A DNA stretch of 64,000 nt from contig OZ024740.1 of assembly GCA_964016885.1 (NCBI GenBank), forward strand, positions 204,972,001-205,036,000. Reading direction: 5' to 3'. Each line of letters opens with the position of its first letter. Positions within the stretch are counted from its first letter, which is position 1. Origin of the DNA: Eledone cirrhosa. Its lineage: Eukaryota. Position numbers and translations under genes: made by a program. Of the stretch, positions 1 through 64,000 are shown in pieces. The notes below the pieces were generated by a model. It searched no databases. It had not been told where the DNA came from and saw nothing but the letters and a program-made list of their open reading frames with translations.

Positions 1-59
1 AATATATACAATTATATATTTTCCATGTAAAATAAATTATATCGCAAGCAGCACTGGAA

Positions 60-262
60 CCTCTCTAATTATTTTTTAGGCAAGCCAGCACGCTCGCAGC
101 ATTACCTCGGGTGATGGCGAGGCTGAATTGCTGAAACAGCCAAACGAATTCACAGTTACTTCGGTTAGGCGAGCCGCCAGTTATGACAAGAGCCTCGCAA
201 TCAGTAGCCCAACTTCCCCAAACATCTCGAACGCCACAGAGCATAATTGGTTTTATTTTATG
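60..262 (-). mobile_element. 3' fragment of a CRE-type (RLE endonuclease) non-LTR retrotransposon
   Basis: The minus strand encodes FEMFGEVG...RLTEV...FQQFSLAITRGNAASVLAC with breaks. It aligns by eye with 26560-26770. Confidence 0.7.
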
Positions 263-424
263 TCTAGTTTATGTATTAGCTAAGTAAGGTTCAGTGTAGT
301 TTTATGGGTTACGTTTGTTTGAGTCCGTGGACAGCGTTGGTGTAGTTTTGATTTGTTTACGTTTAAGTTAAGGCAATTATGTCATAGTTCTTCTTCACAC
401 ATAGTTATAGTCATAGATACATAT

Positions 425-605
425 ATATGATAAGATTCAGGCTCCCGACGGCTGTTTCGACAGCTAGATACGAACTCTGTCGAAATGGCCGGAGCTCAGC
501 AGTCGGGGACCTGAATCTTTTCATATTACCCACTCTACTACCCTAAGTATCGAGTACTCTGGTGGGTTATGGTCTAGCTGGTTTTTACCACACCCTATCT
601 GATAC
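425..605. repeat. Hairpin element (inverted repeat 427-525 plus actc...gagtactct tail) between short TA/CA runs
   Basis: tatgataagattcaggctcccgac pairs with gtcggggacctgaatctttttcata. The tail motif is shared with 3052-3082, 4093-4120 and 23463-23510. Confidence 0.55.
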
Positions 606-829
606 ACACACACATATGCACTCCCCAACTCCAACCACATTCCCAGAGTGCTCTGGGCCATTTTTGTCGTGACACCTACAGGACCACTTTACAGTATGAA
701 CTTGGTGTTTTTGGTCGTGACACCTACACAACTACTTTACAGTGTGGCCTGGGGGGGGGGGTTGGAGAGGTAAATCTAGCGTGGAGCATTTATCAGGTGA
801 GGGGTGGATCAAGAGTGTTAGGATGCTGG

Positions 830-2420
830 AGGTGTATATAAGAGGGATGTAATGGAGAGTAGTGCATACTAGATGTATGCTTCAACCTGTGCACATGGGA
901 AAGCCAGCCTTTTGTATTACTGCATAACGCCAGAAATCTCAATATTGTGTCATCGTATTTGAGAGGTGTAATTGTGCAAGGTCAACTTTTATCACCTCAT
1001 CCCAAATCTTCCTAGGTCTTCCTTTTCCATAGCTTCCATCAACTTTGAGTACCCTCTACCTTTTTATACAGCTGTCATCTGGCATATGTATCACATATCC
1101 ATACCAACGCAATCTCCTCTTCTGCCCAGTTACTCTCTCAGTCATGCCCTGCCGTTCACGTATATTACTATTACACATCTGTTGAAGAATGCCAGCACAC
1201 AGCACCCAGGTCTTACCACCATGCAACATTGCTGTTCGTATACACGCATAATACAACCTACCTTCCATTTTGAGGGAAAAATTTTGTAGGTAGCAGCAGT
1301 AGTAGCTCCCTGAACTTTTTCCATCCTATTCTCACTCTGGCTACTGTACTTTCAAAACACCCACCTCCACTGCTAATTTGGTCACCTAAGAATTTGATAG
1401 CACTTGTTTCCTGTGAGTGTTTGTTACTTACTGCTCCTGTGCAATGGTCACAAGTAAAACTCCTCACTATAGTCATTATTAATTCTAACCTTGCTGACAG
1501 CACCTCTGTACATGGCCTGTACCACCCTCACTAGCCACACTTCTACTCCTAGGTTCCTAAGTACCCACGAGATTACAGAATGGAGAATTCTGTCAAAAGC
1601 TTTCTCTAAGTCAACAAATGCTAAGTAGAGGGGTTTGCTTTTAGCTAAATACACCTGCAGTTGCCTCACAAGGAAGAAGGCATCCATAGTACTCTTTCCT
1701 GGGACAAATCTGAACTAGGTTAATAATCCAGGTTAATTCAATCTCTAATCAATTGTACAATGACTCTTTCTGTAACTTTCATGACCTGGTTCGTCAGATT
1801 GATTCCACGATAGTTCCTCTGTCTAGTGCATCACCTTTGCGCTTGAAGCAGTTGATGATGATGTGGCTATGCCAATCATTGCGTGTGACACTATTTTGTA
1901 TTTCTTGATTAACAATATAGGTGGTTAAGGTGTATCCTACTGTCCCAGTTGTTTTCAGCATCTCAGCAACTATTCCTGATGGCCCAGCTGCTTTGTCTGT
2001 TTCCATGTCCTTAATTGCCTTACTTACTACACTACTACTAACTTGTACTGTTGGTCCCTCTGTAGGGTCCACCTGGAACTGGCTATCTTCTTTCCAAAGA
2101 TTCTTCTCATTCATCAGTGTCACATAATGACACTCCCATGCTGCCTTCTTAGTGGTTTCAGTGAGGGCAAGTGCACCATTGTCAGGCCTGAACACACTTC
2201 TCTCTGATAACATCATTATTTTCTCTGACACACTTTCTTGTGATCCTAAATACCTGGCGTCTTTAGTCATCATGCTGCATAACATGCATAAATTTCTTAC
2301 TTTCTGCTTCCCTCTTTGCAAAGTATACTTGTCATCTCGCCTCTTTTCTTGTCACTTGGCACCTCTGTACATGGCTAGTTCTGCCCTCACTAGCCACTCT
2401 TCTTCTCTTATTTTCCTAAG
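830..2420 (-). mobile_element. Degenerate RTE-clade LINE (reverse transcriptase region)
   Basis: ORF pieces KAAGPSGIVAEMLK, LYLAFVDLEKAFDR, RVRIGWKKFRELL, RLRWYGYV with frameshifts and stops. Confidence 0.85.
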
Positions 2421-2695
2421 TGCTCACCAGATTACTGAAAGGGAGATAAATTTTAAATATCTCATAACCAATGAAGGTCATCATCGCAGGCCCGTCGCCA
2501 GGGTGTTACTAATGGTGGGACATAAAGTCTAATGGAGAGGGGTATCAAGCCTGAAGAGTGACTTGTTGGTAGAAGTGCATTTTCTCACATTAAAATTAGC
2601 TCATATCACATTCACAATGATGACAACGACAAATAATTTTCCGATTGGCTTGCATCATGGAGACTGCATGCCCTGCTTTCCAAGTCACCCCTCAC

Positions 2696-2729
<34 letters not shown>

Positions 2730-3044
2730 CAGAGAAAAAAGAGAATCCGTTTTGCGACGAAAGAAATTTATTGGACATATTACAATTGTTTCTCGGGAGA
2801 CCAGCTCGAGGCACGATCGATGTGGTGATCAAACCTGACTCTGAAATAACGCGGTTCTCGGACATGTCTCGATTCTACAAAGCAGATTTTCTGCTTCGTA
2901 GAATCGAGATGTATCCGAGGACCGTGCGATTTCAGAGTCAGGTTTGATCACCACATCGATCGTGCCTCGAGCTGGTCTCCCGAAAAACAATTGTAATATG
3001 TCCAATAAATTCCTTTTGTCACAACACTGATTCTTTTTTTTCTG
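2730..3044. repeat. Near-perfect long palindrome (~157-bp arms, ~3-nt loop at ~2888)
   Basis: The two arms read as reverse complements, including a perfect stretch gggagaccagctcgagg...gactctgaaat. Flanked by TA microsatellites. Confidence 0.95.
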
Positions 3045-3179
3045 TGATATAATACTCTGCTCTACGAGGGCATCGAGTGCTCATACGGCCTACCACATAC
3101 GGACGCTTTTAGCATCCAACACCAATTATATATATATACATACTATAACTAGCAAACGTCTTTTTTGTTGTTGTTTCAG

Positions 3180-3264
3180 CTCTACGTAGCTTTGAGCCTG
3201 TTGCTGAAGAAATCAATTTTCGCTGACACTCAAGATCCTGAGGTCTTACGAAAACTTTTTCCTG
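3180..3264 (+). CDS. COMMD9: COMM domain-containing protein 9, internal exon (LYVALSLLLKKSIFADTQDPEVLRKLFP); upstream exons lie outside the window
   Basis: ttgtttcag acceptor and G|gtaagt donor. Translation resembles the COMMD9 helical region ending LFP. Phase 1 matches the next exon. Confidence 0.85.
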
Positions 3265-3570
3265 GTAAGTTAAAATTCAAAGCAGAATTTGAATAAATGC
3301 ATTGCACTTGACTAACTACTGTGGACTATATATATATGTGTATATATACAAACGTACACACACATTTATGTTCATATCTATAAATATATGTATATAAATA
3401 TATATATATATGTTTTGTTCTTGTTTTTGATATGCCCGCTGTCAAAGGGATATTCATTTGGGTTAGAGCAAGCATATGCCACATCACACTGGCACTGGCT
3501 GGTTAGAGATAGAGGAGAGGGAACTGCTGTGGTGGCGCCTCTTTAACTAACCAGCGCCGGAAAGTATAAT

Positions 3571-3574
<4 letters not shown>

Positions 3575-3623
<49 letters not shown>

Positions 3624-3648
3624 TACATATATACATATATGTATATAT
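3575..3648. repeat. (TA)n / TACA microsatellite
   Basis: Direct reading. Confidence 0.95.
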
Positions 3649-3954
3649 AGAAGTCTACAACTTCTTTTATACCATTAACGTGGTTCTGTCTTTGCACGTA
3701 ATTGTTTTTCACCGCTCCAAATAATGACGTATTATATTCGTTTTTTCCCGTTCATTGCCAGCGAACGTTTCCACGAACCAAAGTGTCGTCTTCCTGTCTT
3801 CCTCCGGTTGCAACGTTTTTTGAAATATTCACTTCTGCGTTTACAGATTGACTTTGTTAGTTTCAGAAGATCCCGTTAAGGGTGAAAGCAGCGATTCTTT
3901 GCTTAAACTTTAATCGGTTATTTTAATAAATATATATATATACATATATATAAT

Positions 3955-4160
3955 TACTAGAACAGCGCCATACGAAATACGTTTCGTTAGCACTAAGGAC
4001 TAACTTGTTCAACCTGTGCTGATGAACAAATTGCTACGAAACGTTCGTACCTGCTATGGTGCCGTTGTAACTGACCTTAATAATTATATTCAAACTCGCC
4101 CTACAAATTTGAGTTGCTCTATACCTTGAATGTTTTTTACCTACCCATTACTACTACTAT
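3955..4160. repeat. Hairpin element with hammerhead-like core motifs, probably a Penelope-like remnant
   Basis: Inverted gtttcgttagca / tgctacgaaac; CTGATGA...CGAAACGTTCGTA; tail gagttgctcta. Confidence 0.45.
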
Positions 4161-5011
4161 ATATAGATAGGGAGAGAAAGAGAGAGGTTTGGCTCTGCAA
4201 ATGGAAGAAACAAAATTCATTTACTTTGGTAAAGTGATATATGTATAATATACATCATTTATTTTGTTTTTACCTGTTTAGCTTGATTTGGTTTTTGGCT
4301 TGGGTGGTTAATGCCTTCTTGACCACCTTTTCAGTTTTGTATGGCTTCTTAACACATTGTTTAGCTCTGGTTTTTAACTATTGAGCACTTTGCCAGTATC
4401 ATTTCTGATTTTTGCATTTCGCTTCGCCTTTCCTGCCCGCCGAAATGCGATTCTCGCTGAATCTTTATTTGTGTTACATATATATTATATACATTGTATA
4501 TATTACAGCTTCCCAACAATGTGTATAGATATAATCGTGAATTCGTAAGAAAATATATAACAAGGAGTTGCCTCCCCTATACCTCTGGTTGACAAACTCA
4601 AATTATTTCTTATTTCTCGTATATTCCTCATCCCTTGTTAATTCCTTGAAGATATGTCGCTTCCTCTGTTCCGTTGACGGAATATAAATAATAATAAATA
4701 AATAAATAAAGCCCATGTATGGCGCCTTGTGTCCATCAAAACGAAAGAATGTTCATAAATACTCTAATCGTTTATTCATATGTAAGATTTTGAAATGGTA
4801 ACATTTTCTGAAAAGGTAAGATTTGGTCTGAAAGACAACGCAGGAGGTGCAGTTCGTATAGACAGAGGAGGCCTCAAAGTGTTCCGTTGACTCTCATGAT
4901 GTGGCGCCGATTGTCGCACTTGGTGGTGAATTAATGGTCGTTTTGTTTAATCTTATATATTTATTAAGTATTGTATATATTATTTGTGTAAGAATTATAA
5001 ATAATTTGTAA

Positions 5012-5167
5012 CACCATGCTTTGCAACATAGAGTTACGACCCTTTACTTTAAGTTCAAATCTCGCCGAAGTTAACTTTGCCTTTCAACCTTGTGGGGGTC
5101 GATAAAATAAAGCACCAGTAATGCACTGGGGTAATTGCCAGACTTGAGTCCATAGTAGAAACAATTA
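5012..5167 (+). mobile_element. tRNA-derived SINE family 1, 5'-truncated
   Basis: B-box-like agttcaaatc plus the shared body gcctttc...ggggtcgataaaataaag.accagtaatgcactggg. Confidence 0.8.
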
Positions 5168-7144
5168 TTTTTATATATAAGAATTATTAATAATTTGTAA
5201 TTTTATTTATACAATTGTGAAATTCTAATCACAAGGTCCTGGGTTCTAAAACTACATTCATTGTTATTTCTCCAAACTTACACATGTTTAATTCTGTACG
5301 TCTCCTATACATATATTTTGAACACTTATGTAATTATAACCGAGGAGGGCCATTCCTGAGAGCTGGAGCTGACTTATAAAAAGCTCAGTTACCGCAGTTC
5401 TCCGTTTTCATGCTTGGTACCACGAGGTATCCTTTGCATCTTGATTAGAAACAAACTGGTAACTCTTTTACACAAAGCAGTTCACCTCTGCATTGAGGAG
5501 GATTAAGCCCATGTACAGCTTTGAATGTATGCAATAAGATTTTGGTAGAGGATTTCTACATATTCACTCTTTCTCATTCGATGTGATACATCAATGCTCA
5601 CATGCACTTGATAAAACAACAATAGATGTTATAAGCAGAAATGCTTCGCTTGATATATAAGCTCGCACTCTTTAACCTGATGTTCTCCACTATTATTTAC
5701 TAACTTTCTAATTAATAGAGTCACTGAACTGAGTCATTATTAATCAATGAATGAACATCGATGTAGTCACTCGCTCTGCTAGAAATAACAGCAAATTTCT
5801 TATCTAATCACACCGTCTGAGATAGTTAGACATGCATTCAGTGGTTAATTTATTCTGGAAGTTCTCACCTAAACCTGTACAGTATTATTCAGTTGACATT
5901 CTGTTGGGCTCCATGTAAATATTTTCAGCACGGATGAGAGATAAAAAGAGACAATTTATAGTTGCTAGAATTTTTGTTAACACGCTGACGCATATGTGTA
6001 TATGTGTATGTATGTGCATATGCATACATTTATATGTACAAGTATATAAATATAAATGCGCAAACACAGACACAAAAATACACACTCGCACAAATACACA
6101 TACATTCACACAAACAAACACACACGTACATTTACACACATACACTCTCACACAGTGTAACAAATAAAACAGCAATCGCTGTTTTGCTATAGTTTTTTCA
6201 ACGGAAGTCTATCAAATTTATATATAGATAACGTGTGTGTGTGTGTATGCATTCGTACGTGCACGCCTGCGTATGGAAGGTCGTATATGTTTCTATGATT
6301 AGTCTGCAGCTAATTTATAAAACCAAACAAAAAGTAGGCTGCAGTAGGTTCACGACAATAGATATAGTAATTTACAGTTCGTGTGGGAAAATCTGTAAAT
6401 CTGTTGATGAAGTATAATGGCGTCCCTACGAGTTCATAATGAGTTATGTGTTCAGTGCTCATTGATTGTTTTGCTGATAGTTTCTATGCTACTGTCTTCA
6501 TTGCTTTCCTCTATCGCCTGTTGTATTGATAACTTTTATTAAACAACGAAGCTATTATTTTTTTGTGTTTGTCGAGCATGCCCAGGAAACAAATCATGTG
6601 TTTATTGCTTGGGTGACATGTTTTCATAGAAAGAATTATTTACATTTCAAAAATATTGAAAATCTTTTCATAAGGTCTCATAACTTTATTATAAATAATT
6701 ACGAGTTATGCCCCTTGGAAACATATTTGGGGGGGGGGGGGGCTATTACGAATGAAAGTATTTTGTGGGTAATATTTTAATTTTATTAGTTTCACAATTT
6801 TTTTTAGTCAACCTGAGTACTCATGTTTAAGACTGGTACTTATTATATCGTTTTCTATTTAACTTAACGCTCTGACGAGTCTGTTAATATATATTTATTT
6901 AATAATTAGCGTTGGTATAAATTTCTCTTACTACAATACCCCATCTTCACTTGTTTGGTATGGCAGAATATATATATTCATACCTATTGTGTCTATCCCT
7001 GTTCCTCTCCTAGGTCTACACAGCTTCTATCACCACTTTCATTTCTCAGTTGGATTCTAATGCATCACTGGCATCTTCCACTCTTCATTTCCTTCCTGTG
7101 ACACATATGACCAAAATTAATTTTTGTTACTTTACCTTTTTCAG

Positions 7145-7234
7145 CAAATTTTCATAATAATTTAAAAGAACTTCTAATGAAAATCATGATTGACAATTAT
7201 TCAAACTGGAGGGAAGCTTCTATAAAGAATCAAG
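7145..7234 (+). CDS. COMMD9: COMMD9 exon (ANFHNNLKELLMKIMIDNYSNWREASIKNQ)
   Basis: tttttcag acceptor and G|gtagga donor. Matches the remembered COMMD9 segment NFHQNLKNLLTKIILEHVSTWRTEAQANQ. Phase 1-1. Confidence 0.92.
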
Positions 7235-7497
7235 GTAGGAAAACTTTTGAAACATTTGGTATTTAATACTTTACAATTAAATCATCATCATCGTCGTTTA
7301 ACGTCCATTTTCCATGCCAGCATGGGTTAGATGTGTTGCCCCGTTGTGAGACAGGCCAGCTCCGATGACCATGACTTGCTCACACAGGACTGGTTTTGGC
7401 TTGGTTTCTATGACTGGATGCCCTACCTAACATCAAGCACATTTACAGCGTAGGCTGGGTGCTTTTTGTTGTGACACCTACATGACCACTTTACAGT

Positions 7498-7689
7498 GTG
7501 GACTACATACATAAGGAACTAGTGGAGGAGGTTAGATGCTACCGGCTGGATATAGTCGAGGTTTCCTCAACAAAGTTCTGTGGCTCTGATTTGGATAGAG
7601 GATGGAAACTCCACTATTCAGGTAAAGCGCCAGGAATGTCTGCTCAGGTGGGAGTGGGGATACTCACAAGCCCACGGCTGTTAGAATGA
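7498..7689 (+). mobile_element. RTE LINE endonuclease fragment
   Basis: LDIVEVSSTK...GWKLHYSG...AQVGVGILTSPRL; same family as the 34250 element. Confidence 0.7.
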
Positions 7690-7747
7690 AAAGATATTTC
7701 TCATTTCAAAAAATATATTTAACTTCCTATTTTACATTTCTTGTCAG

Positions 7748-7851
7748 TATCACTGCCACATCTCATTGATTTTGACTGGAGGGTTGACTTAAAAGCTGCT
7801 TCTAACACTATCTCAAGAATGTCTGTACCCACATGCTTAGTGCAGTTTGAG
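7748..7851 (+). CDS. COMMD9: COMMD9 exon, start of the COMM domain (VSLPHLIDFDWRVDLKAASNTISRMSVPTCLVQFE)
   Basis: ttgtcag acceptor and gtaagc donor. Carries the canonical COMM motif LPxLxDxDWRVD...SRMxVPTCL. Confidence 0.95.
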
Positions 7852-9022
7852 GTAAGCAAATATTATCTACTGTATATACTTATGTAAAAAGATGAATTTT
7901 TAAAAATATTTTTTTTGTTAAATTTAGCGGATCAACTATATTACATGGATACTACTTTCAAAGGGCTGAAATTCATACAACAATCCAAAATACTATATCA
8001 AGAAGCTGAAATATGAATAAAAATGAATAAAAATCTAAATGAATAAAAACAAAAATCATTAATTAGAGTAATGATACTGATGTTTCTATGCTTCAAAACA
8101 CATAAAGAAAGCTGTGTAGCCCTTATCAATATTTTCACTTGTTTACATTAATACATAATTGCATAGTAAAATTAATTTCCTCTCCACAACATTTTATGTT
8201 CAGGATAATACCTTGATTCACAAATGCATATCTGTTGACTGTGAAGATCTAGGGTCAACTTTTGCACGAGATACATGGAAAAATTCCCGCCTTTTGGGCA
8301 AAAAATAGTGGGACTGACTTTTATGAGTATAAACATCATCATCATCATTGTTTAACGTCCATTTTCCACTTTAGCATGGGTTAGACAGTTGGGTCAGGTG
8401 ACCATGTTTTACTCATATAAGACTGTTTCTGGTTAGGTTTCTACATCTGGATGCCCTTCCTAACACCAACCATATTTACAGTAGTAATTTAGTTCTTGTG
8501 CTAACTTTAAGTAACCTGAATAAACTTTTACCTCACTCTTTGGCACACTAAGTGTTCCTTAAGAAAAAGAACAAATCTACTGTGGATAGATCAAATCTTG
8601 TGAGATTAAACTGTAGTTTTCCAAGAAATGGTTTGTTTAACGCTAACCTAGAACAAGCAAGTTAGATGTGACAAAATAATTGAAAATCAAGGATTTGGAA
8701 GAGGTTTTGCAAAATAACTAAATTCTCCATTATTAAGCTGGTATTTCAAACCTCACTCAACAAAAGATTCTTTCATAAAATTATGAGGGAATGTTTCAAT
8801 TTAAATATAAACACATTAAAATGAGCAGTTTTGTATTGTAGAAACAGGACTGATTTCATTGGGTTTGGTATTAAAAGGGTTCATCTTCTGAAAGTTGAAA
8901 TATCAAATCCAATCTATTCAACAAAAAATACTGAATTATATTGAATATAGCCAACGAAATTATATGTTATCTGCATGTACTGCAAAGTTAACCCCTGCTT
9001 TATCAGGGAAAATAGTTTTTAA

Positions 9023-9225
9023 CCCTTTAGCATTTACTGTACTCTATATTTACTATTGTATTTTTACGGTAATTATCTCACATAATATTGAAGCTACGAG
9101 ATTTTGATGTTATTTATTTTGAGAACAATGCCTTAACGTTGGTATGAGTGGCCGGTTACGACTGGTTTGAACAGAAAGAGGTGAGAGAAATCTGGCCAGA
9201 TATGGCCGGTTTAATTGCTAAAGGG
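9023..9225. mobile_element. piggyBac-type MITE family A (~200 bp)
   Basis: TTAA|CCCTTTAGCATTT ... TTGCTAAAGGG|TTAA, with homologous copies elsewhere in the window. Confidence 0.9.
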
Positions 9226-9312
9226 TTAAAACATGTTATTAAAGTAACTGACGTAACTGAACATCTTGTGATGAAATGGTTTATTTTTTATTTGATTTAT
9301 ATTTCACTTCAG

Positions 9313-9456
9313 ATGCAAGATGTTGGCAATAGATCCGTAACAGCTGCACCAGTGAGATATGCAAATGTTGAACTGTCTAAAGAAACTTTAAATACAATGT
9401 TAGATGGCCTTTCAAAGATTCGAGACCAGCTGTCATCTGTTGCAAAACAAGGTTAA
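9313..9456 (+). CDS. COMMD9: COMMD9 terminal coding exon (MQDVG...VELSKETLNTMLDGLSKIRDQLSSVAKQG*)
   Basis: cacttcag acceptor. ELSKETLxTMLDGLxxIRDQLS is the COMMD9 C-terminus. AATAAA at 9523-9528. Confidence 0.95.
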   Translation: MQDVGNRSVTAAPVRYANVELSKETLNTMLDGLSKIRDQLSSVAKQG

Positions 9457-10239
9457 ACAAGAGAATGTTTTCAAAGTCAATATTCACCAAGAAGGATTCT
9501 AAATATTTTTGATGTCTGAGAGAATAAATGAATTGTAAAATATATTCTCTAATTTATTATGTTCAAATTCAAATTTTTTAGTAATTTCTTTGTTTAATAA
9601 ATTCTTCTTTTTCATTTTTCAGTAGCTAAATGCTGTTATTTTATTTCTGTAAAATACATATAGAAGATATATTGTTATAACTTCCAATAGTTTTGTCTTC
9701 CTACTTGTTGATATCAGCATTAAATAAATAATTTTCAGTTGGTAATGTCATGTAAAAAATATATCAAATAATGGCTTCAACTTCAAGTATATTGCTTTCT
9801 TGCTACTCTGGACTAAACATTGTAGATGAGTTGCAGTGTGATTCCTCAGTGATCAGCTCACAGAAAGTACAACAACAATTTTGACATGAGGAAATAAATG
9901 ATAAATATAAAGTCAACAGATTTTGTTTGTTTTTAAATGGCTATGATGATTCTTCCACATTGTAATTGTTTTAGTTTCAACTGTCTCAGCTCAAGTTACT
10001 TGCTAGACAATTACAACTCCAAAGTAGTTATACATTATTTTATATATATGGTCATATACATTGGATATATGACTGATATGAGGAGATAGGATGGTGTTAA
10101 ATAGTGTGGAATGTCTCTACTATTCATTAACATCGTCATAAATTTGGATAACTGCAAAAAATTCATAATAAAATAAAGTAAATAAATATAAAAAATAGCG
10201 TGGAAGATAGACGTTAAACGATGATGATGATGATGATGA

Positions 10240-10590
10240 TATTATATCGTAAAATAGTAGGAATCTCGAATGCGGAAATAGCTGTTACGATGATCATAGC
10301 AAAGAGTCAGGTTAAACAAAACCTCGTAATGAACAGATGAGTCGTCAGAGAAGAGAGAGAAAATGAAAAGAATAGAGCATGTAGCATATGATAAGGGCTG
10401 CTACGATGATCATAGTAAAGAGTCGGGTTAAACAAAACCTCTTTCCTTTTGTTCTCTCTCTCTTCTCTGATTGCTCTACCATTCATTAAGAGGTTGTGTT
10501 TAACCCAACTCTTTGCTATGATCATCATAGCAGCTGGCTGTTTTACAGCTATTTCTGTGTTTGGAATTCCTACAATTTTACAAAATATTT
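10240..10590. repeat. Foldback/inverted-repeat element with an internal extra copy; its right end is tandemly duplicated to ~10710
   Basis: 10240-10372 is the reverse complement of 10441-10588. 10398-10441 repeats part of the left arm. 10542-10610 resembles 10641-10711. Confidence 0.8.
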
Positions 10591-10819
10591 ATATACTCAA
10601 CACTCCAAATCATTTTATATCATGTTTACATACATATACATTTTACAGCTATTTCTGCTTTCAAAATTCCTACAATTTTACAAAATATTTACACACTCAG
10701 TGCTCCAAATCCTAAATATATAATATTTTAAAACAAAACTTTCCATCATTTTTATCAGTCCAAATTTAGTACTTCACAGGTTGAAGATGGTGTTCAATAT
10801 CCTGTCTTGCTAATTGAGC

Positions 10820-11170
10820 CTTGTAGAAGTGGCAGAGTTATCTATCATGTTATGGGTAAACTGTATGATGCCTGCATAAGAATCATAATGTTATATGGCA
10901 GTGAGACATGGGCAGTGAATGCAGAGGATATGCAAATGTTGAAGAGAAATGAATCAAGCATACTCCAATGGATATGTAATGTTAGTGTGCATGAATGGTA
11001 AAGCATGGATAAGTTGAGAGAAAAACTGGATATAAGATGAATCAGATGTAGTGTGCAAGAGAAAAGATTACACTGGTTAGGACATATGATACATATGGAT
11101 AATGATCGTTGGGTGAAGAAGTACTAGGCATTCCAAGTGGAAAATAAGCATGAAAACTGATCCCAAGAAA
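10820..11170 (+). mobile_element. RTE LINE 3' fragment
   Basis: GKLYDACIRIIMLYGSETWAV...RLHW*GH, homologous to the 830-2420 element. Confidence 0.8.
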
Positions 11171-12019
11171 CTGAAGCTCACTAAGGAAATAAAAACAAAA
11201 CAAAAGGAGAGATACTGTACTGGAGAGGGCTAATGTAAGTCATTATAGCAGGAAATAAATGGAAAAATAAGTAGAGATATATTGGAAATGACTCATCTAA
11301 CCCATTAGAGCATGAGAAAACCAACATAAAAATAATGATGATGATTTTCACAAAGAGAAATGTTTTAAAAACAGTAGCATGATACAATTTAAGTTTTAGT
11401 ATAAAGTCTCTTTCTCTGTAATCAAACACTATAATGATATAGTTTACCAAATTACCAAACAACTTGGTTATTAGTCTCAACAATGTTCAGAATTGATAAC
11501 TCTATTGATTCTAAGCTTTAACCCTATCACGGCCATATTTCTAATGAAATATACTGCCTATGTGTTCCAGTGAATTTTGTAAATAAGCAAACATTTGGAG
11601 GAATTTATTAAAATAACTAAGTTTTTCGCTAGTAAAGTGATATTTAGAACTTACATAAAAAAACTTTCTAAAATAAAATTATGATTGAAGGTTTTAATAA
11701 AACGAATCCCATTTGAAGCAGGCACTATTTGAAACTGAACTGATACTCTCCCATAAAAGAGGATGTCAGAAAGAGAACCTAAGGCTTTCTTTAAATTTGT
11801 AAAAGAGACTGTCTTGGTATCCTCCAGGATAGAGCCACTTTTACATAAACTTATAAATCCAGCTTCATATGGTTTGGTATCATTATGGTTAAGTGTGATA
11901 CCTGGATCTTGATATTTTCAGAATAGATATATATGAACCCATATACAATATGTTTATGTCTCAGTTAAAATTTTAAGCTATTACTGTCATTACGGATCAA
12001 ATGAATTCACCAGTTAAAA

Positions 12020-12240
12020 TAATAATTGTTTCTACTTTAGGCACCAAGCCAGCAATTTGAAGGAGAGGGAAACGTCCATTAAATCGAATCCCAGTGCATT
12101 ACTGATACTTTATTTTATCTACCCCGTAAGGATGAAAAGCAAAGCTAACCTTGGCGGGATTTGAACTCAAAATATAAAGGGCCGTAACTCAATACCGTAA
12201 AGCATGTCCGACGCTCTACAGATACTGCCAATCCATCACC
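12020..12240 (-). mobile_element. tRNA-derived SINE family 1
   Basis: Reverse complement of the 14271 copy, with A-box tggcagtatc.g and B-box gagttcaaatcc. Confidence 0.85.
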
Positions 12241-12599
12241 CCAGTTAAAATAATAATGGTACAAATACTTCATATGTTTTTCAACACTAAATAAATAAAA
12301 TGAGCAACATTTCTTGCAGTACTTATTGAAAACGTTTTCAAATAATTAATATGCCCTACAGTTGTAGAACAGCCAGAGTTACCTACCCTTGCTACCCTTA
12401 CTTGAGCAAACTTAAGGTGAATTGGCAGTTATTAGAATGTCAGATTAAATGTCTTCATATTTGTTCTAGCTCTTTAAATTCAAATCTCACCTCCTATCAC
12501 TGGAAAAGCAGTGACAATTTGGTGGTCTGGTAGGGGAGGTGCAGAAGTGCCATTCCCAGGAAATCCATCCATGACAACCTCCACATTATGTGATACATC

Positions 12600-13270
12600 A
12601 TAGAGAGGATGACTAAGGAACCTAGTACTAATCAACTTAGATCAATCAAAAGCATTCGATATCAAGTGGCTTTAGCCCGATTTCAGAGGGTGGATCGCAC
12701 AGCGACATCTGCTCTGTGGTTAAAGTGAACATTTCAACATCATGCACTCGATCCGCCAAGGTTGTCCCCTCTTGTCCCTGTTTTATGTATTAACTCTTGA
12801 GCCACTACTGCACAAATTAGAGATGTTGAGGGGCATCCTGCATGAACTGAGAGGGTTGCTAAGGAACCTGGCACGGGTGGGGCCCTGATCATTTTGGATC
12901 AGTCAAAAACATTCGATAGAGTAGACCACTGGCGGTGGTCCTCAGGGCAGCCGATTTTGGGCCTGTTTTCAGAGGGTGGATCATTGCACAGTGATATCTG
13001 CTCTGAAGTGAGAGTGAACGATCACCTCTCAGAACCGTTCAATATCATGTGTTTGACCTGCCAAGGTTGTTTCTTCTCATCCCTGTTGTATGTATTGACT
13101 CTAGAACCATTATTACACAAACTGGACACGTTGAGGGGCATCCTGTGTGAACTAGGATGCGGGAGAACCATGTTAGCTTATGCTGATGACGTCACCGTAG
13201 TGGTGTCGAGAGCCAAACACATTGACGTGATCAGCACTGCTCTGAGAAAATACGAGGCAGTGACAGGAGC
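12600..13270 (+). mobile_element. L1/Tx1-like reverse transcriptase fragment with an internal tandem duplication
   Basis: DQSKTFDRVDH, QGC..SxLLYVLTLEPLL, YADDVTV. 12636-12850 is repeated at 12897-13155. Confidence 0.75.
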
Positions 13271-13384
13271 ATTCCACCCACATCCTAATCACTCTACCCT
13301 TCTCACACACCTGACATCCCTAACTCAGTTTTCACTCCACACTGTAAAGTGGTCGTGTATGTGTCCCCAGAACACACTGTAAAT

Positions 13385-13710
13385 CATCATCATCATCATC
13401 ATTTTTACGTCCGCTTTTCCCTGCTTGCAAGGGTGGGACGGGAACTGGTTCTGGCTTGATTTCTACAGCTGGATGCTCTTCCTAACACCAACCTCATTTA
13501 CAGTGAGTGCTGGGTGCTTTTTTGCCGTGGCGCCTCCATGACCACTTTGCAGTGGAATGATAGGGACCCCAGTCCCTATCATCTCATTTCTAGAGCTGAG
13601 TAAACTGGAGCAATGTGAAATAAAGTGTCTTGCTCAAGGAAACAACACATCACCCGGTCTGAGAATTGAACTCACAACCTTTCGATTGCAAGACCAATGC
13701 TCTAACCACT
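13385..13710 (-). mobile_element. tRNA-derived CORE-like SINE family 2 with (GAT)n tail, 5' end clipped
   Basis: Minus strand reads agtggttagagc...gagttcaattctc and ccttgagcaagacacttt. Nearly identical to the 49577 and 54680 copies. Confidence 0.85.
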
Positions 13711-14161
13711 GTGGTTGGTATTAGGAAGTGCATCCAACCGTAGAAACCAAGCCAGAAACAGTTCTGTATGAGCAAGATATGGCCACCTGATCTGACTTGC
13801 CTCAAATGGGACAACCTGTTTAACCCATGCTAGCATGGAAAATAGACGTTAAATGTTGATGATGATGATGATGATATATATATATATATTTTTTTAAAGG
13901 TAAATTGGCAGTCATTAGAGTGTCAGATTAAATGTCTTGATATTTGTTCTAGCACTTTAAATTCTAAGTTCAAATCCCACATTTCAGTGGTCTGGTAGGT
14001 GAGGTGCAGATGTGCTGTTCCCAAGAGATCCATCCACGACAATATATATATATATATACATACATACACACACACATATATATGTATGTGTGTGTGTATA
14101 TGTAGGTTCAACACACGTGTGAGGAGAGAGAGAGAAAAGGAGGAGAGAGTGCACAGTTTAA

Positions 14162-14569
14162 CCCTTTAGCATTTATATTACTCCATATTTATTATTGTAT
14201 TTTTACAGTAAAAGATTTATCTCACATAATATTGAATCTCCGAGATTTTGATATTATTTATTTTGAGAACGGTGGATTGGCAGTATCGGTAGAGGGTCGG
14301 ACGCCATGCTTTGACATATAGAGTTACGGCCCTTGCCATTCTGAGTTCAAATCCCGCCAAAGTTAACTTTGCCTTTCATCCTTACGGGGTCGATAAAATA
14401 AAGTACCAGTAATGCACTGGTATTTGCTGGCCTTGTGCCAAATGTAGAAACAATTATTTATTTTGAGAACAATACCTTAACATCAGTATGAACAACCAGT
14501 TACGGCCGGTTTGAACAGAAAGAGGTGAGAGAGTTCTGGTCAGATACGGCTGGTTTAAATGATAAAGTG
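14162..14569. mobile_element. piggyBac MITE family A interrupted by a SINE
   Basis: TTAA|CCCTTTAGCATTT...ATGATAAAGTG|TTAA; body matches the 9023 copy. Confidence 0.85.
14271..14453 (+). mobile_element. tRNA-derived SINE family 1, full length with a 17-bp TSD
   Basis: A-box TGGCAGTATCGG and B-box GAGTTCAAATCC. TSD ttatttattttgagaac at 14254-14270 and 14454-14470. Confidence 0.9.
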
Positions 14570-14774
14570 TTAAACAATATGAGAGAAAAGCAAATTAAGA
14601 TGACAGAAGTTCTTAAATCATTTAATCTTTACAATTGTTTTGACAAAGTTTTTTTAAACAACTAGGCAATATGTAATCCATAACGATAATCAAATTAAAT
14701 TTTCCATAATAATTTTATGCCAGAAATGTGTATGACTGTAAATAAAATGTGGTGTGGTAAATAAATATATATAC

Positions 14775-15072
14775 ATATACACCAGGTCGGAACACAATGG
14801 AACCAAACTCCATCACTGCCTCCGTCTCTGTCGTTCTCACCATATCTCACTATTATGAGCAAATTGGGGCCTATGCGCTGGCCACCCCACAGCACTGGTG
14901 GACAGAATAGAGAAGGTATTTTCCCTGAGGATGGTGAGGGAGACATGCTGGAATAGCCATTCAAGCTTGCGAAGCTCACACCTGCAGGTATGGTGTGGCC
15001 AACTGGCCAGACTTCTCTCAACATGGACGCCATGCAAGCGTGGAAAAATGGACATTAAATGGTGATGATGAT
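14775..15072 (+). mobile_element. Degenerate LINE 3' end with (GAT)n tail
   Basis: Ends catgcaagcgtggaaaaatggacattaaatggtgatgatg, the same terminus as the SINE tails. Confidence 0.5.
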
Positions 15073-15271
15073 TCAGCCTGATAGTGTATGGTAAGGCTAG
15101 CTTCTTTAAATTACAGGTACAGTCCATCTAACAGGCTTCCAAACAGTTTCCATCAATCAAATTTCATTCACAAGGTATGGGTAAATGACATGCTGTGGGA
15201 ATGAACTCAGGACCAAATGATTGTGAGACAAACTTCTTAACCATTCAGCCATGCTATATCCATAAATGTTT

Positions 15272-15590
15272 TCTTCTTCTTCTTTGCCCACTTATTCCTG
15301 AGAGGGTTGTGGGGCAGAGTCCTCAAGCACTCCTTCCAGTGGGTTCTGACAGAAGCAACTGTCTCCAACTGATCTGGCTGGATCTTTAAGCAAGATCAGC
15401 CAACCTCAGATGTTATTGAACCATCTTGCTCCGAGTCTACCCCTGGGTCTCCTGCCGATTGTTTTTTTCCTGTAAAATCTGTCCAGCGATTCTTTCCTGA
15501 GACATTCTAATCATATGCCCATAGTCTCGGAGCTGTAATCTCTCAATTCAGAGAAGTAGCTGCTCTACCTGGAGTGACTCTCTGATCTCC
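15272..15590 (-). mobile_element. RTE LINE 3' end
   Basis: Reverse complement of 36150-36460; another copy lies at ~29690-30010. Confidence 0.8.
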
Positions 15591-15825
15591 ACTCATACAA
15601 AACTGATTTTGACTGTCTGAGCAAGGCATAGTCACCTGACCTGGCATTTCTCACAACAAGACAAGTATAAAGTTGTTAATTAAAACAATCAGGTTTAGAC
15701 AGCATTGATGTCATACTGATGACAACGCTTTTGATATCAACTTACCCTTGATTCTATGATAGAAAACGCTTGATTTAACATGTTTGTATCTAAATTTAGA
15801 CCTTCCAACATCTTCTTAAACAATG

Positions 15826-16200
15826 CCGGTAATTTGACTCTAGTAATTTGACTCCCAGTATTTTGACTCCAGTAATTTAACCCCCATTAATTCGACTCCT
15901 GGTAATTTCACTCCCGATATTAGAAAAAGTAAAACATTGAAATTCATCATTATTATTATTATTTATTATTATCAGTTCAGTAAAACATAAAAATATTACT
16001 AAATGCTTCAATAATAATGAATGTTATGATCTATTGCTCGTAAAAAAAACTCTATCTTATTTTCAGGACTATATCGCTCAATAATTATTTGCAGCCATTT
16101 GTTTATATCTTTATACTATTTTTTAATCTCGCAGATCTCACCTCGATCAAATTCATATATGTAATTCATGTCATCCACAGGTTTCTTCCTTCTGCAGATA
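15826..16200 (-). mobile_element. MULE/Mutator-like remnant: transposase C-terminus plus subterminal ~14-bp repeats
   Basis: Minus strand gives YKDINKWLQIIIERY...FLRAIDHNIH. Six gtaatttgactcc-like repeats at 15829-15916. Confidence 0.55.
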
Positions 16201-18180
16201 CTGTTAAAAACACGAGGCACGGTGTATATATATTTCCTTTTTAATTTTTAAGTAATGAATGAGGCTGGGATGGATCACAGGTAAACCTGTAAACTCATTA
16301 AATAAAACACCCGAGTGGATGACTGAAATGATACTGTCAGTTAACTGAATTACTCTGTAAATAAACAACTGAATGGATGACTGAAATGGTACTTTCAGTT
16401 AACTAAATTATTCTGTAAGGCATCATCAACAGCAACAACAACAATAATAATAATTGTTTCTAGTTTAGGCATAAGGCCAGCAATTTGAAGGAGAGGGGAA
16501 AGTCAATTACATTGACCCCAGTGCATTACTGGTGCTTTATTTTATCAACCCCGTAAGGATGAAAAGCAAAGCTAACCTCAAATCTTGCCAAGGTTCATTA
16601 TCAAATGTTAGAAGAGTAACTCTAGCATTCCAGGTAATCATGTTATTGATGTCATAACAAGTGTAGTAGAGTTCTGTGCTTAACCAAGACACTTTATTTC
16701 ACCTTGTTCTAGTCTATTCAGCTGAAACTGAGTACCAGTAGTAGTTGTGTGTTAGTTCTGTCATAGGTGGGTGTCCTGTCCTTGGTGTAAGTGGAAGGAC
16801 AGTAAAAAGTGTAAAAATTTAATTTAAAGTCCACAATATAGAGCTACATTAACATTTCTATCAGGAAATCTCCATTTTGAACTAATAAAACACTCATGAA
16901 TTTTACAGTGTTGCCACTGTCTGTAGTAATGTGTTCTTACACTTGTACTGTCAGTCACTCAACCCCAATGAAACTGAGATAATACCTAGCTTGATGTACC
17001 ACTGGATTTGATGAGCCTTTGAGCTTGATGAACCTCTGGGTTTGAGGAAAAAATAATAAATGTAGGAGAGAATAGAGTCAGCTTGAATATTGTTTGTGTT
17101 TGGAGCATCTTATGTAGTCAGAGATGCTATAGCTTTTGTGTATAATTGAAAGAAAACTATTAAGTAAAGAATAAAGAAATTTATTTTGCATTTAACCACC
17201 TTTAAAAGGTATTTAATACAATCACACACTCTGTAATTTGGTTAGGCTATGAACAAGCCAGATCTAAAAGAATGATTCATGAAAGCAGCTTAGGCAATGT
17301 ATAATAAAAGTGAATAAAAAACAAGGATAAGGTTGCAATAAACCTATTACATATATTGGGTGCTCAATTCACACTACAACCTTTAGATATTCTAAAGTAT
17401 AGGTGCAGTGGATTGTTTAGGTTGAGAGACAAACATAAACATGGCTACATAATTAGTGCTGGAATTAGTGTAAGTAGGACAGTAAAAGACATTTCTATCA
17501 GGAATGTTCCATTTTGAACAAGCAAAATACTCATTAATTTTACAATGTTATCACTGCCTACAGCAATGAGCTACTACACCCTTCTATGAAATCTCCTTAT
17601 AATCAGGTGATAAAATATTATGAAGCACCAACTCTTAGGCTGGTTGTTTGATTCTCTATCAACTTGGTTACTTAGATAAGAATGGGATGGAAGAAGTTTA
17701 GACAGTCCCTACATTTATTAAGTTTCTTTCACTGTGTAAAAGGGAAGTCTGTGAAAGAACCATGATGTTTGATGGGTAATAAATGGTGAAGATCTGCATT
17801 AACTGAGAAGGAATGTGCTGAGTATGGTCTGTTGGATATGCAATGTTAGAATTAACATTTTATGTGCATTTTCTTTGCATGGATCGGACAAATCTCGGGG
17901 TTTATTTGGATTCCATTGGCATTAAGCAATTAAGGGTAGAAGACCTGGACAGGATGTCAGTCCATTGCAAGGATAACTACCAGCTGCTGTTGATAGTCAT
18001 TTTCAGTTGAGTTGCATAAAATTAAGTGTTTTGTTCAAGAAAACAATGCACTGCATAGTCTGAGAATTGAACCCATGACATTATTGATAATTGAACCAAC
18101 ATTTATATTGTTGCCTGTGTTAATTGTATTTGATGATTTTTGGTTAGAAGGGAGACTAGATTTGGCAATTACTGCTTTAA

Positions 18181-18363
18181 CCCTTTAAACTGGCTGCATA
18201 TGGCCAGAATTCTCTCACCTCTTTCTGTTCAAACCAGCAGTAACCTGCTTATACTTATGTTAAGATATTGTTCTCGAAATAAATAATATCAAAATCTCGT
18301 AGATTCAATATAATCTGAGATAATTATGTGAAATAAAGAGTTTACCATGAAAATATAGAGTAA
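18181..18363. mobile_element. piggyBac MITE family A, truncated, in reverse orientation
   Basis: TTAA|CCCTTT; body is the reverse complement of the 9023 copy. Confidence 0.75.
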
Positions 18364-18849
18364 TCCTCCTCATCATCTCTGTTTAACATCCTTTTCTCAA
18401 TGCTGGCATGGGTTAGATGAGTTGCCTGTTGTAAGCAATGCCAGATCAGGTGACCATGTCTTGTTCATATAGAATGTAAATACTAAGGGATTAAGCCTGT
18501 TGTTTTGGAGATAGATTTCTAGGAGTAATGTGCAACTGTGACCAAAAATGTTGGAAAGATATGAATGTGATATCATTTGTATATAAGGGCTGTGTCTATG
18601 TTTAGATGCAGTTTTGTGTGAGAAAGCTGTGTAGGAAGAGGTTAAAAAGAATGGTACTTCCTTTTTGGAAATGTTTTTGTATGCTACACAGGCCTGATAA
18701 TTTAACAAATAAAAAATAATGAAACAAATACTCAGGGACAGATGCTGCATGAAAAATAATTAGTAAAGTGGATATTAACATATTTATTATAGTGAACTAA
18801 TAATTTTAATTAATTAAAATATCCAAAATGAAGAAAAATGCTCAGAGTT

Positions 18850-19140
18850 TCTGAAGAACTTTTGGAAACATTTCTTTCATGCTCAGAGTTGCTGAAGCAT
18901 GGAACAAACTACCTGATTCAGTTGTTAGTCGTTGAGACACTGCATTCTTCAAAACTTCCATGTTTCCCGAAATTCGCCAACATTACACTTGGTATTCCCC
19001 GCTCCATACACATGCACGCATGTGTGTGTCTATATCATGGCTCGTACACTGTTCCATTTCCTGACATTTGTACAATATTCTATATACTATACATGCATTT
19101 TTGTATGAGTAGTAGTGCACCTGAGCATTGTACCTAATAA
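18850..19140 (+). mobile_element. CR1/L2-like LINE 3' end
   Basis: Homologous to the reverse complement of 31255-31510. Confidence 0.7.
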
Positions 19141-19910
19141 TTTTTTTTAAAAATTATTATTATCATCTTAACACATTTGTTACTATATTTTTAATGAAAG
19201 ACATAGACTATGATTTTCAATAAATTCTGAAAATAATCAAGAATTTGGAAGGAGTCTATAAACTTTCTCATTATCAAGCTGATGTTTGGAACATAACCAA
19301 AGGTTCTTACATATAATTATTATGGAATGTTTAAATTTAAATATAAACTCTTTAAAACAAACAGATGTTTTTGTATCAAATGAAGTAATGACTAATTTGG
19401 TCAAAAAATATATGAGAGATAATCCTTGAATAATCATTAAAGATATTTTTTACCAACCATGTTTTAAAGTTATCATGCCACTCAGTGTCTTACTAGACAT
19501 ATAATATCAATATCACTATCTCTCTCTAGCCATCTAATATGTGGCAAAAATAGTTATCCTATGCTTCACTAAAGAAATCTAATAAGACCGGAACACCTCT
19601 GGGTTTGTGACCACACTGCCAAAGATCAGACCTGATGGATACTTTGGTAGCAAGCATTTTATTTTTGTTCTTTAATCATGTGTTACTCATGACTAAGCAG
19701 ACATATGATCAAAATCATTCCATTCTATGATCATCCAGTTTTTATGGGGATTTTTCATTTACAAGCATTGTGTATCTAGGACTTCATATTCCAATGTGCC
19801 CTTTATTTTTCTAAGATAGTAGTGAGCAATCTGAGATTTAACAGCTACTTCTAGCAACTCAAGCAGCAACATAAGGTCTCTCACATTAGCTTCCTTGTCT
19901 TTTAACTCTC

Positions 19911-20090
19911 TTGATACCAATCTCACCTGTGGCTGCCCCTAGTTCTATGATACCAATCTCACCTGTGACTCTCCCTAGTTCTATGATACCAATCTCACCT
20001 GTGACTCTCCCTAGTTCTATGATACCAATCTCACCTGTGACTGCCCCTAGTTCTATGATACTAACCCCACCTGCGATTGATCCTGGTTCT
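19911..20090. repeat. 36-bp minisatellite, 4 full units plus 1 degenerate unit
   Basis: Unit atgataccaatctcacctgtgactctccctagttct starts at 19911, 19947, 19983, 20019 and 20055. Confidence 0.95.
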
Positions 20091-21134
20091 ATTATATACT
20101 CCCCACCCCGTTTTAACACTTTTGCTACCAACATACTTCAAACAACCTCTGGTTTTAAGAATCAAAACCACCTATTTATAGGGTTCCTATTTTCATTAAA
20201 ACCTTCCAATATAATTTGATATAAGAACCTTTTATTGAGTTATGTTACAAATATTACCTTAATAATGAAATATTTAATAATTTTATCAACTCCTTGCAAA
20301 TTGGCTGTTAATTAAATGACATAGTGTTTTATTAGATATATGGTCACAAACGTGATCATAATGTTGTGGGTTCGATCCCTGGGCTGGGTTGCGTGTTGTA
20401 TTCTTGAACAAAACACTTCATTTGATGTTGCTCCAGTATACTCAGCTGAAAATGAGTACCAGCAATATGGGCTGGCATCCTGTCCAGTGGGGAGTCTTGT
20501 ACTCTTGTACTCTCAGTCACTTCATGCCCTTAAACCAGGATAAGCATCGGCCTAATGAGCCTTCTGGCTTAAGACAGACTTCAGATTAGATCATAGATGT
20601 AAAATTTAGTTATTTTTGATTATTTTCAAAATGAATGGTAACTGACAGGCCATGTATTCCATTAGAAATATGGTACTGAAAGGGTTAAGGATGTTTTGAG
20701 TATTTTCGGGGATAAGTAGATAAGATGTGATGGAGTCAAAAGCTCTGTTGGTGATTAGTTAATGTTCATTAGCTAATGGTAATTAGTTAATGGTTGAGTT
20801 ATTTGAAGGAAAGGTAGAGCAGGGGTAACTTTAGTAGCAGTGGTGAGGTCAGATTTGAAAATGGTAGGTTTAATGGATGAGAAAACATGACTGAAGTAAA
20901 ATTCATGCAAGCATGGAAAAGCAGATGTAAAACAAACAAACAAATGAATGAAAGTATAATGTATTGTAAGCTTATCTGTTTCATATTAATAACAATCCCC
21001 ACCCCCACCCAAAAAATGCTGAATCATGGTGATGATTGTGTGAGTGTGTGTGTATATCTTAATATATTTTCAAATAAATATATAAATATATATATATATA
21101 TACATATATACATACATACATACACACATATATG

Positions 21135-21173
<39 letters not shown>

Positions 21174-21391
21174 TAATGTATATATATATATATACTACAA
21201 ATAAGCAGCAAGATAACCAGCCAGAAATCTAATTACAAAAAAAGAAAAGTTTCAAATTAAGTTTTTTTCTTTGTTTTTAAATCCCACCAAACTGCAATGT
21301 TCTGGAAATGTATGTGGAAATTCTTCAAGATTTTTGTTGAGAATATTGTTCATTTAAAACATTTAATAATATATCCTATTTAGAAATTAGA

Positions 21392-21770
21392 TTAACTGTC
21401 TAAATGTTCTGAACTAGGATTATCTAATTCATTATCATCTTGTTTGTTGTTACTTGATATAGAGAGGTTTGTGTCAAATGATGAAAGGACAGCGTCTGAA
21501 CTTGCATCTTGCAAAGCAACTTGGGCCAAAACAACCAATGGATTCACATGTGGTGAAGCCTTCTCTTCTTGATGCTTCTTCCGTTTGCTATTGTCAAAGT
21601 GTCTATGGTTCTTGTTACTACTATTTGGCTTACGGCGACGTTTCTCTGGGCTTGGAGACTCCAGGAAGTTGCTTATATTCCATGCAAATCTCAAAGGACC
21701 TGCATTCTTACCAACAGGAAAATGCCAGCTGCAAACTCGACTATTTGTGGTTGGAATAAAGTTTTGCCGT
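21392..21770 (-). CDS. THAP domain-containing protein, exon 2 (RQNFIPTTNSRVCSWHFPVGKNAGPLRFAWN...NLS-like KRRRK...stop)
   Basis: Acceptor tttgaatttttcag|A. CSxHF...P THAP C-terminal signature. Phase 2 joins exon 1; open for 125 codons. Confidence 0.85.
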
Positions 21771-22119
21771 CTGAAAAATTCAAACAAATGAAAACATTTA
21801 ATTTTTTAAAAATTATATTAAAACAATATAAAAATGTCAATATATTTTGAAAAAACACACATTAACTCTTTTGTTACCAAACTGCCTCTGGTTTTATGAT
21901 AAAAAGCTGTTTATATTTATCTAAAAAGCTTTCCATTATACATATAAAAATGAGAAAACTCATTGCGAGAACAGCCATTAAAACAGTGGGTGACAGGTAT
22001 ATGAAATATAGAAAATATTGAAAGAGTGGGAGGACAAGGAGAAGTACACTGGTGGACAGAAGTGACTGGAAAAGGCGATGTACAAGACAAGTTACACACA
22101 CTCATCTTCATTAGCTCTC

Positions 22120-22450
22120 AAACCAGCAGTGTGGACTGGGCGCTTTTTGCTGTAGCAACAAACAGCCCTTTTACAGTGTGGGCTGGGTGCTTTTTGTCAT
22201 GGCACCAGAACAACCATGTTGCAGTGTGGACTGAGCGCTTTTTGTCACAGCACACTGGGTGCTTTTGTTGTGGCTGCATTACACCCACTTTACAAGGCGG
22301 GCTGGGAATTTATTATCTTGTCATTAACGTGACTACACTACGAGGTGGACTTGGCACTTTCTATCATGCTACCAACATGCCCACTTTACAGGGTGAGCTG
22401 GGTGCCTCCTCTTGTATCACCAACATGATCCCCTTACAGGGTGGACTGAG
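22120..22450. repeat. Degenerate ~35-40-bp tandem repeat (ccactttacagtgtggactgggtgc...)
   Basis: The same unit occurs at ~650-750, 7440-7500 and 22960-23080, and inside SINE family 2. Confidence 0.65.
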
Positions 22451-23391
22451 AGCTATTAGCTATTAACCATTTCAACAGCATTGTAGGAGAGTGTGTTCAT
22501 ATTTCCAAGTTTGTTGGTCAAGGGAGGTGGTCAGATGTAGGTGGGGGTGGAGGTGGGGATTGGAGAGGTAGGACTAGGATGAGGTACTTAGCTGATGAAG
22601 GGTGGAGGTGGGGATTAGGGAGGTAGGTCTAGTTCTAGGATACTTCATCCTGTGTACATGGGAAGGTGGGTCCTCTGCAGTACTGTATGGAAGGATGGAG
22701 GGAGAAGTGAGACCACTAGATGTTGCTATATCCTGTGCTCCTGGGTGGGTGGATCTTCTGCATAACGCTAGAGATATCATTTTATAAAAATTGCATTTTG
22801 AGGCTGTGCGTCATCATCGTTTAACGTCTATCTTTCATGCTAGCATGGGTTAGACAGATTTGTCCCATTTGAGGCAAGTCAGGTGATCGTGTCTCGCTCG
22901 TATAGGACTGTTTCTGGCTGGTTTTCTATGACTGGATGCCCTTCCTAACGTCAACCACATTTACAGTGTGTCCTGGTGATTTTTGCTGTGTCTCCTACAT
23001 GACCACTCTATGGTCTGGACTGGGTGCTTTTTGTCGTGACACCTACACAACCACTTTTGTGGGCTGGATGTTTTGTGGTACCATGTGTAACCAAACTGCA
23101 GCTTACCAGCCACTGGCAGTTCTTTGATATTTAATGTGTGACTCATGCAAATACGATTTTTTAAATATATTAATCATTATGAAAATTAAACTACAAACAT
23201 AAATTATAAAGTATTGCCCTCCAATTTTTGGTTAAGGATTTGCTTCACAACAACGTAGTTTGGGTGTTCAGTCACACTGAATCGCATCTTGATCACTTTT
23301 ATAATAGCTTTGGGTTAACCAATGCGCTGTGAGTGAAATTTGGTAGACAGAAACTGTGAGGAAGTCAGTAGTATATATATACATATATATG

Positions 23392-23560
23392 AACAAGAGG
23401 TATAAGTCAACATTTCATAATAAATTATGAAATGTTGACTTATATATCTCTTATTTATGAACATACTCCGAAGTAAACAGACCGGCTTGTGGACTTCGTT
23501 GAGTGCTCTACCCTGTATACTGAAGTATTGGTGTTGAAAAACACAATCTGTTTATGCACA
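23392..23560. repeat. Hairpin element embedded in TA/CA microsatellite
   Basis: tataagtcaacatttcataat pairs with attatgaaatgttgacttata. Tail actccgaagt...acttcgttgagtgctcta. Confidence 0.65.
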
Positions 23561-23585
23561 CAACACACATATATGTATGTATGTA

Positions 23586-23638
<53 letters not shown>

Positions 23639-24664
23639 TTACATTTATGTCCAGTAACTTAGCAGTTCGATAAAAAAAAGATCAATAAAATAAGTACCAG
23701 ACTTGATATGATCAACTAAATCGCTTCAAAGTGGTGCCCCTGCTTGGCCGCCGTCTAATGTTTGAAATCGGTAAAAGAATAGAAGAAAAATCTCTTTCGT
23801 GTCCAGAAACACTCTTATTGTATAGAGTTAACAAGGTTAAGCGAATCCCGATAGCTCCATAGTAAAGGCTCCACTTATTTAATATGGGTAGACAGGGTTC
23901 CGCTTCTTTAACGTGGGTAGACAGATAGCACTGCTGTAAGGATTTACACTAGTTTAATGTGGGTAGGCAGATAGTACTGCTGTCAGGACCCACACCCATT
24001 TAATGTGGGTGGATTAGATAAGGATATCTGTCATGATTCAGTCATAGAAACCAGCAGAAGAATAAGAAAATCCGGATATATCACGATTGGTTGCCCTCCG
24101 TTATTATTTTTATTTACGGAGTGTGGATTGGAATGTTTAATAATCTCCGCTCTCACAGAGGGATCCAGTTCACCAATGAATCTAAACAACTGAAATACAT
24201 CCCAGCTCCACCACCTAACTGGACGAACATACCTGTGAAAAATCTATTAAATTCAACAAGTGAATAAATATTAACACTCGGCTTTAGAGATGTGTGTGTA
24301 TGTAGATATGTGTTAGTTATAGAAGCGATTCTTTTGACAAAAATCCTTGGAAGATTTTCTAACTTTATATATTAAAATAGTGCGGAGATAATACAGGATA
24401 GAAAGAGACAGAGAGATAATGCAGGAGAGAGAGAGAGCACCATACTAATACATTACACTATTTACTTTCATCCTATTACGCCTTACTATCATCTCTCATG
24501 GATCAGCAATGTTGATACCAGTAATACGTTAAAGTCTATGTAATCAATTATAATCTGATCCCCATAAAAAATGGTCATGTGTTTAGTTTAAAGATATCAA
24601 AATTATTAATAAAATACTGCATAATCTACTAATTACTAATTTTCAATGACTATTTTAATATAGT

Positions 24665-24712
<48 letters not shown>

Positions 24713-25604
24713 TCCTAAATTCCTCTTAAATAAAATAATTAAAACGAAAGTAAGAGAAATGAAACAGTGGACAACGAAGGTTGACCCAAACAATTCTATT
24801 GTTAGTTAGAGATGGGTAAAAATAATGATACTATTTTATTGAGAAACACACCTAGGATTTGGTAAGTTCTTGCAGATAAACAGAAGGGGAAACTCTATAA
24901 AATTGGCATGGTTTTAACAGAATAGCATCCTTTCAATCGGATAGGCGCCATCTTGCTTGAAAAACTATATAGTCATTCCTATCAGATATGAAAATCAAAA
25001 TCAAAACTTAAAATGACAATTAAAAATGAAATTTCAAAAACACTGAAAGCTAGTAACGTTAAAAATGTTCCATAGAAACGTCTGGTCAACGCTTTTGGGA
25101 TAAAAAAAATGTATTGACTACACGGTAAAAATGTAAACAGAAATCGTTTCCGATCGTAAAACATGCCACCACCTGACAGTATTGAAAGACTGAGGGAGAA
25201 AGAAAAGAAAAAGACCTTTCGGTATATTTTAGAATTTTGAAATAAGAAAAAATAGCATCAAAGTACTGACTGATTTGTACGCGATCATTTCAGTACACCA
25301 GGACAATGTTCTAAGTTAAATTATGTTTTAATATTTATCTATACTGGAAACTGTTAGTTGTTCTCAGACTCAACGGCCCTTATCAGGAAATGGGTTATAT
25401 TAAAGTATAAAACAATCAAGCGAAAATGTATTAAATATACTATGTACGTCTGAATACGAAGTAAAACATACGGATGAGTGCAAGTTTTATTTATATTTCA
25501 CTACCATCTACATTTTCCTAACCATTAATGGATGGACCCAAGCGTTCGACTGTGGGCGTTGGAATTTGACAGAAATTATTTGACAGAAATAATGTGACAC
25601 TTAC

Positions 25605-25717
25605 TTGATGGCTTTTAACCATTTATTTTTGTCCATTTCTGCCGTTGGAAATCGATAGAAAGATAAATCACAGTTCTCACTCCTGTTATTACATTGTGGG
25701 ACGCAACATTGAGGCAT
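25605..25717 (-). CDS. THAP domain-containing protein, exon 1 (MPQCCVPQCNNRSENCDLSFYRFPTAEMDKNKWLKAIK)
   Basis: ATG at 25717 in aacATG context. MPxCCVPxC...SFYRFP...W THAP N-terminal signature. Donor AA|gtaagt, phase 2. Confidence 0.88.
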
Positions 25718-25769
25718 GTTACTCTATTTTCGTTTCAAAATAATCAATTTTTGTTTTAATAGTAAACTG

Positions 25770-25810
25770 AGTAAATGGACCCGGAAATACCGGCAACTTC
25801 CTAAAAAGTA
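25770..25810. promoter_or_regulatory. Putative THAP-gene promoter with ETS-like motifs in a CpG-retaining region
   Basis: cccggaaat, accggc and acttcc lie 60-85 bp upstream of the ATG. CpGs are locally frequent over ~24700-26100. Confidence 0.35.
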
Positions 25811-26280
25811 TCTCTCATAATATTTATCCGCATGTCATTTTTTTTCAAACGGTGATATCAATATAAAAAGAAATTATAGTGATATTTTTATTTATGTTTT
25901 TGTATGGTAAAATTCTGAAAAAATTTTTTTAATTATTACAATTAATCTATTAAATTAAGAGAAGGAAAAAAATACCGATTATAAGTTCAGCTGAAATTAA
26001 AATAAACCGAAACTTAGATCAACAAGTTTCCACTTGACTTCATAACTGACATAATTGATTTCACAGACGCACTGACGGAGAGGCAGACACAGGACATAAT
26101 TACAAAGAGTTACAAACAACTAATTCACAGCATTCTCAATATACACAGGAGACAAAAGAAAGCAAATTAATGCAGACATAATTAGAGTAGTCACAGTGGG
26201 AAAAATTACATTTTATTTAAAGGATCTACAATTTTCTGTTTTATTTAAGAAACCCTAATAAAATACAAATATGCTGACAA

Positions 26281-26384
26281 TACACCGGGTGTTCCAAAAA
26301 ATGTATACACATTTAGACAGCATTCTAATAAATATTGCCTATACAGGTAATCAAAGTATGTATACATTTTTGGGGGACACCCTG
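26281..26384. mobile_element. Tc1/mariner-type MITE (~100 bp)
   Basis: TIRs c(c)gggtgttccaaaaaatgtatac / gtatacatttttgggggacaccctg, with a TA at the left end. Confidence 0.65.
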
Positions 26385-26543
26385 CAGAGTTTGAAATTAC
26401 AAACACAAATGCCACAGCTGTCCAAAATCAACACATACACACATATATCTCTATTACTTAATTAATATTTCACATGAAAATATAGAATCAAAAAGAAGGA
26501 AAATATTAAGTCAACACTAAGAGTATCAATCAGTCACACACTA

Positions 26544-28780
26544 CTAAGGGTACTGGAGCCTTTCTTTAACACTTTTTGAGGCAAGCCAACACACTGGCAA
26601 TGTTACCCCAGGTGATAGCAAGGCTAAGGTGCTAAAAAACAACCAGGCACCCTCACAGGCATCACCTGATACCTCGGTAAGGCAAGCCACCAACAATGAC
26701 AAAAACTTTGTTGTCAGTGGACCAGCTCCTCCAAATGCCTCAAATGCTATAGGCTGGAAAAAATAGTTTGTTGATAATTCCTGGTATTTAAAAATTTTAT
26801 TCTGTTTGACTACAGAAGCAGTGACCCTCACTTTTACTCCAGCATCCAAGATGTGGCATCCCAAATGAGACATCTACTTCTTAGCAAGGGATAAAGAGTA
26901 AGACACTCTGGTCTCTTCCCATCAAGTTTGAACAATCCAGCTGGCTTCTGAATTGAGGGGATATTTACTCAAGCCAGGGCCCACTTAATAATTAGGTTTA
27001 ACTCGTTATGGTGAGTAAAACGACCAACATTCAGGTGGTATGACAAACCATAGTGACCTGTGGAGTCGAGGGCCTACCACAATGACATTTCAGTCCTCAT
27101 CAGACATTGGTTCCCAATGCAATAGAGATGCAGATCACATCCAGATTGAGTAGGCCACTGATGTTGGCTATGGGCAAGGCATCAACCTAGTCCCGCAAGA
27201 ATTTTGCTCTTGTAGAAAATAGGTGACACCTTAAAAATTGATCAGATTGATCAAAGAGAGAATGGAAGGTTTCTCTCAAATGCAGATTATCCCAAACTCT
27301 CTGCTTCAGTCTATTCTCCTCTGTATCAGGAACTGACAAACATAGCTCCATCCACTGTAGTAGAGCTGCATCCATCTCCCTATTGGAATTAGTCCATGTT
27401 GGAAAGGAAAGGATGTTACCTACTAAAGAGGAGCAAGCATGGATGGAGGAAAGAAAGCAGGGAAGAGACAAGCATTTACACAAACCTAGCCCCCAAATTG
27501 TTTGGGGAGAGAGTTTGATGTTGACCAAGCATTCACGTTTACCAAAGATCAGGTCATCAAAGCATTGGAGAGAGAGATGATGAGAATCTATAGGAGGGAC
27601 TAATTCTGAACATATAAAATAACTTAGGAATCCACAGGTAATTCCTAAGTATAAAAAACCTTGATGAGGCTCAATTGCTTCAATGTTTTTTAGTTGCTTG
27701 AAATTTACCATCTTGGTTAAAAAGGTGTGTTTAAAAGCTAGATCACTAATTGGGGCTCCTAGGGATCACCATACTGATGAGGGTGGGGGGACTGCGATAG
27801 AGGGGAAGGATTCTGTAAACAGGCCTACAGTCGGCTAATGTGGAGCTGGGTGGTTGAGGAGCCAGAGCTCGTATTTGGAGCTGTTGATATGGAGGCTTCT
27901 ATGACCAAGATCCTCAATCAACGTCTGCACAGTGGCAAAATATGGAGGAACCTCAAACAAACATCAAGATACCAGACATTTAAATCCAAGTTAGCCCCTA
28001 TCTTAGTAACATCATCGATGTCTAGAACAAATAGAGAAGGTTGAAGTGGATCATCTTGTTGGACTCTGAGGCAGATAGGATGAAATGGTCACTAAAGCAA
28101 AGTAGTAGAGCTATGGGGCCTTCTCCTTTACTAAGAAGAGGGTGATATCAAGTTTGAGGATAACCTCGGGGACCCCAGAAAACAGGTTGCTAAAAGCTCT
28201 TATATTGTGGATGGCTGCTTCACAACCTAGCGGAAAATTCTGCAGACAGGCAGTCCAAAACCAATGACAGACACACCTTTGCTGTTAGCTGTTGCAGAGT
28301 GCACCCAACTGCAATGGGGTGGAGGTCAACATTGGGCTTTGTGAGACCAAATAATTTAGCCCCAAAGAACAAGGGTCGAACATAGGGGAGGACACTCTTA
28401 GATGAGAATATATTGACAAACTGGGTCAGATTCTCCATGAGATTGAGTCTGGAATCACTGGCTGATTGGGAGATACCATCCATAAGCTGCTGGGGTCAAA
28501 GGCCATCAATCCCTGCAGGAAAATATGCAATTGCCTTCCTGATGTTATCCAAGGTGAAAACTGATTGTAAATAACTTAGTGAGTCAGGCCAGTGTAAACA
28601 ATTTTCTGGAGGGGTCAGAGAATGGTTCTTTCTCAATCATTCAGGAGAGCATGTATTTCACTGGACGAGAGAGAAGAGAGGAGGTGAACAACCCTTTTAA
28701 TGTCAAATTCATTTAATTTGACATTGACAGCTTTCTTTAAGTTTAGCGATCATTCAAGGTTAGGAGCTGCACTAATTACT
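26544..28780 (-). mobile_element. Decayed CRE-clade non-LTR retrotransposon (RT, zinc knuckle, restriction-like endonuclease)
   Basis: PIAVGCTLQQLTAK (RPIAVGxxLRRL), VQQDDPL (QQGDPL), H..VGRFTHHNELN knuckle region, FQPIAFEAFGG and RGN-type C-terminus. Many stops and frameshifts. Confidence 0.8.
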
Positions 28781-30626
28781 GACCTGAGATCGGGTATTAG
28801 TATTGCCTGAAAGATAAGCAAGACTAGCAGATATAGCATCTCTAACACCTATGCTAGAGTAGGCTTTGAAACCTTAGGTAGCATGCAACTGTGTTGAGAA
28901 TTTATTTATAATAATATACTTTAGCTCTGTACTTAACATAGAGCGCTCTTTTTCCTTTATCTTGTCTATGGAAACTTTTAACATTACATACCCACATGTA
29001 GTAGCTGTTAGAAATTATTGTTTATATTTGTAATTTGGTTGGTCAGTTGTTCATTGTAGTGTGGCAGAAATTGTAATAGTGATTGTTGGCTTGATGGGCA
29101 ATTTCATGATTTGCTCTGTCCCATATAAAACGGTGAGTGAATATTTCTGACTTATTACACATGAATTGTGTTTATGTTTCAGTGAGCCATAGTTGAAAAT
29201 AAAATAGGCAATAGCACTAGTCAATGAACAATAACAAAGGCTGCTACTTTAATAATTTCTATTAAGAAATAACTTGTGTTGAAGTTATAACACAGAAAAA
29301 AACAACCAAGAGCCACAGTATTTTGTGTATTATGTTTGGTGTGGATGCTGAATTAGTAGTTTGAAATGTTGTATGGAACTAACTTTGGTTGGAATCGAAC
29401 AGGAGTGTGACTGTCTTGGCTCACTGGCTAAAAGGGTTGAAGTGAGTCTGTTAGCAAACTATATCATTCTGATCTCTGTCATGAAGTGAACTGAACTGTT
29501 TGTTGGACAGCCAAGAACAGACTATTTATGAGAATTCTGTTGTTATTGACAATAAGCAGAGGCACTGCTTGTTGTGGTGTGTAATTTAGAGTGCATGTCT
29601 TTGGAATGTTAGCTTCAACAATGGAAAGATACATTTTGGTTAATTCTAAATTCCAAAATATACTTTGTTAATTTATAACTGATTTTGACATCTTCATCAC
29701 TTATTCCTGAGAGGGTCATGTAGGCAGAGTCCTGTCAGAAGCAACTGATCTGGCTGGATCTCCAAGCAAGACCAGCCAAGCCCATGTTAACCAACCATTT
29801 TGCTCAGGGTCTCTTGCCAGTTGGTTTTTCCCCATAAAATCTGTCCAGCAATTCTTCCCCCCCCCCCCCCCCCCCCCGAGACATTCTAACCACATCCCAT
29901 AGTATCAGAGCTGTGATCTCTCAATTCAGAGAAGTAACCTTGAGTGACTCTCTGAGCTATACACTCTATTGAGTAACATAGACCCTTCAGAGGAACCCCA
30001 TTTTGGCCATTTGTATGCTTTGACAACATAAATTACAAAGTACTTAATACAAAGTGTGTTTCAATTTTTGTATTATGTCATCATCATCATCATTTAAAAT
30101 CTATCTTCTCTGCTAGCAAGAGTTGGATGAGTCTTCACAGACCCAGTCAGTACTCAAGTGGAGCTACTGATCTGGGCCAGGGGTCTAATTTCATTTACAC
30201 ACGTTCCTATGCTCTACCGGTGCATTTTATCATGGCATCAGCACTAGGGAAGGTATTGTGTCTTTGACATAGCTGAAAGCTATTGCGATTCTTTGTTTAG
30301 CAGGATTTCTACAAATAGTTGCCCTTCCTATTACCAAACACTTTACAGTGTACTGGGTGTGTTTATCATGTAGATCATCAAACACTAGGGAAGTTGTCAT
30401 GTTTTTGACACAACTGAAGAGTCCTTATTATTAATAGTGACTGTTTTCTTCGAAATTTTGTTAAAGCTACCTACTTTTTTCTAAACAGGTTTTGAAAAGA
30501 AGGTAACTTCAGCAAAACTTCCATTCCAAAGATAGTATGTAATGAGCATGATTGGACAGTCTGACCAGCCTGGTCTTGGACTGACAACCTATCTAACCCA
30601 TGCCAGTGTGGAAAGTGGACATAAAA

Positions 30627-30801
30627 TAATTGTTTCTACTTTTGGCACAAGGCCAGCAATTATCCCAGGGTATTAGTGGTACTTTATTTTATCGACCCCA
30701 TAAGGATGAAAGGCAAAGTTAACCTCGGCAGGATTTGAACTTAGTCCGTAAAGGGACGTAACTGTGCTGCAAAGCATGGCGTCCGACCCTCTACCGATAC
30801 T
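30627..30801 (-). mobile_element. tRNA-derived SINE family 1
   Basis: Reverse complement of the 14271 copy. Confidence 0.85.
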
Positions 30802-31254
30802 GGGGAATAGTTTTAATATATTTCTGTAATAATTACAAAAAGGTTGTATATACATATTTAAAAATGTGACGTAAATTGCACATGCTTTGAAAAAAATGTT
30901 AGAAGATAAAGAAATTAAAACTGGTTAGCCGAACATGTTGGTCTCACCTGTGGCAATGATGCAGAGGTGTTGGTTTGACTTTAGAGGGATACTCCAGCGC
31001 CCCTTATGGAGCATGTCTTTTAACACGTTTTCTATTTTATTTTTGGTAAATTGTGTTTATTTGTATGCATAATTATATGAAATATAAAAATTATATAACT
31101 GTAAAATACATTATTTATTGGAACTGATAATGTCAGTGTCATGGTAAGAGTTAACAATGATGTCTGTCAGAAATTAAATGGTTCCATCATTACATCTGCT
31201 TAGATGAGTGTGAGTGTGCCATTAGCAGTATTATATCCATGTGTTGAATATGAA

Positions 31255-31830
31255 ATAATGAAAATATTGTGTACAGTGCTCAGGTGCACTACAACTCATC
31301 AAAAAGTGTATGTATAGTACATAGGGTAATGTACAAACGTCAGGAAAATGAACAGTACACGAGGCATGTGTATGGAAGGGTGTAGTTTTGGCGAATTTCG
31401 GGAAGCATGGAAGTTTTAAAGGATGCAGTGTCTCAGCAGCTAACAACTGACGCAGGCAGTTTGTTCCATGCTTCAGCAACTCTAAGCGTGAAAAAACTTT
31501 CCGAAAGTCATGGGAGCTGTTTTCTGATTTTGTAGGCATGTCCATGTGTTAGACACATGGAGATCAAAAAGGTGCTCAGGGTTGTTGTTGGCGAGATGGT
31601 TAATAACTTTGTGGGTGTTTACCAAGTCCATTGCCAGACGTCGGAGCTTCAATGAATCCATGCCCAGGGAAGCAAGGCGTTCAGAGTATGCACTTGGTTG
31701 CACATTTCTGAACAGTTTTCAGGAGGTCAATGTTCTAAGCAAGATAGAATTCACATCATCAGTCTGGAACCCCTAAGTGTGGTCGTACCATAGCTGTATG
31801 CAGCTTTAAATAGATCTCTCTAGAAATTTA
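31255..31830 (-). mobile_element. CR1/L2-like LINE 3' end
   Basis: YSERLASLGMDSLKLRRLAMDLVNTHKVIN is a typical CR1-group ORF2 C-terminus. Confidence 0.8.
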
Positions 31831-32098
31831 GTAGTAGAAACCTAGTGGTTTAAACACTGTTCAAAGATGTGCTTTTCTATTAATGATAAAGTACCACTGA
31901 AGATTTTAAATATATAATAGAATGAGATGGTTCTCAAATCCTTAGATAGAATTTTGAATCAGTGATTTGAAATACAAAATACTTCAAATACTAGATATGT
32001 TTTATTGGTCAGTGTGGTTCTCAGATTATGCTTTGTTATAATTTTACATCACGATTAAAAAGTTAACCCTTCTGATCCAAACCACTCCTGGTTTAAAT

Positions 32099-32351
32099 CA
32101 GTGATTCTCAATGTGGTCCAGGTGGTCCACAGAGAATTTGTAGCCATTTCACAAAAATGTAACTAATATATTTTGTTTAATTACACACGTCCATTATATT
32201 TGAAAATTTAGAGATCACAGCTCTGATACTATGGGTATGTGGTTAGAATGTCTCTAGCAGTTCTATTACAAAAGATTTAAAAGTTTAGGTGGTCCACAGG
32301 AAAAAATTACTTATTTTGGTGGTCCACAGCGAAAAAAAGTGAGAAGCCCTG
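32099..32351. mobile_element. hAT-type MITE with an 8-bp TSD
   Basis: TIRs CAGTGATTCTCA / TGAGAAGCCCTG. TSD gtttaaat at 32091-32098 and 32352-32359. Internal ggtggtccac repeats. Confidence 0.85.
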
Positions 32352-32385
32352 GTTTAAATGATGCAAAGCTATTTGTTTCAAAGTG

Positions 32386-32510
32386 CTCAAATTTAATGCA
32401 AACATACACTAGAAGGATTCAATAATTTAGATTTGCGAGGTGCTGACTCAAATTTAGTGCAAACATACACTAGAAGGATTCAATAATTTAGATTTGCGAG
32501 GTGCTGATTC
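32386..32510. repeat. 61-bp tandem duplication
   Basis: ctcaaattta(a/g)tgcaaacatacactagaagg...gaggtgctga occurs twice. Confidence 0.9.
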
Positions 32511-32569
32511 AGATATATTGATAAAAGCTTCATTTTTATGTTTTCTTAAAATTAAATAACTAGCATTTT

Positions 32570-33180
32570 CACTATGCCAGATGCTTTTAGCATCTCAGTG
32601 ATTATGACCAGCAGCTTTTCCTATCTTCATGTCCTTAATTGCTTTATCTATCATACTGCTGTCAATTCAGTCGGCCCTCACCGTCTCTCCTAATTCTTTT
32701 TTTTCGGCATCAGACAAGGAAAGTGCTCCAATATCATTTCAGACACTTTAATACAACCACATCATGACTTTCTGTAGTATACTGTCTCACAATCCTGAAC
32801 ATGTGCAAACTTCCTCTCCCCTTTGTTCCTTTTATTTAAATGGCTCATCAGCATGTCACCTTGTCTTAGTCGGACCTAGCGCCTTCCTTACTCTCATATG
32901 TCAAGAAAGATTTCTCTAAATTTACCTAGAGAGTCCTCACAGCTTCTAAGTCTTCCTTCTCCAGACTGGCTTTTATCTGTCCACTTAGCCCTAGCCCTTA
33001 CTCTAAGGTCACTGACAACTAATCCATATTGGTAGGTACATTCCTCCACAGGAAAGGACTTGGTATTTACAACCATTTGCTTGTCTCATTTCTTGGTGAG
33101 GATGAAGTCTATTTTGCTTGTATGCTCCCCTGAATGGTAGGTAATGTGGTTTCTTGAAGTTTGTGTTACAGATCATTATT
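32570..33180 (-). mobile_element. RTE LINE fragments (endonuclease and linker)
   Basis: SKIDFILT and KSFPVEECTYQYGLVVSDLR; similar to the 830-2420 family. Confidence 0.65.
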
Positions 33181-33214
33181 TCAAGATAGATAAAAATTAG
33201 ATTTCATCATTTGG

Positions 33215-33401
33215 TGCAGAGCATCAGACACCATGTTACGACCCTTTACGTTTTGGGTTCAAATCCCGCTGGGGTTAGCTTCGCCTTTCATCCTTATGGG
33301 GGTCAATAAAATAATGTACCAGCTATGCACTGAAATTGATTTAATCGACTTACCTCCCCTCCACAAAATTGCTGGCCATGTGCCTAAACCAGAAACCATT
33401 A
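33215..33401 (+). mobile_element. tRNA-derived SINE family 1 variant
   Basis: gggttcaaatccc B-box plus the shared body. Confidence 0.75.
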
Positions 33402-33747
33402 TTTGGTATAATTCGAAGCCATAAATTTCCATAAGGTGACTGTGTACTATTTCTTATAAAAATACATAAACAATTTGGCCCACATGTAAAAATTATTTTG
33501 TCTTTTGCTCATGGTTCATTTCTTTAGACCCACATCTCACCTGGTCATCAGTCTGCATAAATTCCTATTTGGAGTTAGGAGTTATTGCCCTTTTAAATAT
33601 TTAAGAGGACCACATGGTCTATAACAAATTTCTACAGCTGGATATTCTTCCAAACACTATAGAGGTCGTCCTCTACAAAGTTAGCCCATAACATCCTGTA
33701 ATGTAATAATTGAGCAGAAAATACCTCATCTAAAATGGCTTTGTTAA

Positions 33748-33928
33748 CCCATTAGCATTTAAACCGGCTGTATCTGGCCAGAATTCTCTCACCCCTTTCT
33801 GTTCAAATTGGCTGCTCATACCAATGTTATGGTATTGTTCTCAAATTCCCATAGATTCAATATTCTGTGCGATAAAGCCTTTAATGCAAAAATACAATAG
33901 TAAATAGGGTAATGTAAATGCTAAAGGG
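33748..33928. mobile_element. piggyBac MITE family A
   Basis: TTAA|CCCATTAGCATTT...AAATGCTAAAGGG|TTAA. Confidence 0.88.
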
Positions 33929-34249
33929 TTAAATCAAATGTATACTATTGGATAAATTGTGAAAATTTGCAGTATTAGCATAACGACTTTCAATGTGATG
34001 AGGTCGCTGGTGTTTTATATATTTCAAGAATGTCTTGCTAATGCAGTACAGTTATTAAGCAAAGGACTTCTGTTTCAATTAATTTTAAAATGAAATTCAT
34101 GAACTGTCCTGATGAGACCACCAAAACACTGGAATATGTCCAGAAGCAATAAAGGCATTCATACTGGATAACAAGGGACACATTCAGGTTTGTTTGAAAA
34201 ATATAGTCTCCATCCAACACTATTAGAACCGGCATGTGACCTGTCATGA

Positions 34250-36460
34250 GAGGTGTGGGATGGATATACTAAAGTTACGAATCCAAAGGGGGGTTTAGAG
34301 AGGAGCAGGCCAGGTGCTCCCAGCTAGATACAGTTGGGTTTCCTCAGCTAAGCTCTGTAGATTTGGACAGAGAATGGAAACTCCACTATTCAGGTGTGGT
34401 GCCAGAAATGGGGATATTCACATGCCTCAGACTGTCAGAATGCGTCATGGACTGGATTCCATTGGGAGGGAAGATTTGTCTCTTGAAGGTAAAGCCGAAC
34501 AAAATGTCTGTGGGTGGCGCAATTTTATGCAAAGTCCAAATACAGATCCTTTCTTGTAGTCACTGCAGCGTTAGTCTTAACTACTTCTAACGCTACAGTG
34601 AGCCATATATCATAATAGATTTCAACGCACGTTGACAGTGACATAGAAAGTAATGGCTCTGTATTATGAACACCATAAATAAGAGGAATCAGGGATCAAT
34701 GATTGATTTTGCACTGGATGTCCATGTTAATAGAGGGACTGAGCTGTCAACTGATTACCTTGTAATTATCTGCAACCTGAAACTGTCTAAAGCCAAAGAA
34801 ACCTACAAAACTGGTCCAGCTTGACCTACAGAATAGCAGGGAGCATTGGCTCATGAAGTCAGGACTACGTATGCAGACACTATTGCATCCAAATTCAGAA
34901 GCTACTAACTGCTGTGGTGCCATGTGGACTTTTAGGTTCAAAGGTGCCTTACAAATAAGACCTCCTTCTTGCACTTGCAGTACAAACAGGCCTGAACTGG
35001 AATCCAATATCAGATCAGCAAATAAAGTATTCTGGCAGATCATCCACCAACTTTGCAATAAGAAGTTCCTCTCTGTGCTTGCTATCCGGAATGCATCTGA
35101 GGTTCTCTCATCAGAGAGGTACATCCTCGCAAGGTAGAGAGAATACTTTGCTATCTCCTAAACCTGGTCACAAGAGCAATTAAAGAGCTCAAATGTGGTA
35201 AGGCCTCTGGGGAGGGTGAAATTCAGCCTAAGATGTTAAAAGTCTTAAGTAGAGAAGGTATTCTTTAGCTGTCTCATGTGTGCCAGGTGACCTGGATATC
35301 TGGGAAGGCACCTAAGTAATGGCAATCGAGAGTGATAAACCCAATTTTCAAAAGGGGAGATCGTTTCAATTACAGAGGGATCTCCTTGTTAAGCCTTCCC
35401 AGTAAAGTCAATGTTAATTTTCACTCTGGATGCAGCACAGCTGACGAAATATCCACAGTGGCAGAAATCAAGTGAATATTGCCAATAGGTGTATGCTTGT
35501 TTTGTAGACCTCAACAAGGCATATGACCACATTCCATGGAACCTATTGTAGAATGTTCTGTAGAAGTATGGGATCGATGGTCAGTTCCCTGATATCTCTA
35601 TATGAATACCTTAATATTTGTATTTGGATAAATGGTTCTAAGTTGAAACACTTCAGTGTCGGTCTCCGCCAAGGCTGCGTATATCCCCCGCTCCTGTTCA
35701 TAATCTTTATCAACAGGATTGGAAGGGCTATCAAGATGTGGTTGTAGAATCATTCAGCTGGAATTTGCAGATCATATGGTATCAAGTCAGGTGATATACG
35801 ACACACACTTCATAGGTTTACTGCTGAGCACTGCACAACAGGAATGAAAATCAGTGCTGCAAAGTGCAACATCATGATCACCATTGGAGTTCTACAGGAG
35901 CAGGTGGAGAAGTTCAAGTATCTGAGGGCTGAGTTCATGAGTGATGGCAGGCAAGAAGAAATGCACCGACTTCAGCATTCAGCATTCAGTCATCAAAAGA
36001 AGGGAGGTAGATGTAAAAGCCAAACTCGCTATCTTCAATTTGATATTCATGACAACCCTAACCTATGCTAATGAATCTTGTGTAATGACTCAAAGAATAT
36101 GATAGCAAATAGAAATGGCTGAAAAGGGATTCCCCTGAAGGGTCTTTGGAGTAACGTTACTCGCTCCAGATAGAGCCGCTACTTCCCAAATTGAGATCAC
36201 ACCTCCAATACTATAGGCACGTAGTTAGAATGTCACAGGAAAGAATCGCTGGACAGATTTTACGGGCAAAACCAACTGGCAGGAGACCCAGGGATAGACC
36301 TCAAGAATGATGGTTGGATAACATCCACGAGCTTGGTTGGTCTTGCCTGGAGATCAAGCTGGACAAATTGGAGATGGTTGCTTCTGACAGGACCAATTGG
36401 AAGGTGGGCTTCAGGACTTTGCCTGCACAACCCTCCCAGGAATAAGTGGGCCAAGAAATA
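34250..36460 (+). mobile_element. Decayed RTE-clade LINE spanning endonuclease to RT to 3' end
   Basis: WKLHYSGV, NYRGISLLSLP, CFVDLNKAYD, GLRQGCVYPPLLFIIF, VEKFKYL; 3' end aataagtgggccaagaaat. Confidence 0.85.
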
Positions 36461-36794
36461 ATATGATTGAAACTAGAAAAAGAAAAAAAATATATTCATA
36501 CATAATCAACAACAAGAAATCCTGCTTAGTGTTTATATTACAGATTCACCTGAAAGAAGCAAAAGATTTGTATGCTGGGATGGTGGAAACATTAGTGAAG
36601 ACTAAAAAAGAAATATTTTGGTACAGTTCAGCTGATTGGACCCCTTAGTTCCACCTTCTCAACAGTCCACTTGTGTTTGGTCCAATATAACCAAGGGGCA
36701 GCCAATTTATATTAATTTTTTTATAAAGTCAGTGTGTGTGTATATATGTATATCTTTTGAAAACTTCCACTATGAGATCTTCACTGGTGAGTCG

Positions 36795-37124
36795 TTAATT
36801 AAATCTGAAACGTTTCTTGGGTGGGGCTCCATGATTATCAAATCTATTATTATTATTATTTCTCCAGTCTGGTCTGCGACCTCTGTTAAATCCACCACCT
36901 CTTGAGTTCCTGTCACGTCCCCAGCCACCTCCATATCCACCACCGCCTCCTCCTCCTCCATAACCACCACCACCACCATAGCCCCCACGTCTTCCATTCC
37001 TCATTGAGTTATCTTCAATTAATTCTGGCAGTTCAGTTGCTTTTTCTAAAGACTCATGCTTTGAATCTAACCATTTCATTTCTAGAAGTCGCACCATATC
37101 TGCTGGGACATCTAGGACACCACC
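36795..37124 (-). CDS. DDX21: DDX21/DDX50-like nucleolar RNA helicase, terminal exon (end of GUCT domain, RGG/Gly-rich tail, PPKKRFRF)
   Basis: tttttag|GGT acceptor; GGVLDVP...LEKATELPEL...RGG repeats; stop at 36795. Confidence 0.9.
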   Translation of the reverse strand, partial: GGVLDVPADMVRLLEMKWLDSKHESLEKATELPELIEDNSMRNGRRGGYGGGGGYGGGGGGGGYGGGWGRDRNSRGGGFNRGRRPDWRNNNNNRFDNHGAPPKKRFRFN

Positions 37125-37334
37125 CTAAAAAGTAAAAAATGAAGTAAATTAATTTAGATTAATCTTTGTATTGTCTATACAAAATAAACACCACAGCATC
37201 ACAATACATAATAAGCAATATAGCAACCTAAAGATTCAATTGTTTTGGGCAGTTAACTAACCCATAGGGCTCTTTTACCATGTAGTCAAAAAGGCCACAG
37301 TGCAAACTCTCAGTAGTTCAATCCAATTAATTAA

Positions 37335-37527
37335 CCCGTTAGCATTTAAACTGGGTAGAATTCGCCCAGAATTCCCTCACCACTTTCTGTTAAAGCCGGT
37401 TGTAACCAGCCGGTCAGTGATATTAAGGTATTGTTCTCAAAATTACTAACATCAAAACCTTGTAGATTCGATAGTGTGTGAGCAAAAATACAATAGTATA
37501 TATAGATTAATGTAAATGGTAAATGGG
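37335..37527. mobile_element. piggyBac MITE family A
   Basis: TTAA|CCCGTTAGCATTT...AAATGGTAAATGGG|TTAA. Confidence 0.8.
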
Positions 37528-37846
37528 TTAAGGAAGATCTATGAAATTATATTTCATTATTAAGATATCTGCAACAGAAAAGATTAGCATTGCCTCTTAT
37601 GATGTTGCGTCTCATAGGCTTCCTGGGTGTTAAGGGCTGCAGTCATTATCCTGAAAAGCAACATAAAATAAAGCATCTTACACAAGAACACAACACACTG
37701 CCCAGTTCAAGAATTGAACCCACCCTAATTACTATGTCACCCCGTCTCATAGAAACAGGTGGTTTTGAGCCTGATATCACAAGGTTTAAAAATAGCTTTC
37801 TACTGTACCAGAGGTGAATTGTTAGAAATATGAAATGATTACTCAC

Positions 37847-37978
37847 TTTTTTGTCTTTTGTTAAACGTATTTCTCCAACTTTATAGGACATTTCCGGTAC
37901 CTGTCGTTCTAAAGCATTTAACAGATAGCCTGGAGAACGTATTTCTGTATTGGTCCGCAACACGAAAGAAACATAGCC
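37847..37978 (-). CDS. DDX21: DDX21-like exon, GUCT domain (GYVSFVLRTNTEIRSPGY...RLTKDKK)
   Basis: AG acceptor and GTGAGT donor; 132 nt, phase 0-0. Confidence 0.9.
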
Positions 37979-38422
37979 CTAAATAGAAAAAATTAAATAA
38001 GACACATTACCATCAAAATAGAAACACATACAAAGGCAACAGCATGATCACCATTTAAGATCTGTTTTTCCTGCTAGCAAAGGTTAGATGGGCTGTCTGT
38101 CATAAACATGTACTTAATCAGAGCTAATGAGTTCTGAGATGAGCTGGGGACTGCACCTCACATACATCTCTTGGTTTATTTCATCATGGCAGTAACTTAT
38201 GTTAGTGTCCTTTACTATATCATCATCATCATCATCATTTTATGTCCGCTCTTCCCTGCTTTCATTCTGTACATGTTAATACAACGCTGGGCCCTGTGAA
38301 CTACAAGGCACAGGTCAACCTGAGGCTATGGTAAATGACACTTGTCCAAGATACTACACAATGGGATTGAACCAAAGACCTAATGATTATGAAGTAACCT
38401 CTTCACCATTTGGCCAGTCTTT

Positions 38423-38423
<1 letters not shown>

Positions 38424-38502
<79 letters not shown>

Positions 38503-38516
38503 TAGAGAGATAGAGA

Positions 38517-38556
<40 letters not shown>
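38424..38556. repeat. (GA)n microsatellite
   Basis: Direct reading. Confidence 0.97.
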
Positions 38557-38580
38557 AAATGTCCTTTTAAAATATCTCAC

Positions 38581-38740
38581 CTCTTTAGAACTTAAAAGTG
38601 ACCGAGAAATAATTTTTGTACTTTTAGAAATAACAGCAAGTGCAGCTGCAAGAGCATTCTCAGCTCCTCGTTCTTCAATAAGAATATTGGCAGATTCTCT
38701 GAAATAATCTAATGTCTCATCTGGAACATTATCTAAAGAC
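38581..38740 (-). CDS. DDX21: DDX21-like exon (SLDNVPDETLDYFRESA...ALAAALAVISK...RSLLSSKE), dimerisation-type region
   Basis: AG acceptor and GTGAG donor; ALAAALA and RSLL motifs of the DDX21 family; phase 2-0. Confidence 0.93.
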
Positions 38741-39125
38741 CTACAAAAGAAACAAGAAAAACAATCAGCACTAATTGATATTTTTCAGAAGAAAATGAAT
38801 TTATAAAAGTTCAATATTCACTTTGTTATTGTAGCTTTTAATCCATTTGTTACAAACATTTCTAATGGAATATAGTGGCTCTGGTTTTCAAATAATTTTG
38901 AAAGATTTAGTAATATAGCTATCTTTCTGAAGTATAGTTAAACAAATGGCTCTCATTTGTATCACAAGCATTAAACCCACTAATATAAACCTAAAGCTGT
39001 AGGAGCAAACTTGATCATCTCACAACTGGCTTGTTAACTATTGGTAGAATACACTATAAAAAACACAGCTTACTTTTTTAAAATTCAGTTGATTAACCCA
39101 ATTACTTGTCTATTATTTCCCTTAA

Positions 39126-41720
39126 CCCTTTCGTTACCAAACCGGCCAAAAAAATTTTGGGATCATGTGACCAAGACGCCCGCCCGTACTCACACATTCA
39201 TATTTAAATGAGGATATCAGAGCAAATCTCGTTAGTACATTCGTGAAAACACATGATTATACTTTGTAAACAATTGAGCTACAGTTTTGGACAATGATCG
39301 ACGTGTTATTTTAATTCTGTGAATTTTGGGAGATTTTTTTCCAAATTTGTTCCTGTTGTGTTTTGAAAATTTGTAATTCTGATAAAAAATGGATACCAAT
39401 TTCATTCTGTCAAGCAGCGAGTCAGAATTCGAAGGATTTTCCACTGAAGACCTTGAAAAATTTAACTCTATAACTGAAAAAAAAAAAAAAAAGCACGTGG
39501 TATTTGATAATGAATCCGATGTTTCATTTTCCGAAAGTGAAAACAGTGAATCCGAGAGCTCCGATGACAGCGATAAAGAAAATGAATTGGCACCTGAATG
39601 GAGCAAAAATTTAAAAACTTTCTTTCAGTGATTTTTGTGAAGAAACTGGACCAAGTCACAGTCTATCCCAGGAGAGCAAAGCTTTAGACTATTTCCTTTT
39701 ACTTTTTCCTATGAGCTTGTTTGAAATCATTACGGCGGAAAGAAACCGTTACGCTGAAAGTAAACAAAGCGAAAAAAAGGATAGTTTGTGGTTTCCCACA
39801 AACTTAAATGAAATTAGAGCTTATTTTGCCATACATATTATTATGGGCATTAGAAAGCTACCCAGAATTACAAATTACTGGAGTAGCGATGAACCCTTTG
39901 TAGACGAATATGTCTCAAGTATAATGACGAGGACACGGTTTTTAAAATTGACGCAATATTTACATGTAAGAGACACGAGCAGTACACCAGTACGTGAAGA
40001 ACCAAACTATGATCCCTTATTTAAAATAAGACCCCTCATTGATTGTGTTCAAAACACATATAACACAGCTTACAAACCAGGGAGATATTTATCTATCGAT
40101 GAAGGAATGGTGGGCTATAAAGGCCGAGTGCGTTTTCGACAATATATGCCAGGAAAGCCCACAAAATGGGGGATCAAAGTTTGGAAGATTTGCGAATCGA
40201 ATACTGGGTACTGCTCTGGATTTGAATTTTTTACTGGCAAAAGAGACAATTATGTAAGTCAGCATGGCCTAGGGTATGATGTGGTCTGGAATTTATCACT
40301 TCCATACCATAACCAGGGCCGTATATTATTTTTTGACCGGTTTTTCAGTTCGGTCAAACTTGCGGTGAATTTAGATACTGTGGCAACACATACATGTGCT
40401 ACAGTGATCACTAGTATAAAAGGACTGCCGTTGGGTATAAAAAAAGCACAATTAAAAAAAAAAGTGAAATAATTCAACGGCAGAAAGGAAATTTGCTAGC
40501 GACCACATACAGAGATAAGAGGCAGATCAATTTTCTGTCTACCTGTGCACGGCCACATGTGGATGAAAATGGCACCCCATTTGTGAATCTCAATTATAAC
40601 AGGTACATGGGTGGTGTAGATCGGATGAATCAGATGATGTCTTATTATTCAGTTGGCAGACCGGGGAGTAAATGGTGGCGATACCTGGTTTGGTATATAG
40701 TAAATATGAGTATTACTAATGCGTTTTACTATATACCAAATCGGGACCGGCTCGAAAGCGATGCGACCATCTGCAGTTCTGAGCAGATATAGCAACACAA
40801 TTAAGAGCTGATTATTCCTAAAAAAAAATAACTGTAGGGAGAAAAAACAAAGCCTGCCAGAGAGATATCCCTCTGAATTCAACCGATCTCCATAAATTAG
40901 AAAAAAAAGAAAAAAATATCGAGGGTCGCAAAAAGCAGTGTTGTGAATGACTTCATCAAAAAAGTAAAGCTCCTAGTGGAAGGTCTGTTGAAACAACTTT
41001 CCAATGTGCATTCTGCAAGGTTGCATTATGTAGAGCAGGGTGCTTTACAAGTTTTCATGACAGGAATATTGTTTGATTTGTATATATGTGTGAATCTATT
41101 TTTTTAATATTTTCAAATTTACTTCGTTTTTCTTTTTCTTTTTCTTTATGTGTAATTTTAATTTACCTTTAAGGTGAGTGACGAGTTTTGATTAATTTCT
41201 TTTTTAAATCATTATTGTATATTTCTGCGTATCTATGTATGTGGGAGAGCTTATTTAATCTAGTTGATGGTGTGTGTGTATTTTGTTTTCTAGTTTTCTT
41301 CACAGACAAATTCCAGTCTTTCGTTTTATTTATACCTTTATGGTACACCCGCCTTTTGTGTGTTTAAATTCACCTGATAAATCCAGTAATGTGCACAACT
41401 CTTCTATAGTAAAATTTTGTTGTATACCCAATTGAATATTAGCTAATAACCCATTTTCTATAGCGATGTTTGAACAAAATTTTAATAATTTCATATTTTG
41501 TTGAATTTACCTGTAATTAGAGTCACTTTGAGACAAAAATTATGGAATAGAATTGGTTGAGAACCTTTCGTTAAATTTTCTTCCCAAAAACACATTAATA
41601 TGTTGATAAATAAAAAAGTTAGAGTTGTTTAATGAAACCAGACTAAATTTATGATTATGTTAGAAACTAATTGAAACACATAAGGGGTGTATTTTTGTTA
41701 GAAATATGGTAATGAAAGGG
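39126..41720 (+). mobile_element. Full-length piggyBac element with a frameshifted PGBD4-like transposase (39389-41076)
   Basis: TTAA|CCCTTTCGTTACCA ... TGGTAATGAAAGGG|TTAA. Motifs SIDEGM, FDRFFSS, MGGVDRM and Cys-rich C-terminus ending HDRNIV. At least 3 frame breaks. Confidence 0.93.
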
Positions 41721-42326
41721 TTAATCTTTTAAAAATATCTAAACCTACATTACAAAAATAAACCTTACAATATAAACAAGCATTTTAAATCCAACTTCGC
41801 TTCTAAAGTAGGGGTTAGACTTGCAAACCTCGTGGTAAACTCCATATTCACCAGAGGGTCTCTTAAGCGGTAATGTTTTACAGCTGGATGCCATTCTTGG
41901 CACCAACTCCTTTGGCACATGTAGAGATAATGTTGTTGTTGCTGCTATCGCCCATAGTTATATGCAGGTTTAGCTCATCAACTACAACACTGCATTTAAT
42001 AGGAGTCTTCTTCAGTGTTTTAATGAAACGGGGACACTAGTCATATCATGAAAAGACCCCCCCGACAGTATGTTGCAGGGGTAAACCCCAGCTGCTGCTG
42101 GTATTGAGTGAAATGAAGCATCTAGCTTAAGGACATGATGCCAAATCTAAGACATAATTTCAAGTCCAACACTAGCCCACCCACATGAGACACCTTGTAT
42201 CTCTTCATCCACTAGTTTACCTGTATACGAAACCATGTAGCTATTCAACCACAAGGCCACCCATGTGGGATAGTGCACCTATTCCAAACCAGATACACAC
42301 AGAAAAGAAAAAAAACTTAACCTTAC

Positions 42327-42400
42327 CTGGCAGCATCTTTAGCATATGTTTTAATGATATCTCCTGTTGTGGGGGGACCAATTCGCTTAAAATTTACACC
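42327..42400 (-). CDS. DDX21: DDX21-like exon (GVNFKRIGPPTTGDIIKTYAKDAAR)
   Basis: AG acceptor and GTAAG donor; 74 nt, phase 0-2. Confidence 0.92.
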
Positions 42401-42770
42401 CTACAAAATAATGATATTTAATAAAAACAAAACAGAATAGCTATGCCAAATACATTCAATATATATCTGTGGATACACTATTTTTGTTTTACTTGTCTCA
42501 GTCATTGAAATGTGGCCATCCAGGGGACAGTCTTTCAGAAAGTTGATCATAAAACCTGTATATACCAGTCTCGTACATATTTTAGCAAACTACTATGTTA
42601 TCACCATTGGTTTGGCTGAATGGTTAAAAAATGTCTTTCACAATGATGAGGTCTTTAGCGTAATCCCAGTGTGTGACATCTTGAGTAATTGTCATTAACT
42701 AGCAAAGCCTTGTTTCAATCCAAGTGTTGAGAGGGAAATCAGGTAAGCAGAGATTGTACCTGAAATTTAA

Positions 42771-45337
42771 CCCTTTAGCATTCACATTGAATTGTCAAAT
42801 GTCATGTTCATCTATTCGCATTATTTTCACTTAATTATACTCAAGAGGGTTATCAATTTTATTTGTTTCTAATTACTTTAATTTTCTATGTGCAGACTTG
42901 AAATTTTGTCAGTAGACGTTTAAAGAACTATAATTTACAATTATATAATTTTACCTGATTTTTTTTTGTTAAATTTGACTTTTATGGGCAGGTAAAATTA
43001 ATTAACAGGTGTAAAAGTAATAACTTTATGGATAAACACAAAAATTTAAACTTTATCTGCCTTACCTGTTAGATTTGTTGCAAAAAAATCCAATAATGAT
43101 CTAGATGCTGATTTCCATCAATTCTAGCAGTTTTCCGAACAGGTGAATTAATTAAAAATGCAGGTGTAATCAGTACAATGTTTTAGTCTTTCTCTACATT
43201 CCAGGCAAATATTTTCATTGAAAAAAATGTATAAAACCTTTTCACCAGTCAAAATAATATTGGCAATGTACTCTTACACAATGTACGGTGTAAAATTACG
43301 TAACAGAATGTTCCCAATATATAAGTTCATTAACAGGTGTGATGCAGGTGTGTCACAGGTGAATGCAGGTGTTTTTGTATATGTGTGCTAATATATTTTT
43401 AAAATAGTGTTTTCAATATTGTTAGACAATATTTCGATCGTGATACTGCCCAAAGCACCCTTTACATAAGGGCACTTTGCAAAAGGAACACATAAATAGG
43501 GTTTGGATTGCGTAACCTTTAACAGTTTTTCTCTTTTGCAAAGAGCACAATCGGCAAACCTTCCTCCTACCATCAATTCTCTCCACTTTATGAAAATCAA
43601 TATTTTCTTTGTGGACCACTGCTAATTTTGATTTTTTCCCAGCTTTGTGTTTGCGAGAAGTATATCCCCCACGTAGCTGGGATGCAATGTCCACGCGAAA
43701 TTTCATGTGGCAGTAGTCCTTTGGTGGTGGCGGATCCTTGTGGCTTTTAGTAAATACAATATAAGAATTTACAATGGTTAAATTCACTAAAAACCACAAG
43801 ATGTATCTCCACCATTTCTTTCCAGGGCGTCCAACTGGGTAATACGCGCAATATTGGTCGGATTTGTCAACCCCACCCATATATTTATTATAGGAGAGGT
43901 TAACTAAAGGTCTACCCTCAGCCCCAACACCTGGTTGTTGGTTAGAACTCAGGAACAAAATTTGCCGTTTGTCTTTGAACACTGTGGCTAACATGTTCTC
44001 TTTTTGCATTTGGAGAATGTCTCCTCTGTTTTTTAGTTTTGCAACTTTTATTTCTTGGGGTAGTCCTTTCCGATTGCTCATTATTGTGCCGCAGGTGTAC
44101 GTATTTACAAGGGCAAGATCCTCTGCTAAAAGCACCGAAGAAAAAAAACGGTCATAATAAATGTGTCTGTGTTGAAAGTGGAAGGGTTGAGTCAGCGACC
44201 ACACAACATCGTAACCCAACCCGTGCTTTCTCTCTCCGTTAAGTTTTTTTCCTGTGTAAACATCAAAGTTTACACAGTATCCCGTGTCCGATTCACACAG
44301 TTCCCACACTTTGATGCCCCATTTGGTGGGTTTAGCTGGCATATACTGTCTGAAATGAACCCTACCCTTATATCCAATCATAGCTTCATCAACACTAAGA
44401 TTTTTTCCAGGTAAATACATACTTTTAAATTTTTCCGTCAACATTTCAATTAATGGTCGTACTTTGTACAGTGGGTCGTAATTCGATTCATTTCTACCAG
44501 GGGCATTTGTAGTATCAACCAGATGCAAATACTGGTTTAATTTTATAAATCTCGTTTTGGCCATAATACTAGATATATAAGGGTCACCAAACCTTATATC
44601 AGTACTCCAATAATTCCACAGTCGTGGAAATTGTTTAATACCAAACATAATGTTTATGGTAAAAAACGCTTTCATTTCGGCAGAATCTGTCGGACGCCAT
44701 AACAGATCGGGTTTTCCTCGATTAGAAATCTGTTGTTGTGCATAGCGATTTGTCTCCTCTGCCACAACTTCGAAGAAAGTTTGTGGTAGAAATAAAAAAA
44801 AATAATCCAGAGCTTTAGCATCGGGTGGTAATGTGTGTTGTGGTCCAGAATTTTCATTAAAATCCGAAACATGTATCGGTGTTGTTTTTTTCAACCACGT
44901 TGGTGTTTTTTCAATGGTGTCAGATATCTCTTCGCTTTCACTTTCAAAGTGACTATCATCATCATCAGATATATCTGAAATAAATATATCTGATTCATTT
45001 GAAGATAAATCACTGATATTATCTTCTGTTTCTTTGTTATCTTGAATGTCGTAGGATGTGAAACCTTCAAAATCGTTGTCGCTGCTTTCGGAAGCCATGT
45101 TACAATTTCAAAGTTAAAAACACGTGTTATCACAAGGTCTTTAACTATACTAAGAGTTAATTTTCGCGCGTAAGGGCTTTATCTCGCTGTAATCTCGAAT
45201 TGACGAGATTTTGATGATGTCAATGTTTATTTTTAGAAGGATATCTACGAGTGGTCTGAAATGTCGGTTTTTGTCGGTTTGAATAAATGAAAGGGGACAT
45301 AATTTTGTCGGTTTTTGTCGCTTTGAACGCTAAAGGG
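42771..45337 (-). mobile_element. Apparently intact autonomous piggyBac transposon (2567 bp)
   Basis: TTAA TSDs at 42767-42770 and 45338-45341. TIRs CCCTTTAGCATTCACA / CCCTTTAGCGTTCAAA. Uninterrupted transposase ORF. Confidence 0.95.
43422..45098 (-). CDS. piggyBac transposase (PGBD4-like, DDE_Tnp_1_7), 558 aa
   Basis: Acidic N-terminus. Catalytic Asp in LSVDEAM, YYDRFFSS and MGGVDKSDQ. KPTKWGIKVW motif. C-terminal Cys-rich domain CRLC...CSFC...LC.GCF..YH. Confidence 0.95.
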   Translation of the reverse strand: MASESSDNDFEGFTSYDIQDNKETEDNISDLSSNESDIFISDISDDDDSHFESESEEISDTIEKTPTWLKKTTPIHVSDFNENSGPQHTLPPDAKALDYFFLFLPQTFFEVVAEETNRYAQQQISNRGKPDLLWRPTDSAEMKAFFTINIMFGIKQFPRLWNYWSTDIRFGDPYISSIMAKTRFIKLNQYLHLVDTTNAPGRNESNYDPLYKVRPLIEMLTEKFKSMYLPGKNLSVDEAMIGYKGRVHFRQYMPAKPTKWGIKVWELCESDTGYCVNFDVYTGKKLNGERKHGLGYDVVWSLTQPFHFQHRHIYYDRFFSSVLLAEDLALVNTYTCGTIMSNRKGLPQEIKVAKLKNRGDILQMQKENMLATVFKDKRQILFLSSNQQPGVGAEGRPLVNLSYNKYMGGVDKSDQYCAYYPVGRPGKKWWRYILWFLVNLTIVNSYIVFTKSHKDPPPPKDYCHMKFRVDIASQLRGGYTSRKHKAGKKSKLAVVHKENIDFHKVERIDGRRKVCRLCSLQKRKTVKGYAIQTLFMCSFCKVPLCKGCFGQYHDRNIV

Positions 45338-45935
45338 TTAAAGGCCCAGCTTTATTACACACTGTGATATACTAATAACAGGAATTACGTTAAGGGTACA
45401 CAAGCCTGTAAAACACTTACACATTAATCCACAAGTTGGACATCAAGTTGATTTAACAATTGAATGCTTATCATAGAAACCGAGGAAGCATCCATCTTCA
45501 CTAATAATGCTTCTGGACACATCAATTTACACTGGTAAATACTTGTCCTAGGCCTGAGACTAGTGAGAAAAAGTTATCTAAGATTAGGAAACCAAGCTTG
45601 AATGCTTGCACTCATGGACCAGTGGGTGGTGTTACACTGGACAAAGTCAACTGTGTGTAAGTGTACATGAACACATTATTTAATGCCTATTTTCTCTGCT
45701 AGCAAGAGTTCAACGACCTGTCACATACAAAGCCAATACCTAATTGATGCTACTGACTCCTCAGACAAGCTGGGATGTCCATGATTGGAAGACCTTAGTA
45801 CCAGCCACTTTACAGACTGTACTGGGTGCGTTTATTGTGTCACCAGCACTAGAGTGGCTCTCATGCCCATGACACAACCGAAGAGTCCTTCCTCAAACAA
45901 ACCACTTTACAGGGTGTACTGAATACATTTCTTGT

Positions 45936-45975
<40 letters not shown>

Positions 45976-46036
45976 AAATCAGAAAATAATCTAAATAATT
46001 TGATAATTAAAGGAATGAAATTATAAAATAACTCAC

Positions 46037-46261
46037 AGCTCTTCGCTCCACTTGTATAAGGTCACTTTCTTGGCGTGGTGAATAAAATAATACACTTATC
46101 CCTGAACGACCAGCACGCCCCGTTCTTCCAGAGCGATGTATATAGGCATCTGCGTCTCTTGGTGGACTACACTGCACAACTAAATCAACTTCAGGTATAT
46201 CTAAACCTCTGGCAGCAACATCAGTTGTTAAAAGAACTTTGTACTTACTCTCACGGAAACT
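46037..46261 (-). CDS. DDX21: DDX21-like exon with motifs V and VI ([13 protein letters not shown]; [12 protein letters not shown])
   Basis: AG acceptor and GTGAGT donor; 225 nt, phase 0-0. Confidence 0.97.
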
Positions 46262-47595
46262 CTGAACAACAATAATAATAATAATAGAAATAAAAGATTT
46301 AGGAGTGGTGAAAAGTTAGAGTAAAATAATACTGAACAAAGAACTTATCCATGAATATTGGAGCATAAAAAATAAAACTTTTGTCAAAAATACAAGGTTA
46401 ACTCTTATCCTACAATGATTCAGGAGAAACAGGTTTGTCAATTTATATGTTTATAGCATCTTTACCAATGGATGAATTGTTCTGAAGATTTTGCAGTATT
46501 AGGGGCATTAATTTTTCATGTGATTCATTCAGTGTTGTTTTGCTAATGTGGGACAGGATGTTAAGAGTTAACATAATTGCACCAATTGTGAATTAAACAT
46601 TACAAACTGAATAATTCGAAAATTGTAATGAATTATATTTAACACTTTCGTTACTATATTTCTAATGAAACATTCTGTCTATAATATTCAAATCAAGAAT
46701 TTAGCAAGTATATTCTTATGACACACAGCAATACAGTGTACATATTCTAAAACAGAGGCCCTCTTCCCAGTCAAGTAAGATTGATGTTAAGTGTGAACAT
46801 CAACAACGAGTATAGAATCTTGTTCAAGAGATATTCATTCCCTGGCTATTGCTGAAAGTTAGGGATGGAATTCCACGAGGATAGTTTGATCAGATGTAAA
46901 GTACTCACCAATTACACTTTAAAAATCTACTGAAGAAAATTGAAGATTAACTTTATCTTGTATTTCATAGAACACACTGTGTTTTTATTAAATATTGAAC
47001 AGGCATTCTGACACAGAATATGACAATCTCTCTAGCACTGGTTCCAGAATAAAATGTACCCAGTACATTCTTTGAAGTGGTTGGCATGCAGAGCCATCCA
47101 GTCACAGAAATCATGGAATGTATGAACAAGATGAGGTCTTTCCCACATGTCTAGTCTCAAACTGTGACAACCTGTCCAAATCATGCCAACATCACAGACA
47201 GAGTCAAAATACCCTCATAGAAAATGGAAATTGATTTACATGCATGTTAGAGTCTCTGTTCCTATATTAATATCTAAGAAGAGACTGAACTATAGATTTT
47301 AAAATCCTAACCCTTTCATTAACACATTTCTAATGAAAGAGACTGCACACGATTTTCAAATAGTTAGGAAAATAATCAAGAATTTTGAAGGATTTATTAA
47401 TATAACTAAATTTCTCATTATTAAGGACATAAAATGTAAAACTATAGTGGGAGGTTTTAATTGAAATATGAAGCAGCTTATTTATTATAAGACCAAGAGT
47501 GGTTTCAGACAAGCTGGTACCAAAAGGCTTAACCCAATAGTGTTTATACCAATTGACCACATATAAATTACTATAAAATAATGAATACACCTTAC

Positions 47596-47802
47596 CTTCA
47601 GTACAAGTTCTCTCTTATCTTGAGGAATGTCACCATGCAAAACATGAGCATCTAGCTTCATAGAAGCACTGACAGCAAGCTCATCAGCCTGTTTTTTGGT
47701 TTGACAGAACACAATAGCCCGTCCATGATTACCACTGTACACTTGGATTATATCGGCAATGATACTGTTACGGTCTTGTATACTACATTTGATAGCAAGG
47801 TG
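47596..47802 (-). CDS. DDX21: DDX21-like exon with motif IV (HLAIKC...AIVFCQTKKQA...LHGDIPQDKRE)
   Basis: AG acceptor and GTAAG donor; 207 nt. Confidence 0.96.
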
Positions 47803-47917
47803 CTGAAATATAAAAAATAAATTTTTACATTTAAAAACTACACTAATAACCTAGTTGTTTGCTCCAACATTTTTGTGACACTATTTCTAACACCTAGATT
47901 TTATCTTAACTTCTTAA

Positions 47918-48101
47918 ATAATTGTTTCTACTTTTGGCACAAGGCCAGCAAATTACCCCAGCGCATGACTGGTACTTTATTTTATCGACCCCGGAAGGAT
48001 GAAAGGCAAAGTTAACCTCGGCGGGATTTGAACTCAGAATGGCAAGGGCCGTAACTCTATACGTCAAAGCATGGCGTCCGACCCACTACCGATACTGCCA
48101 A
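47918..48101 (-). mobile_element. tRNA-derived SINE family 1
   Basis: Close reverse complement of the 14271 copy. Confidence 0.9.
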
Positions 48102-48715
48102 TAAATGATGGACTCAGACGTTTGCACAAAAAATAGTCAGGTCGTGGTGTGGTTCTTGTGCCAGGTGGTGTTTTGTCCTTGAGTAAGAACATTTTATGAC
48201 ACTGAAAAAAAAAATAAGCAACAGCAGTGACTGGGAGTTAATTCTGTAACAAACTGGCATCCTGCCTAGGGAAAGTCATACCGTCACTAATAAAAACAGG
48301 ATAAGCTCTGATCTGATGAGGCTTAGGACATATTTGAGTCTGAACAAATACTGCAAGGCAGCTCACCCAACACTAACAGCTCTGCCTATCCACTGCCCTA
48401 GATTGGTACTTTATTTCATCAATTCCAGACGAATGGGAGACAATGTGGGTGTTTGAAATGCAACTCAACAAAAGGTTCTTATATAATACAATATGATGGA
48501 ACTTTTAACTACTGAAATGAACTGTTATCCTTTATATAATAAAGCATTGGTTTTAAATTTAAAAATAAACTATCTTGACTTTGTAAATTCAAAGAAGTCT
48601 AGTTATAATTATTAGATAATATAAACAACCAGCCTATCCTGAACTGCTGCCTAAATAAATAAAATTTCAACTTCTCAACAACCATAACTCAAAGTTTATA
48701 GTTTCTTTTACATAC

Positions 48716-48864
48716 CTGTACAGTTGTTGAAGTCTTTATTTGTTGCTGGCCAATCAAGTCAACTTTCTTAACATCCTTTTTCATGTATTTCTGAGCAGTT
48801 CTATAGACCCATGGTGGCATAGTAGCAGAGAAAAGTAATGTCTGTGGTTTATTGCCTTCTTCCT
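48716..48864 (-). CDS. DDX21: DDX21-like exon with motif III (PQTLLFSATMPPWV)
   Basis: AG acceptor and GTATG donor; 149 nt, phase 1-0. Confidence 0.96.
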
Positions 48865-49576
48865 CTAGTGAATTACAAACAAATCAGTGAATATATATAC
48901 CATTCAATCACAGTAAGGTTAAATAAGTTATACATTTTAGAATTTATTTCTTAACACAGAAAGTTGTGAATATAAAATGCATGCAGTAAACCTAACAAGC
49001 AAGAGCTGTATTAAACATCTTCAAAGGTTTAAAAGAAATTCAGACAATTCATGTGTTTATAAAAATAATTAAGATAAGGTTTCAAGGTTCAGTCCCACTG
49101 TATGGCACCTGGGAATGTATTTTTCTACTATATCCCAAGGACAACCAATGTCTTGCGAGTGAATTTGGTAGACAAAAATAGGAGGAACATCAGTGACTTA
49201 TACACATTTTGTGTCTCAATTTATTCTAAAGTTTCTGGAGGATTGTATTATTAGAGAAATATCATCATCATCATTGTGTTTTCACGTTTACACAGGGTTG
49301 AGCTAGAAATCTTTGATACCAATACAAATTTGTAAGTATGGTATCTGCCATTGACGTCAGTTGAATCAATACAAAGCTGGATGCATTATGGGGACACACA
49401 ACTGCCATGCAACTCCACTCCATATACTTACAATCTTTATATTTTCAGTCCATGGTGCCATGCAATAGGACCAAACCAAGCACAACTTGGTTTCAAAGCA
49501 AACTACTTAATCACATATACATTCCTGCGTCTGTTTAATAAAAACAGGAGGGTTTACTGAAAGTTATTTAAACAGC

Positions 49577-49908
49577 TTCATCATCATTTTATGTCTGCTT
49601 TTCCCTGCTTGCGAGCGTGGGACAGGAACTGATTCTGGCTTGATTTCTACAGCTGGATGCCTTTCCTAACACCAACCTCATTTACAGTGAGCGCTGGGTG
49701 CTTTTTGGCCGTGGCACCTCCACGGCCACTTTACAATGAATGATAGGGACTCCAGTCCCTCTCATCTCATTTATACAGCTGAATAAACTGGAGCAATGTG
49801 AAATAAAGTGTCTTGCTCAAAGAAACCACACCACCCGGTCTGAGAATTGAACTCACAACCTTTCGATTGCCAGGCCAATGCTCTAACCACTAAGCCATGT
49901 GCCTCCAT
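49577..49908 (-). mobile_element. CORE-like SINE family 2
   Basis: tRNA head ggaggcacatggcttagtggttagagc and (GAT)n tail. Confidence 0.88.
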
Positions 49909-50262
49909 GGAAATATGTATTATTTCTATAGAGAAACGTGAACTGCATACACAAATTTTATGCTGTAACTTCCTGACATAAAAGTCCTGTACTGGATGAA
50001 ACCATATTAGCAAAACATTCTTGAAAGGTACAAAACTAAAGTATGACCACATCCCATTACAAATAGATGTCTTTACTTTAGTTAACTGCAAATTCTCACT
50101 CTGATCTGTACAGCAGTCAAGGTACTATAAACATTTGAATTACCAAACCAGTTTTTAGATATTTTCTGCCAAATCATTACAGTATGTTAAGAGTTACCAT
50201 AGGCATGTGCTATACAAAAGCTGCAATTATCATGATTAATTAGAAGACTATAAAGTACTTAC

Positions 50263-50448
50263 CTTTGTCATAAGCAACCTTTAAAATTTCATCAACAGAT
50301 TCAGCAAAACCCATATCCAACATCTGGTCAACTTCATCTAAAACTACATGTTTAGTTTTGGCCAAATTCATATTGCCTTTTTGAATATGGTCAAGGATTC
50401 TTCCTGGTGTACCGACTAAAATGTCCAGGCCCTTCCATAAAGCACGCT
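50263..50448 (-). CDS. DDX21: DDX21-like exon with motifs Ic and II (GTPGRILDH; [14 protein letters not shown])
   Basis: The DEVD box is diagnostic of DDX21/DDX50; phase 1-1. Confidence 0.97.
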
Positions 50449-51410
50449 CTAAAAAGAACAAAATAATTTTTATTTTAAAAATAAAAGTTGTTAAAGGTAT
50501 ATGATATGATTGTAAGGCAGAAAACAAGAATTATTGAATTTTAGAGAAATATATACCATGCTATGTAACGAATTAAGGATTACTTCAAAATATTCACCAC
50601 CAATTTACATCTGTCTATGGGTTAGACAAGTTGTCATAGTCCATAAAATATTTAAGAAATTATAATTATGGTCATATTAATCCTCTAGATATCAAACTAT
50701 CCCTGGTACTCTGATACAAAGCTGTTTATTTTGAAGTGTTTTTATTCATCTAAAAACTTACTACCAATTTTATGTAAGAACTTTTCTAAATTATTTCAAA
50801 ATTAATAGGTAATGTCTTTCATTAGAAATATAGCAGTGGAAGGATTAAAGATGACTGATGAAGTAAAGTAATAAGTCATAAAATGAGTGATTAATGAAAT
50901 GAAAGACAAATACTGTGTAAATGCCTTCCTAAATCACAAATTTTTGACAGGGCAACAAACAGACTTACAGAGTATGACAATGTTATATATACCATCAGTA
51001 CTTAATTGGAGTTACCATCCTCTCAGACGGACTGGGGCCCACATCCTGCTTACATTTCTGCATTTTACAGAGTGTACTAGGTGTGTTTGACATAACCTAA
51101 GAGACCTTCTGACCCTTTGTCTGGCAAATTTCCAATGATAGGTGCCCTTCCCATCCCCTAACAGGATGTACTGAGTGCATTTTATCATATTACTAACTCT
51201 AAGGAGATTGGCATGTCCCTGTCACATAAGTCCCGAAACCCTTTTAGCAAGTTTTCTATATTTGAATGCGCTTCCAAATGCTAACCACTTTACAGGATAT
51301 ACTGGGTGTATTTTTTGTGTTATCAGCACTAGTTGACAGAAGAGGCCCTTCTAACCTAGGGGATATTATATAAGGGTGTGGTGTGTTACATTATTATAAA
51401 CACTACTAAC

Positions 51411-51528
51411 CTTGGGGTTCATATGGTACTCCACCATAAAAACAAAAGGCAGAAAGATCACCACAGACCTTTAAAAAGTCTTCATACACTTGCTTGGCTA
51501 ATTCTCGAGTAGGAAGTAAGACCAACAC
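51411..51528 (-). CDS. DDX21: DDX21-like exon with motifs Ia and Ib ([10 protein letters not shown]; FYGGVPY)
   Basis: AG acceptor and GTTAGT donor; 118 nt, phase 0-1. Confidence 0.95.
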
Positions 51529-52510
51529 CTAGAAAACACCAAAATTGAAATTATGAAGTAAAGCAGTAAAATCAACACATTATATATATATATATATATA
51601 AATAAACATATCAAACATTAGCAGGAGATAATTTGTAAAGAATGTAAGAACAAAGTTACAAAAGGTAGCATGATAAAACAAAAAATTCGAAGATAGATGC
51701 CTGGCAATAATTATTTATACTTCTAGGACAAGACATCTAAATTTTTTATAGTATATATATATATACACACACACACCCCTTGTGATTTACAGCAACCTCT
51801 GACCAATCACAAAGTACACTTTACTTGTTGCCACTCCCATTTCTACTAATAACTCATTTTTATAATGTTTTTCTCACATATGTCTATTAGTCTTTTACAA
51901 TGTAACCATGCTAGGGATTTAGTTGATTGTGTCAACCCACAGTAGCACAACCAGCATTCTCCACTCAAAAGGTCTCATCAATTTTACATCTGCATTTGAT
52001 GCTGACATGGCTTAGAAGGTTACAGTAAAAAATAATGATTTATGTTGTTTATTATATGAGTTTGTGTAATAAATACACTAAACATGCATTGAATGAAAGG
52101 CTGTGTTTATAAAGTCAATATATTTGTTATTAATAGTGACTGTCAAATTCAAAATTTTGCCTAAGTCTTAGTATTGAAGATGTATATAATTGTGTCAACA
52201 AGCTATAAATCTTTACCCCCCGTTTACCATATTTCTAATGTAATACACTGCCTATTATTTCAAAACTTTTTCATTACCATATCCTAATGACCAAAAATAT
52301 TTTTTTGAAAATAATCAAGAATTTGGAGGGATTTTGTAAAATTAATAATTTTCTCATAAAGATGGTGTTTAGAATGAGTTTACAAAAGTTTTTCATAAAA
52401 TTATAACAGAAGATTTTTAGACAAATAGTACTTTCAAATAAGATGTTTTATATTGTAGAACCACAGGCGGTTTCAAGTGATTTGGTGCCAAAACGGTATA
52501 TTTTACTTAC

Positions 52511-52582
52511 CCTGGGCATCCGACCTTCTTTTATTTTCTTTTTCTTCATTAGTTTTTCTATGAGAGGCAAAACAAACGAAAG
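52511..52582 (-). CDS. DDX21: DDX21-like exon (LSFVLPLIEKLMKKKKIKEGRMPR)
   Basis: AG acceptor and GTAAGT donor; 72 nt. Confidence 0.92.
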
Positions 52583-52699
52583 CTGAAATAAAGATACAGA
52601 GGTTAGTTAATAAATTCATATCCAAAATGTAAATATTTTAGCACCTCATTTACATAGAATTTGAGATCTGTAAAAAAAAATATATCCCATGCTCTTATT

Positions 52700-53290
52700 G
52701 TGATGACATGCCAAGTACCACAAAAAGCCACCCGAAAATATGCTGAGAAAGAATGACAAGAAGCGTGTACAAAATATTGAATTGATTTTAAAGGCAACGA
52801 CACAAAGGCTATGACATGGGACACATCAAGTTTATGGAAGATGCCGACGATGAAAATGGAGAGGATTCAAATGAAGATATGAGATTGAGTGGTACCTCTG
52901 ATGACGAGGAAAGCATTAATGAGGATTCTGATAATGATGAGTGAAAATAAATCTGAATTTTCTTTCCTTTTACTTTATTCTTCAAGCAAATGGTTAAAAT
53001 ATTGTATCATTTCTTCCTCGATGCTGCCCCAGACTGTTAATAAGGATTTGTTCGATTTGCTGGCGATCAAAATAAACAAATACTCTGAAACGAATGGCCC
53101 TGATCAGACATGGCAAAACATATCTGCTTTGGAAACAAGGGCCTATATTGCATTTCAGATAGTGATGGGAGTTGCTTCTGTCCCTAAATCAGGACATGTA
53201 TTTTTTAAAACATATTTTATTCCAATCAGGTTGCAGGTTGCTTTAGCAGGGAAAATGTCTTCAACCTTTTCGTCACCATATTTCTAATGA
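52700..53290 (+). mobile_element. Old piggyBac transposase 5' fragment
   Basis: Acidic stretch followed by DLLAIKINKY...WQNISALETRAYIAFQIVMG, which resembles the PGBD N-terminal domain. Confidence 0.6.
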
Positions 53291-53425
53291 ATAATGAAGA
53301 GGTTTACTGAAATTTTTATTCCATTGAGATAGTATTTGTAACATAAAAAAAGTATATACTAGAAGCTTTCAACTTAAAAGGGTGGTTTTGTTTCATACAG
53401 TCAAAAACAGTTTTGGGTGGGTTAA

Positions 53426-54622
53426 CCATTTAGCATTCAAATTAATTTTCAAACGTCATGCCTATCTGTTCGCATTATTTTCAGCAGTGGATTGGCAGTA
53501 TCGGTAGAGGGTTGGGCGCCATGCTTTGACACATAGAGTTATGGCCCTTGCCATTCTGAGTTCAAATCCCGCCGAGGTTAACTTTGCCTTTCATCATTAC
53601 GGGGTCGATAAAATAAAGTACCAGTAATGCACTGGGTAATTGCTGGCCTTTTGCCAAAAGTAGAAACAATTATTTTGAGTTAATCATACTCAAGAGGGTT
53701 ATCAATTTTATTTGCTTGTAATTTTCTATGCGCAGGTTTTTTGAAATTTTGTCAGTAGATGTTTAAATATCAATAATTTACAATTATATAATTTTACCTG
53801 ATTTTTTTTTGGGTCAAATTTGACTTTTATGGGCAGGTGAAATTAATTAATAGGGGCATTTGAAGTATCAACCAGGTACAAATACTGGTTTAATTTTAAA
53901 TACCTTGTTTTCGGCATAATACTTGATATCAGTGTTCCAGTAATTCCACAGTCTTGGAAATTGTTTTATACCGAACATAATATTTACGGTAAAAAAGGCT
54001 TGCATTTCCGCAGCATCTGTCGGTTTCCAAACAGATTCGGTTTTCCTCGATTTGATATCTGTTGTTGTGCATATTAATTAATCTCTTCTGCCACAACTTC
54101 GAAGAAACTTTGTGGTAAAAAGAAATAATCCAGTGCTTTAGCATCGGGAGCTAATGTGTTTTGTGGAACAGTATTTTGAATAAAATTGGGAACATATATT
54201 GGTGTGGTATTTTTCAACCACATTGCTGTAACATTTTCAATAGCGCTCTAGAGTCCTCCATTTTCACTTTCAAAACAACAATCATCATCGGACGAAATTT
54301 CAGAAATATAAACATCAGATTCATTTGAAAATAAATCACTAATATTATTGTTTGTTTCTTGTTTATTTTGAATGTCGCCATGTGTAAAACCTTCAAAGTC
54401 GATATCGCTATTTTCATAGACCATGTTGATACAAAAAAAAAATTTGTTGCACTTTCAAGTGTTAATTTTCGCGGTAAGGGCCTAATTTCGCAGCAGTATC
54501 GAATTGACGAGATTTTGATAATGGTTTGTTTATTTTTTAGAATGATTTTTTAGTGTGGGTGTTTTCGGGTGGTTTGAACAAATGAAGAGGAAATAATTTC
54601 GGGCAGTTTGAACACTAAAGAG
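53426..54622 (-). mobile_element. Non-autonomous internal-deletion derivative of the 42771 piggyBac family, with a family 1 SINE inserted at ~53485-53671
   Basis: TTAA-flanked termini. Retains the 5' ~200 transposase codons (decayed) joined to the 3' subterminal region. Confidence 0.9.
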
Positions 54623-54679
54623 TTAATATCAAAAGGGTTTTAAAAACATTTCTTGTTATATTTAATTGGGCATTTATGT

Positions 54680-55018
54680 ATCATCATCATTTCATTTTAC
54701 GTCCGCTTTTCCCTGCTTGCAAGGGTGGGACGGGAACTGATTTTTGGCTTGGTTTCTACAGCTGGATGCCCTTCCTAACACCAACCTCATTTACAGTGAG
54801 TGCTGGGTGCTTTTTTGCCGTGGCACCTACACGACCACTTTACAGTGGAATGATAGGGACCCCAGTCCCTATCATCTCATTTCTACAGCTGAGTAAACTG
54901 GAGCAATGTGAAATAAAGTGTCTTGCTCAAGGAAACAACATATCACCTGGTCTGAGAATTGAACTCACAACCTTTCGATTGCAAGGCCAATGCTCTAACC
55001 ACTAAGCCATGTGCCTCC
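54680..55018 (-). mobile_element. CORE-like SINE family 2
   Basis: Near-identical to the 13385 and 49577 copies. Confidence 0.9.
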
Positions 55019-55089
55019 AGTATATTAGTATTAACTTACGAACTGAACAAAACCCATCTACAGAAGGTTATTGTAGAAGTTAAACTTAC

Positions 55090-55109
55090 CGTTTTCCCTG
55101 TGCCAGTTC
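55090..55109 (-). CDS. DDX21: DDX21-like 20-nt microexon encoding Walker A / motif I (R-TGTGKT)
   Basis: ttttctctcccccag|GAACTGGCACAGGGAAAACG|gtaagt. Phase 1-0 exactly bridges the flanking exons (AQA-R-TGTGKT-LSF). Confidence 0.93.
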
Positions 55110-56344
55110 CTGGGGGAGAGAAAAATACCAAAAATAAGTAAAACAATAAAAAAGACAACAAAGAATAAAATATCAAAAATATATAATTTAATATTCTTCT
55201 AACTCCTTTACTATATTAATAAATTCTCAAATAATCAAGAATTAACTAAACTTCACTGCTGAAATCTAATATCTCATAATCATGTTTTCCCTGCTAGCAA
55301 GGGTTAGACAGGTTGTCACAGACCAAATCAGTACTTAATTGGGGCTAATCATCTCTCAGAAGGGCTAGGGTTGAATCTCGCTCACATACTTTCCCACATT
55401 TCATTGAGTATACCATGTATTTTATTGCGACACCAGCATTAAGGAGGTTGTCATATCTTTGTCACAACCAAAGAGTTCTCCTAGCCCTTTGTTTAACAAC
55501 TATAATAATATAAAAGTTTTGATACTTGCACTATGCTTGGAAGTCATAACTAGGGATACATAAGTAAAATAGATTAAGAATCTCTCTAATTCACTAGAGT
55601 TGCATCAACCAATGATATCTATTCAGATGATTTCAAACAACACACAGGAAATTCAAGTGTCCACACACAATAGAGGTGACAGATCCTTAGTTGTCAGATA
55701 ATCAATGATGTATCTGTATTTGAAAATGGAACTTCCAACTAAATGTCAACTATGTGATTATGTTTGTTGTACCTTATATCTGCTCGCAGCCACACATTCC
55801 TTAAAAAACTCCAAATTCAGACTAGCCATTACTGAATATCCAGTTTTAAAAATAGTAAAATGTTATATAAATAAAAGAAAGAAAAGCGCAGGGAAAATAA
55901 AACAAAATTCCTGTTGTAAAAATGACAGGATATATAATAAGTAGACTTATGTTGATATGTCGGTTTAAATATGAATAAGTAAATCCATGGGCAGTTATTA
56001 TAAATACACTATCTGATATAGTTATAAGTGCATACCAGATGAAATTATGTATTATCACTAGCATAGATTTATGTTTAACTCTTAACATTCTGGTACAATT
56101 TAGCTGAAAATAGCTAAAATCAAGTTTGCTAATTCGATGCAACCAATAGTGCTATATTAAGAGTTAAATAAGAATAGATAAACACATAGGCGGTCTCTAC
56201 TGTGACTGTCAGATGGAGTGTGCGTGTGTGTGTATATAAGTATATACTTGGCAAAATTATGCATTATTACTAACAAGATTTATGTTGATTTAACTATTTT
56301 GTTACCACATACCTATTGAAAAATTTAGTAAATGTTCTCACTCA

Positions 56345-56548
56345 CCTTTTAGCATTTACATTACTCTTGTATATATTTACTATTGTATTTTTATGGTAAA
56401 GGCTTTATCTCACATAATATCGAATCTATGAGATTTTGATATTTATTTGGGAACAATACCTTATCAGTATGAGTGGGCAGTTACAGCCAGTTTGAACAGA
56501 AACAAGAGAGAATTCTGGCTGGATATGGCCGGTTCAAATGCTAAAGGG
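56345..56548. mobile_element. piggyBac MITE family A
   Basis: Body matches the 9023 copy; termini slightly decayed. Confidence 0.8.
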
Positions 56549-57093
56549 TTTAGCAGATGTTTAGAACATAGAGGTTCTTACATATATTTAAAATTAAAAG
56601 AAAATTTTTTTTATTTTTTGTAACATGTAATAAACATCACTTATTTCAATGCCTGTTTTTCTACACTTCCTGCCATCTATCTACACCTTATTCTAAGTAC
56701 GGCATATGTGGTTAATGTTTTTCAAGCTTTCAAGTGTATTATTTACTGTGAGAATAAACAGCTGTCACCACAGGTTTTATAAGTGTCAATATTATGTTTG
56801 TAGTATCAGTTCACATGAGGCTGCAACAGAATTTTTGTAAAGTTGTTTCAAACACCAGCTTAACAGAAAGTTAATTATATTACTAAATCCCTACATTTTC
56901 TTGATTATTTTCAATATTATTTGAAAATCAGTGTCTTTCATTAGGAATATGGTAGGGTTAACAGTTGAAAGATAGCCAATCTTTAAATTTATCGACCACT
57001 TCACAATTAAAGATATTTCTTGATAGTTAATACTTAGATTTGGTCAGTAACAACCCAGCCAAACTATGCCAGCATGGAAAAGTGAATGTTTAA

Positions 57094-57279
57094 CCCTTTA
57101 GCATTTAAACCAGCCAGAATTCTCTCACCTCTTTCTGTTCAAACTGGCTGCTCATACTTATGTTATGATATTGTTCTCAAAATAAATAATATCAAAATCT
57201 CAGATTCGATATTACGTGAGGTAAAGCTTTCGCTGTGAAAACCCAACAGTAAATATAGAGTAATATAAATGCTAAAGAG
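57094..57279. mobile_element. piggyBac MITE family A inserted into the TTAA of a SINE tail
   Basis: ggaaaagtgaatgt-TTAA|CCCTTTAGCATTT...GCTAAAGAG|TTAA-tgatgat. Confidence 0.85.
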
Positions 57280-57914
57280 TTAATGATGATAAACATTTTG
57301 TTAGTAATGTTCCAAACATCAGTTTAATCATGAAAAACTTCAAGTTACATTACTAAATTCCTTTAAATTTTTCACTATTTTAAAAATAAACTAAAACACA
57401 TTGGCTGTGTTAATTGCATTATATTTTCTTAAAATACAAACTGAATATATTATCAGAGGTCAATCCCAACGTACAATACTTAAGCCAAGCGTCTTTTACC
57501 ATGGCCTTCGTTTGTAGACATAAACTGTGGAAGTCCGTCAGAATCACTGCTCCAGATATTGGATGTCAGAATTAATCTGCCACTTTGTTTAGCATCTCAC
57601 TAAAGTAGTGGAGGCTCTAAAAAACATTTCTCTGACTAAGCAATAGAATAGAAAAATAAAAGTAGAAACAGTTTATGTAAATCAACACTATAAAGTTAGA
57701 AATTAAAGTCTGTCAGAAGCCCAGAGCATATCCCAGTTTCATGGAACTCCAGTTTTTTCAAGAGTCAGCTCTTCCAACTATTGCTGATACTGCAATGTAA
57801 AATAAAGTGTCTTACACCAAAACACAAGACTATCTGGCTCAAGATTCAAACAAACAATATTACTTGAACCTAACCCGTGTACCTTCGCACTTCAAAGAAA
57901 TAAACATAACTTAC

Positions 57915-57998
57915 GTGCTTGGGCAATGACATCATGACCATCGTAAACATGGTCAAATGTTTGTGATTGAATTGGAAAAAGGTAATCGATTCCACTGA
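57915..57998 (-). CDS. DDX21: DDX21-like exon with the Q motif (GIDYLFPIQSQTFDHVYDGHDVIAQA)
   Basis: Poly-T acceptor and C|gtaagt donor; 84 nt, phase 1-1. Confidence 0.96.
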
Positions 57999-59114
57999 CT
58001 GCAAAAAAAAAAAAAAAAAAAAAGAATGAAATTGTTAAAATATGAAAGACTAGTTCAAATAATTTGATTAAAAGAAAATATCTAAAAACAGGATTGTCAA
58101 TTCAAATGTTTTAGTATCTTTACTAGTGTACAGATTGTTGTGAATATTATGCAGCCATAGTGCTGCTTTGTACTTTTATTTTTTACACATTTGAAGGGAA
58201 ATACATTAGAGAATAAATAAAAATAGATAGAATTGTAACAGGGGGAAAAGTTAAGATGTTGACTGTTGTGTAAGGGGCGATAATCTAACAGTATTTGTTC
58301 ATCATCATCTACAACTGCTTGAAAGGTGAACTTAACATTATATGTTGTTTACAGTGCACCATCTCTTTGTACAGCTCAGTGTAATCTATTGAGCTCATTA
58401 TGAACTGTAATTTTCACGTTATATTCATGACTAGAATTGTTTTCAGCAATAACTGGTAGACCATCTCAATGGACCTTTCTCAGTTCCAACGAGTGTTCCA
58501 GTTCAATTAATGACAGCCTGTTCATGAAATCAACAAGTGGCCAAGCACTCCATAGAAAATAGACACATGTACCCTGAACATAATTCTCAAGGAGATTCAG
58601 CAGGAGACATTATTATGACATGGCTGTCTCTTTAATTTATAGCTACTGTCCATCTGATGGCCTCCCAAACAGTTTCTGTTTATTCAATTCCCCTTCCAAA
58701 TTAAACTTGAGGCTGTTATGGCACTTGCCTAAGATACCACACAGTGAGCATGAACCTGTGAACTTAACCATATAGCCATGTTTCATCCACAACACTTCTG
58801 TTATTAAGACAACTAGAACTGTGCTGTGGTAGAGTTGTACAATGACATATGATAAATGTACACATTAAAGCAGGTTTTCATTCCTTGCTTGAAATAACAG
58901 TCAAAATAAGTGAAAAACACCACTTATGGCAAATCATTCAATTCGGGGAAGACCATATCAGCATTTGTAAACAAGATTTTCCTTCATTATACACTCAACA
59001 ACATAACAATATCTATGGTCAGAAATGCACACTTCCCCTAGTTTTATCTAAACACCTTTTATCACAATTCCATACAAGTACTTTTGTTAAGTTATGCTCC
59101 AAACACCAACTTAA

Positions 59115-60149
59115 CCCTTTAGCATTCGCATTAATTTTCAAACGTCATGCTTATCTGTTCGAATTATTTTGAGTTAATCATACTCAAGAGGGTTATTAAT
59201 TTTATTTGTTTGTAATTTTCTATGTGCAGGCTTGAAATTTTGTCAGTAGATGTTTAAATATCAATAATTTACAATTATATAATTTTACCTGATTTTTTTT
59301 GGTCAAATTTGATTTTTATGAGCAGGTGAAATTAATTAATAGGGCATTTGAAGTATCAACCAGATGCAAATACTGGATTAATTTTAAATACCTTGTTTTC
59401 GGCATAATACTTGATATATAAGGATCACTAAACCTTATATCAGTGTTCCAGTAATTCCAGTCTTGGAAATTGTTTTATACCGAACATAATATTTACGGTA
59501 AAAAAGTTTGCATTTCCGCAGCATTTGTCGGTCGCCAAACAGATCGGGTTTTCCTCTATTTGAAATCTGTTGTTGGGCATATTAATTAATCTCTTCTGCC
59601 ACAACTTCGAAGAAAGTTTGTGGTAAAAACAAAAAGAAATAATACAGTGCTTTATCATCGGGAGCTAATGTGTGTTGTGGATCAGTATTTTGAATAAAAT
59701 CTGGAATATATATTAGTGTGGTATTTTTCAACCCAGTTGCTGTAATATTTTCAATGGCGTCCGGGAGATCTTCGTTTTCACTTTCAAAACAATCATCGTC
59801 GGACGAAATTTCAGAAATATAAACATCAGATTCATTTGAAGATAAATCACTAATATTATCATTTGTTTCTTGTTTATTCTGAATGTCGTCGTGTGTAAAA
59901 CCTTCAAATTCGGTATCGCTACTTTCATAAGCCATGTTGATACAAAAAAAATTTTTTTTGTACTTTCAAAGTTAAAAAAACACTTGTTTTAAATTGTTTC
60001 ACTATATTAAGTGTTAATTTTCACGGTAAGGGCCTAATCTCGCAGTAATCTCGAAGTGACGAGATTTTGATGATGGTTTGTTTATTTTTAGAATGATTTT
60101 TTAGTGTGGGTGTTATCGGTCGATTTTGGGCGGTTTGAACACTAAAGGG
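59115..60149 (-). mobile_element. Second copy of the non-autonomous piggyBac deletion derivative (~1035 bp)
   Basis: TTAA|CCCTTTAGCATTCGCA ... TTTGAACACTAAAGGG|TTAA. MAYESSDTEFEGF ORF remnant. Same junction as the 53426 copy. Confidence 0.92.
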
Positions 60150-61301
60150 TTAATTGTTATCTTTTAAATATTATTCTCGGACAATACTAAGAAATTGGTA
60201 AAGGTGCAGTGTAGAATGAGTCTATGGTAATGAGTGTTTAAGCTGTTCAGACAAAGGAACAGCCTAGGTTGAAGTTGCATCATAATGGGATTGAACCTGG
60301 GACTGCAAGGCAAACTTCTTAACCACTTGGCAATGCTGCATCCACTGCTTCTTAACCCTTTTGATATCAATCCACCCCAAAGCATTGTAATTCTTGGATA
60401 ACAAACCTATGGTTTGAAAGTATTATTATTTAAATAAAAAATAATTTTATGTAAGAATATTGTTAAGCTATGTAGTAAATGCCAGCTTAATATTTGTTAT
60501 TTTACTGAATTTTTTCTAATTGATAAAAAAAAAAAATAGGTGGTGTATTTCATTAGAAATATGGTATAAAAAAAAGGGTAAGACACAACAACTTGTCTCA
60601 AAGTTGAATTAATAAAGATTATATTTTCACAAGCAATGTTTGGAGACATCTCAATGTTAACTGTCTGAAAAATGCTCACTGCTTGGTCTCCACCATGTTC
60701 ATCACTGATTGCTCCCATAAACCATGGACACCCATTAACAATATCAAAATGTAAGATATATCTAAATTACTCTCAATGTCATGGAATAAGAAAAGATGGA
60801 GACTTGCTGTAAGTTATTTACAGATACAGAGGTCAATACTACCTCAAGATTCCACAGTAGACACACATGAAAGCAGTTTGAATGGTTATAGTGTTGTACT
60901 CTTGCTTTCACACCAAACCCTTTCTCGCAGTGCCAGTGCTGCAATGAGGTCACATGAGAGACAAATATATTCAGCAGAGCTGATTGTGTTGCACAAGCCA
61001 TATGGAGCAACTTTTTAGAACAGTGGAAGTTGAAGGCCAGCTCCGGTGATACTAAACCTGTAGATACTCACCTTGCTTAGACAGCCTATATTCACTAGTT
61101 GGAGATGACTCAAGCTACCCTGGGTAAACACAGATGCAAGTACAAATATTGACTGGCCAGATATTAGAAGTAAATGGAATAAATGAAAGGGGACAACCAA
61201 GTGTCAAACCCATGTTATCACAGCTTACTCAGAACTCAACACTTTATACATTCTTACAACATAAACTTAGTTGAGAAAAATGAAAGAAAAAAGAAAAATA
61301 C

Positions 61302-61428
61302 CTCTTAATCGTTGTATACTGGTGTCAGAAATCCGGAAATTACTGAAAGCACCAATTTCTACCTGAAGATCCACCTTTTCACTGTCTGATGAACTAGAAG
61401 CGTTTCCATTCATGTCGGTTTTGTTTTC
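61302..61428 (-). CDS. DDX21: DDX21-like exon (ENKTDMNGN...GAFSNFRISDTSIQRLR); further 5' exon(s) not identified in the window
   Basis: ttctgccag acceptor and G|gtattt donor. GAFSNFxIS precedes the Q motif in the DDX21 family. Confidence 0.92.
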
Positions 61429-61869
61429 CTGGCAGAAAAGAAGAAAAAATTAACATCTTTTACCTCAAACCACCCCTGGTTCTACAATATAAAACTGTTT
61501 GTTTTGAAAAATTTATATTTATCTAAAAACTTTCCATCATAATTTTAGTTATGTGCCAAACACTAGCTTAATAATAAAAAAGTTGGTCTCACTATTATAT
61601 CCCTCCAATATTTTCAAATATATTTGACAATTATAGGCAATGTCTTTTATTAAGATGTTTCTAAAATATGCTGTACAAAAGTTTTCAACAAACCCAAAAG
61701 CCTTGCCTCAAATAAATTAGGAATTAAAACTTCAGGACGAACATAAGGGACAGAATACGCAGAGATTAATTCTCAACTAGTTGGTCTATTCAGATCAACC
61801 TTTGTTGCACCAACCCACCAGAGAAAGCTTCTTGTTTTAACCCTTTAGCATTTACATTACTCTAAGTCT

Positions 61870-62090
61870 ATTTTCCCATGATTGATGAGCTGAATGAAAT
61901 GTTTCCAGTTCAGCTTCCCCCACTCGTTGCATGCCTTTGTCATCTCCAATGTTAGGTTCAACATTTTGAGATCAACTCTCACCAGGTCTTCCTCTACTGG
62001 CAGCTCCCGATCATCACCCATCCACATCACATATCCATACCAGTGCAGTCCTCCTTCTTGCACTCTACACCTGATTTCCTCTGAGCTCAC
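61870..62090 (-). mobile_element. RTE LINE 3' fragment next to a MITE A end (61841-61864)
   Basis: IRCRVQEGGLHWYGYVM; homologous to the 830-1140 region. Confidence 0.65.
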
Positions 62091-64000
62091 CCATGCTTAA
62101 CCATTCATGGACCTTAACAACCAGCAAAACATACAAAATGAACTCTTATGAAAAATGGTGTATATGAACCTATATGCAATACGTCTATGTATAATAAATA
62201 TAAATTTAGTCTTGCTGTATTCTAAGCTGTTATTATGACATTAGGGTAAAAGCAGGTGCATTTCATGGTTAGTTTATCAATGCTTGCTTGCTTACACCTA
62301 GATGTTAGGGTATAGAAGATAATATTATTATTGTCAATAATACACAATTAATTATTTTAACGATATTTGCATATGCTAAACAGCCATCTGCAAAGCTGTG
62401 TGGATTCACTCAGTAATACAAACGTTGTTAGATGCATTGGTGCAAATATGTAAGTGAAAGGTCAATTGACCTTAAAACGCTTGTGTTCAGTATGTAGGTG
62501 AGATTATGAATGGTGTGAATACATTTAACCTATTTTTAAAATAATCAAGAGTTTGGTGGGATTTAGTAAACTTATTACAAGCTCTTTTAATAGCATCACA
62601 TTTTAAGCCCATTTTTCCTTTACTATTAAAGATTGGACAGGTCGTTATTGACCACACCTCTCATACACTATCTGTCAAGTACCAAAGTATAGAGGGTGCC
62701 AACACAGAAGAACCCTGCACAAATTCTAGACGAAGGCTATTGTAGAAGACACTTGCCTAAGATACCACATTTGCAAAGCAAACTCCACCTTAACCACACA
62801 ACCATGTCTCTGTATACTAAAAGTCTAAATACAAAGATCCCTAAAGACGACAGTGAGATTGAACACAAAAGCACGTGGTTGTGAAGCGAATTTTCTAACA
62901 CATTGCAGTTATATATATATAAATATAAAAAAAAAAGAAGCTTATAAACCTATTAAAAACAGTGTTTTCTAAAACAAAATTTATCAAAACAATGAAATAT
63001 TGCACTAGATAATAGATAAAACTTAATACACCAATTTAAAAATATTGGCATTTAATAATTTCAAAATCAAAAGATATTTTTGAAAGAATGTTTTAAAATA
63101 TTGCTATCTCAGCTGATAGCAATGATCACATTCGTTATATTTATATAACTGTAGATTATAAAAGAAAATAATACTACTTGTTTAAAGATAAATACGGGAG
63201 GTATTTTTTATTATATTATTGACCGAAAAGCGTTTATGATCTTTCAGTAGTATTGAGATAAATTTCCGAAGAAATGATATGATAAAAAAAAAACGAGATT
63301 TTATTAGAATTGAAAGAGAATAATTCTAGTAGTGTTTTCACAATTTAATAAACTACAGGGGCATAAAGAGCAAGAAAAGAGGAAATAAAACGATATATGG
63401 TTAGCAACAAAGAAGCTATTCGGTAGCCATCCACGTGTCTAGCAAAAATGAAGAAACCACGATCGCAAGAAATTTAAGATAATATTTTTCAGTAAATTTA
63501 CGGTCAACTACAAATATATATCCCCATAAAATGGAGTAAATAAATGTTATATATATATTAATTTATATGATTAATATCCATAAACCGACAGGAAGTGACA
63601 ATTTATTTGCAGTAATGGCGGAACAGGGATGGACGAACGACAGGCAACTAAGATGACACAAAATCTAGATAAAGTTGTAGAAGAGAGAAAAATAAAAATA
63701 TCTATTTTATCAGCGATGCAACGAATGTGGAAAATGAAAAGTATCCTATCATTAAGATCCATCACATGAGACAAACAGTATTAAGTAACCATATTAAAAT
63801 TGAATTCACACAACTTTAATTTAGTATCGCAACCTAGTGCGATATAAGTACTTTAGGTTTACAGCTTTTTTTTTATTTCTTAAAAAGAACTTTTAATGTG
63901 TTGGTTCCAGCTATCAGGCTGTGACCAAGTTATATAAATAATATACATAAATTACAGGTTAACAAATAATAGAAAGAGCAAGCAGTACTTGATTCACTTC

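What the first reader, a model, noticed from the sequence alone, without database searches (positions are those of the whole stretch)
42771..45337. Potentially active native piggyBac transposon in a DDX21 intron
Seen: perfect TTAA TSDs, 16-bp TIRs with 2 mismatches, subterminal tgtcggtttt repeats at the 5' end, and an uninterrupted 558-aa ORF with all three catalytic Asp and a complete Cys-rich C-terminal domain. CpGs are retained despite lying in a CpG-depleted gene body. Established: these are the components of autonomous piggyBac elements. Inference: a recent and possibly still mobile element, or one kept by selection. It would be a candidate genome-engineering tool native to this lineage. 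It is in the same sense as the host gene, so it is co-transcribed in the pre-mRNA and could supply a premature poly(A) site.
Basis: partly seen in the sequence, partly recalled or inferred. Interest (0 to 1): 0.72.

Follow-up and report, generated by a model that had tools for sequence, protein, structure and literature searches.

The report
Young octopus piggyBac favouring gene introns
This is a complete piggyBac jumping gene inside an intron of an octopus RNA-helicase gene, with a base-for-base identical copy on another chromosome-scale contig, so it likely moved very recently and may still be active, and its family sits mostly in DNA that is likely the body of everyday housekeeping genes.

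Summary
Confirmed. The 2,567-bp element has TTAA on both sides, 14-16-bp TIRs, 5' direct repeats, and an intact 558-aa transposase (D237/D316/D411, HC6H zinc finger). It lies sense-oriented in an intron of an octopod DDX21 gene. It is neither a lone relic nor domesticated:
- One copy elsewhere is 100% identical with unrelated flanks.
- 6 of 50 core-bearing loci examined keep the full ORF.
- Changes shared between copies are under purifying selection (pN/pS 0.13).
- A young 1,469-bp deletion family with matching ends was likely moved in trans.
- About 41,000 MITE-type ends share the 12-bp tip.
Current activity is inferred, not shown. The premature poly(A)/exon-trap idea has no support: there is no strong in-frame acceptor, and one run holds the correctly spliced host junction.
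Unasked extra: family copies cluster (16 neighbour pairs under 50 kb against 0.24 expected). They sit in CpG-depleted DNA (37/48 against 11/40 random), several beside housekeeping exons. This suggests gene-body targeting. The scan had already noted intron-biased piggyBac MITEs on other DNA of this genome.
Verdict: new member of a known kind, and a reasonable native vector candidate.

The parts
42767..42770 (.). TTAA target-site duplication (3' side of element)
42771..42786 (-). 3' (right-end) terminal inverted repeat, 16 bp; the terminal 12 bp plus TTAA occur 40,953 times exactly in the genome
42858..42863 (-). AATAAA 92 bp from the element's 3' end; likely the transposase mRNA poly(A) signal (inferred)
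42953..43370 (-). 3' UTR cluster of 10 ACCTG motifs (7 CACCTG); 0.66 expected from shuffles, maximum 4; candidate right-end transposase or host-factor sites (inferred)
43422..45098 (-). piggyBac transposase ORF, 558 aa: acidic disordered N-terminus with 6 CK2-type S/T-x-x-D/E motifs, core, C-terminal cysteine-rich domain
43440..43592 (-). HC6H-pattern cysteine-rich domain (H503 to H553)
43866..44390 (-). Catalytic triad codons D411 (43866-43868), D316 (44151-44153), D237 (44388-44390)
44703..44716 (-). Three ancestral-state bases within 14 bp on an otherwise youngest-lineage background, shared only with identical copy L001 among the youngest copies; likely a gene-conversion tract acquired before the last jump
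45262..45327 (-). 5' subterminal direct repeats, 2 x 22 bp (45262-45283, 45306-45327)
45322..45337 (-). 5' (left-end) terminal inverted repeat
45338..45341 (.). TTAA target-site duplication (5' side)
46037..46261 (-). Host DDX21/DDX50-type helicase exon upstream of the intron (75 aa, phase 0)
42327..42400 (-). Host exon downstream; the element ends 370 bp before its acceptor
59115..60149 (-). Older internally deleted relative (80-86% DNA identity) with TIRs and TTAA, in the same stretch of the window
53426..54622 (-). Older internally deleted relative (75-85% identity), decayed TIRs
39386..41076 (+). Frameshifted transposase of a distinct piggyBac family (about 54% aa identity) in the next DDX21 intron, antisense to the host

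Best explanation
This is a full-length autonomous piggyBac transposon, one of the two youngest copies of a long-resident octopod family, and it likely jumped by TTAA-specific cut-and-paste within the last few hundred thousand years and likely still encodes a working transposase. Mechanism (inferred from piggyBac/piggyBat biochemistry): the 558-aa DDD transposase binds the TIRs and subterminal repeats through its core and HC6H domain. It would excise the element precisely and insert it at a new TTAA, and repair from the sister chromatid would restore the donor. The same enzyme lineage likely moved the 1,469-bp deletion family in trans, and ancestors of it likely spread the roughly 220-bp MITE. 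Shown: the family lands disproportionately in CpG-depleted DNA and in clusters. Inferred: these sites are methylated bodies of constitutively expressed genes. In DDX21 the element is likely a tolerated passenger that is spliced out with the intron.
For: Youth and mobility. L001 (C2) is identical over 2,567 bp and its flanks have no BLAST similarity to the window's. L003, L004 and L005 differ by 4-7 substitutions. A diagnostic 33-mer finds exactly 4 copies of the youngest clade. 29 of 30 loci show TTAA at both ends. A full 558-aa ORF with all triad and zinc ligands is present in 6 of 50 core-bearing loci examined. ORF changes shared by 3 or more copies are 38 synonymous and 19 non-synonymous (pN/pS 0.13, P 6e-14 against neutral). 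Private changes are 49 synonymous, 116 non-synonymous and 15 stops (pN/pS 0.61). This is the pattern of selection acting during transposition. Trans-mobilisation. 20 of 22 extra 5'-end loci are a 1.33-1.47-kb deletion family, mean pairwise difference 0.6%, with one pair showing no substitutions at different sites. 19 of these 20 match the window's last 40 bp exactly and 19 differ at only 2 of the first 85 bp. MITE homology to the 5' end scored above all 30 shuffles in 9 of 11 short elements aligned. Fold. Mean pLDDT is 81; the top Foldseek hits are piggyBat 9c0f (E 1e-30) and piggyBac 6x67. Targeting. Among 91 3' ends on C1-C4, 16 neighbour pairs lie under 50 kb apart against 0.24 expected. 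Flank CpG o/e is below 0.5 in 37 of 48 sites against 11 of 40 random stretches (P 4e-6). It is 33 of 43 after collapsing clusters, and 13 of 20 in a second set of older copies (P 0.01 against the same controls). TTAA is scarcer, not richer, in low-CpG DNA. Pfam hits above cut-off to host-gene domains (PRC2_HTH_1, CPSF_A, Cys_rich_FGFR, Cpn60_TCP1, TIP49) occur at 5 of 47 flanks against 0 of 40 controls. In octopus 5mC marks bodies of highly expressed genes (PMC9476566 passages). Splicing. An X4 contig joins 42399 to 46036, and another X4 contig runs from the intron into the element end.
Against: No excision or integration was shown. No empty allele was seen: contigs of X1 and X4 run through the junction without a break at TTAA. 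This suggests that individual is homozygous, so the insertion is not brand-new. The longest X4 pieces laid on the element carry 3-16 differences, so they come from other copies and do not show this copy is transcribed. The identical partner L001 lies in CpG-rich DNA (0.92-0.95), not a depleted region. The host-exon enrichment is borderline (P 0.04 one-sided, 0.06 two-sided), and only the 3 best ORFs per locus were scanned. Private CpG-to-TpG decay was not higher in copies with low-CpG flanks (1.7-fold against 3.4-fold), contrary to what methylation of these copies predicts. Insertion patterns are seen after selection. About 60% of mined piggyBacs showed no activity in human cells (PMC13461360 passage).
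Confidence: 0.82

Rival explanations
1. Recently extinct family: the element jumped within the last 0.1-0.3 My but is now silenced (piRNA, methylation or a truncated repressor) and no longer moves, although the ORF is intact.
For: No empty allele in the individual's reads. Only 4 copies in the youngest clade. Most of the 20 non-autonomous copies keep a roughly 235-aa N-terminal ORF ending before D237, which could act as a repressor (speculative).
Against: Zero differences between two dispersed copies. Graded series of ages from 92% to 100% identity, implying long continuous activity.
Confidence: 0.3
2. The identical pair is not a transposition but whole-element gene conversion or an assembly artefact (collapsed or polished repeat).
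For: A short conversion-like tract exists in this lineage. The sequencing technology of G000 is unknown to me.
Against: L001 and the window copy share three bases that the other youngest copies lack, and each has its own TTAA and unrelated flanks. Both window junctions are present in run X1 contigs. Even without L001, L003 and L004 differ by only 4-5 bases.
Confidence: 0.05
3. Domesticated or exon-trap gene in the manner of CSB-PGBD3: a DDX21-transposase fusion, or premature polyadenylation that regulates DDX21.
For: Sense orientation, intact ORF, AATAAA near the 3' end.
Against: Dozens of dispersed, young copies. An in-frame TGA four codons before the ATG. The best acceptor scores in the element are 3.0 or lower and out of frame, against 7.9-11.3 for real host acceptors (model trained on only 7 sites). 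Orientation relative to host exons is mixed, 4 sense and 4 antisense among 8 loci with a host-domain hit including weak ones (read). The spliced host junction is present.
Confidence: 0.03
4. The clustering and CpG-depleted context come from local hopping or from differential survival rather than from target choice by the transposase.
For: Local hopping of cut-and-paste elements is a known behaviour (recalled). Patterns are observed after selection, and intergenic copies might be deleted or disrupted faster.
Against: Neighbours checked belong to different subfamilies, not parent and offspring: L021 sits inside a non-autonomous copy; L005, L020 and L029 each lie 25-30 kb from a non-autonomous copy; the window copy's neighbours are 75-86% identical or a different family. 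Selection should remove, not enrich, insertions in housekeeping introns (inference). Copies under 2% diverged have had little time for differential loss.
Confidence: 0.25

Closest known systems
piggyBat of Myotis lucifugus (PDB 9c0f; PMC11707139, passages seen)
   Same: Best solved relative by sequence (E 5e-57) and fold; single ORF of similar size; DDD triad; disordered acidic N-terminus with CK2 motifs; short TIRs with asymmetric ends.
   Different: About 30% identity in the structural alignment; different TIR and subterminal motifs; host is an octopod; activity untested.
Trichoplusia ni piggyBac (PDB 6x67/6x68)
   Same: TTAA TSD, CCC-tipped TIR, DDD core (E 1.5e-39).
   Different: 24% identity. 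The CRD does not align by sequence, and the ligand pattern here is HC6H. T. ni piggyBac is enriched at TSSs through BET proteins in human T cells (PMC4786924 abstract), whereas this family's genomic copies lie in CpG-depleted regions and introns. T. ni piggyBac gave no fluorescence in cuttlefish embryos (bioRxiv 10.64898/2026.09.23.753964 passages).
Mollusc 'PGBD4-like' piggyBac transposases (Ostrea edulis, Argopecten, Pecten, Nucella) and unnamed ENA proteins
   Same: Nearest database relatives, 50-65% identity, same D-R-F-F variant of the second catalytic motif and same HC6H ligands.
   Different: None exceeds 65%, and the exact protein is not in the collection, so there is no sign of recent horizontal transfer.
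Recently active PiggyBac families of Octopus vulgaris (PMC13282606, Table 1 passage)
   Same: 6 families and 474 insertions at 2% divergence or less are reported, so young piggyBacs in octopods are already in print.
   Different: No sequence, ORF, MITE link or target preference appears in the passages seen; supplements not read; whether this family is among them is unknown.
CSB-PGBD3 exon trap with MER85 MITEs (PMC2268245, PMC3459987; search listing and abstract starts only)
   Same: 2.5-kb piggyBac in the intron of a helicase-family gene, with deletion-derived MITEs.
   Different: PGBD3 is fixed and old and is spliced in frame to the host; this element is young, multi-copy and has no usable acceptor.

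Membership tests
piggyBac-like element (PBLE; Bouallegue et al. 2017, PMC5381638 passages) | TTAA target-site duplication | tested here: met
   Window and 29 of 30 loci
piggyBac-like element (PBLE) | Short TIRs (12-19 bp) beginning CCY | tested here: met
   14 bp with 1 mismatch, 16 bp with 2, CCC tip
piggyBac-like element (PBLE) | Single ORF encoding a DDD transposase (PF13843) | tested here: met
   E 4.9e-83; D237/D316/D411 aligned to solved structures
piggyBac-like element (PBLE) | C-terminal cysteine-rich zinc finger | tested here: met
   PF13842; HC6H ligand pattern conserved in homologues; HC6H named as a main CRD type in PMC13461360
PBLE structural group with direct repeats (SG3) | TIR plus 12-42-bp direct repeats, no long subterminal inverted repeat | tested here: met
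   2 x 22-bp direct repeat at the 5' end; no convincing subterminal inverted repeat among the 25 longest listed
Active autonomous transposon | Multiple near-identical dispersed copies with purifying selection on shared changes | tested here: met
Active autonomous transposon | Presence/absence polymorphism or empty orthologous site | tested here: inconclusive
   No empty allele in X1/X4 contigs; RAD run X9 does not cover the unique flanks; organism B's contig covers the host exon but stops at 42471
Active autonomous transposon | Excision and integration activity | not testable with these tools
   Needs a cell or embryo assay
Domesticated PGBD gene | Single copy, fixed at an orthologous locus, ends lost or decayed | tested here: not met
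   At least 45 core-bearing copies; intact ends
PGBD3-type 3' exon trap | Strong splice acceptor upstream of and in frame with the transposase ORF | tested here: not met
   in-frame stop just upstream of the ATG

The most novel reading that the evidence does not exclude
A still-active cephalopod piggyBac whose transposase is steered into the methylated bodies of housekeeping genes rather than to promoters. It would be the living engine of the lineage that seeded about 20,000 or more intronic MITEs and inflated octopus housekeeping introns, and a native vector that delivers transgenes into constitutively expressed chromatin in a group where the moth piggyBac failed.
Probability: 0.3. Interest if true: 0.65.

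Novelty: new member of a known kind. Interest (0 to 1): 0.38.

Why it matters
Young intact piggyBacs are common across animals and already tabulated for O. vulgaris, so the element alone is ordinary. Three things raise it a little. (1) It links an intact transposase to a young non-autonomous family and, by homology, to a very abundant octopod MITE, so a major shaper of this genome can be assayed directly. (2) Its copies mark CpG-depleted, likely housekeeping gene bodies and cluster across subfamily ages, a target pattern unlike the TSS bias reported for T. ni piggyBac and testable by de novo mapping. (3) T. ni piggyBac failed in cuttlefish transgenesis, so a native enzyme is a sensible candidate. 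Minos and Sleeping Beauty already work there, which limits the need.

Tried and rejected
Expression: no RNA holder listed by the run search; this is no evidence either way. Contig depth was not used as an expression level. Empty-site search: RAD run X9 gave no cover of the unique flanks. Runs X5-X8 laid on the left flank gave only an orthologous exon contig for organism B ending at 42471, repeat fragments for C and D, and nothing for X8, so the orthologous site is undetermined. Horizontal transfer: the best of 893 hits is 63% identical over full length and 65% over 80%. The unnamed top hits have no organism label. Older subfamilies in the same genome favour long residence, so transfer was rejected as unsupported. 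Exon trap and premature poly(A): rejected. More TTAA in CpG-poor DNA as the cause of the bias: rejected (12 against 24 per 3 kb). Faster CpG decay in gene-body copies: looked for and not found. The search of earlier findings by sequence returned nothing. Literature: searches piggyBac+octopus, piggyBac+MITE+cephalopod and the targeting terms showed no description of this family or of gene-body targeting by a cephalopod piggyBac in the listed results. The library lacks most subscription papers and Repbase/Dfam were not searchable, so absence from print is not established. No supplements were read; those of PMC13282606 and PMC13461360 could contain this family. No complex prediction was run.

Full report
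1. Observation. Every listed feature is present at the stated coordinates. TTAA flanks the element at 42767-42770 and 45338-45341; the TIRs are 14 bp with one mismatch or 16 bp with two; two 22-bp direct repeats sit at the 5' end. The minus-strand ORF 45098-43422 gives 558 aa, matching PF13843 (E 4.9e-83) and PF13842. Alignment with piggyBat (9c0f) and T. ni piggyBac (6x67) places the triad at D237, D316 and D411. The C-terminal ligands read H-C6-H, one of two main CRD types named in PMC13461360 (passages). An AlphaFold2 model (pLDDT 81, 17-sequence alignment) finds these two transposases as its top structural hits. CpG o/e is 0.81 inside and 0.33 in the masked flanks.

2. Host. The flanking exons are 46037-46261 and 42327-42400 on the minus strand. 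The upstream exon is 95% identical to O. bimaculoides nucleolar RNA helicase 2, while bivalve and gastropod hits are 68-74%. The genome (G000, 3.0 Gb) is therefore an octopod's; I did not go further. The element ends 370 bp before the acceptor and starts 699 bp after the donor. In run X4 one contig joins the two exons across the whole 3,636-bp intron with GT-AG ends, and another runs from the exon through the intron into the element's tip. So a sample carrying the insertion makes the normal splice. Contigs cannot give levels.

3. Family census. A DNA search of G000 scored 40 of 1,639 candidates and listed 50 matches, about 35 of them near full length at 83-100% identity. Of the 30 loci fetched, L001 on C2 has no difference over 2,567 bp and unrelated flanks. 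L003, L004 and L005 have 4, 5 and 7 substitutions. L011-L013 share flanks (a segmental triplication) and were collapsed in later counts. Exact patterns give 46 5' ends, 45 core matches, 140 3' ends and 4 youngest-clade copies. Twenty further core-bearing loci had no intact ORF, so 6 of 50 examined are intact, all with triad and zinc ligands. With a borrowed calibration (0.09 JC = 25 My, passage of PMC13282606; also tried at half that rate), zero differences give a 95% upper age of 0.16-0.32 My.

4. Selection. Single-base codon differences against the window copy were counted over 29 other copies. Changes shared by three or more copies give pN/pS 0.13, and private changes give 0.61 plus 15 stops (Fisher P 1.5e-6). 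Purifying selection on internal branches with decay at the tips is the signature of an element selected for its own mobility. Private pN/pS is below 1 (P 0.005), likely because some tips include unsampled active intermediates. The window copy and L001 carry three ancestral bases within 14 bp (44703-44716) on a youngest-clade background. This is best read as a conversion tract from an older copy followed by a jump.

5. Dependants. Of 22 5'-end loci outside the first list, 20 are a 1.33-1.47-kb family lacking sense bases 924-2007. Pairwise difference is 0.6% on average, and one pair at different sites shows no substitutions. Their interior is about 7% diverged from the window copy but their ends are nearly identical, which fits trans-mobilisation by the current enzyme (inference). 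TTAA plus the terminal 12 bp occurs 40,953 times exactly, with 0 for the reversed control. Short elements between such ends are about 220 bp and about 14% divergent pairwise (n=9). In 9 of 11 short elements aligned, homology to the 5' end of the element scored above 30 shuffles, reaching up to 200 bp, and two share its last 18 bp exactly. The MITE therefore descends from an older member of this lineage. Whether today's enzyme can still move it is untested.

6. Where the family lands. The window holds three other piggyBac relatives and at least seven MITE-like pieces. Genome-wide, 16 neighbour pairs among 91 3' ends lie within 50 kb, against 0.24 expected (maximum 4 in 20,000 simulations). The neighbours checked are different subfamilies, which argues against simple local hopping. 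Flank CpG o/e has median 0.36 at 48 sites against 0.68 in 40 random 3-kb stretches (37/48 against 11/40 below 0.5, P 4e-6). It holds after collapsing clusters (33/43) and in a second set of 20 older copies (13/20, P 0.01, same controls). TTAA is half as frequent in low-CpG DNA. I scanned the three best-scoring ORFs per locus with Pfam (141 ORFs from 47 flanks; 119 from 40 controls). Host-gene domains above cut-off appeared at five flanks (EZH2-type, CPSF_A, GLG1-type, chaperonin and RuvB-like domains; the gene names are my reading) and at no control (P 0.04 one-sided, 0.06 two-sided). Retroelement and repeat domains (RVT, endonuclease, PHD, GIY-YIG, STPR, a low-complexity PduV match) were left out of this count on both sides. 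[quoted passage not shown] Against this reading: L001 lies in CpG-rich DNA, and private CpG decay was not faster in low-CpG contexts. In my sites the distances and sides are mixed (about 10 bp after a donor, 55 bp, 370 bp and about 1 kb before acceptors), so I confirm the intron association only partly and not the acceptor bias.

7. Effect on the host. There is no strong acceptor in the element (best score 3.0, out of frame, against 7.9-11.3 for seven real acceptors), an in-frame stop precedes the ATG, and poly(A) hexamer density equals that of host introns. A PGBD3-like fusion or special premature termination is unsupported. Contigs of X1 and X4 cross the junction without breaking at TTAA, so no empty allele is evident in that study's material.

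8. Comparison. Works like: T. ni piggyBac and piggyBat. Membership: all sequence-testable PBLE features are met; activity is untestable here. Nearest proteins are mollusc and unnamed marine sequences at 50-65%. Intact piggyBacs are frequent in molluscs (PMC10813416 passages), and six recently active families are tabulated for O. vulgaris. T. ni piggyBac prefers TSSs through BET proteins (abstract of PMC4786924) and gave no fluorescence in cuttlefish, while Minos and Sleeping Beauty worked (passages). PMC8857917 (passages) shows intronic transposons in active cnidarian genes are methylated, a possible brake on this copy. All papers were seen as passages, abstracts or listings only; no supplement was read.

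9. Verdict. Shown: structure, youth, family, selection pattern, dependants, clustering and CpG-poor context. Inferred: present-day activity (about 60%), trans-mobilisation, and active targeting of gene bodies (about 50%). New member of a known kind; interest 0.38.

Noticed in passing
window 39386-41076, 53426-54622, 59115-60149; MITEs at 9023-9225, 14162-14567, 18184-18363, 33748-33928, 37335-37526, 56345-56548, 57090, 61837: This region is a piggyBac hotspot: three older transposon relatives and many MITEs; 6 exact MITE-type ends outside the element against 0.84 expected.
   Followed up: yes
L031-L049, L051: 1,469-bp non-autonomous family; most copies keep a roughly 235-aa ORF (N-terminus plus DNA-binding/dimerisation part) that stops just before D237. 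It is a possible dominant-negative repressor in the manner of Drosophila KP elements (analogy recalled, untested).
   Followed up: partly
L021 (C1:430.50 Mb), L010, L023, L050: Nested insertions: an intact 558-aa copy sits in the TTAA of a non-autonomous copy's 3' UTR; others sit inside MITE ends or older relatives.
   Followed up: partly
proteins P0017, P0019, P0021, P0023, P0024, P0025, P0037: Seven cartilaginous fishes, including Callorhinchus, each have a 525-537-aa 'PGBD4-like' protein, 44-50% identical to this transposase and closely similar to each other, triad apparently kept. This may be a domesticated piggyBac orthogroup of chondrichthyans; no shark or Callorhinchus mention was found in PMC5381638.
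   Followed up: no
window 42953-43370: Ten ACCTG motifs, seven of them CACCTG (an E-box; Snail-type site by recall), in the 3' UTR, far above shuffles; function unknown, candidate right-end binding sites.
   Followed up: partly
L011-L013 (C25:603.9-627.3 kb) and L052: Three copies with identical flanks at 10.4-kb spacing, a tandem segmental array carrying the element, with an STPR-repeat ORF beside it.
   Followed up: no
G000:C3:290246071-290246126: Two 3' ends back to back sharing one TTAA.
   Followed up: no
run X5 (organism B): A related species holds abundant 90-99% similar pieces along the whole element, so the family predates that split or is shared.
   Followed up: partly
P0242: A 567-aa relative is labelled as from a Methylococcaceae MAG on a 3-kb contig, most likely host-animal contamination of a symbiont bin.
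   Followed up: no
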